From the NCBI GenBank assembly GCA_031459385.1, contig JAVKIP010000013.1, positions 19,353 to 83,352 on the forward strand: DNA of 64,000 nucleotides, in the 5' to 3' direction. This document shows, one piece after another, positions 1 through 64,000 of this stretch. Below the pieces are notes generated by a model, which did no database searches, had not been told where the DNA came from, and saw only the letters and a list, made by a program, of their open reading frames with translations. This DNA comes from Candidatus Fervidifonticultor secundus. GTDB lineage: Bacteria; Sysuimicrobiota; Sysuimicrobiia; Sysuimicrobiales; Humicultoraceae. The translations under genes and the position numbers were made by a program. How positions within the stretch are numbered: the first letter of the stretch is position 1; the number at the start of each line of letters is the position of its first letter.

Positions 1-561
1 GGCATCGTCGCGGCGCACGCCCAGGTGCAGCGCCGAGGCCGCGGCATTCCACCAGTGGTTCCCGAACGTGAGCTGCGCGCCCTTGGGCCGGCCGGATGTA
101 GCCGAGGTGTAGACGATGCCCTGCACCTGCGACAGGTCGAAGCGGTCGGCGAGAGGCGCCTGGCCCTCCGGGTGTCGGGCGAGTTCCTCGATGACGACCA
201 CCCGCGGGCCTGGCGTCGCCCCTCGCGCCTGCTCCGCCGTGCGCTCCTCGCAGATCAGCCACCGTGCGCCGCTGTCTGCCAGTTGCCAGGCGAGCTCGGG
301 TGCGGCCAGGCGCGTGTTGAGGGGCACCAGCACCGCGCGCAGGCGCGCCAGGCCGAACACGACCGCCGCGTAGGCCGACCCGTTGCGCAGCAGGACCGCT
401 ACGTGGTCGCCCGCCGCCACGCCCAGACGCCGCAGCCGCAGCGCCAGGCCTGAGGCGCGGCGGTCGAGGTCCGCGAACGTGAGCCGCTCGGCGCCGGCGG
501 CCACGGCCAGGCGCCCCCCAAAGACTGCGGCGCGGTGGGCCAGCCAGTCAGGCGTCAGCAT
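1..561 (-). CDS. menE: O-succinylbenzoate-CoA ligase, N-terminal part (runs off left edge)
   Basis: Not in the ORF track. Manual translation from ATG at 561 gives MLTPDWLAHRAAVFGGRLAV...VLVPLNTRL...IVYTSATSGRPKGAQLTFGNHWWNAAASALHLG (AMP-binding loop and MenE-like TFGNHWW). Lies directly after menA. Confidence 0.9.
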   Translation of the reverse strand, partial: MLTPDWLAHRAAVFGGRLAVAAGAERLTFADLDRRASGLALRLRRLGVAAGDHVAVLLRNGSAYAAVVFGLARLRAVLVPLNTRLAAPELAWQLADSGARWLICEERTAEQARGATPGPRVVVIEELARHPEGQAPLADRFDLSQVQGIVYTSATSGRPKGAQLTFGNHWWNAAASALHLGVRRDDA

Positions 562-634
562 AGTCGCGCCGCTCCGGCCACCAGCGACCGCACGGCGGTC
601 CTCCGCGCCGTGGCGGGGCCCTCACGACGGGTTC

Positions 635-1585
635 TCACGGCAGGCTCGCGCCCAGCAGGGCGCCGTAGACCAGATGCAGCCTGGCGGTGCGCTTCAGCAC
701 CGCCACCAGTGCGGGCGCGTCGCGACGCCGCCACACCAGGTGCCCCAGGGTCAGGAACTCGGGTAGCGCCAGCCACGGCAGCCAGAACCAGCGGCCGGCC
801 AACCCGGCCTGGCGCAGCGCCAGCGGCGCGGCCACCGCCGCCAGCAACAGCACCTGGTAGAGCACGCGCGTTGGCGCCGTGCCAAGGCGTACCGCGAGCG
901 TGCGCTTGCCCGCCGCCGCGTCCGTGGCGGCATCCCGCAGGTTGTTGGCCACCAGGATCGCCGCGCACAGCAGGCCGACGGGTACCGCGGCGGCGAGCGC
1001 CACCGGGCTGATCCGTCCCAGCTGGACGAAGGCGGTGCCGGTGACCGCCACGACCCCGAAGAAGAGGAACACGAAGACCTCGCCCAGGCCGTGGTACCCG
1101 AGCGGCCAGGGCCCAGCGGTGTAGGCCACGCCCGCCAGGATCGAGAGCGCGCCAGCGACCAGTACCGGCCAGCCCCACCGCCACACGAAGGCCAGCCCCA
1201 CGAGCCCGGCCACGCCGAAGCTGGTGTAGGCACCCGCCAGGACGGTGCGCGCGGGCAGCCACCCGGCCTGGGTGACGCGCGGCGGCCCCTGGCGCGTCGG
1301 CGTATCGGCGCCTCGCAGGAAGTCGGCGGCGTCGTTGTGCAGATTCGTGCCGACCTGAATAGCGAGCGCGACGACCAGCGCGCCCAGCGCCGCCGGCAGG
1401 GCGAAGCCGCCCTCGGCCGCAGCCGCGCCGCTTCCCACTAGCACCGGCGCCACGGCCGCCGGCAGCGTCGGGATGCGGGCCGCCAGCACCCAGGCCCGCC
1501 ACAGGGACGCCGGAGCAGGCACGGTGGCGCCGCCGGCTGTGGCCGCGCCGGCGGCGGACCCGGGCGCCATCTCCCGATCCGTCAC
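635..1585 (-). CDS. menA: 1,4-dihydroxy-2-naphthoate polyprenyltransferase
   Basis: UbiA-family membrane protein: [47 protein letters not shown] overlap with the menB stop. Confidence 0.93.
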
Positions 1586-2400
1586 GGATACCGCTGGAAC
1601 TTGGTGAAGTCGGGCCGGCGCTTCTGGAGGAACGCGTCGCGGCCTTCCTTCGCCTCGTCAGTCAGGTAGTACAGCAGCGTGGCATCGCCGCCCAGCTGCT
1701 GAATGCCGGCGAGCCCGTCGGTGTCGGCGTTGAACGCCGCCTTGAGCAGGCGGATGGCCAGCGGGCTCTTCTCGAGGATCTCCCGCGCCCACTGGATGCC
1801 CTCTTCCTCCAGCTGCGCCAGGGGCACGACGGCGTTGACCAGACCCATCTCCAGGGCCTGCTGCGCCGTGTACTGGCGACACAGGTACCAGATCTCGCGG
1901 GCCTTCTTGTGCCCGACGATGCGCGCCAGGTACGTGGACCCGTACCCGGCGTCGAACGAGCCGACCTTCGGCCCGGTCTGGCCGAAGATGGCGTTGTCGG
2001 CGGCGATGGTCAGGTCGCAGACGGTGGCCAGCACGTTGCCGCCGCCGATGGCGTAGCCCGCCACCAGCGCGATCACGGGCTTGGGGATCACACGGATCAG
2101 CCGCTGGAGGTCGAGCACGTTGAGGCGCGGGACTCCCTCCTGGTCGACGTAGCCGGCATCGCCGCGCACGCGCTGATCGCCGCCGGAGCAAAACGCCTCA
2201 CCTCCGGCGCCGGTGAACAGGATGACGCCCACTGTCGGATCCTCGCGCGCGTGCGCGAAGGCGTCGATCAGTTCGAAGACCGTCTGCGGGCGAAAGGCGT
2301 TGCGCACCTCGGGCCGGTTGATGGTGATCTTCGCCATCCCCTCGGCGCGCTCGTACAGGATATCCGTATAGTCGCGCACCCTCTTCCAGTCCACAGGCAT
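1582..2400 (-). CDS. menB: 1,4-dihydroxy-2-naphthoyl-CoA synthase
   Basis: Crotonase fold with MenB motifs [37 protein letters not shown]. Confidence 0.97.
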
Positions 2401-2407
2401 CCTCCGG

Positions 2408-4240
2408 TCACCTCATCGACAGGCCGGCGCCGAGAGCCTCGGCCGCAGCGGCCCAGATCTCCTGATGCAGGCGAACGTTGCGGGAACGGTTGGTGCGCAC
2501 CTCGACGATCGACAGCCCCGTCCCCGCCAGGCCCGCCCGCACCTGCGCGCCGAACACGTCCCAGCCCTCGAACACCGCGTGCGCCGCGCCGTACAACGCG
2601 GCCGCGTGGCGGAACTCCAGCCCGTGCGGCATGCCGAAGAGCGTCTCGAAGTAGGCGGGATACGCCGCCTGGGGCATGAAGTTGAAGATCCCGCCGCCGT
2701 CGTTGTTCAGCAGCACGATCGTCGCTGCCACGCGGTGCAGTCTGGCCGCCAGCAGGCCGTTCATGTCGTGATAGAACGCCAGGTCGCCCAGCACCGCCAC
2801 GACCGGCCCGACGGCCGCGGCGGCCGCGCCCAGCGCGGTCGACACGAGGCCGTCGATGCCGCTGGCACCGCGGTTGCCCAGCACACGCAGGCGCGTGGCG
2901 ACTGACGGCAGAAACGTATCGGCATCGCGCACGGGCATGCTGTTGCCGACCACGAGCAGCGCCCCCTCAGGCAGGAGCGCGGCCAGCTCGGCGAACACCC
3001 TGCCCTCGAACGGCTCGGTGATCTCCTGCAAGCGGCGCTGAGCAGCCTGGCGCGCGGCGCGATCCAGGTCCAGCCAGCGGTCCGCCCACGCCACCTGTGC
3101 CGGGGCCGGCCGGTGGCCGGCCAGGGCCGCCGTCAGCGCGTCGCACAGCAGGTGCGGGTCGGCTGCCACCACCTGGGCCGCCGCCCGCAGCGGATCGCTC
3201 CACCGCGCACCGTCGGCCACGATCTGCCGGGCCCGGCCGTGGCGCGCTAGGTACTGCTGGAGCGGCCGCGACGCCGGCAGAGCGCCGAAGCGCACGACGA
3301 CATCGGGCGCCAGGGCGGCCGCGGCACCCTCGGCGCGCAGCACGAGGTCGTAGGCGTCCACCACGAGGCTGCGGTCGTGGGGACCGCACCGGACGCCGGA
3401 CAGCGGGTCGGCCAGCACCGGGAAGCGCACGGCGGATGCCAGCCGGCTCACCGCGCCGGCGAACGCCGGGTCGTCCTGAGGCCCGCAGACGATCAGCCCG
3501 CGCCGCGCCGCACCCAGCGCCGCCACCAGCGCCTCCACGGTCTCCCCATCCGGCGCACGCACACCGTGCGCTGTGGCCGTGTAGGGCTGCCCGTCCGGTC
3601 GGCCAGCCCACGCCGGTCCGGCGCGGTCCTCGTCCGGCGGCAGTTCTGCGGGTGAGGGGACGGGCACGAGCGGCTCGCGGAAGGGGAAGTTAAGGTGCAC
3701 CGGGCCCGCAGGGGCCTCCACCGCCTGGAACACCGCCTGGGCCGCCAGCTGGCGCGCGTAGCCCAGCATGCTCTCGCTGGCCGCCGGCGGTGCCATGTCT
3801 GCAAACCACTTGACGTGCACCCCGAAGAGCCGGATCTGGTCGATCGTCTGGTTGGCCCCGGCGTCGCGCAACTCGTGCGGACGGTCGGCAGTCAGCACCA
3901 CCAGGGGCACGCGGCCGAAGCGCGCTTCCACCACCGCCGGCAAGAAGTTGGCCGCCGCGGTCCCGGACGTGGACAGTACCGCCACCGGCGCGCGCAGGAC
4001 CCGGGCGAGGCCCAGCGCGAAGAACGCGGCCGCGCGCTCGTCGATGTGGGTCCAGACCTTCAGTCCTGCCTGCCGGGCCGATGCGATCGCCAGCGGGGTC
4101 GAGCGCGAACCCGGACACAGGCACAGGTGGCCCACGCCGGCCCGGACCAGCTCGTCGACGAACGCGCCGACGAAGGCGTAGGTGGCGTTCTCGGGCCCGG
4201 CGGATGGCGGTCCCGCCGCGCGGGCCTTACCAGCACCCAC
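2408..4240 (-). CDS. menD: SEPHCHC synthase (TPP-dependent)
   Basis: [65 protein letters not shown]. Start uncertain (GTG 4240 or ATG 4258). Confidence 0.96.
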
Positions 4241-5699
4241 GGAGCGCGCCGGGCACATCCAACGCCTCGGCCAGCGGGCGCAGCTTCAGGCACGACTCCA
4301 CGTACTCGGCCTGCGGATCGGAGTCGGCGACGATGCCGCACCCCGCGAACAGCGTGGCCTGCCAGCCGTGCACCAGGGCGGACCGAATGGCCACCGACAG
4401 CTCCCCGTCGCCAGCGGCGTCCAGCCACCCGATGACACCCGCGTACCAGCCGCGCTCAAACCCCTCGTGGCGGGCGATCCACGCCATGGCCGCGTCCTGC
4501 GGGACGCCGCCCACGGCCGGCGTGGGGTGCAGACGGCCGGCCAGGTCCAGCAACGCCAGCGGGTCGCGCAGGCGCCCCTGTACCGGCGTGTACAGGTGCT
4601 GCACGTTGGAGACGCGCACGAGCACCGGTGCTGCAGCGGTTACCACATCGTCGCACGCCGTCACCATCGCCTCGCGGACCGCCTCGACCACCAGCCCGTG
4701 CTCGACACGGTTCTTGGCGCTGGCCAGCAGCGCCTCGCCCAGGCGACAATCCTCCTCCGCCGTCGCGCCACGAGGCGCCGAGCCGGCCAGGGCGCCGGTC
4801 TGCACCATCCCAGCGCGCACGCGCAGCAGGCGCTCGGGTGTCGCGCCCAGGAAGTACTGTCCGTCGCGGGCCACTGCAAACAGCGCACACTGCGGATAGG
4901 CGGCTCGCAGGCGCTGCAGGGCCGTCCGGGGGGAGGTCCTTATCCCCGCGACGCTCACCGCGCGCGCCAGCACCACTTTGCGCAGCGCGCCGCCACGCAC
5001 GGCCGCTGCGGCCTCGGCCACGAGCGCCTTCCAGCGCCCCGTGGAGGGGATCTCCTCTGCCGGCGCCGCAGCCGACCTCGGGCGCCACACCGGATCCGGT
5101 GTGGCGCCCGCAGGCCCGGGACAGTCGGGCTCGTCCTCCGGCTCCAGCAGCGCGGCCAAATGCCTCACATCCCCTGCAGGGGCATCGGCACCGGCCGGCA
5201 CCGTAGCGCTGAGCACCGCCTCCACGCCGGCGCCGGTGGTACGCACCGCAAGCGCCGGCACCACCAACCAGCCAGCCGGCCACGCGCCCCATACAGACCG
5301 GGGATCCACGGTAGACGCAAAGGCACATCCGACCAACGCCACCGGACCGACCCCGCGGCCGGTTCCCACCGCCTCGGCTGCACATCGGTGCCAGGCGTCG
5401 TGCAGCGCGCCAAATCGCGTCGGGCCCTCCGCACGGGCCTCCCAGGCGGCCCCGATCCCGACGACGCTTTCCCCATCGGCCGGCCGTACCCACAGCACCC
5501 TGGGCGTGCCCAACCGCCCCGCCCGCGTGAAGAGCGCCACCGGATCGACCGCAGGGATGGCGGCCGATGCCCATACCACCACCGGACGGCCCAGGCGCGC
5601 AGCCGCCTGCCGCCCCGCCGCCGCAGCAACCCGGAAATGGTCGACCAGCATGGCTGCCGGACCCTCGAGGCGCGAGGCACTGCGTAGGAGCCGCGTCAC
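4227..5699 (-). CDS. menF: isochorismate synthase
   Basis: Chorismate-binding motifs KVVLAR, GATPERL, LAGS, KNRVEH, VQHL, LHPTPAVGG, ERGWYAG, IRSA, FAGCGIVADS. Start overlaps the tetR stop (GTGA). Confidence 0.93.
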   Translation of the reverse strand: MTRLLRSASRLEGPAAMLVDHFRVAAAAGRQAAARLGRPVVVWASAAIPAVDPVALFTRAGRLGTPRVLWVRPADGESVVGIGAAWEARAEGPTRFGALHDAWHRCAAEAVGTGRGVGPVALVGCAFASTVDPRSVWGAWPAGWLVVPALAVRTTGAGVEAVLSATVPAGADAPAGDVRHLAALLEPEDEPDCPGPAGATPDPVWRPRSAAAPAEEIPSTGRWKALVAEAAAAVRGGALRKVVLARAVSVAGIRTSPRTALQRLRAAYPQCALFAVARDGQYFLGATPERLLRVRAGMVQTGALAGSAPRGATAEEDCRLGEALLASAKNRVEHGLVVEAVREAMVTACDDVVTAAAPVLVRVSNVQHLYTPVQGRLRDPLALLDLAGRLHPTPAVGGVPQDAAMAWIARHEGFERGWYAGVIGWLDAAGDGELSVAIRSALVHGWQATLFAGCGIVADSDPQAEYVESCLKLRPLAEALDVPGALRGCW

Positions 5700-6316
5700 C
5701 GCTCGTCCCCACGGGCTGCGGCGCCGATACTGCGCAGCAGCACGGTGCGCAGCCCTGGCAGCAGCGCCTGCAGATCGCCGCCAGCAGCCAGCTCTTGCGT
5801 GAGCACCTCGTTGATGGCGCCGATCCAGGCCCTGGCTGCGGTCTGCGTGTCCTGCGCGGGAATGCTGCCTTCTGCCACTGCCCGGTCGAGGTGGCGCTGG
5901 ATCAGCGCGGCGAAGCGCCGGTGGATGCCAAGCCGGCTCTCCTCGAACTCCGGCCCCAGCGCCGCCGCCTCAATCAGCAGGATCCGTGCCAGCTCGTGGT
6001 GTGCGCCGGCCACCTCCAGCACCACCCGGAGGGCTGCTTCGACTTTGGCCAGAGCGCCGTGCTCCTGCGCGATCGCTGCCTCAACGCCCGCTTCCACGAT
6101 GCCGGCCAGGCGATCCAGCAGCCGGAGAAAGATCCCCTGTTTGCTGGGGAAATGGTGGTAGAACGCCCCTTTGGAGGTCCCGGACGCCGCCACGATATCG
6201 TCTACGGTAGTACCGTGGTATCCTCTGGCGGCGAACACGTCGAGGGCTGCCTGGAGCAGGCGCTCCCGCGTCGTCATCTCGCCCGGGTCACCTCGCGCTG
6301 TGCGCGTGGCCGTCAA
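5696..6316 (-). CDS. TetR/AcrR family transcriptional regulator
   Basis: HTH TRERLLQAALDVFAARGYHGTTVDDIVAASGTSKGAFYHHFPSK. AAGGAGGAG RBS before a TTG start. Confidence 0.95.
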   Translation of the reverse strand: MTATRTARGDPGEMTTRERLLQAALDVFAARGYHGTTVDDIVAASGTSKGAFYHHFPSKQGIFLRLLDRLAGIVEAGVEAAIAQEHGALAKVEAALRVVLEVAGAHHELARILLIEAAALGPEFEESRLGIHRRFAALIQRHLDRAVAEGSIPAQDTQTAARAWIGAINEVLTQELAAGGDLQALLPGLRTVLLRSIGAAARGDER

Positions 6317-6397
6317 ATCCGCCGCTCCTCCTTCCGTCGCAGGAGAACTATCAAAACATGATTAATAACGAAACATACATAGCTGCCAGTTCAGGCC

Positions 6398-6419
6398 ATA
6401 GACCGACGCGTCGGTCTAT
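6398..6419. promoter_or_regulatory. perfect 22-bp palindrome, candidate TetR operator
   Basis: ATAGACCGACGCGTCGGTCTAT is its own reverse complement and lies just downstream of the predicted tetR-men promoter. Confidence 0.75.
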
Positions 6420-6428
6420 CGCGATCCG

Positions 6429-6457
6429 ACAGTACCAAAAGGGCGAAGTGTGCGCAA
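6429..6457 (-). promoter_or_regulatory. sigma70-type promoter of the tetR-men operon
   Basis: Minus strand TTGCGC (6457-6452), 17 bp, TACTGT (6434-6429), with a TG extended -10. Confidence 0.55.
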
Positions 6458-6517
6458 GCCGGCAGGCATCCGAGATGCGGACGGCCAAGAAGACACCGAC
6501 CTCAGGCGGAGGGGTCC

Positions 6518-7843
6518 ATGCGCCCTTCAAGGTCCACATCTCCCGGTCACGAGGGGAGGCCGTGGGCACACCGCGTCGCGACTGCCTATGCCGCCGAGGT
6601 GCGGGCGGTGCAGACCCTCTACCTGGTCACCCTGCTGCTGGTAGGCGGAGCCTTCCTGCTGGTAGTGCGGCCCTGGCTGCACCTGACGCGGTCGGTACAG
6701 GCGATGGAGGCGACCCTGGCTGCCGTCGAGGATCGCCGCCGGCAGGCCGCCGTAGAGCAGAAACTGGCGCATGGCGCCGCGGAAGCCCTGGCCGCAGCCC
6801 AGCGCGAGATCGCCGAAGGCCAGGCGGCGCTGCGCCGCAAGATCGAGCGCCTGGTAGACCAGGGGCAAGCAGCGGACCCTCAGGACCGCTACGGGGCCCT
6901 GGTCACGCTCCGTCCGGACGCAGGTGGGTCGGGCAACGGCGACCGCATGCCGGTGCGGGAAGCGGTGCGTCGGGAGATCGGGCGCCATGCAGAGGGCGTG
7001 GCGCTGGCCGCGGAGCAGGCCCTGGCAGCGATCCTGACGCGGAGCGACCTGTCGCCGATGCTGCGCACCGTGCTGGAGGAAGCGCAGACCGTCGTAGGTC
7101 GGGAGTCTGTGGCACTGAACGAGGCGCTGGGCGCAACCTTTGCCCGCGATCCGGAGTTCTGGCGGCGCTGGCCAGACGGGCCCGTACCGTATGCTGGCGT
7201 CTCACCTCAGGTCGATGCCGTGGCTCGCCGCATCGACGCCGCACTGCGCACCGCGCAGCGGCGCCTGGCTCGGGCGGCGGCGGCAGCAGCCAACCTCGAG
7301 CGCCAGCAGCGAGAGCGGCACGACGCCCTGCGCGCCCGCCGCGACCAGCTGGCTGCGCAGCTACGCGCCCTGCAGGAGGGCACGCCGTGGGCGCCGCTGG
7401 GCGCTCACGACGCCGCGCGGCTTTACCCCCTGCTGGCCGGGATGCTGACGGTCACGCTCTACTACCGCCTGCGGCGAGCTGTAGCCCTGCGCGCTGCCCT
7501 GGACGGCGTGGACCCCGATCTCCTGGCACCATCGTGGCTTCTGGGTGGGGGCAGGATGCCGGGGCGGTGGTGGACGGCGGTTTTGCTGAGTGCACCGCTG
7601 GCGCTCGTCGTGTACGCTGCTGCCCTGCTTCTCGCCGACCCGGCCGGCTTCGCCGCACCGGAGGGTGAGCCCAGTCCGATCGTGAGGCTCGGCTACGGCG
7701 CGCTCTATGGGGCACTCAGCGTGGCAGGCGCGGTGCAGTGGGTGGCGGTCGTGCGCAAGGGGGGCGAGGGCACGTGGGGGGAAGGCACCGCCCGGCCCCC
7801 CGACCCCGGTCAGGCGCCCAACGCTGCCAGCAGGGCGTCATGA
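6518..7843 (+). CDS. hypothetical membrane protein (N-terminal TM, long coiled-coil region, about 3 C-terminal TMs)
   Basis: 441-aa ORF with GGAGGGG RBS. Hydrophobic segments flank an Ala/Arg/Glu/Gln-rich helical region. Confidence 0.7.
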   Translation: MRPSRSTSPGHEGRPWAHRVATAYAAEVRAVQTLYLVTLLLVGGAFLLVVRPWLHLTRSVQAMEATLAAVEDRRRQAAVEQKLAHGAAEALAAAQREIAEGQAALRRKIERLVDQGQAADPQDRYGALVTLRPDAGGSGNGDRMPVREAVRREIGRHAEGVALAAEQALAAILTRSDLSPMLRTVLEEAQTVVGRESVALNEALGATFARDPEFWRRWPDGPVPYAGVSPQVDAVARRIDAALRTAQRRLARAAAAAANLERQQRERHDALRARRDQLAAQLRALQEGTPWAPLGAHDAARLYPLLAGMLTVTLYYRLRRAVALRAALDGVDPDLLAPSWLLGGGRMPGRWWTAVLLSAPLALVVYAAALLLADPAGFAAPEGEPSPIVRLGYGALYGALSVAGAVQWVAVVRKGGEGTWGEGTARPPDPGQAPNAASRAS

Positions 7844-8664
7844 ATCCGGCCGTTGGTCGCCACAACGTCGCCCCAGAGGCCCTGCAGTGGCCGTCCCGCC
7901 AGATCTGTCACCATGCCCCCGGCCTCCTCCACCAGCACAACACCCGCCGCCACGTCCCAGGCGTGCAACTGGGGCTCCCAGAACGCCTCCAGCCGCCCGG
8001 CGGCCACGTAGGCCATGTGAATCGCTGCCGCGCCCATGATGCGGACCTCCTGCGTCCGGCGCATCACTGCGGGGATGCTGGCGATGTGCCAGCTGCGGGC
8101 GGGCTCGCCCGGAAGCCCGGTGGCCACCAGCGCATCGTCCAGCGCGGCCACCTCCGACACAGCCAGGCGCACGGGTGGCTGGTCGGCGGTCAACAGGAAG
8201 GCGCCGCGGCTGCGTTCGGCCACGAAGTACTCTCCCAGCGGCGGCACCGCCACCACGCCGCCCTGCACGCGTCCTGCAACCTCCAGCCCCAGCGCGATGG
8301 CGAACCAGGGCAGTCCGTGGGCGAAGTTGGTCGTGCCGTCGACCGGATCCACGAGCCACCGCGCCCCGCCGGTCGCACCAGCGTCCGACGCAGCGCCCTG
8401 CTCCCAGCCGGTGGTCTCCTCTCCCACCAGCGCGTGGCCTGGAAAAGCCTCGCGCAACCGCCGCACGATGAGCGCTTCGGCCTCGCGGTCTGCACGGGTC
8501 ACCAGATCCGCCGGTCCTTTCAACCGCACGTCCTTGACGGCCGCCGACTCGGGAAGGATACGCATCACCAGCGCGGCGGCCTCCTGCGCGATCTCCAGGG
8601 CGGTGCGAACGGTCTCGGAAATGGTCGGGGGCACGGGCAGGGGCACGGCAGTGGGCGACGTCAT
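7810..8664 (-). CDS. inositol monophosphatase family protein (SuhB-like)
   Basis: DLVTRADREAE, GEE, WLVDPVDGTTNFAHG, WDVAAG. It is the C-terminal part of track ORF 7810..9735, with start at ATG 8664. Confidence 0.93.
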   Translation of the reverse strand: MTSPTAVPLPVPPTISETVRTALEIAQEAAALVMRILPESAAVKDVRLKGPADLVTRADREAEALIVRRLREAFPGHALVGEETTGWEQGAASDAGATGGARWLVDPVDGTTNFAHGLPWFAIALGLEVAGRVQGGVVAVPPLGEYFVAERSRGAFLLTADQPPVRLAVSEVAALDDALVATGLPGEPARSWHIASIPAVMRRTQEVRIMGAAAIHMAYVAAGRLEAFWEPQLHAWDVAAGVVLVEEAGGMVTDLAGRPLQGLWGDVVATNGRIHDALLAALGA

Positions 8665-8709
8665 GCATGAAGGTTCGACACGCCGTCGGCGGAGGGCCTG
8701 CTGAGCCGC

Positions 8710-9582
8710 GTGCAGGACGAAACGCGCCTGCGTGCCCTCGAAGCCCGCATCGACGCCCTGGAACGCCGTCTGAGCCTGGGCGGGCTGTCGGTCGAAGCCG
8801 CCCTGCGCCGGCGGGGATGGCGCGTGAGCGCCGCCTGCGCCACCGCTCACGTACTGCTGCCGCGGGGGGCCGACGCCGGCCAGCTGGATCGGTTCTACCA
8901 GGACCTCCACCGCTATCACTTCCGGCGCCTGCTGCAAGAAGTGGCCGAGCTGGGGGGGGTGAGCGGAGAGGAGGTGGCGCGCCTGGAGGCCAGGTGGGGC
9001 GCGCAGACGGTGCACCGGACGTTCGCACGACTCGCGGCTTATGGGCTGCTGGAGCGCCGCGGCCAACAGTTCGCCCTGACCGTGGCGCTCAGGACCTTCG
9101 GCGGGACGCTGGAATGGTTCGTCGCCCAGGTGCTGCAGCGCGACTTCCTGGCGCCGGCGGCGTGGGACGTGCGCATCCGCGAGATCCGGGGCGGCGGCGA
9201 CTTCGACGTCCTGGCCGTGCTGGACGGGCGCCTGGCGTACATGGAGTGCAAGGGCAGCCCGCCCTACAACGTGCCGGCGGACGCCCTGGCGGAGTTCGTG
9301 GGCCGCATCCGCCGCCTGGGCCCCGACCTGGCGGCATTGGTGCTGGACACCACGCTCCAGATCGACCGCAACATCATCGCCAACCTGCGGCCGCTCCTGG
9401 CCAGCGCACCGGGCGCAGCGCCCGAGATCGCCCGGGTGGCGGCCGGGCTGTACGAGGTGCGCGGTGGCGCGCCCCTCTTCGTCATCACCAGCCGCCGCAG
9501 CCTGGTGGCCAACCTCGGCCGCTGCCTGCGGCGCTTCCATGCGCTCACGACGCTGTCGAGAGAAGGTGGCGGTTTCCGATGA
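8710..9582 (+). CDS. hypothetical protein with putative winged-helix and PD-(D/E)xK nuclease-like domains
   Basis: GGTLEWFV...GGGDFDVLAVLDGRLAYMECK matches the E...D...ExK pattern. GGAGG RBS upstream. Confidence 0.65.
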   Translation: MQDETRLRALEARIDALERRLSLGGLSVEAALRRRGWRVSAACATAHVLLPRGADAGQLDRFYQDLHRYHFRRLLQEVAELGGVSGEEVARLEARWGAQTVHRTFARLAAYGLLERRGQQFALTVALRTFGGTLEWFVAQVLQRDFLAPAAWDVRIREIRGGGDFDVLAVLDGRLAYMECKGSPPYNVPADALAEFVGRIRRLGPDLAALVLDTTLQIDRNIIANLRPLLASAPGAAPEIARVAAGLYEVRGGAPLFVITSRRSLVANLGRCLRRFHALTTLSREGGGFR

Positions 9583-9756
9583 AGACGCGGGTGAGCCCGG
9601 CTGCCCACGCGGCTGCCTCGGCCTCGTGGGCGTGGCCGACGGACGTGCAGGGCAGGTCGGGCAGGAAGAAGTTGGCGGCGGGGTCACCTGATCGCGGCAG
9701 GCCCCCTGGCCCCTGGGCCCGACCTCGTCGGGCAACGCACGTGTGAGCTGGGACGT

Positions 9757-11022
9757 CTACGTCAGGAACGGCACGCGCTCGAACTCTCCGCCGAGGATCT
9801 GGTTCGGATCCGCGCCCAGCCACCGGTCCAGCAGCGTGGCGTAGACCGCGCGGAAGTCGACGTGGTGCTTGAGGTCGCCGTCGACCAGGTCGGTCAGGCC
9901 GGGGTGGCGGCCGTGCAGCCCCGGCCGGATCCGCCGGCCGAAAACGAACACGGGCGCGGCCGTGCCGTGGTCGGTGCCCGCGCTGCCGTTTTCGGCCACA
10001 CGCCGGCCGAACTCGGAGAAGGCCATGACCACCACGCGCTCGGCGTTGCCCTGCGCCTCCAGGTCGCGGTAGAACGCGTCGATGCCGGTGCTGAGCTGCT
10101 CCAGCAGTAGATCGTGGGCGCCTTGCTGGTTCGCGTGCGTGTCGAACCCGGTCATGTGGGCGTAGTAGACCCTGGTGGGCAGGCCGCCGGCGATCATCTG
10201 CGCGATCAGGCGCAGCTGGGCCGCAAACCGGTGGTTGGGGTAATCGATGCCGCCCTTGTACCTGCGCACGGCATCGCGCACCCGCTCACTGGCCAGCACG
10301 GCGTTCATGGCGGTGTGCCGGAGGAAGTCGATCGTCCCCGGCTCATTGGGCGCCGGCGCGTTCAGCGCGCGGAACAGCGCCAGTTCCTCGCGGGCGCCCG
10401 TGCCCTCCAGCGACGGCATCCATTGGAACGTCTCAGGTGTCTCCAGCGTCACGCCCTGGCCGCCGGCGGCCCGCATGGCCAGCGGGAGCGATGGGCCGAT
10501 GTTGACCCCTGCCGTAGGCTGCTCGCAGACGGGGCAGGCACTGTCGAAGTAGCGGCCGATCCAGCCCACGCGGATCGCGCGGCCGTCGGGGTCAGCCGTG
10601 TGCCAGATCTCCATAGACCGGAAGTGCGAGCGGCTGGGGTTCGGGTAGCCGACACCCTGGACAATGGCGACCGCGCCCCGATCGTAGAGCTCCTTGAACC
10701 TGGTCATCCGCGGGTGGAGCCCCACCTCGTCGTTCAGGCGGATGACCTGCTCGCGGGGAATCGCCAGACGGGGCCGCGCCCGGTAGTACGCGTCGTCACC
10801 GAAGGGCACAACGGTGTTCAGGCCGTCGTTGCCGCCGCCCATCTGCACCACGACCAGCACGTGGTCGTCCGGCACGCCGGGCGCGCTGGCCACCAGCGGT
10901 GTGTCCCACGGGTTGGTCATGGCCAGGGCGGTGCGCGTCAGGAACGACGGCGCGGTGGCCGTGGTGGCCACGATGGTGAGTCCCCTGTGGATGAACTCGC
11001 GGCGGGTCATGCCCTGGCTCAT
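9757..11022 (-). CDS. DUF1501 family protein (Tat signal)
   Basis: MTRREFI twin-arginine leader, GGNDGLNTVVP, SRSHFRSMEIW, GFDTHANQ, SEFGRRVAENGSAGTDHG, DFRAVYAT. Confidence 0.9.
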   Translation of the reverse strand: MSQGMTRREFIHRGLTIVATTATAPSFLTRTALAMTNPWDTPLVASAPGVPDDHVLVVVQMGGGNDGLNTVVPFGDDAYYRARPRLAIPREQVIRLNDEVGLHPRMTRFKELYDRGAVAIVQGVGYPNPSRSHFRSMEIWHTADPDGRAIRVGWIGRYFDSACPVCEQPTAGVNIGPSLPLAMRAAGGQGVTLETPETFQWMPSLEGTGAREELALFRALNAPAPNEPGTIDFLRHTAMNAVLASERVRDAVRRYKGGIDYPNHRFAAQLRLIAQMIAGGLPTRVYYAHMTGFDTHANQQGAHDLLLEQLSTGIDAFYRDLEAQGNAERVVVMAFSEFGRRVAENGSAGTDHGTAAPVFVFGRRIRPGLHGRHPGLTDLVDGDLKHHVDFRAVYATLLDRWLGADPNQILGGEFERVPFLT

Positions 11023-11033
11023 GGATGTGCTCC

Positions 11034-12506
11034 TCACGCAAGCTGGTACTCGGCACTGCTCATGAGCAGGTGCAGGGCGCTGCGCAGCCGCATCCCGCTG
11101 TCGGGCGCCCCGACGTCGAACGGCGCCTGCGGGTCCGACGCGCCCAGCGCCCGCACCAGCGCGGCCCGGCGCCCGGCGTCGAGCCCGCCGACCAGGGCAC
11201 CGGCCAGGCGGTCGACCACCTCGCTGGCGGTGCGCGCCCCCTCCACCAGGCGCATAACTGCTGCCGGCACCGGGGGGAGGTCGCGCTGACGCCGGGCGAT
11301 GCCCGGCGCCCCGCCGGTCAGCACCAGCGCCGAGAAGTTGTACCGCTGAAGGATGGTGGACGTGGTGATCCAGCGCTCGCCCTGCGGCCAGCCGCCCACG
11401 TTGGGCGGGGCGAAGAGCGCCTGCCCCATCAGGTCCATGGCGCGCAGCAGCTGCGGCGCGCGCGCGGGCTCGATCTCCAGCAGCCGGGCCGTGCCCACGA
11501 CCAGCTGTGCCGGGCTCTTGACCTGGGTGCGCATCGCCCGCGGCGAGTAGAACGCCTGCGAGGTCAGGATCGCCCGCACCAGCGGGCGGACCTCGAACGC
11601 GCTGCGGCGGAACAGATCGGCCATCTCCTCCACCAGGTGCTCCTCGGGCCGCAGGTAGCCGAAGTACTCGAACAGCCGGGTGGGCAGGCGCCGGGCGGTG
11701 GCCGGCTGCTCGAAGATGACATCGATGATGTCGGTGCCGTCGAGGTTGCCGGTGCGGCCCAGGAACGTCTTGGGGCCGTCGTCGTGCCAGGCGGGGTTGA
11801 AGACGAATTCGGGGAGGTACCCGCGGTGGGTCCAGCCCGTGAACGCCCGCGCCGCTTCCCTGACGTCCTGCTCGGTATAGTGGCCGATGCCCATCGTGAA
11901 CAGCTCCAGCAGCTCGCGGGCGTAGTTCTCGTTGGGCCTGCCCTTGCGGTTGCTGTCGTTGTCGAGGTACTGCAGCATGGCCGGGTCCCGGCTGATGGCC
12001 AGGACCAACGCCTTGAAGTTGCCCAGCGCCATGCGCCGGAACAGCTCGTTCTGCACGTAGAGGAACTCGGCGATGCGCGCGTCGGGATAGCCCGAGACGA
12101 GGAACCCGTGCCAGAACAGCACCATCTTCTCCTGCAGGGGCCGGCGCGTCTGGATCATGCGTGCCAGCCACCAGGCCCGCAGCTCCTGCAGCTTCTGCAC
12201 GTTGGCGCGCAGCGCTGCCTGGAATGCCTGGCGGCGCTCGGCCTCGGGCGCGCGACCGGCGCGCAAGCGAGCGACCTCCTCGAACAGCGCCCGCACGTCC
12301 GAGAAGTTCGGCGGCGGAAACTCCTCGGGGATCCGGTCGTAGTTCAGCAGTTCCTCCACCGCGGCCTCGGGACCCAGGCGGAGGACGTGGTCGACCTCTT
12401 CGGGGCGGCCGCCGAAGCCCGCGCGGTTGAGCAGGTGGGCCGCCTTGGCGCGGTCCCACCGATGCGACGTCGAGGGGACGAACCTGGCCAGGCTGTGCTC
12501 TGCCAT
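11034..12506 (-). CDS. DUF1800 family protein
   Basis: HLLNRAGFG, LQEKMVLFWHG, DPAMLQYLDN, PNENYARELLELFTMG, AARAFTGW, PPNVGGW, EYQL. Adjacent to DUF1501 as is usual. Confidence 0.9.
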   Translation of the reverse strand: MAEHSLARFVPSTSHRWDRAKAAHLLNRAGFGGRPEEVDHVLRLGPEAAVEELLNYDRIPEEFPPPNFSDVRALFEEVARLRAGRAPEAERRQAFQAALRANVQKLQELRAWWLARMIQTRRPLQEKMVLFWHGFLVSGYPDARIAEFLYVQNELFRRMALGNFKALVLAISRDPAMLQYLDNDSNRKGRPNENYARELLELFTMGIGHYTEQDVREAARAFTGWTHRGYLPEFVFNPAWHDDGPKTFLGRTGNLDGTDIIDVIFEQPATARRLPTRLFEYFGYLRPEEHLVEEMADLFRRSAFEVRPLVRAILTSQAFYSPRAMRTQVKSPAQLVVGTARLLEIEPARAPQLLRAMDLMGQALFAPPNVGGWPQGERWITTSTILQRYNFSALVLTGGAPGIARRQRDLPPVPAAVMRLVEGARTASEVVDRLAGALVGGLDAGRRAALVRALGASDPQAPFDVGAPDSGMRLRSALHLLMSSAEYQLA

Positions 12507-12729
12507 CCCGCTCACCGCGGCCGACGACTCCCGGCAGGGGTGCATCCTGTGCCCATCCAGCTTGACGGTCTGGCCGAGAGCACGGTTTAGCGTCGCAGTG
12601 ACGCACGGCGCCGCCGGCGGCTAGGGCACGTCCTCCCAGCGCGCCGGCTGGCTGCGTCTTGGAGATACGCCTGCACCTGCGCGAACTCCCGGGCCGTGTA
12701 CAGGCTGTCGCGCTTGCCGGCCAGGTCCG

Positions 12730-13099
12730 CGTCCCCCACGTAGGCGCCTGCGCCCAGAGCACGCCCCGGCCCGCGGTGGAGGCCCACCTGCATACCTGCG
12801 CCATACCGGGCAGAGCTTGCCGAGATGCGCGAGCCGCGGCTGCTTCGCCGGGGGCCGTCGCGCAGACGGCGTCGCCGCCGGGCCTGCGCGCGCGTGCCGG
12901 AGGCGGTGCGGACCGAGGCGCCCCGCCTCGCGCCGCAGCGTGGCCGGCCTGCCTGGCCGCCCAGGAGCGGGTCATGGCCCTGCTGGCCGCCCCGAAGGCC
13001 AGGAGCGCGGCGCTGACAGGTCAGGTACAGGCGAGCGCGCACTTTATGTACGATCCGTCTTCCGGCCGCGGTGCGCTGATCGTGAGCGGCGCCCGCTGA
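12730..13099 (+). pseudogene. decayed anti-sigma factor (zf-HC2/RskA-like) remnant
   Basis: Pieces in different frames: AVEAHLHTCA / RAELAEMRE / PPGLRAR / LLAAPKARSAALTG...MYDPSSGRGALIVSG. No intact start and truncated. Confidence 0.55.
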
Positions 13100-13144
13100 T
13101 CACGCCGGTGACCGCAGACTCCGGGCGCTGCCAGGCCGTGGCCA

Positions 13145-13441
13145 TCAGCGTCGAACAGGGGCCTCGGGGCGCGCCGCAGCCAGCGTCGTCGTCTGTCCTG
13201 GGGGGCTCGCTGAAGCCGCGCGCCCCTGCCAGAACGCCAGGGCGACCGCGCCCAAGCCCAGGGCCACCAGGAACAGACACAGGAAAATGCCGAAGTACAC
13301 CGGCGACCACCGCGTCTGACCCTATGGGCCCGTGCAGCTCCACGACGCCGCCGACGGCGCGGCCCGCGCCGGAGCCGCGGTCCACAGCCCGAGGGACAGC
13401 GCGCGGCTCACCACGGTCACGGCGCGAGCGGCTCTGCTCAT
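13145..13441 (-). pseudogene. small membrane protein gene interrupted by an in-frame TAG
   Basis: AGGAGG RBS and ATG 13441, signal-like N-terminus, TAG at 13322-13324 (codon 40), then in-frame TM segment VYFGIFLCLFLVALGLGAVALAFW and TGA at 13145. Confidence 0.4.
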
Positions 13442-13542
13442 CGTGGCACCTCCTGCTCCGGCCCCACCTTAGCACGCCAGTGGGGTGCCTGGCCGGCGCA
13501 GGAGTCGGCGGGCCGCAGCCGAAGGCTTCACAGGAACCGGTC

Positions 13543-14052
13543 ATGGCTACCACCCGCGCGCGTCCCGACCTCACGCCGCTGGACTGCGAGATCCGTCCCG
13601 CAACCGTCCGCGACGTGTCCGAGATCGTGGCTCTCTGGGGCGAACTCGCGCGCCTCCACGCCGGCCTGGACCCGGCATTCGCTCCGTCGGCACAGTGGCA
13701 GGACGAGTACCGCTACTTTCTCCGGTCGCTGTTGGGACGCGACGATGCCCTGGCGGTGGTCGCCGTCCGGGAGGCGCGCCTGATCGGCTATGCCGTCGGG
13801 CGCCTGACGGTGCTGCCCGGCTTCTTCGAGGAGCGGCGGCGCGGGTACATCCACGACGTGGTGACACGCCACGCGTACCGGCGGCGCGGTGTGGGACGTC
13901 GGCTCGTCCAGGCGCTGCTGGACTGGATGGCCGAGGCAGGTGTCCCTACCGTGGAGCTCACCGTCGCGGTGGGCAACGACGAGGCGATGGCATTCTGGGA
14001 GCGAATGGGATTCTCGCCCTACATGTTGCACTACAAGCGCGACCTGCGCTGA
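13543..14052 (+). CDS. GNAT family N-acetyltransferase
   Basis: IRPAT, YIHDVVTRHAYRRRGVGRRL (acetyl-CoA motif A), NDEAMAFWERMGF. Confidence 0.92.
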   Translation: MATTRARPDLTPLDCEIRPATVRDVSEIVALWGELARLHAGLDPAFAPSAQWQDEYRYFLRSLLGRDDALAVVAVREARLIGYAVGRLTVLPGFFEERRRGYIHDVVTRHAYRRRGVGRRLVQALLDWMAEAGVPTVELTVAVGNDEAMAFWERMGFSPYMLHYKRDLR

Positions 14053-14131
14053 CACAGGACCGCACCAGCGCGCCATGCGCACGCCATATCCCCACGAGGT
14101 CGACGCCCCGGGCGCCGGAGTCTGACCTGCG

Positions 14132-14719
14132 GTGTCCGCCCTCGGCTTCCTGCCCGCCCGCACGCGCCTGGTCCTCCTGTGCCGCGGCGCCATGGACTGG
14201 GCGCAGGCCGCCGGGGGCGAGCCGCCGCTGTCGGCCGCAGGTCTGGCCGCCGTCGAGCAGGCGGCTGCGACGCTGCCAGGGTTCGGGCAGATCGTCGCCA
14301 GCGCGCAGCGCGCCGCGCGGGAGACCGCGGAGGCACTCAGCGCCATCCGTGGCGTGCCCGTGTGGTGGCGCGACGATCTGGACGAGCTCCGCGCCACGCC
14401 TCCCCTCACCGACGCTGCCGCCTACGCGCAGTGGGTGGACAGCCTGTTCGACGCGGACGCGCCCGGCGGGGAGTCGCTCAGCGACGGCGCGCAGCGCCTG
14501 ACGCAGGCGCTCGTGGCGATCGGCGATCGCTTCTACGGCCGCTCCACCCTGGTGGTCAGCCATCCGGTGGTGCTGGCGGCCTTCCAGGCCGTCCGGCGGG
14601 GCGCGATGCCGGCCCGGGAAGACGTCACAGCGCTGCCCGACCTGGGCGCGGCGATCGTGGAGTACCTGGAGGGGCGCTTCTACTTGGTGCAGGACTTCCC
14701 GGTCCGGCGGAGAGCCTGA
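14132..14719 (+). CDS. histidine phosphatase superfamily protein, catalytic motif degenerate
   Basis: RLVLLCRG in place of RHG, PLSAAG, SAQRAARETAE, DLDEL, PGGESL, LVVSH. Confidence 0.75.
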   Translation: MSALGFLPARTRLVLLCRGAMDWAQAAGGEPPLSAAGLAAVEQAAATLPGFGQIVASAQRAARETAEALSAIRGVPVWWRDDLDELRATPPLTDAAAYAQWVDSLFDADAPGGESLSDGAQRLTQALVAIGDRFYGRSTLVVSHPVVLAAFQAVRRGAMPAREDVTALPDLGAAIVEYLEGRFYLVQDFPVRRRA

Positions 14720-14730
14720 GGGTTCTCGTG

Positions 14731-15723
14731 ATGGAGCTTCGAACGCCGACGGTAGCCGACGTGCTCGACGCCCGCCGGGCCATCGCCCCGCACCTGCGGC
14801 GCACGCCTGTCGTTACCTCGTCGCTGCTGGATCGGGTGCTGGGGTGTCACGCCTTCGTCAAGTGCGAGAGCGCCAACCCCACGCGCGCGTTCAAGGTACG
14901 GGGCGGGATCAACCTGATCTCGCGCCTGACAGACGACGAGCGGCGGCGCGGCGTGATCGCCTCTTCGACGGGCAACCACGGCCAGTCCGTCGCCTACGCA
15001 GCACGGCTGTTCGGCGTACCCGCCATCATCGGCGTCCCGCGCAATGCCAACCCCGTCAAGCTGGCGGCGATGCGCGACCTGGGTGCCGAGGTCGTCGAGG
15101 TCGGACGCGACTTCGACGAGGCACGCGAGTGGGTCGAGCGCACCGCCGCCGCCGAGGGCTACCGCTACATCCACTCGGCCAACGAGCCGCTCCTGATCGC
15201 CGGTGTGGCCACCATCAGCCTGGAGTTCCTGGAAGACGTTCCCGACCTGGACGTCATCGTGGTCCCCGTGGGCGCGGGCTCGGGCGCCTGCGGGCACTGC
15301 ATCGTCGCCAAGACGCTCAATCCCCAAATCGAGGTGATCGGCGTCCAGGCCACCGGCGCCCCGGCGGTGGCCCGGTCGTGGCGGGAGCGCCGGATGATTC
15401 CGACGGACGAGATCGCCACGAGGGCCGAAGGCCTGGCCAGCCGCGTCCCCTTCGAGCTGACGCTGCGCATCCTGTGGGAACGGCTGGACGACATGCTCCT
15501 GGTGACCGACGAGGAGATGGAGGAGGGGATTCGAATTCTCCTCGAAACGACCCGCCAGGTGGCCGAGCACGCCGGCGCGGCGCCCGTCGCGGCCGCCAGG
15601 CGCCTGCGGGATCGCCTCGCTGGCCGGAAGGTCGGGCTGATTCTCAGTGGCGCGAACATCACCCTGGACGCGCTGCGCGCGGTCCTCGCCTCGGCGTCGG
15701 ACGCGACGGCGCGGGCGCCGTGA
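14731..15723 (+). CDS. PLP-dependent threonine/serine dehydratase (fold type II, no ACT domain)
   Basis: RRTP, KCESANPTRAFKVRG (PLP Lys), SSTGNHGQ, VPVGAGSG, LSGAN. Confidence 0.92.
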   Translation: MELRTPTVADVLDARRAIAPHLRRTPVVTSSLLDRVLGCHAFVKCESANPTRAFKVRGGINLISRLTDDERRRGVIASSTGNHGQSVAYAARLFGVPAIIGVPRNANPVKLAAMRDLGAEVVEVGRDFDEAREWVERTAAAEGYRYIHSANEPLLIAGVATISLEFLEDVPDLDVIVVPVGAGSGACGHCIVAKTLNPQIEVIGVQATGAPAVARSWRERRMIPTDEIATRAEGLASRVPFELTLRILWERLDDMLLVTDEEMEEGIRILLETTRQVAEHAGAAPVAAARRLRDRLAGRKVGLILSGANITLDALRAVLASASDATARAP

Positions 15724-15753
15724 GATGTCGTGCAGGGAAAGGAGAGGAGATCG

Positions 15754-16737
15754 GTGACGAAGCGCGAGCGGGTGTATGCTGCGATCGACGGGAAGCCGGT
15801 CGACCGCCCCCCCGTGGCGCTGTGGCGGCACTTCCCGCAGGAGGACCACAAACCCGACCTGCTGGCGCAGGCCCACGTGGCCTTCTTCAAGGCCTACGAC
15901 TGGGACTTCCTGAAGATCACGCCGGCCTCGTCGTTCTACGGCGACGACTGGGGGCTGCGGTCAGTCTACCGCCCCAACCGCGAGGGCGTGCGCCACTACA
16001 CCGACCGGCCCATCAAGAAGGAGACCGACTGGCCCAAGCTCAAGCGGCTGGACGTGACCGCGGGCGCCCACGGCCGCGAGCTGCAGACGATCCGGCTGCT
16101 CCGCAGGGCGCTGCCCGACGAGATCTTGCTGGCCTCGGTGTTCAGCCCGCTGACCATCGCCCGCAGCCTGGCCGGCGAGACCGCGCTGCTGCGCTACCTG
16201 CGCGAGACCCCCGACGAGATGCACGAGGGGCTCGACATCATCGCCGAGGCCACCGGCCGGTTCGCCGAGGAGTGTCTGGCGGCCGGCGCCGACGGCATCT
16301 TCTTCGCCACCCAGTGCGCCTCCACAGGCTACATGACCATCGAGGAGTACGAGGAGTTCGGCCGGCCCTACGACCTGCGGGTGCTGGATGCAGCGCGGCA
16401 CGCCGAGATCATCCTGCTCCACATCCACGGCGAGCGGATCATGTTCGAGCAACTCACCGACTACCCGGTGAACGTCATCAACTGGCACGACCGCAAGACG
16501 CACCCGACGCTGGCCGAGGCCCGCGAACTCTACTCGGGCACCATCGCCGGTGGCGTCGACAGCATGGAGACGATCGGCGGCGCCGCGCCGGAGAAGGTCG
16601 CCGCCGAGGTCAAAGACGCCATCGCCCAGACCAGGGGGCACCGCCACATCGTCACCGCGGGATGCGTGATCCCCATCGACGCGCCCGAGGCCAACCTGCG
16701 GGCGGTGCGCCAGGCGGTGGAGGTCGTCCAGGCGTAG
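15754..16737 (+). CDS. uroporphyrinogen decarboxylase-like (URO-D/MetE superfamily) protein
   Basis: MTKRERV..DRPPVALWRHFP, FSPLT, GADGIFFATQ, LHIHG, GCVIP. Lacks the HemE RQAGR motif. AGGAG RBS before GTG. Confidence 0.8.
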   Translation: MTKRERVYAAIDGKPVDRPPVALWRHFPQEDHKPDLLAQAHVAFFKAYDWDFLKITPASSFYGDDWGLRSVYRPNREGVRHYTDRPIKKETDWPKLKRLDVTAGAHGRELQTIRLLRRALPDEILLASVFSPLTIARSLAGETALLRYLRETPDEMHEGLDIIAEATGRFAEECLAAGADGIFFATQCASTGYMTIEEYEEFGRPYDLRVLDAARHAEIILLHIHGERIMFEQLTDYPVNVINWHDRKTHPTLAEARELYSGTIAGGVDSMETIGGAAPEKVAAEVKDAIAQTRGHRHIVTAGCVIPIDAPEANLRAVRQAVEVVQA

Positions 16738-16935
16738 GCGCCGCCCCGGCACCATCGGTCCGCCCGACGGCCCGGCCCCCACTCGCCACCCCTGGGCGTT
16801 CGTCGCAGGTGGCGCCGCGCCCCAGGCATCCCGGCAGGAGTCGGCCTGGCTCCCGTGAACAAGCCGTCGATACCATCGTCAGCGCGCGCAGGCTGCTGGA
16901 CCGGCGAACTGAGCACCGTCGAAGGGGGGAGGGGG

Positions 16936-18525
16936 ATGTCGCAGGTCAATCGGCTCGCTGTGGATTTCTGGACCGGCAAGCTGTCGCGTCGGGCGTTCCT
17001 GGCCAGGGCCGCGGCCCTGGGCCTGTCGACCGGGGTCGTCGCCGAGGTGCTGGCGGGACGGCTGCCGCGCGCTGCGGCCGGGGCCGTGGAACCCCGACGC
17101 GGCGGCACGCTGCGCGTGGCCCTCGACGGAGAGATCGACACCATCGACCCGCACAAGTCGGTCACCATCGTCGGCTTCCAGGTCTACACGCAGATCTACG
17201 AGGGGCTGGTGCGGGCCAACCCGACGCTCGACGGCATGGTGCCGCTCCTGGCCGAACGCTGGGAGCAACCCAACCCGACGACGTACGTCTTCCACCTCCG
17301 CCGCGGCGTCCGGTTCCACAACGGCAAGGAGTTCAAGGCCGAGGACGTGGCGTTCACCTTCGAACGGGTGATGGACCAGCGTTTCGCCTCGCCGCGCCGG
17401 CCTGACTTCCTGCCGGTCAAGGCCCTCGAGGTGGTGAACGACTACGCGGTGCGCTTCGTCATGTCGGCCCCGTTTTCGCCGTTCATCTCCAAGCTCGAGA
17501 CGCTGCGCATCGTGCCGAAGCTGCCGGGCCACGACTTCGTCCGCCAGCCGATCGGCACCGGGCCGTTCCAGTTCGTCGAGTGGGTCTCGGGCCAGCATAT
17601 CACGCTGCGACGCAACAACGCCTACTGGCAGGAGAGCCTGCCCTACCTGGCCGGCGTCCAGTTCCGGCCGATCCCCGAGCCCGCCACGCGGGTGGTGGCG
17701 TTGCGCACCGGCGACGTAGACGTGCTCAACGCGGTGCCTTTGAAGGATGTCAGTACCCTGGAGCGCGACCCGAAGATCAAAGTCCACCGGCAGATGGGCG
17801 TGGTACGCGACCACCTGGGCTTCCACATGCAGCGGCCGCCGTTCCAGAACAACCCCAACCTGCGTCTGGCCCTGGCCTGGGCCGTCGACCGCAAGACCAT
17901 CGTGGACGACATCCTCTTCGGCCACGCGAAGCCCGCGATGGTGCCCATCCCGGAGAGCCACTGGGCGTTCAACCCCAAGGTGCGCGGGGCCCACGGCTAC
18001 GACCTGGACCGGGCCCGCCGCTACCTGGCCGAGGCCAACCCCAGGCCCAGCGAGATCAGCATCAAGGTCTCGCCGACCTATCCCGACCAGATCAAGATGG
18101 CCGAGCTGCTACAGGCCTCCCTGGCGCAGTTGGGCGTACGGCTCAACATCATCCAGCTCGAGTGGTCCACCTGGATCCGCGAGGTCGTCTCGCAGGGTAA
18201 CTACGAGGCGGAGATCGTGTTGATCTCCGGGGGCATCGATCCCGACGACTTCTTCTACCAGTGGCTGAAGTCGGGCCAGGTCTTCAACATCTGGCGCTAC
18301 GCGGACCCGCGGATGGACGACCTGCTGGACCGGGCACGCCTGGCCACCAGCCAGCGCGAACGGCAGGCGCTCTACCACCAGATTCAGGAGAAGCTGGTGG
18401 CCGATGCGCCCATGTCGCACATCGTCTACCGCGAGTCGGTGATGCCCGTGACGGCCGACCTGCGCGACTTCGTCATGACGGGCCGCTACGACATGGACTT
18501 CCGGCGCGTCTGGCTGGCCCGCTGA
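16936..18525 (+). CDS. peptide/nickel ABC transporter substrate-binding protein (family 5, Tat signal)
   Basis: SRRAFL leader, GGTLRVAL, LRRGVRFHNG, PIGTGPFQF. Confidence 0.93.
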   Translation: MSQVNRLAVDFWTGKLSRRAFLARAAALGLSTGVVAEVLAGRLPRAAAGAVEPRRGGTLRVALDGEIDTIDPHKSVTIVGFQVYTQIYEGLVRANPTLDGMVPLLAERWEQPNPTTYVFHLRRGVRFHNGKEFKAEDVAFTFERVMDQRFASPRRPDFLPVKALEVVNDYAVRFVMSAPFSPFISKLETLRIVPKLPGHDFVRQPIGTGPFQFVEWVSGQHITLRRNNAYWQESLPYLAGVQFRPIPEPATRVVALRTGDVDVLNAVPLKDVSTLERDPKIKVHRQMGVVRDHLGFHMQRPPFQNNPNLRLALAWAVDRKTIVDDILFGHAKPAMVPIPESHWAFNPKVRGAHGYDLDRARRYLAEANPRPSEISIKVSPTYPDQIKMAELLQASLAQLGVRLNIIQLEWSTWIREVVSQGNYEAEIVLISGGIDPDDFFYQWLKSGQVFNIWRYADPRMDDLLDRARLATSQRERQALYHQIQEKLVADAPMSHIVYRESVMPVTADLRDFVMTGRYDMDFRRVWLAR

Positions 18526-18546
18526 TGGCCTGCCGGCGCTGATCCG

Positions 18547-18575
18547 GGGGAGGAGGCCGCCGCGGCCTCCTCCCC
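18547..18575 (+). other. strong intercistronic hairpin between SBP and permease genes
   Basis: GGGGAGGAGGCCG-CCG-CGGCCTCCTCCCC, 13-bp stem with no U-tract. Probably an mRNA stability or stoichiometry element (inference). Confidence 0.55.
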
Positions 18576-18587
18576 GCGGTGCCTGTC

Positions 18588-19541
18588 GTGAGCCGCTACC
18601 TGGCGGGGCGCCTCTTCCACATGGTCCTGGTGCTGTTCGGGATCTCGGTGGTGGTCTTCGTCATGCTCAAGCTCACCCCCGGCGATCCCGCGGCCACCTT
18701 GCTCGGCGTGCAGGCCACACCCGAGGAGCTGGCCCGGGTGCGCCGCGCCATGGGCCTCGACCGGCCGTGGCTCGTCCAGTTCGGCCTGTGGCTGGGCCGG
18801 GTGCTCCAGGGCGACCTGGGGGTATCGTACATCAGCCGCAAGCCCGTCGCCGAGCTGATCCTCACCCGGTTTCCCGTCACCCTGGAGCTGACGGTGGTGG
18901 CCATGGTGCTGGCCGCGGCCATCGGCATTCCGGCCGGCGTGATCTCGGCGAGCCGGCGGTACACCGGCCTGGACTACTCCATCACCTCGCTGGCCCTGTT
19001 CGGCGTCAGCATGCCGTCGTTCTGGTTCGGCATCCTGCTCATCCTCCTGTTCTCGCTCTACCTGGGCTGGCTGCCGGCGTCGGGCTACGCGCCCGTCGCC
19101 CGCGGCCTCGGCGAGCACGTCAGGCACCTGGTGATGCCGGCGCTGTCGCTGGGCCTGTTTCTCTCCGGCAGCCTGGCGCGCTTCACCCGGTCGTCGATGG
19201 TGGAGACGCTGGCCCAGGACTACATCCGCACCGGAAGGGCCAAGGGGCTCGCCGAGCGCGTCGTGGTCTACCGGCACGCGCTGAAGAATGCCCTGATCCC
19301 CACGGCCACGGTCCTGGGACTGCAGTTCGGCTTCCTCATGGGCGGCGCCGTGATCATCGAGCAGGTCTTCGCGTACCCGGGCGTGGGCTGGCTGGTGCTC
19401 ATCGCGGTCGCCCAGCGGGACTACCCCGTCGTGCAGGGCGTGGTGCTGGTCGTGGCCGCGGTCTTCGCGCTGGCGAACCTGCTCGTGGACATCGCCTATA
19501 CCTGGCTGAACCCCAAGATCCGGTACGGGAGCGAGGGGTAG
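18588..19541 (+). CDS. peptide ABC transporter permease (DppB/OppB-like)
   Basis: PGDPA, GLDRP, GDLGVS, DYIRTGRAKGL, HALKNA, RDYPVVQG. Confidence 0.93.
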   Translation: MSRYLAGRLFHMVLVLFGISVVVFVMLKLTPGDPAATLLGVQATPEELARVRRAMGLDRPWLVQFGLWLGRVLQGDLGVSYISRKPVAELILTRFPVTLELTVVAMVLAAAIGIPAGVISASRRYTGLDYSITSLALFGVSMPSFWFGILLILLFSLYLGWLPASGYAPVARGLGEHVRHLVMPALSLGLFLSGSLARFTRSSMVETLAQDYIRTGRAKGLAERVVVYRHALKNALIPTATVLGLQFGFLMGGAVIIEQVFAYPGVGWLVLIAVAQRDYPVVQGVVLVVAAVFALANLLVDIAYTWLNPKIRYGSEG

Positions 19542-19546
19542 CGACG

Positions 19547-20449
19547 ATGGCCCGGGAGCTCGCGACGCGGGAGCGGGTGGCCCCGGCGCGGCGGCCCGCC
19601 TACCAGCCGGCCGGCACGCTGGTGCAGGTGTGGAGGATGCTGCGGCGCCACCGGCTGGCGGCGGTCGGCCTGGTCGTCGCCGGGCTGCTGGTGGGCGCGG
19701 CGATCTTCGCCGACCTGGTGGCGCCGTACCCGCCGTTGCAGATCGCCATGCCCGAGCGCCTGCAGCCGCCGTCGCCACGGCACCTGCTGGGCACCGACGA
19801 CTTCGGCCGCGACGTCCTCTCCCGCATCATCCACGGCAGTCGCGTCTCGCTCCAGGTCGGCGCGATCGCGGTGGGAATCGCCCTGACCGTGGGCGTCGTG
19901 CTGGGCATCGCCGCCGGCTACCTGGGCGGCCGGACCGACAGCGTCATCATGCGTGCTATGGACATCGTCCTGGCGTTTCCCGCGATCCTGCTCGCCATCG
20001 CCATCATGGCGATCCTCGGCCCCGGCACGGTCAACGTCATGATCGCCATCGGCATCGTCTACGTCCCCATCTTCGCGCGCGTCGTGCGCGCCAGCACCCT
20101 GCAGGTCAAGGCCAACGAGTACATCGAGGCCGCGCGGGCCCTGGGCGCATCGGATGCCCGCATCGTCCTCCGCCACGTTCTGCCGGGGACGGTGGACACG
20201 GCGGTCGTGCAGGCGTCGCTGTCGCTGGCCTTCGCCATTCTGGCCGAGGCCGCGCTCTCGTTCCTGGGGCTGGGCACGCAACCGCCGACACCGTCGTGGG
20301 GCTCGATGCTGGCCCAGGGCCGCGAGTGGATCGAGCGCGCCCCCTGGCTCACGCTCTTCCCGGGCGCCGCCATCTTCGTCACGGTGCTGGCGCTGAACGT
20401 CATCGGCGACGGCCTGCGCGACGCGCTGGACCCCCGACTCCGCGTCTAG
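19547..20449 (+). CDS. peptide ABC transporter permease (DppC/OppC-like)
   Basis: HLLGTDDFGRDVLSR, EYIEAARALGAS, EAALSFLGLG, GDGLRDALDPR. Confidence 0.93.
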   Translation: MARELATRERVAPARRPAYQPAGTLVQVWRMLRRHRLAAVGLVVAGLLVGAAIFADLVAPYPPLQIAMPERLQPPSPRHLLGTDDFGRDVLSRIIHGSRVSLQVGAIAVGIALTVGVVLGIAAGYLGGRTDSVIMRAMDIVLAFPAILLAIAIMAILGPGTVNVMIAIGIVYVPIFARVVRASTLQVKANEYIEAARALGASDARIVLRHVLPGTVDTAVVQASLSLAFAILAEAALSFLGLGTQPPTPSWGSMLAQGREWIERAPWLTLFPGAAIFVTVLALNVIGDGLRDALDPRLRV

Positions 20450-20614
20450 CCTCGGCGCGCACCGGGGGACCATCTGTTCCTCGGCCCGCGCTCGCCGTCG
20501 CAGCCCCGCGCCCGGCGCCGAGGGGAACCCTCCCGCCCGTCGAATCACCAGGGCCGGCATCTTCAGAGCGCGCGGCTGGCGGCCGTGCGGGGATGCCGTG
20601 CGGGGGGACATTCC

Positions 20615-22021
20615 GTGGCTCGACAGTGGATGAGCGGGGTCGTGGTGGGGCTGCTGGCGGGGCTGGCGCTGGCACAGGCACGCCCGTGGACGCCGGCGGC
20701 GGGCGGCGCGCCCGCAGAGGTGCAGCCGCCCCCGCGGACGATGCTGCCAGGCGGGCAGGTGCGCGACTTCCGCCTCGTGGCGCGACCCGGCAAGTGGGAG
20801 ATCGCGCCGGGCACGACCGTCGACGCCTGGACGTACAACGGCCAGGTCCCGGGACCCGAGCTGCGCGTGCGCGAAGGCGACCTGGTGCGGGTGATCGTCA
20901 AGAACGGGCTGCCGGTGCCCACGACGATCCACTGGCACGGGGTGGACCTCGACTGGCGCATGGACGGGCCGCCCTTCACCAACCAGGAACCCATCCAGCC
21001 GGGGAAGGAGTTCCGCTACGAGTTCGTGGCCACCCCCGCCGGGACCCGGATCTACCATTCGCACTTCGACCCCGAACACCAGATGGAACTGGGGCTCTAC
21101 GGCGCCCTGATCGTCGAGCCCCGCGAGCCCGAACCCGTGCGCTACGACCGCGAGTACACGTTGATTCTGGACGAGCTGGCGTTGGACTTCACGCCGCGGG
21201 TGGCGCTGGGCCGGGACCGCCTGCCCATGGCCGAGTTCGGGAACGGCCGCGGCGGTGCGCTCCAGTACGACCTGTTCCTGATCAACGGCAGAGCCGGCAG
21301 CGCCATCCCGCCGCTCGTCCTGAAGGAACGCGAGCGGGTGCGCGTGCGGCTGATCAACGTGGGTGCACTGCCCCACGCGATGCACACCCACGGTCACATC
21401 TTCAAGATCGTCGCCACCGACGGCAACCCCGTGCCGCCGGCGGGGCAGTGGCGCAAGGACACGGTGCTGATCGGGCCCGGCGAGCGCTACGACCTTGAAC
21501 TGGTGGGGTACAACCCCGGCGTCTGGCTGTTCCACTGCCACATGCCCAACCACGGGGCCAACGGCATGATGACCTCGATCGTCTACGAGGGCTTCCGGCC
21601 GGTGATGGCCCATCCCGACCTCCCCCTGCCCGGGGAGCACCGTCCCCGGGCACCGGCATCCTCGGCAGGCTCGACACCGCCGCCCCCGCCCGGGAGCGGG
21701 GGCGCCGCTCCGGCCCAGTTCCGGGGCGAGGCGGCACCGCCGACCCAGCCGCGGAGCGAGGTGGGGGTCCGGATGCTCGACAACCGGTTCGAGCCCGCCA
21801 CCCTGAGCGTTCCGGCCGGGACGCGCGTGGTCTGGGTCAACCGGGGCATCAACGCCCACACCACGACGGGTATCGACATCCCCTGGGACAGCCCGAACGT
21901 CCTCGCCGGGCGGCGCTTCGCCTTCCTCTTCGCGAAGCCCGGCACGTACCGGTACGTGTGCCGCCAGCACCTGCTGAACGGGATGATCGGCACCGTCGAG
22001 GTGACGGCAGGAAGGAGGTAG
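20615..22021 (+). CDS. exported two-domain multicopper oxidase with C-terminal cupredoxin domain
   Basis: IHWHG, YHSH, HAMHTHGH, HCHMPNHGANGM, a Pro-rich linker, then a plastocyanin-like domain (AHT...YVCRQHLLNGM). N-terminal signal peptide. Confidence 0.88.
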   Translation: MARQWMSGVVVGLLAGLALAQARPWTPAAGGAPAEVQPPPRTMLPGGQVRDFRLVARPGKWEIAPGTTVDAWTYNGQVPGPELRVREGDLVRVIVKNGLPVPTTIHWHGVDLDWRMDGPPFTNQEPIQPGKEFRYEFVATPAGTRIYHSHFDPEHQMELGLYGALIVEPREPEPVRYDREYTLILDELALDFTPRVALGRDRLPMAEFGNGRGGALQYDLFLINGRAGSAIPPLVLKERERVRVRLINVGALPHAMHTHGHIFKIVATDGNPVPPAGQWRKDTVLIGPGERYDLELVGYNPGVWLFHCHMPNHGANGMMTSIVYEGFRPVMAHPDLPLPGEHRPRAPASSAGSTPPPPPGSGGAAPAQFRGEAAPPTQPRSEVGVRMLDNRFEPATLSVPAGTRVVWVNRGINAHTTTGIDIPWDSPNVLAGRRFAFLFAKPGTYRYVCRQHLLNGMIGTVEVTAGRR

Positions 22022-22026
22022 GCGGG

Positions 22027-22595
22027 ATGAGCGTGCGGTATCGTCTGGCGGCCCTCGCCGCCGTTGCCGCCGCGCTGGGGGCGCAGGCGGTCCCGGCGGG
22101 GGCTGCCCAGCAAGCGCCGGATTTCTCGCTCGTCAACCAGGACGGCCGCCGCGTCACGCTGCGGCAGTTCCGGGGCCGCGTCGTGCTCATGAATTCATCT
22201 ACACGCACTGCACCGACGTCTGCCCGCTGGCCACCCTCAAGCTCGCCCAGGTGCAGCGCGAACTGACCGCCCGCGGCTGGTCCGGGACGCGGGTCGTGTT
22301 GCTGTCGGTCAGCTTCGATCCCGCCAGGGACACCCCGGCCGTGCTGCGGGCGTATGCCAAGCGCTTCAGGGCCGACACCACGACCTGGCACTTCCTGACG
22401 GGTCCGGCGGCGGTCGTCGACAGGGTGATCAAGGCGTATGGGATCCCGGTGAAGCCGGCGGCGAAGCAGGGGCTGGTCGATCACGCCCTGCCGACTCTGG
22501 TCATCGACCAACGGGGCGCGCTGCTGGGGCACTACGAACCGGACTTCACGCCAGGTGACGTCGTGAGCGACCTGACGAAACTGCTGGGCCCCTGA
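22027..22595 (+). pseudogene. SCO1/SenC family copper chaperone with a single-base frameshift (or sequencing error)
   Basis: APDFSLVNQDG...VLMN, then a frame change near 22194 restores FIYTHCTDVCP (CxxxC) ... SFDPARDT ... VDHA. Confidence 0.8.
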
Positions 22596-22601
22596 GGCCG
22601 T

Positions 22602-22658
22602 CACGTCAGCCAGATCCACGCCGAGGAACAGATGAAGGGCACCGTCGTGGTGGAGTGG
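22602..22658 (+). pseudogene. orphan C-terminal fragment of a cupredoxin gene
   Basis: HVSQIHAEEQMKGTVVVEW resembles YxCxxH...MxGTVxVE with the Cys lost. No upstream part is present. Confidence 0.4.
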
Positions 22659-22834
22659 GCTCGCAGACGGCGGCGGCAGGGGGAGGGTGCGTCCGCCCCG
22701 TCCGTCCGCGCCGTCGCAGGGCCCCGACCTGGCGGCCGCCGCGACGCGGCAGGAGAATGCCCGCGCACCTGTGAAGCACACCCGCTGAACCGGTGCGGCT
22801 GCCGGCGAGCGCTCTGGAGATGCCGGGGGCGACC

Positions 22835-23173
22835 ATGCTGTGGGACATCGGACGCTGGGTGGTCACCGGGCTCCTCCTGCTCCTCTTCGCGAGCGTGGCG
22901 CTCTTCGAGGTGCTGAACCTGCCGCCCGACGACCCGCTGTTCCAGATGATGGGGAATCCCGCCTGGGTGAAGGACCTGCGCGCCATCCGTCAGGCCGCAG
23001 ATTCCCGCCAGCCGTACTGGAAGCAGTACCTCGTCTGGCTCAGCCGGTTCACGACCTACCTGTGGGGTCGTCTCCGCCGCGTCAGCCTGCCGGCGGATGC
23101 AGCCCGACACGCCGGCACGGCCCGCGCGGCACGCGCTTTTGCAGGCGCATTCGCCCCGACCTCCCGCGCCTAG
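22835..23173 (+). CDS. small membrane protein resembling the isolated N-terminal domain of a DppB-type permease
   Basis: TM helix followed by LNLPPDDP...QPYWKQYLVWL (compare PGDP...PxxxQYxxWL). Confidence 0.5.
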   Translation: MLWDIGRWVVTGLLLLLFASVALFEVLNLPPDDPLFQMMGNPAWVKDLRAIRQAADSRQPYWKQYLVWLSRFTTYLWGRLRRVSLPADAARHAGTARAARAFAGAFAPTSRA

Positions 23174-24063
23174 CGCCGCAGCTCAGCGTACTCGCGAACG
23201 TCCAGGAGATCCCGCAGGCCGTCTCCCACGAAGTTGATGCTGAGGACGATGAGCATGATCGCCAGACCGGGGAAGATGCCCAGCCACCACGCGCTCACGA
23301 AGAAGGGCCGGGCGTCGTTGAGGATCAGCCCCCAGGTCGGCGTCGTCGGCTTCACCCCGAGCCCCAGGAAGGACAACCCGGCCTCCGCCAGGATCGCGTA
23401 CGAGACGCTCACGGTGGCCTGAACGATGATGGGCGAGGCGACGTTGGGCAGGACGTGGCGCAGCATGACACGGCCGTCGGAGGCGCCCTGGGCCCGGGCG
23501 GCGGTCACGAACTCCTCCTCTCGAACCGCCAGCACCGAGCCGCGGGTGATGCGGGCGAAGTCGTCCAGGAAGGCCAGCGTCACGGCGACGATGACGTTCT
23601 CCAGCCCCGTGCCGAAGACAGCCACGAGCGCCACCGCGATGATGAAGTTGGGGAAGGCCCACTGGAGGTCGATGTAGCGCATGACGAGCATGTCGATCCA
23701 GCGCCCGTAGTACCCGGATACCAGCCCCAGTCCGACGCCGACCACCGTCGCCAGCGCGACGGTCACCACGCCGACGAACAGCGAGATCCGCGCCCCGTGA
23801 ATGATGCGGCTGGCGAGATCCCGGCCGAGGTCGTCGGTCCCCAACCAGTGGCGCCTCCCCGGCGGCTGCAGCAGTTCCTGCGACTGCGCGTTGGGGTCGT
23901 AGGGCGCGACGGCCGGTGCCGAGACGGCGGCCGCCACGGCCAGCGCCAGCACCAGCAGGCCCAGGCTGGCGCGTCGGTCCCGCCACAGCCGTGCCAGCAC
24001 CACGCGGACGCCGCGCCGCGAAGCCAGGCGCGGCAGCTCGACGACGGTGACGGAGGCACTCAC
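23170..24063 (-). CDS. peptide ABC transporter permease (DppC-like)
   Basis: HWLGTDDLGRDL, EFVTAARAQGAS, EAGLSFLGLG, GDGLRDLLD. Confidence 0.93.
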   Translation of the reverse strand: MSASVTVVELPRLASRRGVRVVLARLWRDRRASLGLLVLALAVAAAVSAPAVAPYDPNAQSQELLQPPGRRHWLGTDDLGRDLASRIIHGARISLFVGVVTVALATVVGVGLGLVSGYYGRWIDMLVMRYIDLQWAFPNFIIAVALVAVFGTGLENVIVAVTLAFLDDFARITRGSVLAVREEEFVTAARAQGASDGRVMLRHVLPNVASPIIVQATVSVSYAILAEAGLSFLGLGVKPTTPTWGLILNDARPFFVSAWWLGIFPGLAIMLIVLSINFVGDGLRDLLDVREYAELRR

Positions 24064-24067
24064 GGGC

Positions 24068-25015
24068 TCAGCTTGCGTAACGGATCTTGGGGTTGACAAG
24101 GGCGTAGAGCAGGTCCACCGCCAGGTTCATGGCCACGAAGACGGCAGCGATGACCAGGATCGTCCCCTGGACCACCGGGAAATCGCGGTTCAGGATGGCC
24201 TCGATGAGGAGCCTGCCCACCCCTTTGATGGCGAAGACGTTCTCGGCGATCACGGCCCCGGCCAGCAGGAGCGCGAAGGCGATGCCCATGACGGTGATGA
24301 CGGGGATGAGGCCGTTGCGCAGCGCATGGCGCAGGACGACCGCGCGCTCCCCGAGCCCCTTGGCCCGCGCCGTCCGCACGTAGTCTTCCCGCAGCACCTC
24401 CAGCAGCGCCGACCGGGTCATGCGGGTCAGGATGGCGGCGAACGAGGTACCCGTGGTGATCGCCGGGAGCACGAGATGCGAGAGCCATGGCCAGAGGCCG
24501 GTAGCCAGGGGCTCGTACCCGAATGCCGGCAGCAGCTGCCAGCGCACCGAGAACACGATGATGAGCACGATGCCGACCCAGAAGTCCGGCATGGCCAGGC
24601 CCAGGAACGCGAAGCCGGTCAGCGCATGGTCGTAGACGGAGTACTTGCGCACGGCCGAGACGATGCCCGCGGGCAGTGCAATCGCCACCGCCACGAGGAA
24701 CGACAGCAGAGCCAGTGACAGCGTGCGCGGCAGGGCGTCCCGAAGCAGCACGGCTACGCGCTGCCGGTTCCAGATCGAGTGGCCCAGGTCGCCTCGGGCC
24801 ACGCGGGCCAGCCAGCGCACGTACTGCACGGGAACCGGGCGGTCGAGCCCAAGTTGCCGCCGGATGAGCTCGACCGCCTGCGGATCCCCTTCGAAGCCGA
24901 CCAGCGCGCGCACCGGATCGCCGGGAATGGCCCGCATCATCACGAACACCAGCGTGGCCACGGCCCACATGACCAGGGCCGCATAGACGATCCGGCGGAG
25001 GATGTACTCCCGCAC
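24068..25015 (-). CDS. peptide ABC transporter permease (DppB-like)
   Basis: PGDPV, GLDRP, EDYVRTARAKGL, HALRN, RDFPVVQG. Confidence 0.93.
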   Translation of the reverse strand: MREYILRRIVYAALVMWAVATLVFVMMRAIPGDPVRALVGFEGDPQAVELIRRQLGLDRPVPVQYVRWLARVARGDLGHSIWNRQRVAVLLRDALPRTLSLALLSFLVAVAIALPAGIVSAVRKYSVYDHALTGFAFLGLAMPDFWVGIVLIIVFSVRWQLLPAFGYEPLATGLWPWLSHLVLPAITTGTSFAAILTRMTRSALLEVLREDYVRTARAKGLGERAVVLRHALRNGLIPVITVMGIAFALLLAGAVIAENVFAIKGVGRLLIEAILNRDFPVVQGTILVIAAVFVAMNLAVDLLYALVNPKIRYAS

Positions 25016-25034
25016 AGCGGGATGCCCCGCCCGG

Positions 25035-26723
25035 CTACCGAACGGTAATCGTGTCCAGGTCCCGGAGGCCCGGGATGTGCAGCACCCCCCGTACGTGCTT
25101 GCGGTACGCCAGTTCGTCCATGGGGTGGAACAGGAAGACGCAGGGCGCGTCCTTGGCGATGAGGTCCACGGCCGCCTGCACCCAGCGGACCCGCTTGGTG
25201 ACGTCGGCCGTCTCGCGCTGGGCGTCGTTCAGCGCGTCGACCTGCGGGTTGTTGTACCCGAAGGTGTTGAACTTCGCACCGCTCCAGAACCAGTCGTCGA
25301 TGGAGTCGTCAGGGTCGGGGTCGCCACCGCTGCCGATCTGCACCAGCTCGTACTGTCCCTGATTGAGGCGCTGCACCTGCACGGGGAAGTCCACTACCTC
25401 CAGCTCGATGTCCAGCCGGAGCGTGCGCTTGTAGATGTCAGCGATGACCTCGCCGCGGCGGCGCACGAGGGGCGTGACCAGCATCTTGATCTTGAAGCCA
25501 TTGGGGTACCCGGCCTCAGCCAGCAGCCGGCGCGCCTCGTCCGGGTCGAACCGCTGGGCGCTCGTCGCGCCCAGATCGCGGAAGTACTGCTTCTGCGCCC
25601 GGGGAATGGGGCCGTAGGCCGGCACGCCGCGCCCGAACAGGGCGCGGCGGATCAGGTCGTCTCGATCCATGCCCTTGGCCATGGCCAGCCGCACCTTCTG
25701 GTCGTCGGTGGGCAACCGGTCCCGGCCGATCCGCTGGGCCTTGTCCCGCCGCAGGTTGAAGAAGATGGCCTGGAAGCCCGGATCGTCGGCGGAGGAGATG
25801 GTGACCTGGGGGTTGCCGGCCAGCCGAGGCCGCAGGGCCTCCGGAACGGCATTGATGTACTCCACCTGCCCAGACTCGATGGCCGAGACCAGCGTCGCCG
25901 GCTCCTCGATGTTGAAGATCGTCACCCGGTCGACCAGGGGGCGGCCGCTGACGTGGTAGTCGGGGAACTTTTCCAGCACCAGCCGCTCGCCCAGCCGGTG
26001 TTCGACGATGCGGAACGGCCCGGTGCCCACCGGCCGTCGGGTGTGCCCTTCGCGTCCCAGCTGCTGGATGGCCCGCCGGTTCACGATGGTCAGGGCCCGG
26101 CCACTGCTGCGCTCGGTGATCTTGATCAGGAACGACGCCCGGGGCTCCTTCATGTGGAAGCGAACCGTGAAGTCGTCGAGCTTCTCCAGCCGCTCGATGG
26201 GGTCGAGGATCGAGCGGTGGAGCGACTGCGTGGCGGGATCGCGGGTCCGGTTGAAGGTGAAGACGACGTCGTCGGCCGTGAACCGGTCGCCGTTGTGCCA
26301 GCGCACGCCCCGGCGGAGCCGGAAGGTCCAGGTGAGCCCGTCGCTGGACACCTCCCAGCCCTCGGCCAGGTCGGGGCGCGGGATGAGCCCGGCATCGATG
26401 TGCGTCAGGCCACCCAGCACGTTGCTCGTGACCTGGAACTGCACGACCTGGTTGATGTAGGCCGGGTCCAGGTTGGTGAACTCACGCACCGCCCAGGCAG
26501 CCTTCAGTTCGCCGCCGGGCTGGCCCTGCGCGAAGGCCGGGGCAGGGGCGAAGAGCGGCACCAGGTAGTGCAGGGCGCCGCTGGCGAGGACCAGCCTGAG
26601 CATCGTCCGCCGCGTCAGGCGGTCGCTGCTCAGGTCTTCCCAGTCGAGGCCGAGGCGGGGATCCCGGGGGTCGAAGTCCGCCGCCCACGCGAGGTCTTCC
26701 AGGACGCGCGCTCTCTCCTCCAT
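25035..26723 (-). CDS. peptide/nickel ABC transporter substrate-binding protein (Tat signal)
   Basis: LTRRTML...APAPAFA leader, LRRGVRWHNG, PVGTGPF. AGGAGGG RBS. Confidence 0.92.
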   Translation of the reverse strand: MEERARVLEDLAWAADFDPRDPRLGLDWEDLSSDRLTRRTMLRLVLASGALHYLVPLFAPAPAFAQGQPGGELKAAWAVREFTNLDPAYINQVVQFQVTSNVLGGLTHIDAGLIPRPDLAEGWEVSSDGLTWTFRLRRGVRWHNGDRFTADDVVFTFNRTRDPATQSLHRSILDPIERLEKLDDFTVRFHMKEPRASFLIKITERSSGRALTIVNRRAIQQLGREGHTRRPVGTGPFRIVEHRLGERLVLEKFPDYHVSGRPLVDRVTIFNIEEPATLVSAIESGQVEYINAVPEALRPRLAGNPQVTISSADDPGFQAIFFNLRRDKAQRIGRDRLPTDDQKVRLAMAKGMDRDDLIRRALFGRGVPAYGPIPRAQKQYFRDLGATSAQRFDPDEARRLLAEAGYPNGFKIKMLVTPLVRRRGEVIADIYKRTLRLDIELEVVDFPVQVQRLNQGQYELVQIGSGGDPDPDDSIDDWFWSGAKFNTFGYNNPQVDALNDAQRETADVTKRVRWVQAAVDLIAKDAPCVFLFHPMDELAYRKHVRGVLHIPGLRDLDTITVR

Positions 26724-26809
26724 GTCGGCCCTCCTGGCGGGTTATCGTCCTGCGCGATCGTGAGCATCGTGCCGCGGCGGCGAAGCCCCGCAGCCACCAT
26801 AGCCGATCT

Positions 26810-27511
26810 TCACGCTCGCAACGACGCCTCGATTAGGTCGAAGTGCCGATCCATGGCGCGTACCGCCTGGTCCCTCTGGCCAGCGGCCAGGGCCCGATAG
26901 ATGTCAGCGTGCGCCTCGTACATCGTGGTAAAGAACGCGCTGTCCGGCGCGTACTCGCGACGCCGCATCTCCAGCGCCAGCTGGCGCTGCATGATCTCCA
27001 GCAGAGGACGGACGGCCCGCACGAGCAGGTCGTTGCCGGTCAGGCGGAGGATCGCCACGTGAAATGCCACGTTGGCGGCACCGAAGCGGTCGTAGTCCCG
27101 GGCTGCCGCCGCAGTACCCATCTCGTCGAGCGCCTGCTCGACGTCCTCGAGCCCGCCAGCCAGGGCTCGCTCGGCCGCGACCTCGACCACGGCCCGCTCG
27201 AGGACACGCCGGGCCTCGAGGGCCTCGACGGGGCTTTCCTCCTCTTCGAGCAGCGAGAGCGCGACTTCCCGGTGCTCGGGCACCCGGACGACGTAGGTGC
27301 CTTCACCCGCCCGGCTTTCCAGGATCCCCACCACCTGGAGCGCGCTGAGCGCCTCGCGCACCGAGGGCCGGCTGACGCCCATCTGCTCGCCGATCACCCG
27401 CTCCGACGGCAGCCTGTCGCCGACGTTATAGTCTCCCCGCCGAATCGCGTCGATGATCTGCTCGGCGACGTACGTACTCTTGCGCTTTGTGGCGATACGT
27501 TGAAAGGTCAT
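26810..27511 (-). CDS. GntR/FadR family transcriptional regulator
   Basis: GDRLPSER...GVSRPSVREALSAL...GEGTYV plus an FCD domain (FHVAI, HADI, HF). Confidence 0.95.
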   Translation of the reverse strand: MTFQRIATKRKSTYVAEQIIDAIRRGDYNVGDRLPSERVIGEQMGVSRPSVREALSALQVVGILESRAGEGTYVVRVPEHREVALSLLEEEESPVEALEARRVLERAVVEVAAERALAGGLEDVEQALDEMGTAAAARDYDRFGAANVAFHVAILRLTGNDLLVRAVRPLLEIMQRQLALEMRRREYAPDSAFFTTMYEAHADIYRALAAGQRDQAVRAMDRHFDLIEASLRA

Positions 27512-27524
27512 CGCAGTTGCCCAA

Positions 27525-27565
27525 ATCCTAAGGACGGCCTGTCAGGTTGTCAAGCGGTATGACCA
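27525..27565 (-). promoter_or_regulatory. sigma70 promoter and candidate FadR-type operator sites for the gntR-ABC operon
   Basis: TTGACA (27553-27548), 17 bp, TAGGAT (27530-27525). Palindromes CCTG-T-CAGG (27538-27546) and GGT-ATG-ACC (27556-27564) flank the -35. Confidence 0.65.
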
Positions 27566-28897
27566 ATGGCGACCGACGAGGGCATGCAGCACGAAGGCCA
27601 TGGCGAAACTCGGCAGCGACGCGCCCATCCCCGGCGCCAGACCCTTGACGCCGAGTGCCGGTAGCCCGGCGATGGCCAGGTACGTGATCACTCCGGCGGC
27701 CCAGACCGCGATCGCAGGCCAGTTCGTCCCGCCCCCGTACCAGTACATGCCGCCGGCCCGCAGCAGCTCGGCGGGCTCGTAGCGCCAGCGGCGCACCACG
27801 ACGTAGTCGGCGGCCAGCACGCCGAGCAGCGGCACGAACGCCGACCCGATGAGCAGCAGGAAGCTCTCGTACTGTGTCAGCGGCACGGTCCACGCGATGG
27901 CCAGGACGACGACGCCGATCCCCAGAATCAGCCGTCGCTGGGAAGCCGCGGGAACGAGGTTCTGAATCGAGACGGCCGTCGAGTAGATGTTGGCGAACGC
28001 CTCGTCGGTCTCGTCCACCAGGATCACCAGCAGCGCAAGCCACCCGGCCGTCAGGCCGGCGATGGCCGCCAGCAGCGGCGCGATGGGCGCCTGCGGGTCG
28101 AACGCCACGCCGGCCGCCAGGACCAGTGCGGCGCCCAGCGCATAGAACCACACATGGGGAATGAAGTAGCCCACAGCCGTGCCCCAGAACGCGTCGCGCC
28201 GCGACCGCGCAAACCGGCTGTAGTCCGCCACCAGCGGGAACCACGAGATCGGCATGGCGACCACCAGGTCCACGGCCAGCCAGAATGACATCTCGCCGGT
28301 ACCCGGCCGCGCCACCAGCGCCCGGAGGTCGTAGGCGCCCAGCAGCGCCACGGTGATCCACAGCGTGGACGCCGCGACCGCCCATACGGCGAACTTCTCC
28401 AGCCACCGCTTCACGACCACCACCGGCCCGCCCAGCGCCATGATGACCGTGAGCACGGTGAAAACCAGCGCCCACAGCCGGTAGGCCGACGGCAGCCCCA
28501 TGAACCGCACCATCAGCATGTCCACGGCCTGGGCCATCACGATGACCTCGAACGCCGCCCATCCCAGCAACTGGAGGACGTTGAGCACCGTGGGGGCGTA
28601 CGACCCGCGCACGCCCAGGGGCGCCCGCAGGAGCACCATGGTGGGCACGCCAGCGTCGCTGCCGATGGCCGCGGCGACCCCCAGGAGCAGGTTGCCGATC
28701 ACGGCGCCAACGACGATCGCCAGCAGTGCCTGGCCGAGCCCCAGCCCCGGCACCAGGAACATGCCGACCACCATCACCAGGAAACTCACGCCGAGGTCGG
28801 CCCACAGCACGAAGGTGTCCCACAACCCCAGCGCCCGGCGCTGAGCCGGGACCGGCTCGATGCCCGCGTGGGCAGCATGCTGCGCAAGCGTTGCCAC
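27542..28897 (-). CDS. cytX: NCS1 purine-cytosine permease family, putative hydroxymethylpyrimidine transporter (CytX-like)
   Basis: About 12 TMs, GIEPVP, LRAPLG, MPISWFPLVADYSRF, FANIYS. Directly downstream of a TPP riboswitch, with a GGAGG RBS. Confidence 0.82.
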   Translation of the reverse strand: MATLAQHAAHAGIEPVPAQRRALGLWDTFVLWADLGVSFLVMVVGMFLVPGLGLGQALLAIVVGAVIGNLLLGVAAAIGSDAGVPTMVLLRAPLGVRGSYAPTVLNVLQLLGWAAFEVIVMAQAVDMLMVRFMGLPSAYRLWALVFTVLTVIMALGGPVVVVKRWLEKFAVWAVAASTLWITVALLGAYDLRALVARPGTGEMSFWLAVDLVVAMPISWFPLVADYSRFARSRRDAFWGTAVGYFIPHVWFYALGAALVLAAGVAFDPQAPIAPLLAAIAGLTAGWLALLVILVDETDEAFANIYSTAVSIQNLVPAASQRRLILGIGVVVLAIAWTVPLTQYESFLLLIGSAFVPLLGVLAADYVVVRRWRYEPAELLRAGGMYWYGGGTNWPAIAVWAAGVITYLAIAGLPALGVKGLAPGMGASLPSFAMAFVLHALVGRHWSYRLTT

Positions 28898-28915
28898 GGA
28901 TCGCCTCCGGGAACG

Positions 28916-28944
28916 CAAAGAGCCGCCGGTGAACCGGCGGCTCT
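28916..28944 (-). terminator. intrinsic terminator, expression platform of the TPP riboswitch
   Basis: AGAGCCGCCGG-TTCA-CCGGCGGCTCT followed by TTGCGTT on the minus strand, between the aptamer and the RBS. Confidence 0.7.
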
Positions 28945-28953
28945 GACGCATCC

Positions 28954-29036
28954 AACTCCCTCCGCTGGTATTACCCAGCTCAGGTTCAGACGGTCGGTGG
29001 CGGGACGGCCACCCTCTCAGCCCGGCTCCCCGAGCT
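28954..29036 (-). ncRNA. TPP riboswitch (THI element)
   Basis: Minus strand GGGGAGCC..GGCTGAGAG...GACCGTCTGAACCTGAGCTGGGTAATACCAGCGGAGGGA, containing the canonical CUGAGA, ACCUGA and UAAU..CAGCG.AGGGA elements. Confidence 0.95.
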
Positions 29037-29182
29037 CCCGCGTACTATGGGTCTATGGACTCTAGCCTACGGCCGGCCGCGAGATCTGGCAAGGGGCCCG
29101 GCGTACTGGCCCTGGCGAGGGCGCGTGAGCTCTCGGTACAATGAGGCCGGTAGCCAACCCCCGCAGGGAGGAGGGATTTGCC

Positions 29183-30166
29183 TTGACGTACCGTCCCGGA
29201 GGATTGCTCGCGGTCGTCGCGCTGCTGGCGGCGCTGGTGCTCCCCGCCGCCCAGCCGCCGGCGGTCGCAGCACCCACGATTCGGCTCTCGATCGCGACCG
29301 GTACGACCGGCGGAGTCTACTTCCCGCTTGGCGGCGGGCTGGCATCGCTGATCTCCAAGGAACTGCCCGGTATCACGGCCACCGCCGAGGTCACCCCCGC
29401 GTCGGTGGACAACATGCGGTTGATCCAGGCCAAGCGGGCCGACCTCGCGTTCACGCTCGCTGACACCGCCTACGACGCGTTCAAAGGGCTCGAAGCCTTT
29501 CGCGGCGCACCGGTGCCGATCCGCACGCTGGCCCCGCTGTACAACAACTTCAACCACCTGGTGACCGTGGAGGGTACCGGCATCAGCACCATCGCCGACC
29601 TGCGGGGCAAGCCCGTCTCGGTCGGGCCGCCGGGCAGCGGCACCGAGCTCACGGCGCTGCGCATCCTCGAGGCCGCGGGGCTGAACCCGGACCGGGACAT
29701 CCGCAAGGAGCGTCTGGGGCCGGCACCGTCGGCGGACGCTCTCAAGGACCGCAAGATCGTAGCCTTCTTCTGGAGCGGCGGCCTGCCCACGCCCAGTGTG
29801 CTCGACCTGGCCGTCTCGCCCGGCGTGCGCATCAAACTGGTACCGCTCGACTCCCTGTTGCCCGCCATGCAGAAGAAGTGGGGTAACCTCTACTTCCGCT
29901 CTGTCATCCAGAAGGAGTTCTACCCGGGCATGGCGGCCGATGTGCCCACGATTGGCGTGGCGAATCTCCTGGTGGTCCACCAGGACTTCAGCGCCGATCT
30001 GGCGTACCGCATCACGAAGCTCCTGTTCGAGAAGCGCGACGACCTGGCGCGGGTGCACAAGGAGGCCGCCAACATCACCCTGATCGGTGCCGCGGGCCGC
30101 TCCCCCGTGCCCTTCCACCCCGGCGCCATCCGGTACTTCAAGGAGCGCGGCGTCGAAGGGTTCTAG
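29183..30166 (+). CDS. TAXI family TRAP transporter solute-binding subunit
   Basis: IATGTTGGVYFPLGG, ASVDN, GPPGSGTE, PFHPGAIRYFKE. Confidence 0.93.
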   Translation: MTYRPGGLLAVVALLAALVLPAAQPPAVAAPTIRLSIATGTTGGVYFPLGGGLASLISKELPGITATAEVTPASVDNMRLIQAKRADLAFTLADTAYDAFKGLEAFRGAPVPIRTLAPLYNNFNHLVTVEGTGISTIADLRGKPVSVGPPGSGTELTALRILEAAGLNPDRDIRKERLGPAPSADALKDRKIVAFFWSGGLPTPSVLDLAVSPGVRIKLVPLDSLLPAMQKKWGNLYFRSVIQKEFYPGMAADVPTIGVANLLVVHQDFSADLAYRITKLLFEKRDDLARVHKEAANITLIGAAGRSPVPFHPGAIRYFKERGVEGF

Positions 30167-30179
30167 GCGCGCGCCGTGG

Positions 30180-30671
30180 GTGCCGGGCGCTGCGGCGGGG
30201 ACGCTCGTCCTCGCCGCAGCCGTGCTGCTGGCGCCCGTGCCCGTGCTCGAGGTGACCCACGAGAGCACCGGCCGGGTGCTGTGGCGCGTCCCCCTGCGCC
30301 AGGGCTCGGTGGTGGAACTGCGCTACACCAGCTCGCTCTTTCGGGTGCCGGTCGTCGAGCGCTTCACGGTCGAGGGTGGGAGGCTGCGGCTCGTCGAAGT
30401 CCTCTCCCCCGCGGACGCGGTCTTCGAGTACCTGCGCATGGACCCACCCTATGTGCGGCGCGGTCCGTGGCTGGCGGCGACGCCGCAGCAGCCGGTGGAG
30501 TTGCCGGCGGTGGTCACCCGCATCGGGCAGACCGGCCAGCAGCGCCTGCGCGTCGACGGCGCCGAACTGGCGCTCTTTCGCGTCGGCACCGGCGAGGCCG
30601 TGCGGATCGCCGTGGAACGCCGGGCCCGCGGGTTCGCGCTGTGGGGGCGGCAGGCCCTGCCGCAGGAGTAG
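30180..30671 (+). CDS. DUF1850-like TAXI-associated protein
   Basis: N-terminal TM, LRYTSSLFRVPVVERF. Sits between the TAXI SBP and the fused permease. Confidence 0.7.
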   Translation: MPGAAAGTLVLAAAVLLAPVPVLEVTHESTGRVLWRVPLRQGSVVELRYTSSLFRVPVVERFTVEGGRLRLVEVLSPADAVFEYLRMDPPYVRRGPWLAATPQQPVELPAVVTRIGQTGQQRLRVDGAELALFRVGTGEAVRIAVERRARGFALWGRQALPQE

Positions 30672-30674
30672 CCG

Positions 30675-32834
30675 ATGACGCCACCTGACGAACTCGAGCC
30701 GGCCCTTGCTCGATCCGAGGAAGAGCTCAAGGAGATCGTCGAGGAGTACGAGGGCAAGACCCGGCGCCTGACCGGCTGGTGGGGCGCGCTGGTGGTCGCC
30801 GTGGGCGTCGCCATGGCCCTCTACCACCTCTACGCCGCGACGGTCCCGTTCGTCCGCCAGATCCACCTCGTGCGGCACCTGATGTTCGTGCTGTTCTTGA
30901 GCTTCCTGCTCTACCCCGGCACGCGGCGGTCCCTGGCACGGACCGCGCCGACCTGGTGGGACGTGGCGCTGGCCGCGGCGGCCCTGGTGTCTCTGGGCTA
31001 CATTCTGGTAGACTTCGAAGCCTTCATCTACCGCGCGTACATCCCGACCCGGCTGGACATGGTCTTCGGCATCGTCACCATTCTGCTGGTGCTGGAGGCG
31101 ACGCGGCGCACCGTAGGCAACGCCCTGCTGCTGGTCGTGATCGCCTTCCTCATCTACGCCTTCATGGGCCCCTGGCTGCCCGAGCCGTGGACGCACCGGG
31201 GCTACGACCTCGTCCGCGTCGTGGGCCAGCTCTACATCACGCTCGAGGGCATCTTCGGCGTACCGCTGGAGGTCTCGGCGACGTTCATCATCCTCTTCAC
31301 GATCTACGGGGCGGTGCTCGAAGCCTCGGGGGCGGGCAGGTTCTTCGTGGACCTGGCGCTGGCCCTGACGCGCGGCCGGCGCACCGCACCCGGCCAGGCT
31401 ACGACGATCGCGTCGTTCCTGCTGGGCGGCCCCTCGGGCAGCGGCGTCGCCACGACGGTCACCGTGGGCGCCATCACCTACCCGCTGCTGAAGCGGGCCG
31501 GCTACAGCCCCGAGTCGGCGGGGGGGCTGCTGTCGGCCGGCGGTATCGGGGCGGTCATCTCGCCGCCGATCCTGGGGGCGGCGGCGTTCATCATCGCCGA
31601 GATCCTCAAGATCTCGTACCTCCAGGTGCTGGTGATGACGATCGTTCCCACCGTCCTGTACTACTTCTCGATCATGCTGATGATCGAGTTCGACGCACGA
31701 CGCATGGCGCTGCGGGCGGTGGAGATTCAGGCCGGCGAGGCGCGGGCGCTGGTGCTGCGGTACTGGTACCTGCTGGCGTCGCTGGTGGTCATTCCGCTGT
31801 TTATGGTCATCGGCTTCACAGCCATCAAGGCGGTCACATGGGCGATCGGGCTGGCCGTGCTCACCAGCTTCCTGCGGCCCGAGACGACGCTGGTGCGCTG
31901 GCGGCCGGCCGAGCCGGGTGGGAGCAGCCCGGCCGTCGCAGATCGGCGCGACCGACCGGCCCGCGGGGCCCGCCGCGGCGGCGTGCCGGCCAGCGGTTGG
32001 CTCGCCGGCAAGGTGCTGCGCGCCGGCGCGGCGGGTAGGAGGCTCGGCAGTGGGGTGCTGCGCGGCGGCCTGCGCCTGGGCAGTCGGGTGTTCGACCCGC
32101 GGGGGCTCATCGGCGCGCTGGATGCCGGCAGCCGCCAGGTGCTCAGCGTGGCCGTCACGTGCGCGGCCGCCGGACTCATCGTGGGCGTCGTGAACCTGAC
32201 CGGCCTGGGCCTGAAGGTCTCGGACATCATCATCGCCTATGCCGGCGGCCGCCTGCTGCCGACGCTGATCTACGCCGCCCTGGCGCTGTGGGTGCTGGGC
32301 CTGGCCCTCCCGATCACGGCCACGTACATCATCGCGGCGGTGATCGTGGCGCCCGCCATGACCAAGCTCGGCGTCCCCGAGCTCGCCGCCCACATGTTCA
32401 TCTTCTACTATGCCATCCTCTCCGAGGTCTCGCCGCCGGTGGGCCTGTCGCCGCTCGCCGCAGCGGCGTTGACGGGCGGCCGGCCGTTTCGGACGATGAT
32501 GATGGCGTGGAAGTACACGCTGCCGGCGTTCGTGGTGCCGTTCATGTTCACGATCCATCGCGACGGCCTGGGCCTGCTCCTCCAGGCACCGTGGCCGGTA
32601 GTCGCCCAGGTCACGGTGACGGCGGCTTTCGGCCTGACGGCGCTGGCCGGCGCGCTGGCGGGCTGGTTCCTCCGGCAGGCCACGGTACCGGAACGGCTGG
32701 TGCTGGCAGCGGCCGGCCTCGTGCTGATCTACCCTGCCGGCGCGCAGGATCTGGTGGCGATCGCGGCCGTGCTGGCGGTTGGGATCGTGCAGTGGGTGAC
32801 GCGCACCCGGCAGGTGGCGGTCACGCGGGGGTGA
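30675..32834 (+). CDS. TRAP transporter 4TM/12TM fusion permease
   Basis: LEATRR, EGIFGVP, SGSGVA, PPILGAAAF, LPITATYI, HMFIFYY, SPPV. Confidence 0.93.
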   Translation: MTPPDELEPALARSEEELKEIVEEYEGKTRRLTGWWGALVVAVGVAMALYHLYAATVPFVRQIHLVRHLMFVLFLSFLLYPGTRRSLARTAPTWWDVALAAAALVSLGYILVDFEAFIYRAYIPTRLDMVFGIVTILLVLEATRRTVGNALLLVVIAFLIYAFMGPWLPEPWTHRGYDLVRVVGQLYITLEGIFGVPLEVSATFIILFTIYGAVLEASGAGRFFVDLALALTRGRRTAPGQATTIASFLLGGPSGSGVATTVTVGAITYPLLKRAGYSPESAGGLLSAGGIGAVISPPILGAAAFIIAEILKISYLQVLVMTIVPTVLYYFSIMLMIEFDARRMALRAVEIQAGEARALVLRYWYLLASLVVIPLFMVIGFTAIKAVTWAIGLAVLTSFLRPETTLVRWRPAEPGGSSPAVADRRDRPARGARRGGVPASGWLAGKVLRAGAAGRRLGSGVLRGGLRLGSRVFDPRGLIGALDAGSRQVLSVAVTCAAAGLIVGVVNLTGLGLKVSDIIIAYAGGRLLPTLIYAALALWVLGLALPITATYIIAAVIVAPAMTKLGVPELAAHMFIFYYAILSEVSPPVGLSPLAAAALTGGRPFRTMMMAWKYTLPAFVVPFMFTIHRDGLGLLLQAPWPVVAQVTVTAAFGLTALAGALAGWFLRQATVPERLVLAAAGLVLIYPAGAQDLVAIAAVLAVGIVQWVTRTRQVAVTRG

Positions 32835-32839
32835 GAGCG

Positions 32840-33226
32840 ATGCCGGAAGAGGATCGGAGCGCGGCGGCGGGCCAGACTGCAGCGGCCGGTCAGACCGGCG
32901 CAGAGGCGGGCGCGGCGGCGGGCCAGACTGCAGCGGCCGGTCAGACCGGCGCAGAGGCGGGCCCGGCCCCGCCTGTGCTGGACGTCGTGCAGACGTTCCT
33001 CAGCGTGCTGGCTGCCCGCGCCTGGCAGCACATGGGTCTGGTGCCCGACCCCGGGAGCGGCAAGGTCGAGCGCAGGCTCGACGAGGCGCAGGTGGCCATC
33101 GATGCGGCCGCGGCCCTGGCCGAGGTGCTGCGCCCGCGGGTAGAAGAGCGCGACCGGCGCGAGATCGAGACCCTCATCACCAATCTGCGCCTGAACTTCG
33201 TCGAGCAGAAGAGCCGGGCGCAGTAA
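32840..33226 (+). CDS. DUF1844 family protein
   Basis: AWQHMGLVPDPGSGK...LDEAQVAID...LITNLRLNFV. Confidence 0.8.
   Translation: MPEEDRSAAAGQTAAAGQTGAEAGAAAGQTAAAGQTGAEAGPAPPVLDVVQTFLSVLAARAWQHMGLVPDPGSGKVERRLDEAQVAIDAAAALAEVLRPRVEERDRREIETLITNLRLNFVEQKSRAQ
32859..32962 (+). repeat. perfect 51-bp in-frame tandem duplication (2 copies)
   Basis: GCGCGGCGGCGGGCCAGACTGCAGCGGCCGGTCAGACCGGCGCAGAGGCGG at 32859 and 32910, encoding AAAGQTAAAGQTGAEAG twice. Confidence 0.95.
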
Positions 33227-33267
33227 GGGCAGCCGGTGGCCGCGTACGCCGAGGTGGCCGCGGACAC

Positions 33268-34005
33268 GTGCACGTGATCCCCGCCGCATCCTACGTGCGG
33301 CTCAAGCATGCGCTGAGCGCGCTGGCGCTGGACGCGGTGCGCGGACGGCCGGCCGCGCGCGCGGCCGCACGGCGGCTGGAGGCGTTCTGGCTCGCGGAGG
33401 GGACTCCAGACGGCCTGCGCGCCGCCCCGGGCGGCCCCGGCCTCCACGCGGTCCCCGGCGGCCGCGGGAACGCTGGCCGCGGTGACGCCGGCCTCCGCCG
33501 TCTGCTGCGTGACGGGCTGCTCGAGCGCAGCGGCGGCTCGCTCGCCTTCCCCGAGGGCTACCGGCCCCACGCGGCCTACGCCCGCCGCCAGGCGCTGCGG
33601 CTGGCCGGCGCCCTGCGCGCGCTGGACGCCCGACCGCGCCGACGCGGTCATCGTGCCGCGGTCGCCCGGGGTGCGGCGCTGTTCGACGCGGGCCTCTTCT
33701 TCGAGTGCCACGAGTTCTTCGAAGAGATCTGGCGGCGCGCACTGCCGGCCGACCGTGCATTCTACCAGGGCATCATCCTGGTCGCGGCCGCCTTCTATCA
33801 CTATGAGAAGGGCACCGCGCACGGGGCACGGGTGAAGCTGGCCGAAGGGATGAAGCGACTGCGCCGCTGCCCGCCGGTGCACCGGGGCGTGCGCGTCGAC
33901 GCCTGGCTCGAGCGGCTGGAGCCGTGGATGGTCCGCGTGGCAGGCGGCGAGGCGGGGCGGGCACTGGCCGCGCACGAGATCCCGACGATCCCGCTGGCAG
34001 ACTGA
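33268..34005 (+). CDS. DUF309 domain protein with N-terminal extension
   Basis: LFDAGLFFECHEFFEEIW...FYQGIILVAAAFYH...GA. Confidence 0.8.
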   Translation: MHVIPAASYVRLKHALSALALDAVRGRPAARAAARRLEAFWLAEGTPDGLRAAPGGPGLHAVPGGRGNAGRGDAGLRRLLRDGLLERSGGSLAFPEGYRPHAAYARRQALRLAGALRALDARPRRRGHRAAVARGAALFDAGLFFECHEFFEEIWRRALPADRAFYQGIILVAAAFYHYEKGTAHGARVKLAEGMKRLRRCPPVHRGVRVDAWLERLEPWMVRVAGGEAGRALAAHEIPTIPLAD

Positions 34006-34060
34006 CCGGGGCGATCGTGGCCCCGCAGACGCCGACGCCCGCATGACCGGGGCTGGCCCT

Positions 34061-35122
34061 CTACGCCGGCGGCGCCATGCCCAACGCCGCGGCGACCTTC
34101 TCCACTTCCGCCACCACGTGCGGCGGCAGCGGGATGCCCGCGGCCGCGTACTCCACCGCGCGGGTGTGCTCGATCTCGCCGGGCAGGTACACGCGATCGA
34201 CGCCGTCGGCCGCCGGCAGCGCACGCACACTGCGGATCAGGGCGTCCACCCGCGTCGTGAACTGCTCGAAGGGCACGAACGCCTCCACCGCGATGGCGAT
34301 GCAGAGATGGCCCAAGCCCTGGGCACGGTCCAGCTCGTCGTAGAGCGACGCGATCTCCGGCCCCGAGCGCGCGCCCGTGAGCAGTCCGGCCAGAATGTCC
34401 GCGGCGAGCGCCAGCCCCGACCCCTTTGGCCCGCCCAGCGGCAACAGTGCGCCCGTCAGCGCCGCCACCGGGTCGGTGGTGGGCCGGCCGTCGCGGTCGA
34501 GGGCCCAGCCCAGGGGAATCGCCTCGCCGCGCGCCGCCGCGGCCTGGATGCGGCTGTGCGGTACGACGCTCGTGGCCATGTCGAGGACCACCGGCGGCTC
34601 GTGGCCCGCAGGCACCGCGATCGCCAGGGGATTGGTGCCGAGGAATGCCGCCCGCGTGCCCCATGGCGCCACCTGCGCGTCGGCGTTGGTCAGCACCACG
34701 CCGATCGCGCCACGGGCCACCGCCCGCAGCGCCGGATAGGCCAGCATCCCGCAGTGGCTGCTGTTGCGGACACCAACGGCAGCGATGCCGTGACGGGCCG
34801 CCCGGTCCAGCGTCAGGTCCATCGCGCGCACGACCGCCGGAATGCCGAGCCCGGCGCCCGCGTCCAGCAGCACCGCCGCACCCCCGTCGCGCACGACCGA
34901 CAGGACGGCGTCAGGGTCGAACGAGCGGCGCCGCAGGCGCGCCACGTAGACGCCCAGCCGCACCACGCCGTGCGTGTGGACGCCCCGCAGGTCGGCGGCT
35001 ACCAGACCGTCGGCGGTGATGCGGGCGTCCTCGGGCCGGGCGCCCGCCAGTCCCAGCGCGCGCCCGGCGAACGCGCGGAGCACGTCGGCTTTGTACCGCC
35101 TGGTGCGCGCGTCCATCCCCAC
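34061..35122 (-). CDS. Ldh_2 family NAD(P)-dependent oxidoreductase (malate / L-sulfolactate / ureidoglycolate dehydrogenase-like)
   Basis: ADLRGVHTHGV, RNSSHCG, GTNPLA, LDMATS, GGPKGSGL, LPGE. Confidence 0.92.
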   Translation of the reverse strand: MGMDARTRRYKADVLRAFAGRALGLAGARPEDARITADGLVAADLRGVHTHGVVRLGVYVARLRRRSFDPDAVLSVVRDGGAAVLLDAGAGLGIPAVVRAMDLTLDRAARHGIAAVGVRNSSHCGMLAYPALRAVARGAIGVVLTNADAQVAPWGTRAAFLGTNPLAIAVPAGHEPPVVLDMATSVVPHSRIQAAAARGEAIPLGWALDRDGRPTTDPVAALTGALLPLGGPKGSGLALAADILAGLLTGARSGPEIASLYDELDRAQGLGHLCIAIAVEAFVPFEQFTTRVDALIRSVRALPAADGVDRVYLPGEIEHTRAVEYAAAGIPLPPHVVAEVEKVAAALGMAPPA

Positions 35123-35199
35123 GGCTTCCTCCAGACTCTCCAGAACGTCTTCCTACGGCTTCCACCTGAGCCCCACGCGCCCTGCTCGTTGCGGTGGCC

Positions 35200-35270
35200 C
35201 CCGGGGCTCCCTGAGCAATCCCCGGAGCTACCTGGGTATTCCCGGGGCCACCTGGGTGATCCCAGAGGCT
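35200..35270. repeat. degenerate direct-repeat array with about 10-bp period (7 units)
   Basis: CCCGGGGCTC CCTGAGCAAT (C) CCCGGAGCTA CCTGGGTATT CCCGGGGCCA CCTGGGTGAT CCCAGAGGCT. Confidence 0.6.
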
Positions 35271-35286
35271 GCTCCCGGGCTGCGCC

Positions 35287-35314
35287 TTGACAGGTCCCCG
35301 GGCTGTGTTACGCT
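35287..35314 (+). promoter_or_regulatory. sigma70 promoter for tRNA-Ser
   Basis: TTGACA (35287-35292), 16 bp, TACGCT (35309-35314), with a TG extended -10. Confidence 0.65.
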
Positions 35315-35370
35315 AGGCTCGCCGGTGCGGTGATTTCGTCCGACGTCCTAATCGCGCGGAGTTGCGTCGC

Positions 35371-35465
35371 GGAGGAGTACGGTAGCCCGGTAACCGGCCC
35401 GCCTGCTAAGCGGGTGGGCGAGTGTTGAGCTCGCCTCGCGGGTTCAAATCCCGCCTCCTCCGCCA
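35371..35465 (+). tRNA. tRNA-Ser(GCT)
   Basis: Acceptor GGAGGAG/CTCCTCC, anticodon arm CCCGC-CTGCTAA-GCGGG, long variable arm, T arm GCGGG-TTCAAAT-CCCGC, G73, encoded CCA. Confidence 0.93.
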
Positions 35466-35649
35466 TTCCAGGGTCGACAGCCCGGAGACGCGGAGAGCGG
35501 CAGCATCAACGGCGGCCCGATGAAGTGGCCCATGCCAGGCCGAGCGACCGCCGTAGCCGGTCGACCGGGCAGCTGGTAGAATGAAGCCATCAATCGGCGC
35601 GGGGCTGGTCCCGATCCCAGACGGGAGGTTGGAGCCGGTTCCGGAACGC

Positions 35650-35725
35650 GCGCCCGTAGCTCAGCGGATAGAGCGTTGGCCTGCGGAGCCAAAGGTCGTG
35701 GGTTCAAGTCCCGCCGGGCGCGCCA
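35650..35725 (+). tRNA. tRNA-Arg(GCG)
   Basis: Acceptor GCGCCCG/CGGGCGC, D arm GCTC-AGCGGATA-GAGC, anticodon arm TTGGC-CTGCGGA-GCCAA (GCG at 35683-35685), T arm GTGGG-TTCAAGT-CCCGC, CCA. Confidence 0.95.
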
Positions 35726-35741
35726 ATCCAGTCCCGGGGCG

Positions 35742-36060
35742 CTCATAGATTCTCCGCTGCGGGGCTTTACCATGCGGACCCCGAGACACCCCCCCGACGT
35801 GCCCACCGAGGAGGAGCTGCGTGCGGTGCTCGCGGCCTGTCCCGAGACGCTGGAAGGTGTGCGCAACCGCACCATGGTCCTGGTGCTCGCTGACAGCGCC
35901 CTGCGCGCCGGCGAGTTCTACACTGCTGATCGAGGATTGGCGGCCGGCTGATCGCGGCCTGTTCGTGCGGGCCGGGAAGGGCCGCAAGACCGGGTGGCGT
36001 TTGTCGGGCCAATGGCCGCACGGGCGCTGAAGACGTGGCTGGCGCTCCACCCTGCGCTTT
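35742..36060 (+). pseudogene. tyrosine recombinase/integrase remnant next to the tRNA-Arg 3' end
   Basis: Three frames give P.VPTEEELRAVL...RNRTMVLVLADSALRAGE / LLIEDW...VRAGKGRK / VAFVGPMAARALKTWL. The first catalytic Arg and the Lys loop are present; the HxxR and Tyr half is missing. Confidence 0.8.
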
Positions 36061-36204
36061 CCCAGAATTGGGTGGATGCTGTCGTATGGAATCGCCTACG
36101 CGCCGCGCTGCGGCGCGAGCTCGAGCAGTTGCTCGCCGCCATCCGCAGCCGCGACGGGGAACAGGCGCCGAATGACGCGTCAGGCGGCCGACCACTGTGG
36201 CGCG

Positions 36205-38850
36205 TCAGCGTAGGGAATCGGATGACGGTGTCCCGCCGGGGGTGTCGGCCAAGCCTCGGCCCGCGCTCGTGAGGCCGAGGCGGTAGGCAGCGGCCACAGC
36301 TTCGGTGCGCGTGTGCACGTTGAGCTTCCTGAGGACAGCCGAAACGTGGTGGTCCACGGTCTTGAGCGAGAGGAACAGGCGGGTGGCGATCCCCGCGTTC
36401 GGTAGGCCTTCCGCCAACAGCGCCAGGACCTCGAGCTCGCGGGCGGTGAGGCCTGCCGGATTACCCCGCGTGGCCATCCGAGAGCCGCGGGGAATGCCAC
36501 GGACGCCCCGGGCGCGCATGACGCGCCGCAGCAGGTCGATCGCCGGCCTGGCGTCCAGTTCCTCGAAGATCTCCAGCGCAGAGCGCTGCGCGGCCTCATC
36601 GCCCTCGGAGAGGGCCATCGCCTGCTCGTAGGGACATCCCAGCCGCGCCCACGCGTCGGCCGCCGCGCGCCACTCACCGCGGATCTGCATCGCGAACGGT
36701 TGGGCGCTCTGCTCGGGGAGCGCCGACAGCGCTCCCGCCTTCCAGAGCCAGTACGCCAATTCGCCGACGGCCCAGCGGCTGCCGAGACGCCGCGCCAGAG
36801 TGAGGGTCGGCTCGACGAGGGCCGGGATGCGGTCGGCCTGTCCTGAGAGCCAGGCGAACTCGGCCCGCCCGGCCGCGGCGGGCCACAGGCGCTGGAGGTC
36901 GCCGGTCACCTCGGCCAGGCGCCAGGCTTCGTCGAGGGCCTCGGCGGCCTGCGGGTCGCCGCGTCGCGCCCGGATGCGCCCGAGGACCGTGAACGCCACG
37001 ATTGGGGTGATGGGCCAGACGCCCGGCTTCGACGCCACCTGCGCGGCCAGCTCGCCGGCCTCCGCCCACCGGCCCTGCTCGAACCGCACGCGCGCGAGCC
37101 AGGCCGTGGCGTAGTGCACCTGCGCGTCCAGGTCCCGCTGCGACGAGAACGCGATCGTCTCCTCCAGGTAGCGAATTGCGGTCGGGTAGTCGCGGATCTC
37201 GCCGGACGCGCTGCCCAGGTTGCCGAGGGCGCCGGAGGCAGCGATGTCGAGACCCGCCTCCTTCGCGACGCGGAAGCTCTCTTCGAGCCTCGCGATCCCC
37301 TCGCGGCGTTCCAGCAGCACGATCTCCGTAGACCCGACCGCGTTCAGGGCCCGCGCCAGGGCCTGGGTCGCGCCGATGCGGCGGGCCAGCTCGATCGCCT
37401 TCGTCCCCCACTCGATGACGGCGCGGGCATCGCGGGCGAGCATGCCAAGGGAGCTGCGCGTGGCGTAGGCCGTCGCGAGCTCGGGCCCGTGCGGCAGAGG
37501 CTCCAGCAGGTCGATCGCCTCCTGCGCGTGCGCCGCGGCCTCGGCGCTACGCCATGCGCTCCACAGGATCATCGCATACTCCGCCAGGGCCGCACCCTCG
37601 CGCACCCGGTCGCCCATCCGGCGCCGGATCTCCAGCACCTGCGCGCGCGCCTCCAGCGCCTCGGGGATGTGGTCGGTCGCCCGGGCTTCGACCGCATAGC
37701 CTTCGTACAGCGCGGCCAGCGCCTCCGGCTCGAGCCGCGCAGCGAAGCGTAGCGCCCGCGCGTACTGCTCGAAGGCCTGGCGGTGCGCGCCGCGGGCCGC
37801 CGCGTCGTGCGCGGCCGCGGCGGCGTGCCGGAGCACCGCCTCCCCGTCGCCCGCCACCTCGGCGTGGTACGCGAGCCGTGCTGGATCGGCGCCCGCCTCC
37901 CGCTCGAGCGCGGCCAGGGCGCGAGCGTGGAGGCGGCGCCGCTCGTCCGGCGGCACGGTGTCCTCGACGGCCAGGCGGGTGAGTTCGTGCCGAAACCGGA
38001 GGGTGTGGCCCTCGTCCACCAGGACCCCGGTGCCCAGGCACTCGGCGACGGCGTCGTCGGGGGCGTGCGTCATCTGGGCCAGCAGCCGACGCTCCACGCG
38101 GCCCGGCACGACCGCGGCGGCCTCTGCCACCCGTCGCGCGGCCGCGGAGAGCCGCGAGGTGCGCGCGAGCACCGCGTCGCGGACTGTGACCGGGAGGCCT
38201 CGCGCCGGGCTCGCCAGGATCTCGGTGACGTAGAACGGATTGCCGCCGGTGACCGCGTAGAGTCCTTCGGCGGACCGGCCGGCGCGTCGCGCCAGCGCGG
38301 CGACCGCGGCTTCCGAGAGGGGCGGGAGCCACACCCGCGTCACGCTGGCTGCCGGGAGGTCGCCCAGCACGCGCCGGAGCGGGTGGCTGGCGGTCACCTC
38401 GTCGTCGCGATACGTGAGGATCAGCATCGCCCGCGTCCGGTGGATTCGCCGTCCCACGAACTTAACCAAGTCGAGGGTGGCTTCGTCGGCCCAGTGGACG
38501 TCCTCGAACACGACGAGGGTGGGCCGCGTGGCCGCGCGGAGGTCGTTGAGGAAGGCCGTGAAGATGGCGGTCCGAGGGGCCTGGGTCTCGAGGAGCGAGA
38601 GCAGGTTCGACCGCTCCTGCAGGGCGATGTCGTGCAGCGGGCCTAGCGGCCGCGGGGTGAACAGCGCCTCGCACCCGCCCCAGAGCGCGCGCACGGCGTC
38701 GCGGTGTGCCGAGACGAAGTGCTCGACGAGGACGCTCTTGCCGATGCCGGCCTCGCCGAACACCAACGCCACGCGGCCCTCGCCGCCGGCCGTGACGCTG
38801 AAGGCCCGGCCGAGATCGGCGAGCTGGGCACCCCGCTCGAGTAGCTCCAT
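36205..38850 (-). CDS. large ATP-binding LuxR family regulator (LAL/MalT-like: AAA ATPase, TPR-like region, LuxR HTH)
   Basis: GEAGIGKS Walker A, VFEDVHWAD Walker B, TGGNPFYV, LTARELEVL...NAGIATRLFLSLKTVDHHVSAVLRKL. Confidence 0.93.
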   Translation of the reverse strand: MELLERGAQLADLGRAFSVTAGGEGRVALVFGEAGIGKSVLVEHFVSAHRDAVRALWGGCEALFTPRPLGPLHDIALQERSNLLSLLETQAPRTAIFTAFLNDLRAATRPTLVVFEDVHWADEATLDLVKFVGRRIHRTRAMLILTYRDDEVTASHPLRRVLGDLPAASVTRVWLPPLSEAAVAALARRAGRSAEGLYAVTGGNPFYVTEILASPARGLPVTVRDAVLARTSRLSAAARRVAEAAAVVPGRVERRLLAQMTHAPDDAVAECLGTGVLVDEGHTLRFRHELTRLAVEDTVPPDERRRLHARALAALEREAGADPARLAYHAEVAGDGEAVLRHAAAAAHDAAARGAHRQAFEQYARALRFAARLEPEALAALYEGYAVEARATDHIPEALEARAQVLEIRRRMGDRVREGAALAEYAMILWSAWRSAEAAAHAQEAIDLLEPLPHGPELATAYATRSSLGMLARDARAVIEWGTKAIELARRIGATQALARALNAVGSTEIVLLERREGIARLEESFRVAKEAGLDIAASGALGNLGSASGEIRDYPTAIRYLEETIAFSSQRDLDAQVHYATAWLARVRFEQGRWAEAGELAAQVASKPGVWPITPIVAFTVLGRIRARRGDPQAAEALDEAWRLAEVTGDLQRLWPAAAGRAEFAWLSGQADRIPALVEPTLTLARRLGSRWAVGELAYWLWKAGALSALPEQSAQPFAMQIRGEWRAAADAWARLGCPYEQAMALSEGDEAAQRSALEIFEELDARPAIDLLRRVMRARGVRGIPRGSRMATRGNPAGLTARELEVLALLAEGLPNAGIATRLFLSLKTVDHHVSAVLRKLNVHTRTEAVAAAYRLGLTSAGRGLADTPGGTPSSDSLR

Positions 38851-38953
38851 GGGACTCCCCGCCACGCGGTTTGCCGCCGGACGCGTCTGTGCCTCCATCC
38901 TCGGCCGGTGAGCGCGGACCCTCGCGCGACGCCGGCCGCCTCGCGCGCCGGCA

Positions 38954-38988
38954 AAGATAGGGAGCCGCGCCCGCCAATCTGGGGAGCC
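38954..38988 (+). promoter_or_regulatory. tandem direct repeat, candidate LuxR-regulator binding sites
   Basis: AAGATAGGGAGCC (38954) and AATCTGGGGAGCC (38976), 22 bp apart, in the divergent luxR/DUF4242 intergenic region. Confidence 0.5.
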
Positions 38989-39059
38989 TTCCCGATGCGG
39001 CCGATCCTGGTGGGCGGCTATCCTCGCGGCAGACATCGATCCGCAGGAGGAGGGAGAAC

Positions 39060-39332
39060 ATGCCGCGCTACCTGGTGGAGCGCACGTTTTCCGACGGCCT
39101 GGCCATCCCGATGACCGAGGAGGGTACGGCCGTCTGCCGGACCGTCGTAGCCAACAACGCCGAGGACCTGGTCACCTGGGTGCACTCGTACGTGACCCCC
39201 GACAAGACGAAGACCTTCTGCATCTACGACGGTCCCTCGCCGGAGGCGATCCGGCGTGCCGCGCGCCGGAACAACCTGCCGGTCGACCGGATCACCGAGG
39301 TCAGCGTGCTCGATCCCTACTTCTACCGGTAA
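39060..39332 (+). CDS. DUF4242 family protein
   Basis: MPRYLVER...VTWVHSYV...KTFCIYDGPSPEAIRRAA...LPVDRITEV. Strong RBS. Confidence 0.88.
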   Translation: MPRYLVERTFSDGLAIPMTEEGTAVCRTVVANNAEDLVTWVHSYVTPDKTKTFCIYDGPSPEAIRRAARRNNLPVDRITEVSVLDPYFYR

Positions 39333-39356
39333 GCGATCCGCAAGACCGTCGAGGAG

Positions 39357-39971
39357 GTGGAACAGATGACGAAGGTGCGTACGGGCGTCCTCATCGCCGC
39401 GCTCGTCCTGGCCCTGGCAGGCCTGCACGCCCAGGCAGGCACGCAGCGCCGGATGGCAGTACAGCCGGCTGCCCAGACGGTGCATCCGGACGTCGTGAAC
39501 AAGATCGCTGCCGCGCGGATGGCGACCGCGAAGTACGTCAACGACCTCGAGCGCGCGAAAGCCGACGGCTACACGATCATCACGCCGATGATCCCCAACA
39601 TGGGGTACCACTTCCTGAACCCGAAGATCGAGGGGTTCGACGTCACGAGGCCGCCGATTCTGGTCTACGTACGCAAGGGCGGCGCCTGGCAGCTCGTGGC
39701 CATCGAGTGGGTGTTCCCGCGTCGCCCCGCGACCCCGCCGCTGCAGGGGGCGCAGTACGGCTCGTTCGGCGCGGCGTGCCACTACGCCGACGGCTCGTTC
39801 ATCGAAGCCGCTGCGGAGGCCAGGTGCGGGAGGACCAACCCGCAGACCGGGGCCGCGTTCAGCTTCTGGCACGGCCCGCTGGTGACCCTGCACCTGTGGA
39901 TCTGGTACCCGAACCCCAACGGCATCTTCGGGGAGTTCAACCCGCTGCTGACGCCGTTCAACAACGAGTAG
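39357..39971 (+). CDS. exported hypothetical protein, putative metal-binding
   Basis: Signal peptide; MGYH, P.ILVY, IEW, CH, WH, LHLW..NPNG.F..FNP. Confidence 0.8.
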   Translation: MEQMTKVRTGVLIAALVLALAGLHAQAGTQRRMAVQPAAQTVHPDVVNKIAAARMATAKYVNDLERAKADGYTIITPMIPNMGYHFLNPKIEGFDVTRPPILVYVRKGGAWQLVAIEWVFPRRPATPPLQGAQYGSFGAACHYADGSFIEAAAEARCGRTNPQTGAAFSFWHGPLVTLHLWIWYPNPNGIFGEFNPLLTPFNNE

Positions 39972-40269
39972 ATGCGCTGGATGTTGCTCGTGCTGGCCTC
40001 GGCGTTGGCCGCCTGGTCGCCTCGGCCGGCCGATGCCGAGGCGGCTCGCGCCACCGCAGCTCGAGGCGGACTACCTCCGGGTGGTGGCGGTCCAGCTCGT
40101 CACCGAGGCGGTCTACGTGGACGCGCCCGGACTCGGCGTTGTCCGCCTGAACCTCGGAGGTTCGGCGAGGCTCGACTTCCTGCCCAGGCGCCGGGGGCGC
40201 TTTCCTTTCGCCTGCACCATCGAGGGTCACCGCGAGGCTGGCATGACGGGCCTCCTGGAGGTGCGCTAA
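39972..40269 (+). pseudogene. cupredoxin-like gene with internal deletion or frameshift
   Basis: Signal peptide MRWMLLVLASALAA in one frame; type-1 Cu C-terminus FACTIEGHREAGMTGLLEV in another. Confidence 0.6.
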
Positions 40270-40304
40270 ATTCGCCTGCCGAGCGCAGGACCATCGACGA
40301 GGCG

Positions 40305-41318
40305 CTACCCGCTGACGCAGGAGGCGGCCAGCTCCCGGGCCGGATCTGCTTCCTCGTACACGATCCGATAGATCGCCCGGAGGAGGGGCAGGCGGTCCGC
40401 GACGGCGTGATCCTGCGCGAACCGCCAGCACCAGTGGATGGCGGCGTACCCTTCGGTCAACTCGCCCCGCGCCTTGAGCCGCTCAACCACCAGCGCCGTG
40501 GGCAGCCCGCTGCCCCGCATCTCGCCAAACGTTCGGTTGCGGCCGGCGACAGCGGTGACGAAGAGGTCTCCGACCCCGCCCAGGCCGTAGAAGGTTTGCG
40601 GCTGGATATCCACGTGCCGGCCCAGGGTCTCCATTTCCTCAATGGCGCGGGAGAACAGGGCGGCCTTGAGGTTGTAGAGGGCTTCCGCCCGTCCCGCGGC
40701 CACCAGACCGTCGCAGAGGCCCACGGCGATGGCGTAGACGTTCTTCAGGGCGGAGCACAGTTCTAGCCCCTGCTGATCGGTGCTCTCATGGACGCAGTAG
40801 TACGGTGTCTCCATCCACCGGCGAGCCTGCTGTCGTATCTGTGCGTCCGGAGAAGCGTACGTGACCTCGGTAGGCACCCGTCTGGCGAGCTCCACGGCCT
40901 TGCTGGGGCCACCGATGGTGACAGTGCGCGCCGTCCACCTGGCATAGATGGCCGTCGAGAGCGTCAAGACCTGCCCGTCGAGCGGCACCAATCCCTTGGA
41001 GGCCACCGGCAAAGGGGTCCCGGGCCGCATCAGCCCATGGGCGCGTTCCAGCACCGGCAGCGCCCCCTCGGACGTCACGGCCAGGATGACCAGGTCGGCG
41101 CCCTCCAGCGCCGCTGCCAGCTCTGCCGATGCGAACGGGGTGACCGATGCGGGCAAGGGGAGCTTGAGCTTGGGATGGGCCTCGCCCGCACGCAGGGCTT
41201 CAATGATGTGGTCATCCAGGTGGGTCCCCCACAGGGCAACGGTGTGCCCGTTGTCGCTGGCGGGCACACTCAGCGCAGAGCCCATGAACCCCGCACCCAG
41301 AATCGCAATCCGGCCCAC
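40305..41318 (-). CDS. NAD(P)-dependent glycerol-3-phosphate dehydrogenase family protein (GpsA-like)
   Basis: GAGFMG, ASKG, GGPS, ALKNVYA, GVGDLFVT, GRN, EG. Confidence 0.88.
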   Translation of the reverse strand: MGRIAILGAGFMGSALSVPASDNGHTVALWGTHLDDHIIEALRAGEAHPKLKLPLPASVTPFASAELAAALEGADLVILAVTSEGALPVLERAHGLMRPGTPLPVASKGLVPLDGQVLTLSTAIYARWTARTVTIGGPSKAVELARRVPTEVTYASPDAQIRQQARRWMETPYYCVHESTDQQGLELCSALKNVYAIAVGLCDGLVAAGRAEALYNLKAALFSRAIEEMETLGRHVDIQPQTFYGLGGVGDLFVTAVAGRNRTFGEMRGSGLPTALVVERLKARGELTEGYAAIHWCWRFAQDHAVADRLPLLRAIYRIVYEEADPARELAASCVSG

Positions 41319-41363
41319 TGTCCCAGTGCCTCCTCTACCGACACCGACGTGGCGGCAGTCTGT

Positions 41364-42128
41364 CTAGATCTCGTACGTCTCGGTCTCGACCACCGCCTCC
41401 ACCGGCCCGTCGAATTCTGCGGCCGCCGCGTCCACTTCCTCGACGGGATCGGTACATGGGAAAAAATGCGTCAACAGCAACCGGCGCGCGCCCGCCCGGG
41501 CTGCCAGACGCCCGGCTGTCAGGCCCGAAAGGTGCACAAACGCCGCGCCGATCTCCTGCAGGCGCTCTGAGAACGTCGCCTCCGCCAGCAGCAGGTCGGC
41601 CCCCCGCGCGAGGCGCTCGATGCCCTCACACACGCCGGTATCGCCGGTGTAGACTAGCGACTTCCCGTCCCGCTCCAGACGCAAGGCATACGCCTCGACG
41701 GCATGGTGTACTCGCTCCCACCGAATGGTGAACCCGAGCAGCTGCATGTTGCCGCTGCCAGTCATGACGTGGAAGTCGAAATCGCCCACGATGCGGATCC
41801 CTTCACCCTCTGGGCCAAATGCTATGAGGTGCTCGCGGGCACCGCCAGGAGCGAGGACCGGTGGTCGCGCGATCCAGCGTCGCGGAGGGAAGGGAGCGTA
41901 CTCCAACGCCAGTTGGAAGGCCGGGAAGTCGGCTACGTGATCCGGGTGCAGATGCGACAGCATCACGGCGCCGATGGATCGCGGGTCCCAGCGTGCCAGG
42001 AGTCGAGAGACCACCCCGTAGCCTACGTCGAGAAGCAGCCGGGCATCTCCCCCCTCCACCAGGTACCCGGCGCACGCCTCCCCCGGCCTGGGATATCCTC
42101 CGGAGCGCCCCAACACGGTCAGACGCAT
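41364..42128 (-). CDS. metallo-beta-lactamase fold hydrolase (RNase Z/phosphodiesterase-like)
   Basis: SHLHPDH, HH, YTGDTG, LAEAT, H, LLLTH. Confidence 0.9.
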   Translation of the reverse strand: MRLTVLGRSGGYPRPGEACAGYLVEGGDARLLLDVGYGVVSRLLARWDPRSIGAVMLSHLHPDHVADFPAFQLALEYAPFPPRRWIARPPVLAPGGAREHLIAFGPEGEGIRIVGDFDFHVMTGSGNMQLLGFTIRWERVHHAVEAYALRLERDGKSLVYTGDTGVCEGIERLARGADLLLAEATFSERLQEIGAAFVHLSGLTAGRLAARAGARRLLLTHFFPCTDPVEEVDAAAAEFDGPVEAVVETETYEI

Positions 42129-42138
42129 GGCTCGCCCC

Positions 42139-42945
42139 TTAGCCTTTCAAGCCGCCGGCTGTCAGGCCGGAAACGAAGTATTTCTGACCCGCCAGCACCG
42201 CCACCACGATGGGCAGCACGATCAGGGCTGCCGACGCAAAGACCCCACCGAGTTTGAGCTCCTCGAAAGTCATGAAACTGTACACCACGACCGGCAGCGT
42301 CTTCGTCCGATCCTCGGCGAGAATCAACGGGAACAGAAAGTGATTCCAGGTGAACACCAGTCCCAGCATGGACGCTGAGAGCACCCCGGGGCGCACCAGG
42401 GGTAATGCCACACGCAGAAACACCCCCAAGGGCGAGCACCCGTCGATCCGCGCTGCCTCCTCGACCTCCACAGGGACCTCCTCGAAGAACGCCAACATCA
42501 CCCACGTGATCAGTGGCACGGTGATCACCAGGTGCGCGGCCACCAGGCCCGTGTACGTATCCAGCAGCCCCAGCACCCGGTACGCCACGAACCAGGGCAC
42601 GAGGAACGAGATGCCGGGGAACATGCGCCAGACCAGCACCCACACCGCGAGCCCACCACGGCCGCTGCGGGCGATCCCGTACGCCGCCGGCAGGCCCAGC
42701 ACCAGGCCCAGCAGCACCGCTCCTGCCGTGACCACCACGCTGTTGGCCGTGTAGCGGAGAAACGGGGTCTCCTTGAAAACGGTCCGGAAGTTCTCCAGCG
42801 TCAGCCGGGCGGTCAGGGTCGGGGGGTACGTGTAAATGTCCGCCGTGGCCCTGAAGCTGTTGAAGATCATCCACACGTAGGGGAACACGAAGATGGCTAG
42901 CAGAAGCGCCAGCATCACGTAGAAGATGAGACTAGGCCGCTTCAC
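42139..42945 (-). CDS. carbohydrate ABC transporter permease (MalG-like)
   Basis: EEAARIDGCS EAA loop, TWNHFLF, GLTAGGLKG. Confidence 0.93.
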   Translation of the reverse strand: MKRPSLIFYVMLALLLAIFVFPYVWMIFNSFRATADIYTYPPTLTARLTLENFRTVFKETPFLRYTANSVVVTAGAVLLGLVLGLPAAYGIARSGRGGLAVWVLVWRMFPGISFLVPWFVAYRVLGLLDTYTGLVAAHLVITVPLITWVMLAFFEEVPVEVEEAARIDGCSPLGVFLRVALPLVRPGVLSASMLGLVFTWNHFLFPLILAEDRTKTLPVVVYSFMTFEELKLGGVFASAALIVLPIVVAVLAGQKYFVSGLTAGGLKG

Positions 42946-43825
42946 CCCGGGCCCCCTTGCGCCACCGGATCAGCAGCATGTTGCTGCCCAGGATCACCGC
43001 CACCAGGACCATGATCAGGGCGCTGGCATATCCGAAGTTGAAGTACCGGAACGCCTGGTCGAAGATGTAGAGGACCAGGGTCTGCGACGCCGTCCCCGGC
43101 CCTCCCTGGGTGGTGATGAAGATCTGGTCGAATGTCTTGAGCGCATCGATCAGCCGCAGGATGGCCGCCGCAACGACCGAGGGTCGCACCATGGGCAGCG
43201 TCACCGTCCAGAAGACCTGCCAGGGACTGGCACCGTCCACGATGGCGGCTTCCAGCGGATCGGTGGGCAGCGCCATCATGGCCGTCAACACGATGAGGGC
43301 CACAAAGGGCGTCCACTGCCAGACGTCCATGAGGATCAAAGACGGCAGGACCGACTGCGGCCCAAAGAGCCAGCGCTGGGGCGGCAATCCGACACTCACG
43401 AGAAACCAGTTGAGAATGCCGTACGAAGGGTTGTACATGTTTCGCCAGACCAGCGCCAGGGCGGCGGGCGTGCCGGCCACCGGGAGCAGCAAGAGCGTCT
43501 GCACCAACCCCTTGGCTGCGAACGGTCGGTTGAGGAACTGGGCGAGCGCCACCCCTAAGATGACCTCGGCGGTCACCGCCACGCCGGAAAAGTACCCGGT
43601 AACCAAGAGAGCGTGCCAGAATCGCGCGTCACCCAAGGTGATCTGCACGTAGTTGGCCGCGCCGGCCCACTCGGGTTCGTGGAGCGAGGACGCTGACCAG
43701 CGCGTCAGACTCATCACGGCGGTGTAGACCACCGGGAAGACCACCGTGACCGCCAGAATCGCAAGCGCGGGTAGGACGAAACTCCATCCTACCCGCCGGT
43801 CCTGCCCTGGCATCGCTCCCGTCAC
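42932..43825 (-). CDS. carbohydrate ABC transporter permease (MalF-like)
   Basis: DVWQWTPF, EAAIVDGAS, TQGGPG. Confidence 0.93.
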   Translation of the reverse strand: MTGAMPGQDRRVGWSFVLPALAILAVTVVFPVVYTAVMSLTRWSASSLHEPEWAGAANYVQITLGDARFWHALLVTGYFSGVAVTAEVILGVALAQFLNRPFAAKGLVQTLLLLPVAGTPAALALVWRNMYNPSYGILNWFLVSVGLPPQRWLFGPQSVLPSLILMDVWQWTPFVALIVLTAMMALPTDPLEAAIVDGASPWQVFWTVTLPMVRPSVVAAAILRLIDALKTFDQIFITTQGGPGTASQTLVLYIFDQAFRYFNFGYASALIMVLVAVILGSNMLLIRWRKGARGEAA

Positions 43826-45131
43826 CTGCGCTTGGGTTCAGTCCTCTCCAGCACGTCGTTGATCCGACGGGACGCCGCCTCCAGCTCTGCGCGGGCGTCC
43901 CGTCCGGCCAGCGCGCCGCTGATGGCTGTGCCTACCAGGTCCACCACCTCGGCGGTCGCCACGACGGGCGGGTGCCCGATGGGTCTGGCGGTCCGCAGCT
44001 GCATCAACATCGTATCCAGCCACGTGGGCTCCATGGTGGTGCGCCATGCCGGCTCGGCCCACAGCGAGCTGCGGGGCATAAGGAACCCTCGGGCGTGGAG
44101 GATGCGCTGCATCTCCTTGCTGGTCGCCCACTGGATGAAGAGCCACCCGGCCCGCTTTTTCTCCGAGAAAGGCGACAGCGCCAGGCTCCAGGCCCACAGC
44201 TCGTACGTCGCGCCCGCAGGGCCCGCAGGAGCCGGTGCCACCGCCCACCGGCCGAACACGCGCGAACGGTTCGGGTCTCCGAAGATCCCGGCCCAGGAGC
44301 CGGCGTCCAGGATCATAGCGGCGCGCCCCTGGGCGAACAGCGTCTGGACCTCGATGGGCCCCGCATCCAGCACGCCCGGATCGCCGAAGTTCCGCAGGAT
44401 GCGCGCGTACTGCGTCACCGCCGCCACGGCCGCGGGTGATGCCACACCAGCCCTGCCGTCGGCCGCGATCCAGGTACCGCCGTGCGCGTACAGGAAATGG
44501 GCCCAACTATAAGGCGCCTGGGTCTTCCGGCCGCGCGACACGAAGCCGTAGACGTCGGGCGGCCGGTGGAGTCGCCTGGCGGCCTCTTCCAGTTCGTCCA
44601 GCGTTCGGGGTGGGCGCAGCCCGGCTGCGTCAAACAGATCCTTGCGGTAGAACAGCACCTGGGAGACGACCTGGAGGGGCACGGCCACGTGTTTGCCGTC
44701 GAACTCCTGGGCCTTCCAGACGCTATCCATGAAGTCGGCCCCGGCCCACTCGGGGCTGGTCGCCGTGGGGTCGCGTAGCAGGGGCGTCAGGTCCGCGTAC
44801 CACCCCGAGGCCGCAAACCGGCGTCCCTCATAGGACGTTCCGGTGTTGAACACGTCAACCCGGCGGCTGGCGGCAGCCAGCTCCACCGCCAGCTTCTGCC
44901 GGAAGGGTCCTCGGGGAAGTCCTCGATGATGACCTTGATGCCGGTGCGCCGCTCGAATTCGGGCAGGCGCTCCTTGAACAGATCGGTGAACCACGCCCGC
45001 AGAGCCAGCACCCGCAGCTCGGCTCCCTCCGCCTGACGCCAGTCGAATCGTGCCTGTGCCAGGCCCCCGGTGGACACTGTCCCCACTACCAGCAGGCATG
45101 CCACTACGATCGTCATCAGCCTCATCGGCAT
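43822..45131 (-). pseudogene. sugar ABC transporter substrate-binding protein with a single-base frameshift (probably an assembly error)
   Basis: Signal peptide plus FERRTGIKVIIEDFPED in ORF 44787..45131. One extra C in the run at 44905-44907 would join it to PFRQKLAVEL...LFYRKDLF in ORF 43822..45099. Confidence 0.82.
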
Positions 45132-45161
45132 CCTCCTTTCAGGATTTCGCGTCTGACCCCC

Positions 45162-46172
45162 TCAGGCCGTCGCACCCCGGACTGTGCCATGCTGCGCGTG
45201 CGTGACCGGCCCCCGTCCCTGGGCACTCGCGTCACGTCGCCTCAGCAGGGCTTCCGCCGCGATGGCGTCGGTAATGAGCACGTTGCAGTACCGCCCGGCC
45301 AGCGCGCCCAAGATGGCGTCCACCTTGCGCCCTCCGCCCGCCACCCCCACCGCGAGGCGCTTGGTACGCAAATCGGCCAGCTCCACCGCCAGCGTGCGCT
45401 CGCCCAGATCCCGCGCGCAGAGCCGGCCGCTCAGGTCGTAAAACCGTCCGCAGATCTCTCCCACGGCACCCGCCTCACGCAGGTCCTGCAGCAGTGCCTG
45501 ATCCACATAGCCCGCGCGCACCAGCGACGACTCGCGGGAGACCGCCCCGATGCCAAACATCGCCACCTGGGCCCGCCGGGCCAGGGCCAGCGCCGACGCG
45601 ATCCTGGAGTCCTGCAGCACGCTCTCCTTGATGACCCGGGTATCCACCATCAGGGGGGCAGCCAGCATGATGGACTCACCGCCAAAGACCTCCGCGGTGT
45701 GCTGCACGATGTACTCTGCGTGGGATACGTGCGTGTTGCGCACCAGACTGCCGTTCAGCTGCACGACCTTCACGCGGCTGATCGGACGCGGCCGGAGCCG
45801 GCGCACCATCTCATAGAGGGTGCTGCCCCACGCCAGCCCCACCACGTCTCCGGCTTGAAGATGGCGCTCTAGGACACGCGCAGCTGCCTCGCCCAGCGCG
45901 GCCTTGACGGCGTCGTCGCTCTCGTCCGCCGGCCGCACCACGACGGCTTCTGCCAGACCGAAAGCACCCTCCAGGCGCACTTCCAGGTCGGCCGAGAACA
46001 ACACGGGAGACCTGATGCGGACTTCCACAATGCCCCTGGCACGGGCGCGGGTGAGCATCCGGCCCACCGTCTGCCGCGACAGCCCCAGTCGCGCGCCGAC
46101 CTGGCTCTGGGTCAGCCCGTGCACGTGGTAGAGCGTGGCCACCTTGGTGAGCAGTTCCAGGTCGTCGTCCAT
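45162..46172 (-). CDS. SorC/DeoR(B. subtilis-type) sugar-binding transcriptional regulator
   Basis: VATLYHVHGLTQSQVGARLGLSRQTV, GLAWGSTL, FGIG, GAVGEICGRFYD, LITD. Confidence 0.93.
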   Translation of the reverse strand: MDDDLELLTKVATLYHVHGLTQSQVGARLGLSRQTVGRMLTRARARGIVEVRIRSPVLFSADLEVRLEGAFGLAEAVVVRPADESDDAVKAALGEAAARVLERHLQAGDVVGLAWGSTLYEMVRRLRPRPISRVKVVQLNGSLVRNTHVSHAEYIVQHTAEVFGGESIMLAAPLMVDTRVIKESVLQDSRIASALALARRAQVAMFGIGAVSRESSLVRAGYVDQALLQDLREAGAVGEICGRFYDLSGRLCARDLGERTLAVELADLRTKRLAVGVAGGGRKVDAILGALAGRYCNVLITDAIAAEALLRRRDASAQGRGPVTHAQHGTVRGATA

Positions 46173-46190
46173 GGCGCCCGGCCCCCCGTG

Positions 46191-46246
46191 GTGAGCATAG
46201 GCTCACAATGCGAGCATATGTTAAGAGACCACTCGAGGGTCGTCAA
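46191..46246 (-). promoter_or_regulatory. promoter and candidate operator of the sorC-sugar operon
   Basis: TTGACG (46246-46241), 17 bp, TAACAT (46223-46218). Palindrome GTGAGC-ATAG-GCTCAC (46191-46206) and a related GAGCATATGTTA overlapping the -10. Confidence 0.65.
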
Positions 46247-46493
46247 GTGCACCTACCATGCCAGAAAGCCAACACTCACGCCTCCACGCCGGTCGATAGA
46301 CGCGGCCTCTGGAAGGCGGGGTGGACGTCGGCCCACCCATCACGCAGGGGGACCAGGGAGTCGCCGGCGAAGTGTCCCGCCGGCTATTTGCGAACGTTGC
46401 GGCCCGGGAGACCTGCGCACTGTAAGGAATCCGGTGATGGTCAGCACGGGACAATCCGGAGGCGACTCCGGGAAAAGACAGGGGGTGGCAGCG

Positions 46494-47699
46494 GTGCGAT
46501 GGCGGACAGCAGGCTGGTGGGGCATGCTGGTGGCGGCGGCGCTGGCGACGCTGCTGTTGGGTGTGTCTGGACGCGCGCAGCAGCCGGCCGTGAAGATCGG
46601 CGTGCTGGGCGTGATGAGCGGGCCGGCGGCCTCGTGGGGTCTGGTGAACCGGTACTGCGCCGAGGCGGCGGCGCAGCTGATCAACGAGCAGGGCGGGTGG
46701 GAGATCGGCGGGCAGAAATACCGCATCCAGGTGGTCAGCATCGACGACCGCAACGACCCCAAGGTGTCGGTGGCCGGTGCCGAGCGCCTGGTCTACCAGG
46801 AAGGCATCAAGTACATCATTGGCCCCAACGTGGATACTACCGCGGCGGCCATCGTGCCGGTGCTGGAGCGCGGCCGCGCAATCAACGTCCCCTATGCGTT
46901 CTCCAAGGCGCTGTACTCGCCGCCGCGCGGCAACTCCATCCTGGGTATGATTGCCTCCTACCAGGTAGCTCCCATCATTTACAGTTACCTGAAGGACAAG
47001 CGAGGCGTGAAGAGCGTCTCCTTCATCGCCCGTAACGAGTCGGACCCGCTCAACCAGCGCAACGAAGGCGTGGCAGCGGCCAAGGCGCTGGGCCTCAAGG
47101 TGCTGTCGTCGGGCGACACCTACGAGCCGGGCACGACTGACTTCACACCGGTCATGTCGCGGGTGGTGCGGCTGAAGCCTGACCTGATCGTGCTGTCAGG
47201 CGTAGCACCCTCGGACGCGCCGCTGCTGATCCGGACGGCCCGGGAGCTGGGGTACAAGGGACTGCTCAGCACCGAGACCGCGCAGGACGCCAAGATCCTC
47301 AAGGAAGTGGCCGGGAAGGCCGCCAACGGCTTCATCTCTGTGGGCGGTGGGGCCAGCGCCCCGGAGGTGCGCAGCGCCTACATGGAGACGTTCGTGCAGC
47401 GCTACACCAAGGTCGCCGGCGAGTGGAACGACGAAGCCGGCACCAAAGTGTACGCGCTGGAGACGCTGTTGCGCACGATCTCGCTGGCCGGACCCAAGGC
47501 TATCACGGACACGGCCGAGTTCAAAAAGGCCATTCCCCGCTTCCAGGTCCGGGATCCGTTCCTGAAGGAAACCCGCACGCTGAAGTTCGTGGGCCGCAAG
47601 TTCTTCAAGCAACCGCGACAGATCGGGGTGCCGATGGTCATCACCGTCTTCGAGGACGACCGGTTCCGCCTGCTGTTCGTGGGCAGCGTGGAGGAGTGA
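46494..47699 (+). CDS. branched-chain amino acid/amide-type ABC transporter substrate-binding protein
   Basis: Signal peptide, VKIGVLGVMSGPAASWG, INEQGG, DDRNDP, TTDFTP. Confidence 0.9.
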   Translation: MRWRTAGWWGMLVAAALATLLLGVSGRAQQPAVKIGVLGVMSGPAASWGLVNRYCAEAAAQLINEQGGWEIGGQKYRIQVVSIDDRNDPKVSVAGAERLVYQEGIKYIIGPNVDTTAAAIVPVLERGRAINVPYAFSKALYSPPRGNSILGMIASYQVAPIIYSYLKDKRGVKSVSFIARNESDPLNQRNEGVAAAKALGLKVLSSGDTYEPGTTDFTPVMSRVVRLKPDLIVLSGVAPSDAPLLIRTARELGYKGLLSTETAQDAKILKEVAGKAANGFISVGGGASAPEVRSAYMETFVQRYTKVAGEWNDEAGTKVYALETLLRTISLAGPKAITDTAEFKKAIPRFQVRDPFLKETRTLKFVGRKFFKQPRQIGVPMVITVFEDDRFRLLFVGSVEE

Positions 47700-47784
47700 G
47701 CGCGCCGCGACCCGGCAGGCTGCGGGCGGGTGGGCGCCCGGTGCCCGTCCGCAGCCCTGAGGAGGTGTAGGGACCGTCGAGCAG

Positions 47785-48636
47785 GTGCTGGTCAACGGGC
47801 TCATCCTGGGCGCCAGTTATGCGTTGATGGCGCTGGGGATCACGTTGATCTTCGCCATCCTGGGAGTCCTCAACTTCGCCCACGGCCAGATGTACGTGCT
47901 CGGCGGCTTCGTCACGTACTACCTGTACGGCGTCTTCGGCCTGCACTACCTCCTGGCGCTGCCTGCGGCGGCGGTGACGGTAGCGGCGATCGGCGTGGTG
48001 TTCGAGCGGCTGTGCTTCCGGCCAGTCCTGCGCACCACGACCCGCGAGGAGAGTACCATGCTGCTGGCCGCTGGCACCGCCCTGCTGCTGGACAGCGTCG
48101 CGCTGGTGGTGTTCGGGGAGAAGCAGCGCGGGGTGCCGCCGATCGTGCCGGGCGTGTACGAGGTGTGGGGCGCCTTCATCCCTGCCGGCCGTGTAGTGAT
48201 CTTCGCCTTCGCTGTGGTCCTGATCGTGGCATTCTTGCTCTTTATGCAGTACACCCGGCCCGGGCGTGCCCTGCGGGGCATCGCCCAGGACCGGGAGGCG
48301 GCCGCGTTGATGGGCGTCAGCACTGACCGCTATTACACGCTGGGGTTCGCCGTGGGGGCGGCCCTGGCCGGCGTGGCCGGCGCGCTGCTGGTGACCCTGT
48401 TCGCGGTGAACGCCGGGGCGGGCACGTCTGTATCCATCAAGGCCTTCATCATGATCATGCTGGGCGGCGCCGGGGTGGTCTCGGGCGCCATCGTCGGGGC
48501 CTTCGCGCTGGGGTTTGCCGAGGCCGTGGGGTACTTTCTGCTGCCAGGCTCGACCACCTACCTCCTGATCCTGCTGTGCCTCATACTCTTCCTGCTCGTC
48601 CGACCCCACGGCATCATGGGCCGCCCCTGGGGGTAG
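47785..48636 (+). CDS. Liv-type ABC permease (LivH-like)
   Basis: NGLILGASYALMALG, NFAHG, GRALRGIAQD, LGGAG, RPHGIMG. Confidence 0.92.
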   Translation: MLVNGLILGASYALMALGITLIFAILGVLNFAHGQMYVLGGFVTYYLYGVFGLHYLLALPAAAVTVAAIGVVFERLCFRPVLRTTTREESTMLLAAGTALLLDSVALVVFGEKQRGVPPIVPGVYEVWGAFIPAGRVVIFAFAVVLIVAFLLFMQYTRPGRALRGIAQDREAAALMGVSTDRYYTLGFAVGAALAGVAGALLVTLFAVNAGAGTSVSIKAFIMIMLGGAGVVSGAIVGAFALGFAEAVGYFLLPGSTTYLLILLCLILFLLVRPHGIMGRPWG

Positions 48637-48658
48637 GCGCATCAGCCCGCAGCGCCTG

Positions 48659-49711
48659 ATGAACCGCCCCGCGCTGTTGACGGCCCTGGCGGCGGCACTT
48701 TACCTGGGCATCGTGCCGTACGCCATACACAGGGCGCCCTACTACCTCACCGTGCTGACCACGGCGTCGCTGTTGGCCTTCGTCAGCCTGGGCGTCTGGC
48801 TGACGTTTACCATCGGCCGCATTAACATCGCACAGGGCGCGTTCGCCCTCCTGGGCGGCTACGTGACCGCCATCCTCACCACGAGAGCCGGCGCCTCCTT
48901 CTGGCTGGCGCTGCCCGCCGCGGGGGCCGTCGCGGCCGCCGCCGGAACGGCCATCGGGTGGGTCACCCTGCGGCTGCGCGGCGTCTACTTCGCCATGCTC
49001 ACCCTCAGCCTCACCGAGGCGATGCGCCTGGCTGCACTAAACTTCGAAGGCCTGACGCAGGGCGCAACGGGCATCCTGGGCGTGCCGACTCCCGGGCCGG
49101 TGCGCGTGGCGGGACGCACGCTCCTACCCGCGTTCGACGCGCTCAACACCCATCTGGCGTTCTACTACCTGGCGGCCGGCCTGCTCCTGGCGGGCCTGGC
49201 CGTCGTCCACCGTCTGACCACGTGCCGGCTGGGATGGACGTTCCGCGCCCTGCGGCAGAACGAGGAGCTGGCGGCCAGCATCGGTATCGACGTCCCCCGC
49301 CTCCGCGTGCTGGCCTTCACCATCGCCTGTGCCTTCGGCGGCATCGGCGGCGGGGTGTTCACCGCGCAGCAGCAGAGCATCTACCCGTCCAGCTTCGGGG
49401 TGACCGACTCGGTGTTCTTCATGCTGTACTGCTTCCTCGGAGGGCTCTCGTCGGTCTTCGGGCCGGTGGTCGGCGCCTTCGTGTTGTTCCTCAGCTTCGA
49501 ACTGCTGGCCGGGCTGCGGCAGTACCAGACCCTCGTCTACGCCATCATCATGATCCTGACCATGCTCTGGTTCCCCAACGGGCTGCTGGGCCTTCGGCCG
49601 CGGAAGCCGGTGGGCGCGCTGGGGGCTATGTTCTCACGCCTCCGTCCCACCCGGTGGATCTCGGCGCGGCCCGCAACACCCCAAGGCGACAGCGATCCAC
49701 CCTCCAGGTAG
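48659..49711 (+). CDS. Liv-type ABC permease (LivM-like)
   Basis: LRLRGVYFAMLT, RALRQNEELAASIG, GGLSSVFGP, PNGL. Confidence 0.92.
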   Translation: MNRPALLTALAAALYLGIVPYAIHRAPYYLTVLTTASLLAFVSLGVWLTFTIGRINIAQGAFALLGGYVTAILTTRAGASFWLALPAAGAVAAAAGTAIGWVTLRLRGVYFAMLTLSLTEAMRLAALNFEGLTQGATGILGVPTPGPVRVAGRTLLPAFDALNTHLAFYYLAAGLLLAGLAVVHRLTTCRLGWTFRALRQNEELAASIGIDVPRLRVLAFTIACAFGGIGGGVFTAQQQSIYPSSFGVTDSVFFMLYCFLGGLSSVFGPVVGAFVLFLSFELLAGLRQYQTLVYAIIMILTMLWFPNGLLGLRPRKPVGALGAMFSRLRPTRWISARPATPQGDSDPPSR

Positions 49712-49715
49712 ATCC

Positions 49716-50478
49716 GTGCTGCAGGTGGAAACGCTTACCAAGTGGTTCGGCGGCCTGGCCGCGCTGGACGGCGTCACGTTCCACGTGATGCCGGGAGAGA
49801 TCCTGAGCATCATCGGCCCCAACGGTGCCGGCAAGAGCACGCTGTTCAAGCTCATCACGGGGTTTTTGGTGCCCAGCGCCGGCCGGGTGCGGTTCCAAGG
49901 CGAGGACATTACCGGCCTGCCGCCTCACCGTGTGGCACAGCGGGGCATCGTGCGCACGTTCCAGGAGACCACCGTGTTCCGCGAGCTGACCACGCTGGAG
50001 AACGTCGTCGTCGGCCATCACGTGCGCATGCGGGCTACCGGGTGGGAGGTGTTCCTCAACAGTTCTCGGGCGCGCCGGCACGAGGCCGCCATCTATGACA
50101 GTGCCCTTGAACTCCTGGAGTACTTCGGCCTGGCTCCGGTCCGTGACGAGCCCGCGCGCAACCTGCCGCACGGCCACCTCCGTGCCCTGGAGATGGCGGT
50201 CGCCGTAGCCGCCAGCCCCCGGGTCTTGCTGTTGGACGAGCCGTTCACCGGCATGAATCCCCAGGAGACCGACCACGCGCTGGACTTGGTGCGGGGCATC
50301 CGCGCCCGCGGCGTCACCGTGCTCCTTGTGACGCACGACATGCGGGCGATGCGCCGCATCAGCGACCGCGTGGTGGTCCTCAACTTCGGCCGGAAGATCG
50401 CCGAGGGCAGCCCCGACGAGGTGCAGAACGACCCGGCCGTGGTCGAGGCCTACCTGGGACGGGAGGAGCACGACCTCC

Positions 50479-50486
<8 letters not shown>
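49716..50486 (+). CDS. Liv-type ABC ATP-binding protein (LivG-like)
   Basis: GPNGAGKST, RTFQ, LLLDEP, HDM, VEAYLG. Confidence 0.94.
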
Positions 50487-51225
<739 letters not shown>

Positions 51226-51231
51226 TGCGAG

Positions 51232-52104
51232 GTGACTGCGATGCGACCCATCCGCATCGCCCTGGCGCAGATGGACTGTGTCACGGGCGAGGTGTCTCAG
51301 AACCTGGACCGGATCCGGGCCTTGGTGCAAGCGGCAGTGCGGCAGCAGGCGGATCTGGTGTGTCTGTCGGAACTGTGCGTGACGGGCTACAACATGTTCG
51401 CCATCGGCCGGCGCTACTTCGACCTGGCACAGGCGGAGGACAGTGAAGTTTGCCGGGAACTGGCGACGCTGGCGGCCGAGGCCCGTGTGCACCTCATCGT
51501 GGGTTTGCCGCTCCAGGGCCGGCTGCCCGGCATCGTGTACAATGGCGGAATCGTGCTCTCCCCTCAGGGCGTGGTGGTCGGCCGGTTCGCCAAAATCCAC
51601 CCATGGAGCCTGGAGCAGCTGTATTTCACCCCCGGCGACTGGTACGGGGTGTTCGATACGACCGTAGGGCGCATCGGGTGCATGATCTGCTACGATGTGG
51701 CCTTCCCCGAAGTCGCACGCATCCTGACCCTCCGCGGCGCCCAGGTGATCGTCTGTCCGTCCGCCTGGCGCATCGAAGACGACTACATCTGGTTCCTCAG
51801 CGCCCGGGCCCGGGCACTGGAGAACGGCGTCTACGTGGTGGCGGTGAACCAGGTGGGGATCGAACCCGATACGTTCGGCCGGGAAACCCACACGCACCTG
51901 TTCGGCCACTCCCTGGTGGTGGATCCGCGCGGTGAGATCGTCGGCGAGGGCGACGACGGCGAGGGGGTCACTGTGATCACGGTAGACCTGGACCAGGTGC
52001 ACCGGCAGCGCAGCGAGGCGACTTTTCTCAAGGACCGCCGGCCCGAAGCCTACGGTGACCTGAGCCGGCCGCTCCCCGCGCCGGACGTCAGCGGTCCGCC
52101 GTGA
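51232..52104 (+). CDS. carbon-nitrogen hydrolase (nitrilase superfamily)
   Basis: Glu-Lys-Cys triad in LSELC, AKIH, ICYDVAFPE; also ARALEN and DRRPEAY. Confidence 0.92.
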   Translation: MTAMRPIRIALAQMDCVTGEVSQNLDRIRALVQAAVRQQADLVCLSELCVTGYNMFAIGRRYFDLAQAEDSEVCRELATLAAEARVHLIVGLPLQGRLPGIVYNGGIVLSPQGVVVGRFAKIHPWSLEQLYFTPGDWYGVFDTTVGRIGCMICYDVAFPEVARILTLRGAQVIVCPSAWRIEDDYIWFLSARARALENGVYVVAVNQVGIEPDTFGRETHTHLFGHSLVVDPRGEIVGEGDDGEGVTVITVDLDQVHRQRSEATFLKDRRPEAYGDLSRPLPAPDVSGPP

Positions 52105-52225
52105 CCAAGTCGCTGCCCGTCACACCACGTCACGACGTGGCAGGCTGCAGATGCCCGCGGTGCGACCACCGGTACACACCGGTGCGCTCCTCCACGCCTC
52201 CGCGCGGCGCGGTCCGTGCCGCCAG

Positions 52226-52690
52226 CTACTTGAGCGCCTTCAGCGCGTCCTCCAGCAGCCCGGCCAGCTTCTTCGCCCCGGCCTGCGCGGCCGCCAGTCC
52301 GGTCGCCCCCAGGGTCTCCACGCCGACCTTGGTCGCTTCCTCGGCGATCTTCAACGCCCCGGCCCCGGCCGCGCCGGCGGCTTTGAGGTCGGCCAGGACG
52401 CCGTTGCCCTGCCCTTGGCACACGTCGCCCCACTTCTGGTCGTACCGTCGGTCGGCCCGGCCGACCAGGCAGTTCACGGCGTGGCCGGTGTGCTGCTGGA
52501 CGCCGCTCAGAGTGCCAGCGCCGGCCGCGAACCCGGCGTGCGTTTTGGCAGTGGTCAGCTGCTGCCGGGCCCGCTCCACCGGGCTTCCCTGCGTCGACTG
52601 GGCCGGCTGGTCGTGGTAGGGGGCGTAGGCGAGGCGGGCACCGCCGGCGACCACGACGGCCACAAAGAGCAGCACGTAGACTGCGCGCAT
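52226..52690 (-). CDS. exported hypothetical protein with His/Cys motifs
   Basis: Signal peptide; THAGFA, HTGHAVNCLVG, CQGQGNG. AAGGAG RBS. Confidence 0.75.
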   Translation of the reverse strand: MRAVYVLLFVAVVVAGGARLAYAPYHDQPAQSTQGSPVERARQQLTTAKTHAGFAAGAGTLSGVQQHTGHAVNCLVGRADRRYDQKWGDVCQGQGNGVLADLKAAGAAGAGALKIAEEATKVGVETLGATGLAAAQAGAKKLAGLLEDALKALK

Positions 52691-52915
52691 CGGACATCAC
52701 TCCTTCACGTCGTCTACGATCACCCCTACTCTCCCTGATTCACGAATGTGTAACGCAGGCCGTCGGCACCACGCCGCTCCCGGCCGCACCCACCGCCAGC
52801 CGCCCCGGGTCGCTCCGTGTCCAGCGCCCCACGCGGAGCCCCTGTCGCCGGCGAATCCGCCTCCAACGACCTCATCCGCCATGCGGCCGTCGACGTATCG
52901 CACGCCGAGCGCACG

Positions 52916-53425
52916 TCACCGGCGGATCTGCCAGCGCCCCAGACCGGCGGTCACGACCACGCCGGCACCGTCGCCGAAGGCCTCCACCAGGTCGGCCTCG
53001 CGGTCGCCCACCCGCAGCCTGTGCCCTGCGCGCGCCGAGATGCGCACCGCCAGCGCGCCGATCCGGTGGGGCCGTCGGAGGACGTAGTGGTCGCCTTCCC
53101 GCACGTAGCCCTGGGAGGGCAGGCCGGCGCCCTGCGAGGCGAACCGCGCCTCGACGAACCACAGGCCGTCGCGCTCGGCCCGGAAGACCTCGACGACAGG
53201 CGTGCGCTCGACGGTGTGCTGGTAGCGGAGCTCGACGCTCGTGCCGGGGCGAAGGCCGCTGATCCGCACGGCCGGCCGGCCGGCGCCCCGCACGGCATCC
53301 GGCCCGACCCACCCCGGGCTCTGCGTGGCCTGTTCCGTCGCGACGGCGAGGCGCACCTCCACCGGCCGCTCCACAAGCAGCGTGGCGGCGACCAGGGCCG
53401 CCGCCACGCCGAGGACCAGAGCCAC
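52916..53425 (-). CDS. DUF1850-like TAXI-associated protein
   Basis: N-terminal TM, LRYQHTVERTPVVEVF, FASQGAGLP. Start uncertain. Confidence 0.72.
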   Translation of the reverse strand: MALVLGVAAALVAATLLVERPVEVRLAVATEQATQSPGWVGPDAVRGAGRPAVRISGLRPGTSVELRYQHTVERTPVVEVFRAERDGLWFVEARFASQGAGLPSQGYVREGDHYVLRRPHRIGALAVRISARAGHRLRVGDREADLVEAFGDGAGVVVTAGLGRWQIRR

Positions 53426-53439
53426 GGTGACCCGCGTCG

Positions 53440-54417
53440 CTACTTCCCTCTCACGCCGCGCTCTCGATAGTATCGCTCGGCCCCCGGATGCACGGGCAGC
53501 GGCATTCCGTCCAGCGCCTTCGCGAGCTCGAGGTCGCGCCCGCGGGCGTGGGCGGCCCGCACCCGGTCGAGGTTCTCCCACAGCGCCTTCGTGAGATTGT
53601 ACACCAGGTCGTCGGGCAGGTCGGCCCGCGCGACGAGCATCGCCATCACCGCCACCGTGGGCACCGGCGCCGTTACGCCCCGGTAGGTACCCGGCGGGAT
53701 GACCTGACGAGTGTAGAACGGCCACCGGGCGCGCAGCGCCTGGAGGGCATCGTCGCCGACCGGCACGATAACGATATCGCGGGACGCAGCGATGTCGGTC
53801 ACCGCCGCCGTCGGAATCCCGGCCGTCAGAAAGACGGCATCCACGATCCCGTCCCGCAGCTGGTCGATGCCCGCTGCGAACGACACGAAGTCCACGCGCA
53901 GTTCACGGTAGAAGATGTCGTGCACCCGGAGGATCTGCCGGGCGTTGGCCTCGGTCCCGCTGCCGGGCGCGCCCACGACCACGCGCCGACCCCGCAGGTG
54001 CTCCACGCTGGTGATGCCCTTGCCCCGCAGGCTCACGATCTGGATCGTCTCGGGGTAGAGCATGGCGATGCCGCGGAGCGTGGTGATCGGCTGCGGCCGG
54101 TTGGAGCCGGCTTCCGCGAACATCTCGCGGCCGGTGTACGCGTAGTGGGCGATGTCGTTCTGCACGAGCGCCAGGTGGGCGTCGCCGCGCGCCAGGAACT
54201 GAATGTTGGCCACCGACGCCCCGCTGCTCTGCGAAGCGACACGGACGCCCGGGACGCGCGCGTTCCAGATCTCGGCCATCGCGCCCCCGAGCGGGAAGTA
54301 GACGCCTGCTGTCCCTCCGGTGACCAGCGAGAGCAGGCGCACCTGGGCGGCGGTCGGTGCTGCTAGGCTGGATATCAGCAGGACGGTGGCCGCAAGCGCT
54401 CCCCGGTATGCTCTCAT
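53440..54417 (-). CDS. TAXI family TRAP transporter solute-binding subunit
   Basis: TGGTAGVYFPLGG, GASVAN, QND, LYPE, GAPGSGTE, PVHPGAERYY. Confidence 0.93.
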   Translation of the reverse strand: MRAYRGALAATVLLISSLAAPTAAQVRLLSLVTGGTAGVYFPLGGAMAEIWNARVPGVRVASQSSGASVANIQFLARGDAHLALVQNDIAHYAYTGREMFAEAGSNRPQPITTLRGIAMLYPETIQIVSLRGKGITSVEHLRGRRVVVGAPGSGTEANARQILRVHDIFYRELRVDFVSFAAGIDQLRDGIVDAVFLTAGIPTAAVTDIAASRDIVIVPVGDDALQALRARWPFYTRQVIPPGTYRGVTAPVPTVAVMAMLVARADLPDDLVYNLTKALWENLDRVRAAHARGRDLELAKALDGMPLPVHPGAERYYRERGVRGK

Positions 54418-54535
54418 CCCTCTCCCTCCTTCGACTCCCCCAGCCCCTTCGACCCTCCGCACGATCGGATCCCGCGCGGCGATCCGCCACCCGGGTCACC
54501 GGTCACCGTGAACAGACCGCTCCGGCCGCCCCGGA

Positions 54536-56542
54536 TCATCCGCCACCGCGGGCTGCGGCCTCGACCGCGGGGCCCTGCGCGCGCCGGCGCACGACCTGGA
54601 CGACCACCACCGCCGCCAGCAAGCCCAGCCCCGCGACGTCCGCACGCACATCGTGGAAGATCAGGGCCACGGCCGTCAACCCCAGCAGCACCCGCTCGAG
54701 GGCCCGCGCCGGCCCGAACAGGTATCCTGCGATGGCCGCGGACAGCGCAACGACGCCCACCACGGCCGTCGCCGTGGTAATCGCGATCTCCGACAGCTCG
54801 GCGCCCTGCATCAGGATCGTCGGCGAGTAGACGAACACGTAGGGGATGATGATGCCGGCCAGCGCCAGCCGGGTGGCGGTCAGGCCGGTCTGGAACGGGT
54901 CGGTGCGCGCGATGCCCGCCGCTGCATAAGCCGCCAGGGCATCGGGCGGCGTGATGTCGGCCAGCACGCCGAAGTAGAAGATGAACAGGTGGGCAGCCAG
55001 CGCCGGCACGCCCATCTGGACCAGAGCCGGCGCCGCGATGGCCGCCAGGATGATGTAGGTGGCCGTGGTGGGAATGCCCGAGCCCACGATGGTGCAGGCG
55101 ATCATGATCCAGATCAGGGTCAGGAACAGGATCCCCTGCCCCAGGGTGATGGTGAGGCTGACGAACGCCAGGCCCAATCCCGTGAGCGTCACGATCCCGA
55201 TGAAGATGCCTACCACCGCCGTGGCCACGGCCACCGGCAGCGCCAGGCGGGCCCCGTAGGCCAGCGTGGTCCAGACGTCCCGCAGCCAGTCCAGCGGCCG
55301 GCGCTCCAGCACGCAGGTGACCGCGTGGACCCCTGCCGATACGACGATGCCCCAGAAGGCCGCGCGCATGGGGCTGGCGCCGTGCAGCAGGAAGCCGACC
55401 AGCACCACCAGCGGGAGCACCAGGTAGAAGCGCCGCACCACGATGTCGCGCAGACTGGGCAGCTGGTCCCGTGGCAGCCCCGCCAGCCCCAGTCGCTTCG
55501 CCTCGAAGTGGATGATGAGCGCCAGCGACAGGTAGTACAGCGCCGCCGGAATCACCGCGGCCTTCACGATGGTCAGGTACGGCACGCCGAGAAACTCGGC
55601 CATGACGAACGCCGCCGCGCCCATGACCGGCGGCACCAGCTGGCCTCCCACAGACGTCGCCGCCTCCACCCCGGCCGCGAACCGCGGGTGGTAGCCCAGC
55701 CGCCGCATCAGGGGGATGTTGAAGACGCCGTCAGCAACCACATTGGCCACCGAGCTGCCCGACACGGTCCCGATGAACGCACTGGAGAGCACCGAGACCT
55801 TCGCCGGTCCCCCGGTCATCCAGCCCGCGAGCGCCATGGCGATGTCCACGAACAGCTGCCCGAGCCCGGTCCGCTCGAGGAAGGCGCCCAGCAGGACGAA
55901 CAGGAACACGAAGGTGGCCGACACGCCCACCGGGATGCCGAAGACCCCTTCGGTCGTGAAGAACATCTGCTCGATGACCCGCTGGGGCGAGATGCGCGCG
56001 ATGGCCAGGGCGCCCGGCAGGTACTGGCCCAGGAACGGGTAGACGAGGGCCAGGGCGGCGATAAGGGGGACCACGGCCATGAGCCGGCGCCCTGCCTCCA
56101 GCACCACCAGCACGCCCAGCACGCCGATGACCATGTCGGTGCGGCTCAGGTTGCCCGCCCGCTGCGCCAGATCGGCGTGGTAGTAGAAGACATAGAGCAT
56201 CGGGAGGAGCGCCGCCGCCACCATGAGCAGATCGAGCGCACCGATGCGGGACGTCGCGGCCCCCCGGCGGCGCGGCGGGTAGAGCAGGAAGACCAGGGTG
56301 AACGCGAAGGCCAGGTGCACCGCCCGCTGGCGCAGCGCCTCCAGCGCCCCGAAGCGCGCCGTATAGAGATGGAACAGCGCCATGGCCACGCCGGTGGAAG
56401 CGACCACCCCGGCCCAGAACCCGGCAAGCCGCCGGTAGTTGTACTCCGGCTCGACCTCGCGCAGGAGGGTCTCGACGTCGGCGAGCGGGGGCTCAGGCGC
56501 CGCCGCGAATCGACCCGGGACGTCGAGCCCGCGATCGCTCAT
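54536..56542 (-). CDS. TRAP transporter 4TM/12TM fusion permease
   Basis: EGVFGIP, GGPAKV, SGSSVANV, GGQLVPPVMGAAAF, GIPTTATY, HLFIFYFG, ITPP. Confidence 0.94.
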   Translation of the reverse strand: MSDRGLDVPGRFAAAPEPPLADVETLLREVEPEYNYRRLAGFWAGVVASTGVAMALFHLYTARFGALEALRQRAVHLAFAFTLVFLLYPPRRRGAATSRIGALDLLMVAAALLPMLYVFYYHADLAQRAGNLSRTDMVIGVLGVLVVLEAGRRLMAVVPLIAALALVYPFLGQYLPGALAIARISPQRVIEQMFFTTEGVFGIPVGVSATFVFLFVLLGAFLERTGLGQLFVDIAMALAGWMTGGPAKVSVLSSAFIGTVSGSSVANVVADGVFNIPLMRRLGYHPRFAAGVEAATSVGGQLVPPVMGAAAFVMAEFLGVPYLTIVKAAVIPAALYYLSLALIIHFEAKRLGLAGLPRDQLPSLRDIVVRRFYLVLPLVVLVGFLLHGASPMRAAFWGIVVSAGVHAVTCVLERRPLDWLRDVWTTLAYGARLALPVAVATAVVGIFIGIVTLTGLGLAFVSLTITLGQGILFLTLIWIMIACTIVGSGIPTTATYIILAAIAAPALVQMGVPALAAHLFIFYFGVLADITPPDALAAYAAAGIARTDPFQTGLTATRLALAGIIIPYVFVYSPTILMQGAELSEIAITTATAVVGVVALSAAIAGYLFGPARALERVLLGLTAVALIFHDVRADVAGLGLLAAVVVVQVVRRRAQGPAVEAAARGGG

Positions 56543-56803
56543 CCTCTCACCTCTGTCTCCCCTGTGCGCGCCTGGGGAGCGCCACCGGCACCCGCAGGCT
56601 GCCCCAGCGGGTCCTTCGAAGGACGCAGTCGCGGGGCCTGCCGTCGTGGAGCGCCGGACCCCAGGGCAGGCACCACGGCGGGCTCGGGGCCGAGGCACGT
56701 GGCAGCCGCGCCGGCGCCGCGCAGGAACCCCGTCTGACCCGGCGAACCGCCCGCACGGACCCGCTCGTCAGCCCTCATCCTCGAGCGGGCCGGAGGTGGG
56801 ACG

Positions 56804-57451
56804 ATGATCCCACGCCAGCAGACCGCAGGACTCTCGGGTATCGTCGCCGGCATCGCGCTCGCCGTGCTCACCGTCCTCTTCTTCACCAGCGGCGCCACGC
56901 CCGAGACGTTCCGCGACCCGGGGAAGGCGCTGCCGTTCCTCACGCAGAACCTCGGGCGGATTCGCACGATCGCGCTGGTCTCGATGGTCACCCTGGGCTT
57001 TGCGGTGCCATTCGTCGCGGGTCTGGCCGCCGCGCTGCGCGAGCGCACGCCAACGCGGGCCACGGCGGTGCTCTACTTCGGGCTCCTGGGGATCGCCGGG
57101 CATGGCATCGGCACGCTGCTGTTCTGGTCCGCCGTGCCGGCGCTGGCCAGACACGCGGCGACTGACCAGGTGGCGGCGTCTCACGCGTGGGTGGCGCTCA
57201 ACGCCGTCTGGGGGGCCATGGACGGCGTCGGCAACTTCTTCATCGGCCTGGCGATCCTGCTCGCGGGCTGGGCGGTCGCGGCCTCAGGGATCTTCAGCGC
57301 CGCGCTGGGCTGGTACGGGGTAATCGCCGGCGCGCTCGTGGTCCTGGCCGTACTGGCGCCAGGTGTGGGGGTTCTCTACATGGCGACGTTCGTGCTGCCG
57401 GTGATCTGGCTGCTCTGGGCGGGCAACACCCTGCGCCAGGCGGCATCCTGA
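56804..57451 (+). CDS. membrane protein (DUF4386-like, about 6 TMs)
   Basis: Hydrophobic 215-aa ORF with GGAGGT RBS; the family guess comes from its general pattern only. Confidence 0.65.
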   Translation: MIPRQQTAGLSGIVAGIALAVLTVLFFTSGATPETFRDPGKALPFLTQNLGRIRTIALVSMVTLGFAVPFVAGLAAALRERTPTRATAVLYFGLLGIAGHGIGTLLFWSAVPALARHAATDQVAASHAWVALNAVWGAMDGVGNFFIGLAILLAGWAVAASGIFSAALGWYGVIAGALVVLAVLAPGVGVLYMATFVLPVIWLLWAGNTLRQAAS

Positions 57452-57480
57452 GGCACCGGCGGCCCGCGGGAGCGCGGCCC

Positions 57481-58251
57481 GTGACGTCCCTGCCCCTGCG
57501 CCTCCCCGAGTGCACCTGGACCGAGGCCCGGGAGCGCCTGCAGAGCGCTTCCGTGGCGATCCTGCCCGTGGGGGCGCAGGAGGCGCACGGTCCCCACCTG
57601 CCCACGTCGACGGACGTCATCATCGCGGAAGAGATGGCTACCCGCGGCGCGGCGGAGTTGCGCCGGCGCGGCGTCGAGGCCGTGGTGCTGGCCGCGCTGG
57701 ACTACGTGGTCACCTATGCCGGCGCGCCGTTTCCAGGCACCATCGGTATCACGCCACCCACACTGCAGGCCCTGGTGGTGGACATCGGGCGCAGCCTCGA
57801 GCGCCAGGGCGTGCGGCTCCTGCTGATGGCGAGCGCGCACCTGGAGCAGATCCACCTGGACACGCTGCGCCACGCGGCCCTGGCGCTTGCCCGCGAGACC
57901 GCGCTGCGCGCGGCCGTCCTGGACATCCGCGAGCCCCAGTGGGCCGCGCGCCTGTCGGAGGAGTTCCGCCGGGGCGCACGCCACGCCGGGTCGTATGAGA
58001 CGTCGCTGGTCTGGGCGGTGCGGCCAGACCTAGTCCGGATGGACGTCGCGCGCGGCCTGCAGCCGGTCTGGGTGGACCTCCCGGCCGCTCTTCGGGCCGG
58101 CGCCCGGTCGTTCGCCGAGGCGGGCTCGCCCATGGCCTACTTCGGGGATCCGGCCCGGTCCTCGCGCGAGGAGGGCGAAGCGCTCTATGCGGCGCTGGCA
58201 ACCATCGTTGCCGACGCGGTGGAGGCGCTGATAGGGCCGGATGTGGCCTGA
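57481..58251 (+). CDS. creatininase/creatinine amidohydrolase family protein
   Basis: LPVGAQEAHGPHLPTSTD, FPGTI, SAH, HAGSYETS, GDP. Confidence 0.9.
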   Translation: MTSLPLRLPECTWTEARERLQSASVAILPVGAQEAHGPHLPTSTDVIIAEEMATRGAAELRRRGVEAVVLAALDYVVTYAGAPFPGTIGITPPTLQALVVDIGRSLERQGVRLLLMASAHLEQIHLDTLRHAALALARETALRAAVLDIREPQWAARLSEEFRRGARHAGSYETSLVWAVRPDLVRMDVARGLQPVWVDLPAALRAGARSFAEAGSPMAYFGDPARSSREEGEALYAALATIVADAVEALIGPDVA

Positions 58252-58305
58252 CGTCTGATCTGAGAGGTCTAACGAGACTATACGATGGGCACAAGTTAGA
58301 CAAGA

Positions 58306-58388
58306 GCCTCCGATAAGGGCATACCTGCCGCGAGGCAGGGACGCAAAGCCACAGGACCCCTCGGGGTCAGCTGGGTTGCCGAAGAGGA
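58306..58388 (+). ncRNA. c-di-GMP-I (GEMM) riboswitch
   Basis: AAGGGCATA-CCTGCC-GCGA-GGCAGG-GACGCAAAGC...GTCAGCTGGGTTGCCG: P2 capped by a GNRA loop, the conserved GACGCAAAGC junction, P3, and P1 CCTC/GAGG. Located upstream of GGDEF genes. Confidence 0.88.
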
Positions 58389-58448
58389 TTTCGCGGTCGA
58401 CGATCGCGGAGGACTCCTCGTGCTGCCGTGCGGGGGCCGGTCCGGTCT

Positions 58449-58490
58449 GACGCGGAATCCTCGATGCAGGATTCCGCGTCGTGCCTTTTT
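58449..58490 (+). terminator. terminator-like hairpin, expression platform of the c-di-GMP riboswitch
   Basis: GACGCGGAATCCT-CGATGC-AGGATTCCGCGTC (13-bp stem), then GTGCC-TTTTT. Confidence 0.6.
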
Positions 58491-58523
58491 CGCGGCTGAC
58501 GGTCTGGACACGAGGAGCAATCG

Positions 58524-59711
<1,188 letters not shown>

Positions 59712-59770
59712 GTCTGAGAGGCCGTGCTGGTGGGCACAACCAGACCAGTATCGCCGGCCCAAGCACCCAT

Positions 59771-60853
59771 ATGCCACTGCGCGCTCAAAACACCCCCGAG
59801 CACACCCCTGCCGAACCGTCCGGGGTGCCTGCGGAGCTCCACCTCCGCGTCCGGAGCTCCGCCCTGCGCCTCCGGGTCGGCTCCCGGGCCGGCCGAGTAC
59901 TCGTCGTCGACGACGATGCCTGGGTGCGCAACACCCTGCGCAAGCTCGAGCAGTTCGGGGCCCAGGTCGAGGTACTGGAGGGCCCCGAGGGCCTCCTGGA
60001 GGTCGCGCGGCAACACCGGCCCGACGTCATCATCATCGATGGCGCGATCCCCGACGCGTCGAACCTCATCAAACACCTGGGCGCCGATCCGGTGACGCAC
60101 CCCATCCCGGTCCTCGTGCTGCTCGACCGCAACGACGTCGAGGGGCGGGTGCGGGCGCTGGAGGACGGGGCCTTCGACTGTCTGACGACCCCTTTCCACC
60201 CGCCGGAGGTCCTGGCGCGCGTCGAGAAGGTCCTGCACGTCAAGGGCCGGGAGGATGCGCTGCGCCGGCGCATCACCTTCCTCGAGGAGCTGGCCACCTC
60301 CGACCCGCTGACCAGCCTGCTCAACCGCCGCGCTCTGGAGGAGCGCCTCTACTTGGAGATGGAGCGCGCGCGCCGCAGCGGGCACCCGCTCTCGTGCCTG
60401 ATCCTGGACATCGACTGGTTCAAGGACATCAACGACCGCTACGGCCACAAGGTCGGCGACGACGTCATCCGTCAGCTGGCCAAGGTGGTGCTGGAGCGCA
60501 AGCGGGACCGCGACGTGGTGTGCCGCTACGGCGGCGAGGAGTTCGTCTGGCTACTCCCCGGCATCGACAAGGGACTCGCGGTGGAGATGGCCGACCTGCT
60601 CCGCCGGGCGGTCCATGAGATCGACATCCCCACGGGCGAGGGCTCGTTCAACATCACCATCAGCGTGGGTGTCTCGACCTACCAGTGGAAGGAGCACGGC
60701 CGCCAGTCGGCCGAGGCCCTGCTGGAGCGGGCAGACCAGGCCCTCTACCAGGCCAAGGAACAGGGGAAGAACCGCGTCGTCTACCTCGACCCGTCCGTTG
60801 AACACCCGCTCGAGGAAGCCGCGCCGGGGCAGAACGCGGTGGACCTGGTCTAG
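59771..60853 (+). CDS. REC-GGDEF diguanylate cyclase (PleD/WspR-like)
   Basis: VLVVDDD, IIID; DPLT.LLNRR, DIDWFKDINDRYGHKVGD, RxxD I-site (RDRD), RYGGEEF. Start uncertain. Confidence 0.93.
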   Translation: MPLRAQNTPEHTPAEPSGVPAELHLRVRSSALRLRVGSRAGRVLVVDDDAWVRNTLRKLEQFGAQVEVLEGPEGLLEVARQHRPDVIIIDGAIPDASNLIKHLGADPVTHPIPVLVLLDRNDVEGRVRALEDGAFDCLTTPFHPPEVLARVEKVLHVKGREDALRRRITFLEELATSDPLTSLLNRRALEERLYLEMERARRSGHPLSCLILDIDWFKDINDRYGHKVGDDVIRQLAKVVLERKRDRDVVCRYGGEEFVWLLPGIDKGLAVEMADLLRRAVHEIDIPTGEGSFNITISVGVSTYQWKEHGRQSAEALLERADQALYQAKEQGKNRVVYLDPSVEHPLEEAAPGQNAVDLV

Positions 60854-60982
60854 ATGCCCCGGCTCTTCCTGTAGCCTTCCGCGCGGAGATGTCCGCCTGA
60901 GCAGGGGAACTGTGGGAGAGTGCGAATGTCCCCGGAGCCGGGATCGAACTTCTCAGCAGGCGCTGCGCAGGCCGGGCCCTCC

Positions 60983-62263
60983 ATGAGAACCGTGGGGCAG
61001 ATCATGTCCACGAACGTGGTGACCGTCGAGGCCACGCGAACCGCGGGGGAGGCTGCGGCCATCATGCTGGAGCGCGACGTCACGGTGCTGCCCGTGGTCG
61101 ATGGCGGGCGGCTCGTGGGCCTGGTGACCATGCGCGACCTGCTCCGTACGCCGCCCTACCGCCCGCTGGAGGAGGTGATGCGGCGAGACGTGCACATGGT
61201 CTCGCCCGATGCTTCGGTGACCAGCGTCTACGCGGCGATGGAGAGCCACGGCGTCTCCTACCTGCCGGTGGTCCAGGCGCACCGCGTGGTCGGCCTCGTG
61301 AGCCGCGAGGATGCGATCCGGGCCCTCGGCCTCCCCATCGACCCCCTGACCGAGCTGCCCTGGGCGGTCACGCTGCGCGAGCGGGCAGTGGAGGCGCTCA
61401 AAGACGGCCGGGAGATCGCCATCCTCTTCTTCGATCTCGACGACTTCGGCGTGGTGAACAAGCGCTTCGGGCATGTGACCGGCGATCGCTGCATCAAGGC
61501 CGTAGCTCAGGCGCTGGCCGCGACGATCGACTCTGCCCGCGACTTCCTCTGTCGGTACGCGGGCGACGAGTTCGCGGTGCTCACGACGCGGCCGCGCGCC
61601 GAGGCCGAGGCGTTGGGGCGCCGCGCGCTGGAGGCGATCGCCGCGGTGCGGCCGGAGGGCATTCCCCAGGACGTCCGGCTGACCGCCTCCCTGGGCATCG
61701 CGGGCGGCAAGCGCACCACGGAGCGCCAGGACATCCACTTCCAGGCCACCGTAGACGACCTGATCACCCTGGCCAGCCGCCACAGCACCCAGGCCAAGGC
61801 CCTCAAAGAGAAGACGGCGCCGGCCGCCGCGCTGCCCGCGGGGGCGCCCCGCCTGCAGCTGCGCCGCGTGGCGCTGGAAGCCGGCCCCGAAGAGACCACG
61901 GCCACCGTCGAGCTCGCGCTGGGCGAGCGGCGCTACGTCGGTGTGATCGCCGGGGCCAACGTCGGGCTGGCCGGCTGGCGCCAGCTGGCCGACGCGACGG
62001 TCCAGGCGGTGAACCACGCGCTGTCCGACGGCTGGAAGGTGGTGCTGGACGATGTCAGGCTCATCGGGCCGCCGATCGAGACCCTGGTGGTCGTGACCGT
62101 CTACCTGGGCAGGGCCACGGCACCGCCCGAACGCCACACCGGCAGCACCCGGGTCGCTGCCGGGGACGTCGGGACGGCCGTCGTCGGTGCCACCCTGGAC
62201 GCCCTGAACCGCCGTCTCGGCCTGCTCCTCGCGAGCGCCCATCGCACCGCGCCCCCTCGGTGA
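60983..62263 (+). CDS. CBS-pair / GGDEF (AGDEF variant) protein with extra C-terminal domain
   Basis: Two CBS repeats (LPVVDGGRLVGLVT, LPVVQ..VVGLVS); DPLT, DLDDF..VN..FGH..GD, RYAGDEF. Start 60983 or 60920/60926. Confidence 0.88.
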   Translation: MRTVGQIMSTNVVTVEATRTAGEAAAIMLERDVTVLPVVDGGRLVGLVTMRDLLRTPPYRPLEEVMRRDVHMVSPDASVTSVYAAMESHGVSYLPVVQAHRVVGLVSREDAIRALGLPIDPLTELPWAVTLRERAVEALKDGREIAILFFDLDDFGVVNKRFGHVTGDRCIKAVAQALAATIDSARDFLCRYAGDEFAVLTTRPRAEAEALGRRALEAIAAVRPEGIPQDVRLTASLGIAGGKRTTERQDIHFQATVDDLITLASRHSTQAKALKEKTAPAAALPAGAPRLQLRRVALEAGPEETTATVELALGERRYVGVIAGANVGLAGWRQLADATVQAVNHALSDGWKVVLDDVRLIGPPIETLVVVTVYLGRATAPPERHTGSTRVAAGDVGTAVVGATLDALNRRLGLLLASAHRTAPPR

Positions 62264-63120
62264 ACGACGGCTCCACCCTGCGGGTCACCGTGCTGGGGCT
62301 TGGCCTGATGGGCCGCCCCATGGCGCGCCGGCTGGCGCAGGCCGGGTTCGACGTGCGTGGCTGGAACCGCTCGCCGCTCGCCCCCGACCTCGTCGCCGGC
62401 ATCCGGCGGTGCGCGACGCTGGCGGAGGCCGCTGACGCCGACGTCTGCCTCCTCATGCTCGCCGACTCGGCCGCGACCGACGCCGTGCTCGAGCGTCTCG
62501 ACCCGCACCTGCGCGCCGGCCAGCTCGTCCTCGACATGGGCTCTTCCGATCCGACCCACTCGGTCGCGCACGCGGCGCGCCTCGCGGCGCGGGGCATCGG
62601 TTGGGTGGACGCCCCGGTCTCCGGCGGCCCGGAAGGGGCGCGGACCGGCACGCTCGCCATCATGGTCGGCGGGGAGGCGGCCGACGTGGCCCGCGTCCGA
62701 CCCGTGCTCGAGGCCCTGGGCGGGAACGTCGTGCACGTCGGCGGTCCCGGCAGCGGCCACACCACCAAAGTGATCAACCAGGTGATCGTCGCGCTGACGA
62801 TCGAGGCCGTGGCCGAGGCCCTGACCCTGGCCGAGCGGTGCGGACTCGACCCGCGGCGGGTGCAGGAGGCGCTGCGCGGCGGCTTCGCCGACTCGAAGGT
62901 CCTGCAGATCCACGGGACCCGGATGATCGCCCGCGACTACACGCCCGGCGGGCGCGCGGCGCTGCAGCTCAAGGACCTGCGCATGGCGCAGGCCCTGGCC
63001 CGGCAGGCCGGTCTGGTCCTACCCCACCTCGAGAGCGCCGTCGCCCGCTACGAGCAGGTGGTGGCCCGGGGCGACGGCAACCTGGACCACTCGGTCGTGC
63101 ACAGGCTGCTGTGGGTGTGA
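62260..63120 (+). CDS. beta-hydroxyacid dehydrogenase (2-hydroxy-3-oxopropionate reductase-like)
   Basis: GLGLMG, DAPVSGG, TKVINQ, GGFADS, KDL. GTGA overlap with the upstream gene. Confidence 0.92.
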   Translation: MNDGSTLRVTVLGLGLMGRPMARRLAQAGFDVRGWNRSPLAPDLVAGIRRCATLAEAADADVCLLMLADSAATDAVLERLDPHLRAGQLVLDMGSSDPTHSVAHAARLAARGIGWVDAPVSGGPEGARTGTLAIMVGGEAADVARVRPVLEALGGNVVHVGGPGSGHTTKVINQVIVALTIEAVAEALTLAERCGLDPRRVQEALRGGFADSKVLQIHGTRMIARDYTPGGRAALQLKDLRMAQALARQAGLVLPHLESAVARYEQVVARGDGNLDHSVVHRLLWV

Positions 63121-63192
63121 GATGCGCCGCGCCGCACGCAGACGCGGCCCGGCACACCGGCGTCGGCGCGGAAGGAGCAGCGGGGCCGACCC

Positions 63193-63744
63193 TCAGCGGA
63201 GCTGCCAGACCCCGTTCAACCGCTCCAGCAGCTTCTCAGGCGTCGCCTCGATCAGGATCACCTGACGGTATTCGGGCCGCACGAACCGCTCGGCCACCGC
63301 GTGGTCGATGAACTGTACCAGCGGGTCGTAGTAGCCCGCCGTGTTCAGCAGCCCTACTGGCTTGTGGTGCAGGCCCAGCGTTGCCCACGCCACGACCTCG
63401 AAGAGCTCCTCCAGCGTGCCGAAGCCACCAGGCAGCGCCATGAAGGCATCGCCCAGCTGCATCATCAGGGCCTTGCGCTCGTGCATCGACGCCACCATGT
63501 GGACCTGCGTCAGGTCGGGGAACGACAGCTCGCGCTCCACCAGCAGCCTGGGGATAATCCCGACCACCTCGCCCCCCGCCGCTCGCACCGTGTGCGCCAG
63601 CTCGCGCATCAGGCCCACGTTGGAGCCACCGTAGACCAGCGTGAGCCCGCGCTCCACCAGCGCCCGCCCCAGCCGCCGGGCGGCGTCGAGGTAGTCGGGC
63701 CGCGCGCCGTGGTTCGAGCCGCAGAAGACGGTCACGCGCTTCAT
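63193..63744 (-). CDS. LOG family nucleotide monophosphate phosphoribohydrolase (TIGR00730-type)
   Basis: VFCGS, LVYGG..GLM, MHERK, PGGFGTLEE, KPVGLLN. Confidence 0.94.
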   Translation of the reverse strand: MKRVTVFCGSNHGARPDYLDAARRLGRALVERGLTLVYGGSNVGLMRELAHTVRAAGGEVVGIIPRLLVERELSFPDLTQVHMVASMHERKALMMQLGDAFMALPGGFGTLEELFEVVAWATLGLHHKPVGLLNTAGYYDPLVQFIDHAVAERFVRPEYRQVILIEATPEKLLERLNGVWQLR

Positions 63745-64000
63745 GTAGCGGAAGGTTCGCCGCCGGCGGGGCCCGCCCCCTCGGGTTTGCCGCCCGCGAC
63801 GTGTCCGCCCCCGGCGACCTCCCCGCCGCCTGCGGCGAAAGCAGCCCAGGCGGCCGAACGCTGTGACGCGTCGGCCGGCTCGTGGTCGAGGCACTCGATG
63901 CGGAGCTCGCGGTCTCCGAACGGCGCGTCGACGAAGGCGCAGTGGTGGGGACGCGCAAGGTCCGGGTGCACATGGGGCCGGAAGAAGCGGCAGGTCACGC
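63741..64000 (-). CDS. C-terminal Cys/His-rich part of a gene entering from the right edge (probably a MarR-type regulator)
   Basis: VTCRFFRPHVH...PHHCAFVDAPFGDRELRIECLDHE. The stop overlaps the LOG start (ATGA). The MarR assignment is from recalled family resemblance; the HTH is outside the window. Confidence 0.55.
   Translation of the reverse strand, partial: VTCRFFRPHVHPDLARPHHCAFVDAPFGDRELRIECLDHEPADASQRSAAWAAFAAGGGEVAGGGHVAGGKPEGAGPAGGEPSAT

What the first reader, a model, noticed from the sequence alone, without database searches (positions are those of the whole stretch)
58306..63120. c-di-GMP riboswitch predicted to switch OFF a kinase plus two-GGDEF gene cluster (RNA-level negative feedback)
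Seen: a GEMM-I aptamer (58306-58388) is followed by a 13-bp hairpin and T5 (58449-58490), then PAS-HK, REC-GGEEF, CBS-AGDEF and a translationally coupled dehydrogenase, all on the same strand. The 3' strand of P1 and its extension, GAGGATTTCGCG (58384-58395), can form 12 consecutive pairs (one G-U) with the 5' arm of the hairpin, CGCGGAATCCTC (58451-58462), which is an antiterminator. Inference: ligand binding locks GAGG into P1 with CCTC (58307-58310), frees the terminator and silences genes that make the ligand. This would add to product inhibition at the intact RxxD I-site. GEMM riboswitches are an established class; this particular circuit is my inference. Caveats: the T-tract is 5 nt from the stem, and co-transcription across the 60-130 bp gaps is unproven.
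Basis: partly seen in the sequence, partly recalled or inferred. Interest (0 to 1): 0.85.

Follow-up and report, generated by a model that had tools for sequence, protein, structure and literature searches.

The report
c-di-GMP riboswitch before a diguanylate-cyclase operon
A standard c-di-GMP-sensing RNA switch sits in front of genes that make c-di-GMP and is probably wired to shut them off when the signal is high, a sensible but unproven feedback loop of an already known kind.

Summary
A class I c-di-GMP (GEMM-I) aptamer lies at 58309-58384: 68.1 bits against RF01051 and 66.2 bits against RF03167. A 13-14 bp hairpin with a T5 tract follows at 58448-58490. Then come PAS-histidine kinase, REC-GGEEF (with an RDRD I-site), CBS-AGDEF and a dehydrogenase gene, all on the + strand. 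The 12-pair complementarity between 58384-95 and 58451-62 is real. It is kept in both same-genus genomes and in seven other leaders of the same bacterial family (119 of 120 cells paired), including loop bases the terminator does not need.

Because of it, folding models give mixed answers for this leader.

In relatives, the same aptamer and switching strand are joined directly to a single terminator, a predicted ON design. In 7 of 11 such leaders the next gene encodes an HD-GYP-type (HD_5) protein; none of the 10 leaders with the second hairpin does.

My best reading is an OFF switch acting by transcription termination, confidence about 0.5. The main rival is a platform like Bc1 of Bacillus thuringiensis, whose second terminator ignores the ligand. 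This is a new member of a known kind and of moderate interest.

The parts
58248..58292 (+). Conserved block between the upstream creatininase gene's stop codon and the aptamer; possible promoter or operator
   Evidence: Mostly invariant columns in the three same-genus genomes. The consensus scan found no sigma-70-like site. The role is inferred.
58309..58384 (+). c-di-GMP-I (GEMM-I) aptamer. P1 can be extended to 58307-12 with 58380-87.
   Evidence: RF03167 66.2 bits; RF01051 68.1 bits. All 24 aptamer pairs form in 3 of 3 genomes, one with a compensatory change.
58384..58395 (+). Switching strand A (GAGGAUUUCGCG). Its first four bases are the 3' strand of P1.
   Evidence: Invariant except position 5 (A/G) in 3 genomes. 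The same strand is found in 23 related platforms.
58389..58411 (+). Local hairpin H2 (strand A' with B), extendable by 58384-86 with 58414-16 and further into the aptamer's 3' side. No U-tract follows it.
   Evidence: Present in the MFE. 30 of 30 cells paired in 3 genomes, with 4 pairs varying on one side.
58414..58422 (+). B-tail CUCCUCGUG. It is complementary to the 3' strand of P1 and also, over 9 bp, to the Shine-Dalgarno region at 58509-17.
   Evidence: Read from the sequence. UCCUCGUG is invariant in 3 genomes. The MFE with the aptamer enforced pairs it with the SD region.
58428..58448 (+). Spacer B', which can pair with B inside the long antiterminator hairpin
   Evidence: Platform-only MFE. 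The sequence is not conserved.
58449..58480 (+). Terminator hairpin (5' arm C 58449-62, 3' arm D 58467-80), with a possible extension 58444-85
   Evidence: Terminator scan. 39 of 39 cells paired, with 2 compensatory pairs in 3 genomes.
58486..58490 (+). T5 tract
   Evidence: It is T6 in G002 and TTTGGT in G001.
58513..58526 (+). Shine-Dalgarno GAGGAG and the ATG of the kinase gene
58524..59711 (+). PAS-HisKA-HATPase_c histidine kinase
   Evidence: Pfam
59771..60853 (+). REC-GGDEF protein with a GGEEF motif and RDRD five residues upstream of it
   Evidence: Pfam; translation. Orthologues at 84% and 70% identity lie next to the leader in G002 and G001.
60920..62263 (+). 2xCBS-GGDEF protein with an AGDEF motif, no RxxD, and about 170 C-terminal residues without a Pfam match
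   Evidence: Pfam; translation
62260..63120 (+). NAD-binding 3-hydroxyisobutyrate/6-phosphogluconate dehydrogenase-like gene, overlapping the previous gene by 4 nt

Best explanation
This is a canonical class I c-di-GMP riboswitch in the leader of a four-gene operon: PAS-kinase, REC-GGEEF diguanylate cyclase, CBS-AGDEF protein and a dehydrogenase. It most likely acts as an OFF switch on transcription.

Without ligand, strand A (58384-95) pairs with the terminator's 5' arm (58451-62). B pairs with the spacer, so 58384-58462 forms one long antiterminator hairpin. That hairpin covers the loop-proximal CCUC, which is where the terminator would nucleate.

With c-di-GMP bound, P1 holds GAGG (58384-87). 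The rest of strand A falls back onto the local partner B (hairpin 58389-98 with 58402-11). CCUC is then free, the terminator zips up, and RNA polymerase stops at the T-tract (58486-90).

Shown here: the aptamer match, the terminator with compensatory changes, the conserved A:C complementarity, and the gene content. Inferred: ligand binding, the polarity, co-transcription of the four genes, and the feedback logic.
For: Aptamer:
- It scores above both Rfam cut-offs.
- At the two columns where the GGC-variant consensus differs, it carries the canonical bases (alignment).

Terminator:
- 39 of 39 cells pair in 3 genomes, with 2 compensatory pairs.

A:C pairing:
- 36 of 36 cells pair in the 3 orthologues.
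- 119 of 120 cells pair in 10 two-hairpin leaders (108 of 108 without the unpublished L031).
- The last 1-3 bases of C lie in the terminator loop, yet 'UC' is kept in 10 of 10.
- Chance expectation for such a site is about 0.001 per 100 nt.

Folding models:
- Folding the platform alone, A:C is in the MFE at the decision point in 10 of 10 leaders.
- For the full leader it is in the MFE in 6 of 10.
- With base-pair span limited to 85 nt, P(A:C) is 0.96 here and at least 0.45 in 10 of 10.
- The result holds from 37 to 70 C.
- The findpath barrier from antiterminator to terminator falls from 13.4 to 3.0 kcal/mol when GAGG is sequestered. It drops by at least 6 kcal/mol in 8 of 10 leaders.
- With GAGG blocked, strand A pairs with B in this leader.

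Gene context:
- 11 related leaders carry the same strand A built into a single terminator with a U-tract. That hairpin goes from -13.6 to -18.4 kcal/mol down to -5.7 to -8.1 kcal/mol when GAGG is blocked, so it is a predicted ON design.
- The genes after those 11 are HD_5 (6), REC-HD_5 (1), REC in fetches that end too early to see more (3), and no Pfam hit (1).
- None of the 10 two-hairpin leaders precedes an HD_5 gene.

Operon:
- Gene order is kept in G001 and G002.
- No other + strand terminator-like site lies in 57900-63400.
Against: - Unrestricted folding of this leader at the decision point prefers hairpin H2 plus long-range pairs: -78.2 against -76.5 to -77.7 kcal/mol, with P(A:C) = 0.24.
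- An MFE-following walk along the transcript never forms A:C and always forms the terminator, with or without the aptamer enforced.
- The full-context barrier from the pre-C MFE to the antiterminator is 22.5-25.8 kcal/mol in the three orthologues. It is 3.6-8.5 kcal/mol for the platform alone.
- A:C shows no double-sided covariation, only wobble-compatible one-sided changes.
- GAGG pairs with CCUC in both B and C, so ligand binding weakens both partners to first order.
- 4 of the 10 two-hairpin leaders keep a U-rich tail after B (6-7 U of 10). That would give two terminators in series, as in Bc1, where c-di-GMP had no effect on expression (PMC11218506; abstract and Discussion read).
- There are no RNA data and no ligand-binding data.
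Confidence: 0.5

Rival explanations
1. A Bc1-like platform. c-di-GMP binds and remodels P1 and the first hairpin (H2), but the downstream terminator forms in both states. The leader is then a constitutive attenuator, responding to c-di-GMP only with another factor or not at all.
For: In the MFE-following walk the terminator forms under all three constraint sets. The full-length MFE contains the terminator with and without the aptamer enforced. The full-context barrier to the antiterminator is 22.5-25.8 kcal/mol. For Bc1 of B. thuringiensis, T1 unfolds with c-di-GMP while T2 stays intact and masks the effect (PMC11218506, abstract and Discussion). 4 of 10 two-hairpin relatives have a U-rich tail after the first hairpin.
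Against: It does not explain why the terminator's 5' arm, including loop bases, stays complementary to strand A in 10 of 10 leaders from several genera. It also does not explain why every leader has a spacer able to pair with B. H2 in this leader has no U-tract, so it is not a T1.
Confidence: 0.2
2. An ON switch. Ligand-bound P1 strips GAGG from hairpin H2 and exposes the 3' end of B. The spacer then captures B, and the freed remainder of strand A holds the terminator's 5' arm, so c-di-GMP raises expression of the cyclase operon (positive feedback).
For: With GAGG blocked, the MFE at the decision point in G002 and G001 still pairs A' with C'. The ancestral-looking platform in relatives, strand A in a single terminator, is an ON design. 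Weinberg 2007 (PMC1950547) describes ON as the common GEMM design.
Against: With GAGG sequestered, the modelled barrier from A':C' to the terminator is only 2.5-8.3 kcal/mol in all ten leaders, against 12.8-18.1 in the eight where the terminator becomes the MFE. In this leader the GAGG-blocked MFE pairs A' with B, not C. Two-hairpin and single-hairpin designs precede different gene classes, which suggests different logic.
Confidence: 0.12
3. Control is mainly translational. When P1 forms, the released B-tail CUCCUCGUG (58414-22) pairs with CACGAGGAG (58509-17) and hides the ribosome-binding site. The hairpin at 58449-80 serves RNA stability or partial attenuation.
For: A 9-bp perfect complement can be read from the sequence. 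UCCUCGUG is invariant in 3 genomes. The MFE with the aptamer enforced pairs the SD region with the B-tail.
Against: The SD region is predicted mostly paired in the free fold too, with coding sequence, so the model shows no difference in accessibility. The SD regions of G002 and G001 match the B-tail less well. Any CCUC-rich strand is anti-SD-like by composition.
Confidence: 0.08

Closest known systems
c-di-GMP-I (GEMM-I) riboswitches, Rfam RF01051; for example Cd1 upstream of flgB in Clostridioides difficile, an OFF switch acting through a terminator (Cd1 is recalled, not read here)
   Same: Aptamer fold and sequence (68.1 bits). Location in a 5' leader. An intrinsic terminator as the expression platform. 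The 3' strand of P1 is shared with an alternative helix.
   Different: The regulated genes make the ligand. The switching strand has three possible partners (P1, B and C) rather than two. No experimental data exist for this leader.
Bc1 riboswitch of Bacillus thuringiensis (PMC11218506)
   Same: A GEMM-I aptamer followed by a long platform with two hairpins in series. The first overlaps the aptamer and is loosened by the ligand.
   Different: In this leader the first hairpin has no U-tract, and the second hairpin's 5' arm is complementary to the switching strand over 12 bp. I do not know whether Bc1 has such complementarity. Bc1 did not respond to c-di-GMP.
GEMM leaders with a terminator overlapping the aptamer's 3' side (Weinberg et al. 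2007, PMC1950547; predicted ON)
   Same: The 11 single-hairpin relatives (for example L025, L033) are of this kind and share strand A with this leader.
   Different: This leader adds a second hairpin that carries the U-tract, which plausibly inverts the logic.
c-di-GMP-I-GGC variant (Rfam RF03167)
   Same: It is cmscan's top hit by E-value (66.2 bits).
   Different: At model columns 9 and 37 the window has G and A, where the variant consensus has A and G. It therefore looks canonical. That column 37 is the ligand-stacking A47 of Vc2 is recalled, not checked.

Membership tests
c-di-GMP-I riboswitch (RF01051 / clan CL00126) | Covariance-model score above the curated cut-off | tested here: met
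   68.1 bits against a cut-off of 35; 66.2 bits against 59 for RF03167
c-di-GMP-I riboswitch (RF01051 / clan CL00126) | P1 plus two hairpins around a three-way junction, with pairs kept in relatives | tested here: met
   24 of 24 aptamer pairs form in 3 of 3 genomes, one with a compensatory change. With only three close genomes the covariation is weak.
c-di-GMP-I riboswitch (RF01051 / clan CL00126) | Ligand-contacting bases (G20, A47, C92 in Vc2 numbering, recalled) | tested here: inconclusive
   The sequence reads AAGGGC, GACGCAAAGCC and GCCGAAG at the aligned columns. The mapping to Vc2 numbering is from memory.
c-di-GMP-I riboswitch (RF01051 / clan CL00126) | Binds c-di-GMP | not testable with these tools
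   Needs in-line probing, ITC or SHAPE with ligand
c-di-GMP-I-GGC variant (RF03167) | G at the column where the canonical class has A (model column 37) | tested here: not met
   The window has A at 58345 under consensus G (alignment)
Intrinsic (Rho-independent) terminator | G+C-rich stem followed by a U-tract | tested here: met
   14 pairs, 8 G-C, T5 tract 4-5 nt after the stem, or adjacent if the stem extends to 58444-85. Compensatory changes are seen in 2 pairs.
Transcriptional OFF riboswitch | An antiterminator that shares bases with P1 and with the terminator's 5' arm | tested here: met
   12 bp between 58384-95 and 58451-62; kept in 119 of 120 cells across 10 leaders
Transcriptional OFF riboswitch | The antiterminator is the favoured ligand-free fold at the decision point | tested here: inconclusive
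   P = 0.24 unrestricted, 0.96 with span limited to 85 nt, MFE in the platform-only fold, never reached in the MFE-following walk
Transcriptional OFF riboswitch | More termination with ligand | not testable with these tools
   Needs single-round transcription
Active diguanylate cyclase (GGDEF) | GG(D/E)EF active-site motif; RxxD I-site five residues upstream (motifs recalled) | tested here: met
   REC-GGDEF protein: RDRD-VVCRY-GGEEF. CBS protein: AGDEF with SARD, so neither motif is met there.

The most novel reading that the evidence does not exclude
Across one family of bacteria, found by DNA match in runs labelled hot-spring metagenome, a single conserved module is wired in two opposite ways. 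The module is the GEMM-I aptamer plus the switching strand GAGGRUUUCG. Before HD-GYP-type genes the strand is the 5' base of the only terminator, so the switch is ON with c-di-GMP. Before kinase/cyclase and GGDEF-EAL genes a second, strand-complementary terminator is added and the first hairpin becomes a fallback partner, so the switch is OFF with c-di-GMP through a toehold-gated terminator. Together these would form an RNA-only push-pull homeostat for c-di-GMP, and would show how riboswitch polarity can be inverted by adding one hairpin.
Probability: 0.35. Interest if true: 0.6.

Novelty: new member of a known kind. Interest (0 to 1): 0.4.

Why it matters
[quoted passage not shown] GGDEF, HD-GYP, PAS and histidine-kinase genes were nonetheless already listed as GEMM-associated in 2007 (PMC1950547, Table 2 passage).

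If the predicted polarity holds, this operon and its relatives would give a clean natural example of direct RNA-level product feedback on a second messenger. They would also provide a matched ON/OFF pair built on one aptamer, which is useful for studying how expression platforms evolve and for designing sensors. If it behaves like Bc1, it adds a second case of a ligand-blind dual-hairpin platform.

Tried and rejected
- RNA evidence: the look-up of sequencing runs listed no RNA holder.
An Atlas look-up of a large LuxR-type regulator pointed loosely to Actinomycetota. That is a lead only.
- Translational control: predicted SD accessibility did not differ between the free and aptamer-enforced folds.
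- P1 extension: pairing beyond GAGG (58303-05 with 58389-91) is possible in this leader but not kept in G002 (read), so I dropped it.
- Origin of the second hairpin: I considered a duplication of the first. I rejected it because the arm order is permuted (B-like arm, then A-like arm), which neither a tandem nor an inverted duplication gives. This is an argument from the sequences.
- Other Rfam hits: the low-scoring matches in 58200-58600 (mir-3017, Scr4115, mir-9456, PhotoRC-I; E 0.44-7.6) are chance level.
- Kinetic simulation: a Kinfold-type run was judged too slow for the script machine and was not run.
- GGC variant definition: the term 'c-di-GMP-I-GGC' occurs in only 3 held papers, none of which defines it. 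The supplements of the paper that introduced it were not seen.
Full report
**What is there**

The window holds a class I c-di-GMP aptamer at 58309-58384 on the + strand.
- cmscan reports it as c-di-GMP-I-GGC: 66.2 bits, cut-off 59, E 1.9e-13.
- The canonical model RF01051 scores 68.1 bits at the same place, cut-off 35.
- At the two columns where the GGC consensus differs from the window (model columns 9 and 37), the window has G and A, so GACGCAAAGCC.
- I therefore read it as a canonical aptamer. That column 37 corresponds to the ligand-stacking adenine of the Vibrio Vc2 aptamer is from memory.
- The assembly (3.3 Mb, 59 contigs) has 8 matches to RF01051, all above the cut-off.

The terminator follows the aptamer.
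- The terminator scan finds a single + strand site in 57900-63400: stem 58448-58481, 14 pairs, tail TGCCTTTTTC.
- Constrained folds extend the stem (58444-46 with 58483-85) so that it touches the T5 tract at 58486-90.

- PAS-HisKA-HATPase_c, 58524-59711.
- REC-GGDEF, 59771-60853.
- 2xCBS-GGDEF, 60920-62263.
- A dehydrogenase, 62260-63120, overlapping the previous gene by 4 nt.
- The REC-GGDEF protein reads RDRD-VVCRY-GGEEF.
- The CBS protein reads SARD-FLCRY-AGDEF and has about 170 C-terminal residues with no Pfam match.

I name the segments as follows.
- A: 58384-95, GAGGAUUUCGCG. Its GAGG is the 3' strand of P1.
- B: 58402-19.
- B': 58428-48.
- C: 58449-62.
- D: 58467-80.

A also forms a local hairpin with B (58389-98 with 58402-11, plus GAG:CUC). 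That hairpin is part of the minimum-energy fold of 58300-58500: -108 kcal/mol, z = -4.98, 0 of 200 shuffles as good. B is not followed by a U-tract.

**Orthologous leaders**

Two genomes of the same genus, G002 and G001, carry the same leader. BLAST identity is 79% and 78% over 280 and 231 nt. It is followed by a kinase, a REC-GGDEF protein (84% and 70% identity) and a second GGDEF gene on the same strand. Their kinases lack the PAS domain.

On the three-genome alignment:
- Terminator: 39 of 39 cells paired, with two pairs changed on both sides.
- Hairpin A:B: 30 of 30 cells, with four one-sided changes.
- A:C: 36 of 36 cells, with three one-sided changes and none on both sides.
- Strand A itself is invariant except for one A/G position.

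With three close genomes these counts are weak. The shuffling control was reached in 38 of 500 shuffles for the first structure and in 341 of 500 for the second.

**The wider family**

A DNA search of 61 related genomes (G000 included) found matches in 56. From the loci returned, plus 13 further stretches I fetched, I extracted 23 platforms that begin with the same strand A.

| Platform type | Number | Loci |
|---|---|---|
| Both a B site and, 30-50 nt later, a C site that is the 5' arm of a hairpin with a U-rich tail | 10 | L017-L021, L023, L024, L029, L031, L032 |
| B site only, followed at once by 5-9 U in ten bases | 11 | L022, L025, L027, L030, L033, L037, L038, L040, L042, L044, L046 |
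| Neither type | 2 | L026, L034 |

L031 comes from an unpublished genome (G019). L028 (G010, also unpublished) was looked at but not used.

In the ten two-hairpin leaders:
- A:C pairs in 119 of 120 cells, 24 of them G-U (108 of 108 without L031).
- The last one to three bases of C lie in the terminator loop.
- The final UC, which pairs with the GA of GAGG, is kept in 10 of 10.
- The spacers between B and C do not align between genera, so this conservation is unlikely to be mere recency.

**Gene context**

| Platform type | Next gene (Pfam) | Number |
|---|---|---|
| Single hairpin (11) | HD_5 | 6 |
| | REC-HD_5 | 1 |
| | REC, in fetches that end after about 130 residues | 3 |
| | no Pfam hit (L022) | 1 |
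| Two hairpins (10) | histidine kinase: this operon and its two orthologues | 3 |
| | PAS-kinase-REC | 1 |
| | GGDEF-EAL (one of the two is L031) | 2 |
| | DUF7305 | 1 |
| | nothing assignable | 3 |
| | HD_5 | 0 |

The REC-HD_5 protein has HD, HHE and GYP motifs. The stand-alone HD_5 proteins have HE in place of HD, and GYP in two of the three I read. Their phosphodiesterase activity is therefore a family-based inference.

The single-hairpin design is the classical predicted ON design (PMC1950547). Sequestering GAGG takes the hairpin from between -13.6 and -18.4 kcal/mol to between -5.7 and -8.1 kcal/mol, and leaves 4 nt between stem and U-tract.

These loci are kin, so the split by gene class is suggestive and not a statistical test.

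**Folding models: results in favour of the OFF reading**

- Platform alone, from A to the end of C: the MFE has A:C at its base in 10 of 10 leaders. B pairs with the spacer inside it.
- Full leader: A:C is in the MFE in 6 of 10.
- With pairs spanning more than 85 nt forbidden, P(A:C) is 0.96 here and at least 0.45 in all ten.
- The picture holds from 37 to 70 C. This is relevant because the runs that hold this DNA are labelled hot springs metagenome (X1-X4, possibly the source itself).
- The direct-path barrier from antiterminator to terminator is 13.4 kcal/mol with GAGG free and 3.0 kcal/mol with GAGG removed.
- Eight of ten leaders show a drop of at least 6 kcal/mol (seven of nine without L031). 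In L024 and L029 the antiterminator stays the MFE.
- With GAGG blocked, strand A in this leader pairs with B. That gives B a role as the fallback partner in the bound state.

**Folding models: results against the OFF reading**

- Unrestricted folding of this leader at the decision point prefers hairpin A:B extended into the aptamer, plus a long-range helix: -78.2 against -77.7 or -76.5 kcal/mol, with P(A:C) = 0.24.
- A walk that follows the MFE as the transcript grows never forms A:C, and forms the terminator under all three constraint sets and all five thresholds.
- From the full-context MFE before C emerges, the barrier to the antiterminator is 22.5-25.8 kcal/mol in the three orthologues. 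For the platform alone it is 8.5, 5.6 and 3.6 kcal/mol.
- These methods ignore tertiary structure and true kinetics, so they do not settle the polarity.

**Precedent**

In Bc1 of Bacillus thuringiensis, a GEMM-I aptamer is followed by two terminators. c-di-GMP unfolds the first, the second stays intact, and expression does not respond (PMC11218506; abstract and Discussion read). Four of the ten two-hairpin relatives keep a U-rich tail after B and could behave this way. I cannot explain those four under the OFF model, except by supposing the U-rich stretch is a pause site.

**Verdict**

- The aptamer is genuine (about 0.95).
- It governs the terminator at 58449-90 in the leader of the operon (about 0.75).
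- OFF polarity is the best-supported reading (about 0.5 overall).
- The rivals are a ligand-blind platform (0.2), an ON switch (0.12) and mainly translational control through the anti-SD B-tail (0.08).

GEMM upstream of GGDEF, HD-GYP, PAS and kinase genes is in print since 2007 (PMC1950547, passage with Table 2). A 2019 review calls control of c-di-GMP metabolic genes rare (PMC6366702, passage). My searches for a described feedback circuit of this kind turned up none in the listings I read, but I did not open most of those papers.

This is a new member of a known kind. The family-wide ON/OFF pairing on one switching strand is the more interesting lead.

Noticed in passing
window 28940-29051 (-): TPP riboswitch, 59.4 bits against a cut-off of 54.3.
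   Followed up: no
window 35371-35462 and 35650-35722 (+): Two tRNA genes. The first has a long variable arm.
   Followed up: no
G000 contigs C4, C7, C10, C23 (L002-L008): Seven further GEMM-I aptamers in this 3.3 Mb assembly. They precede a sigma-70 family gene, three GspH-like pseudopilin genes, a Fur-family regulator followed by ZnuA, a CarboxypepD_reg-domain protein, and one gene with no Pfam hit. The Fur/ZnuA leader looks like a classical OFF design. The link to zinc is curious, because Zur binds the Bc1 platform (PMC11218506).
   Followed up: partly
L019 about 1896-1927 (G001), roughly 250 nt upstream of its full riboswitch: A 32-nt copy of the aptamer's 3' end plus strand A (96.9% identical to the window) lies just after the upstream gene's stop codon. 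This suggests past duplication or recombination between riboswitch copies.
   Followed up: no
window 58248-58292: A block upstream of the aptamer is nearly invariant in three genomes and contains GACGTCT-like repeats. It may be a promoter or operator. No sigma-70-like match was found.
   Followed up: no
window 61790-62263 (C-terminal part of the CBS-GGDEF protein): About 170 residues after the truncated GGDEF match (profile positions 3-137 of 161) have no Pfam family.
   Followed up: no
L018, L019 (G002, G001): The orthologous kinases lack the PAS domain present in the window's kinase; HisKA starts near residue 16 or 67.
   Followed up: no
L025, L027, L033: The stand-alone HD_5 proteins behind single-hairpin riboswitches read LLHEIGK (HE, not HD). 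One of them has GRP instead of GYP, so they may not be active phosphodiesterases.
   Followed up: partly
window 36205-39036 (-) and 63193-63999 (-): A 943-aa LuxR-type AAA regulator (Atlas features), and a LOG / Lysine_decarbox family gene convergent with the operon.
   Followed up: no
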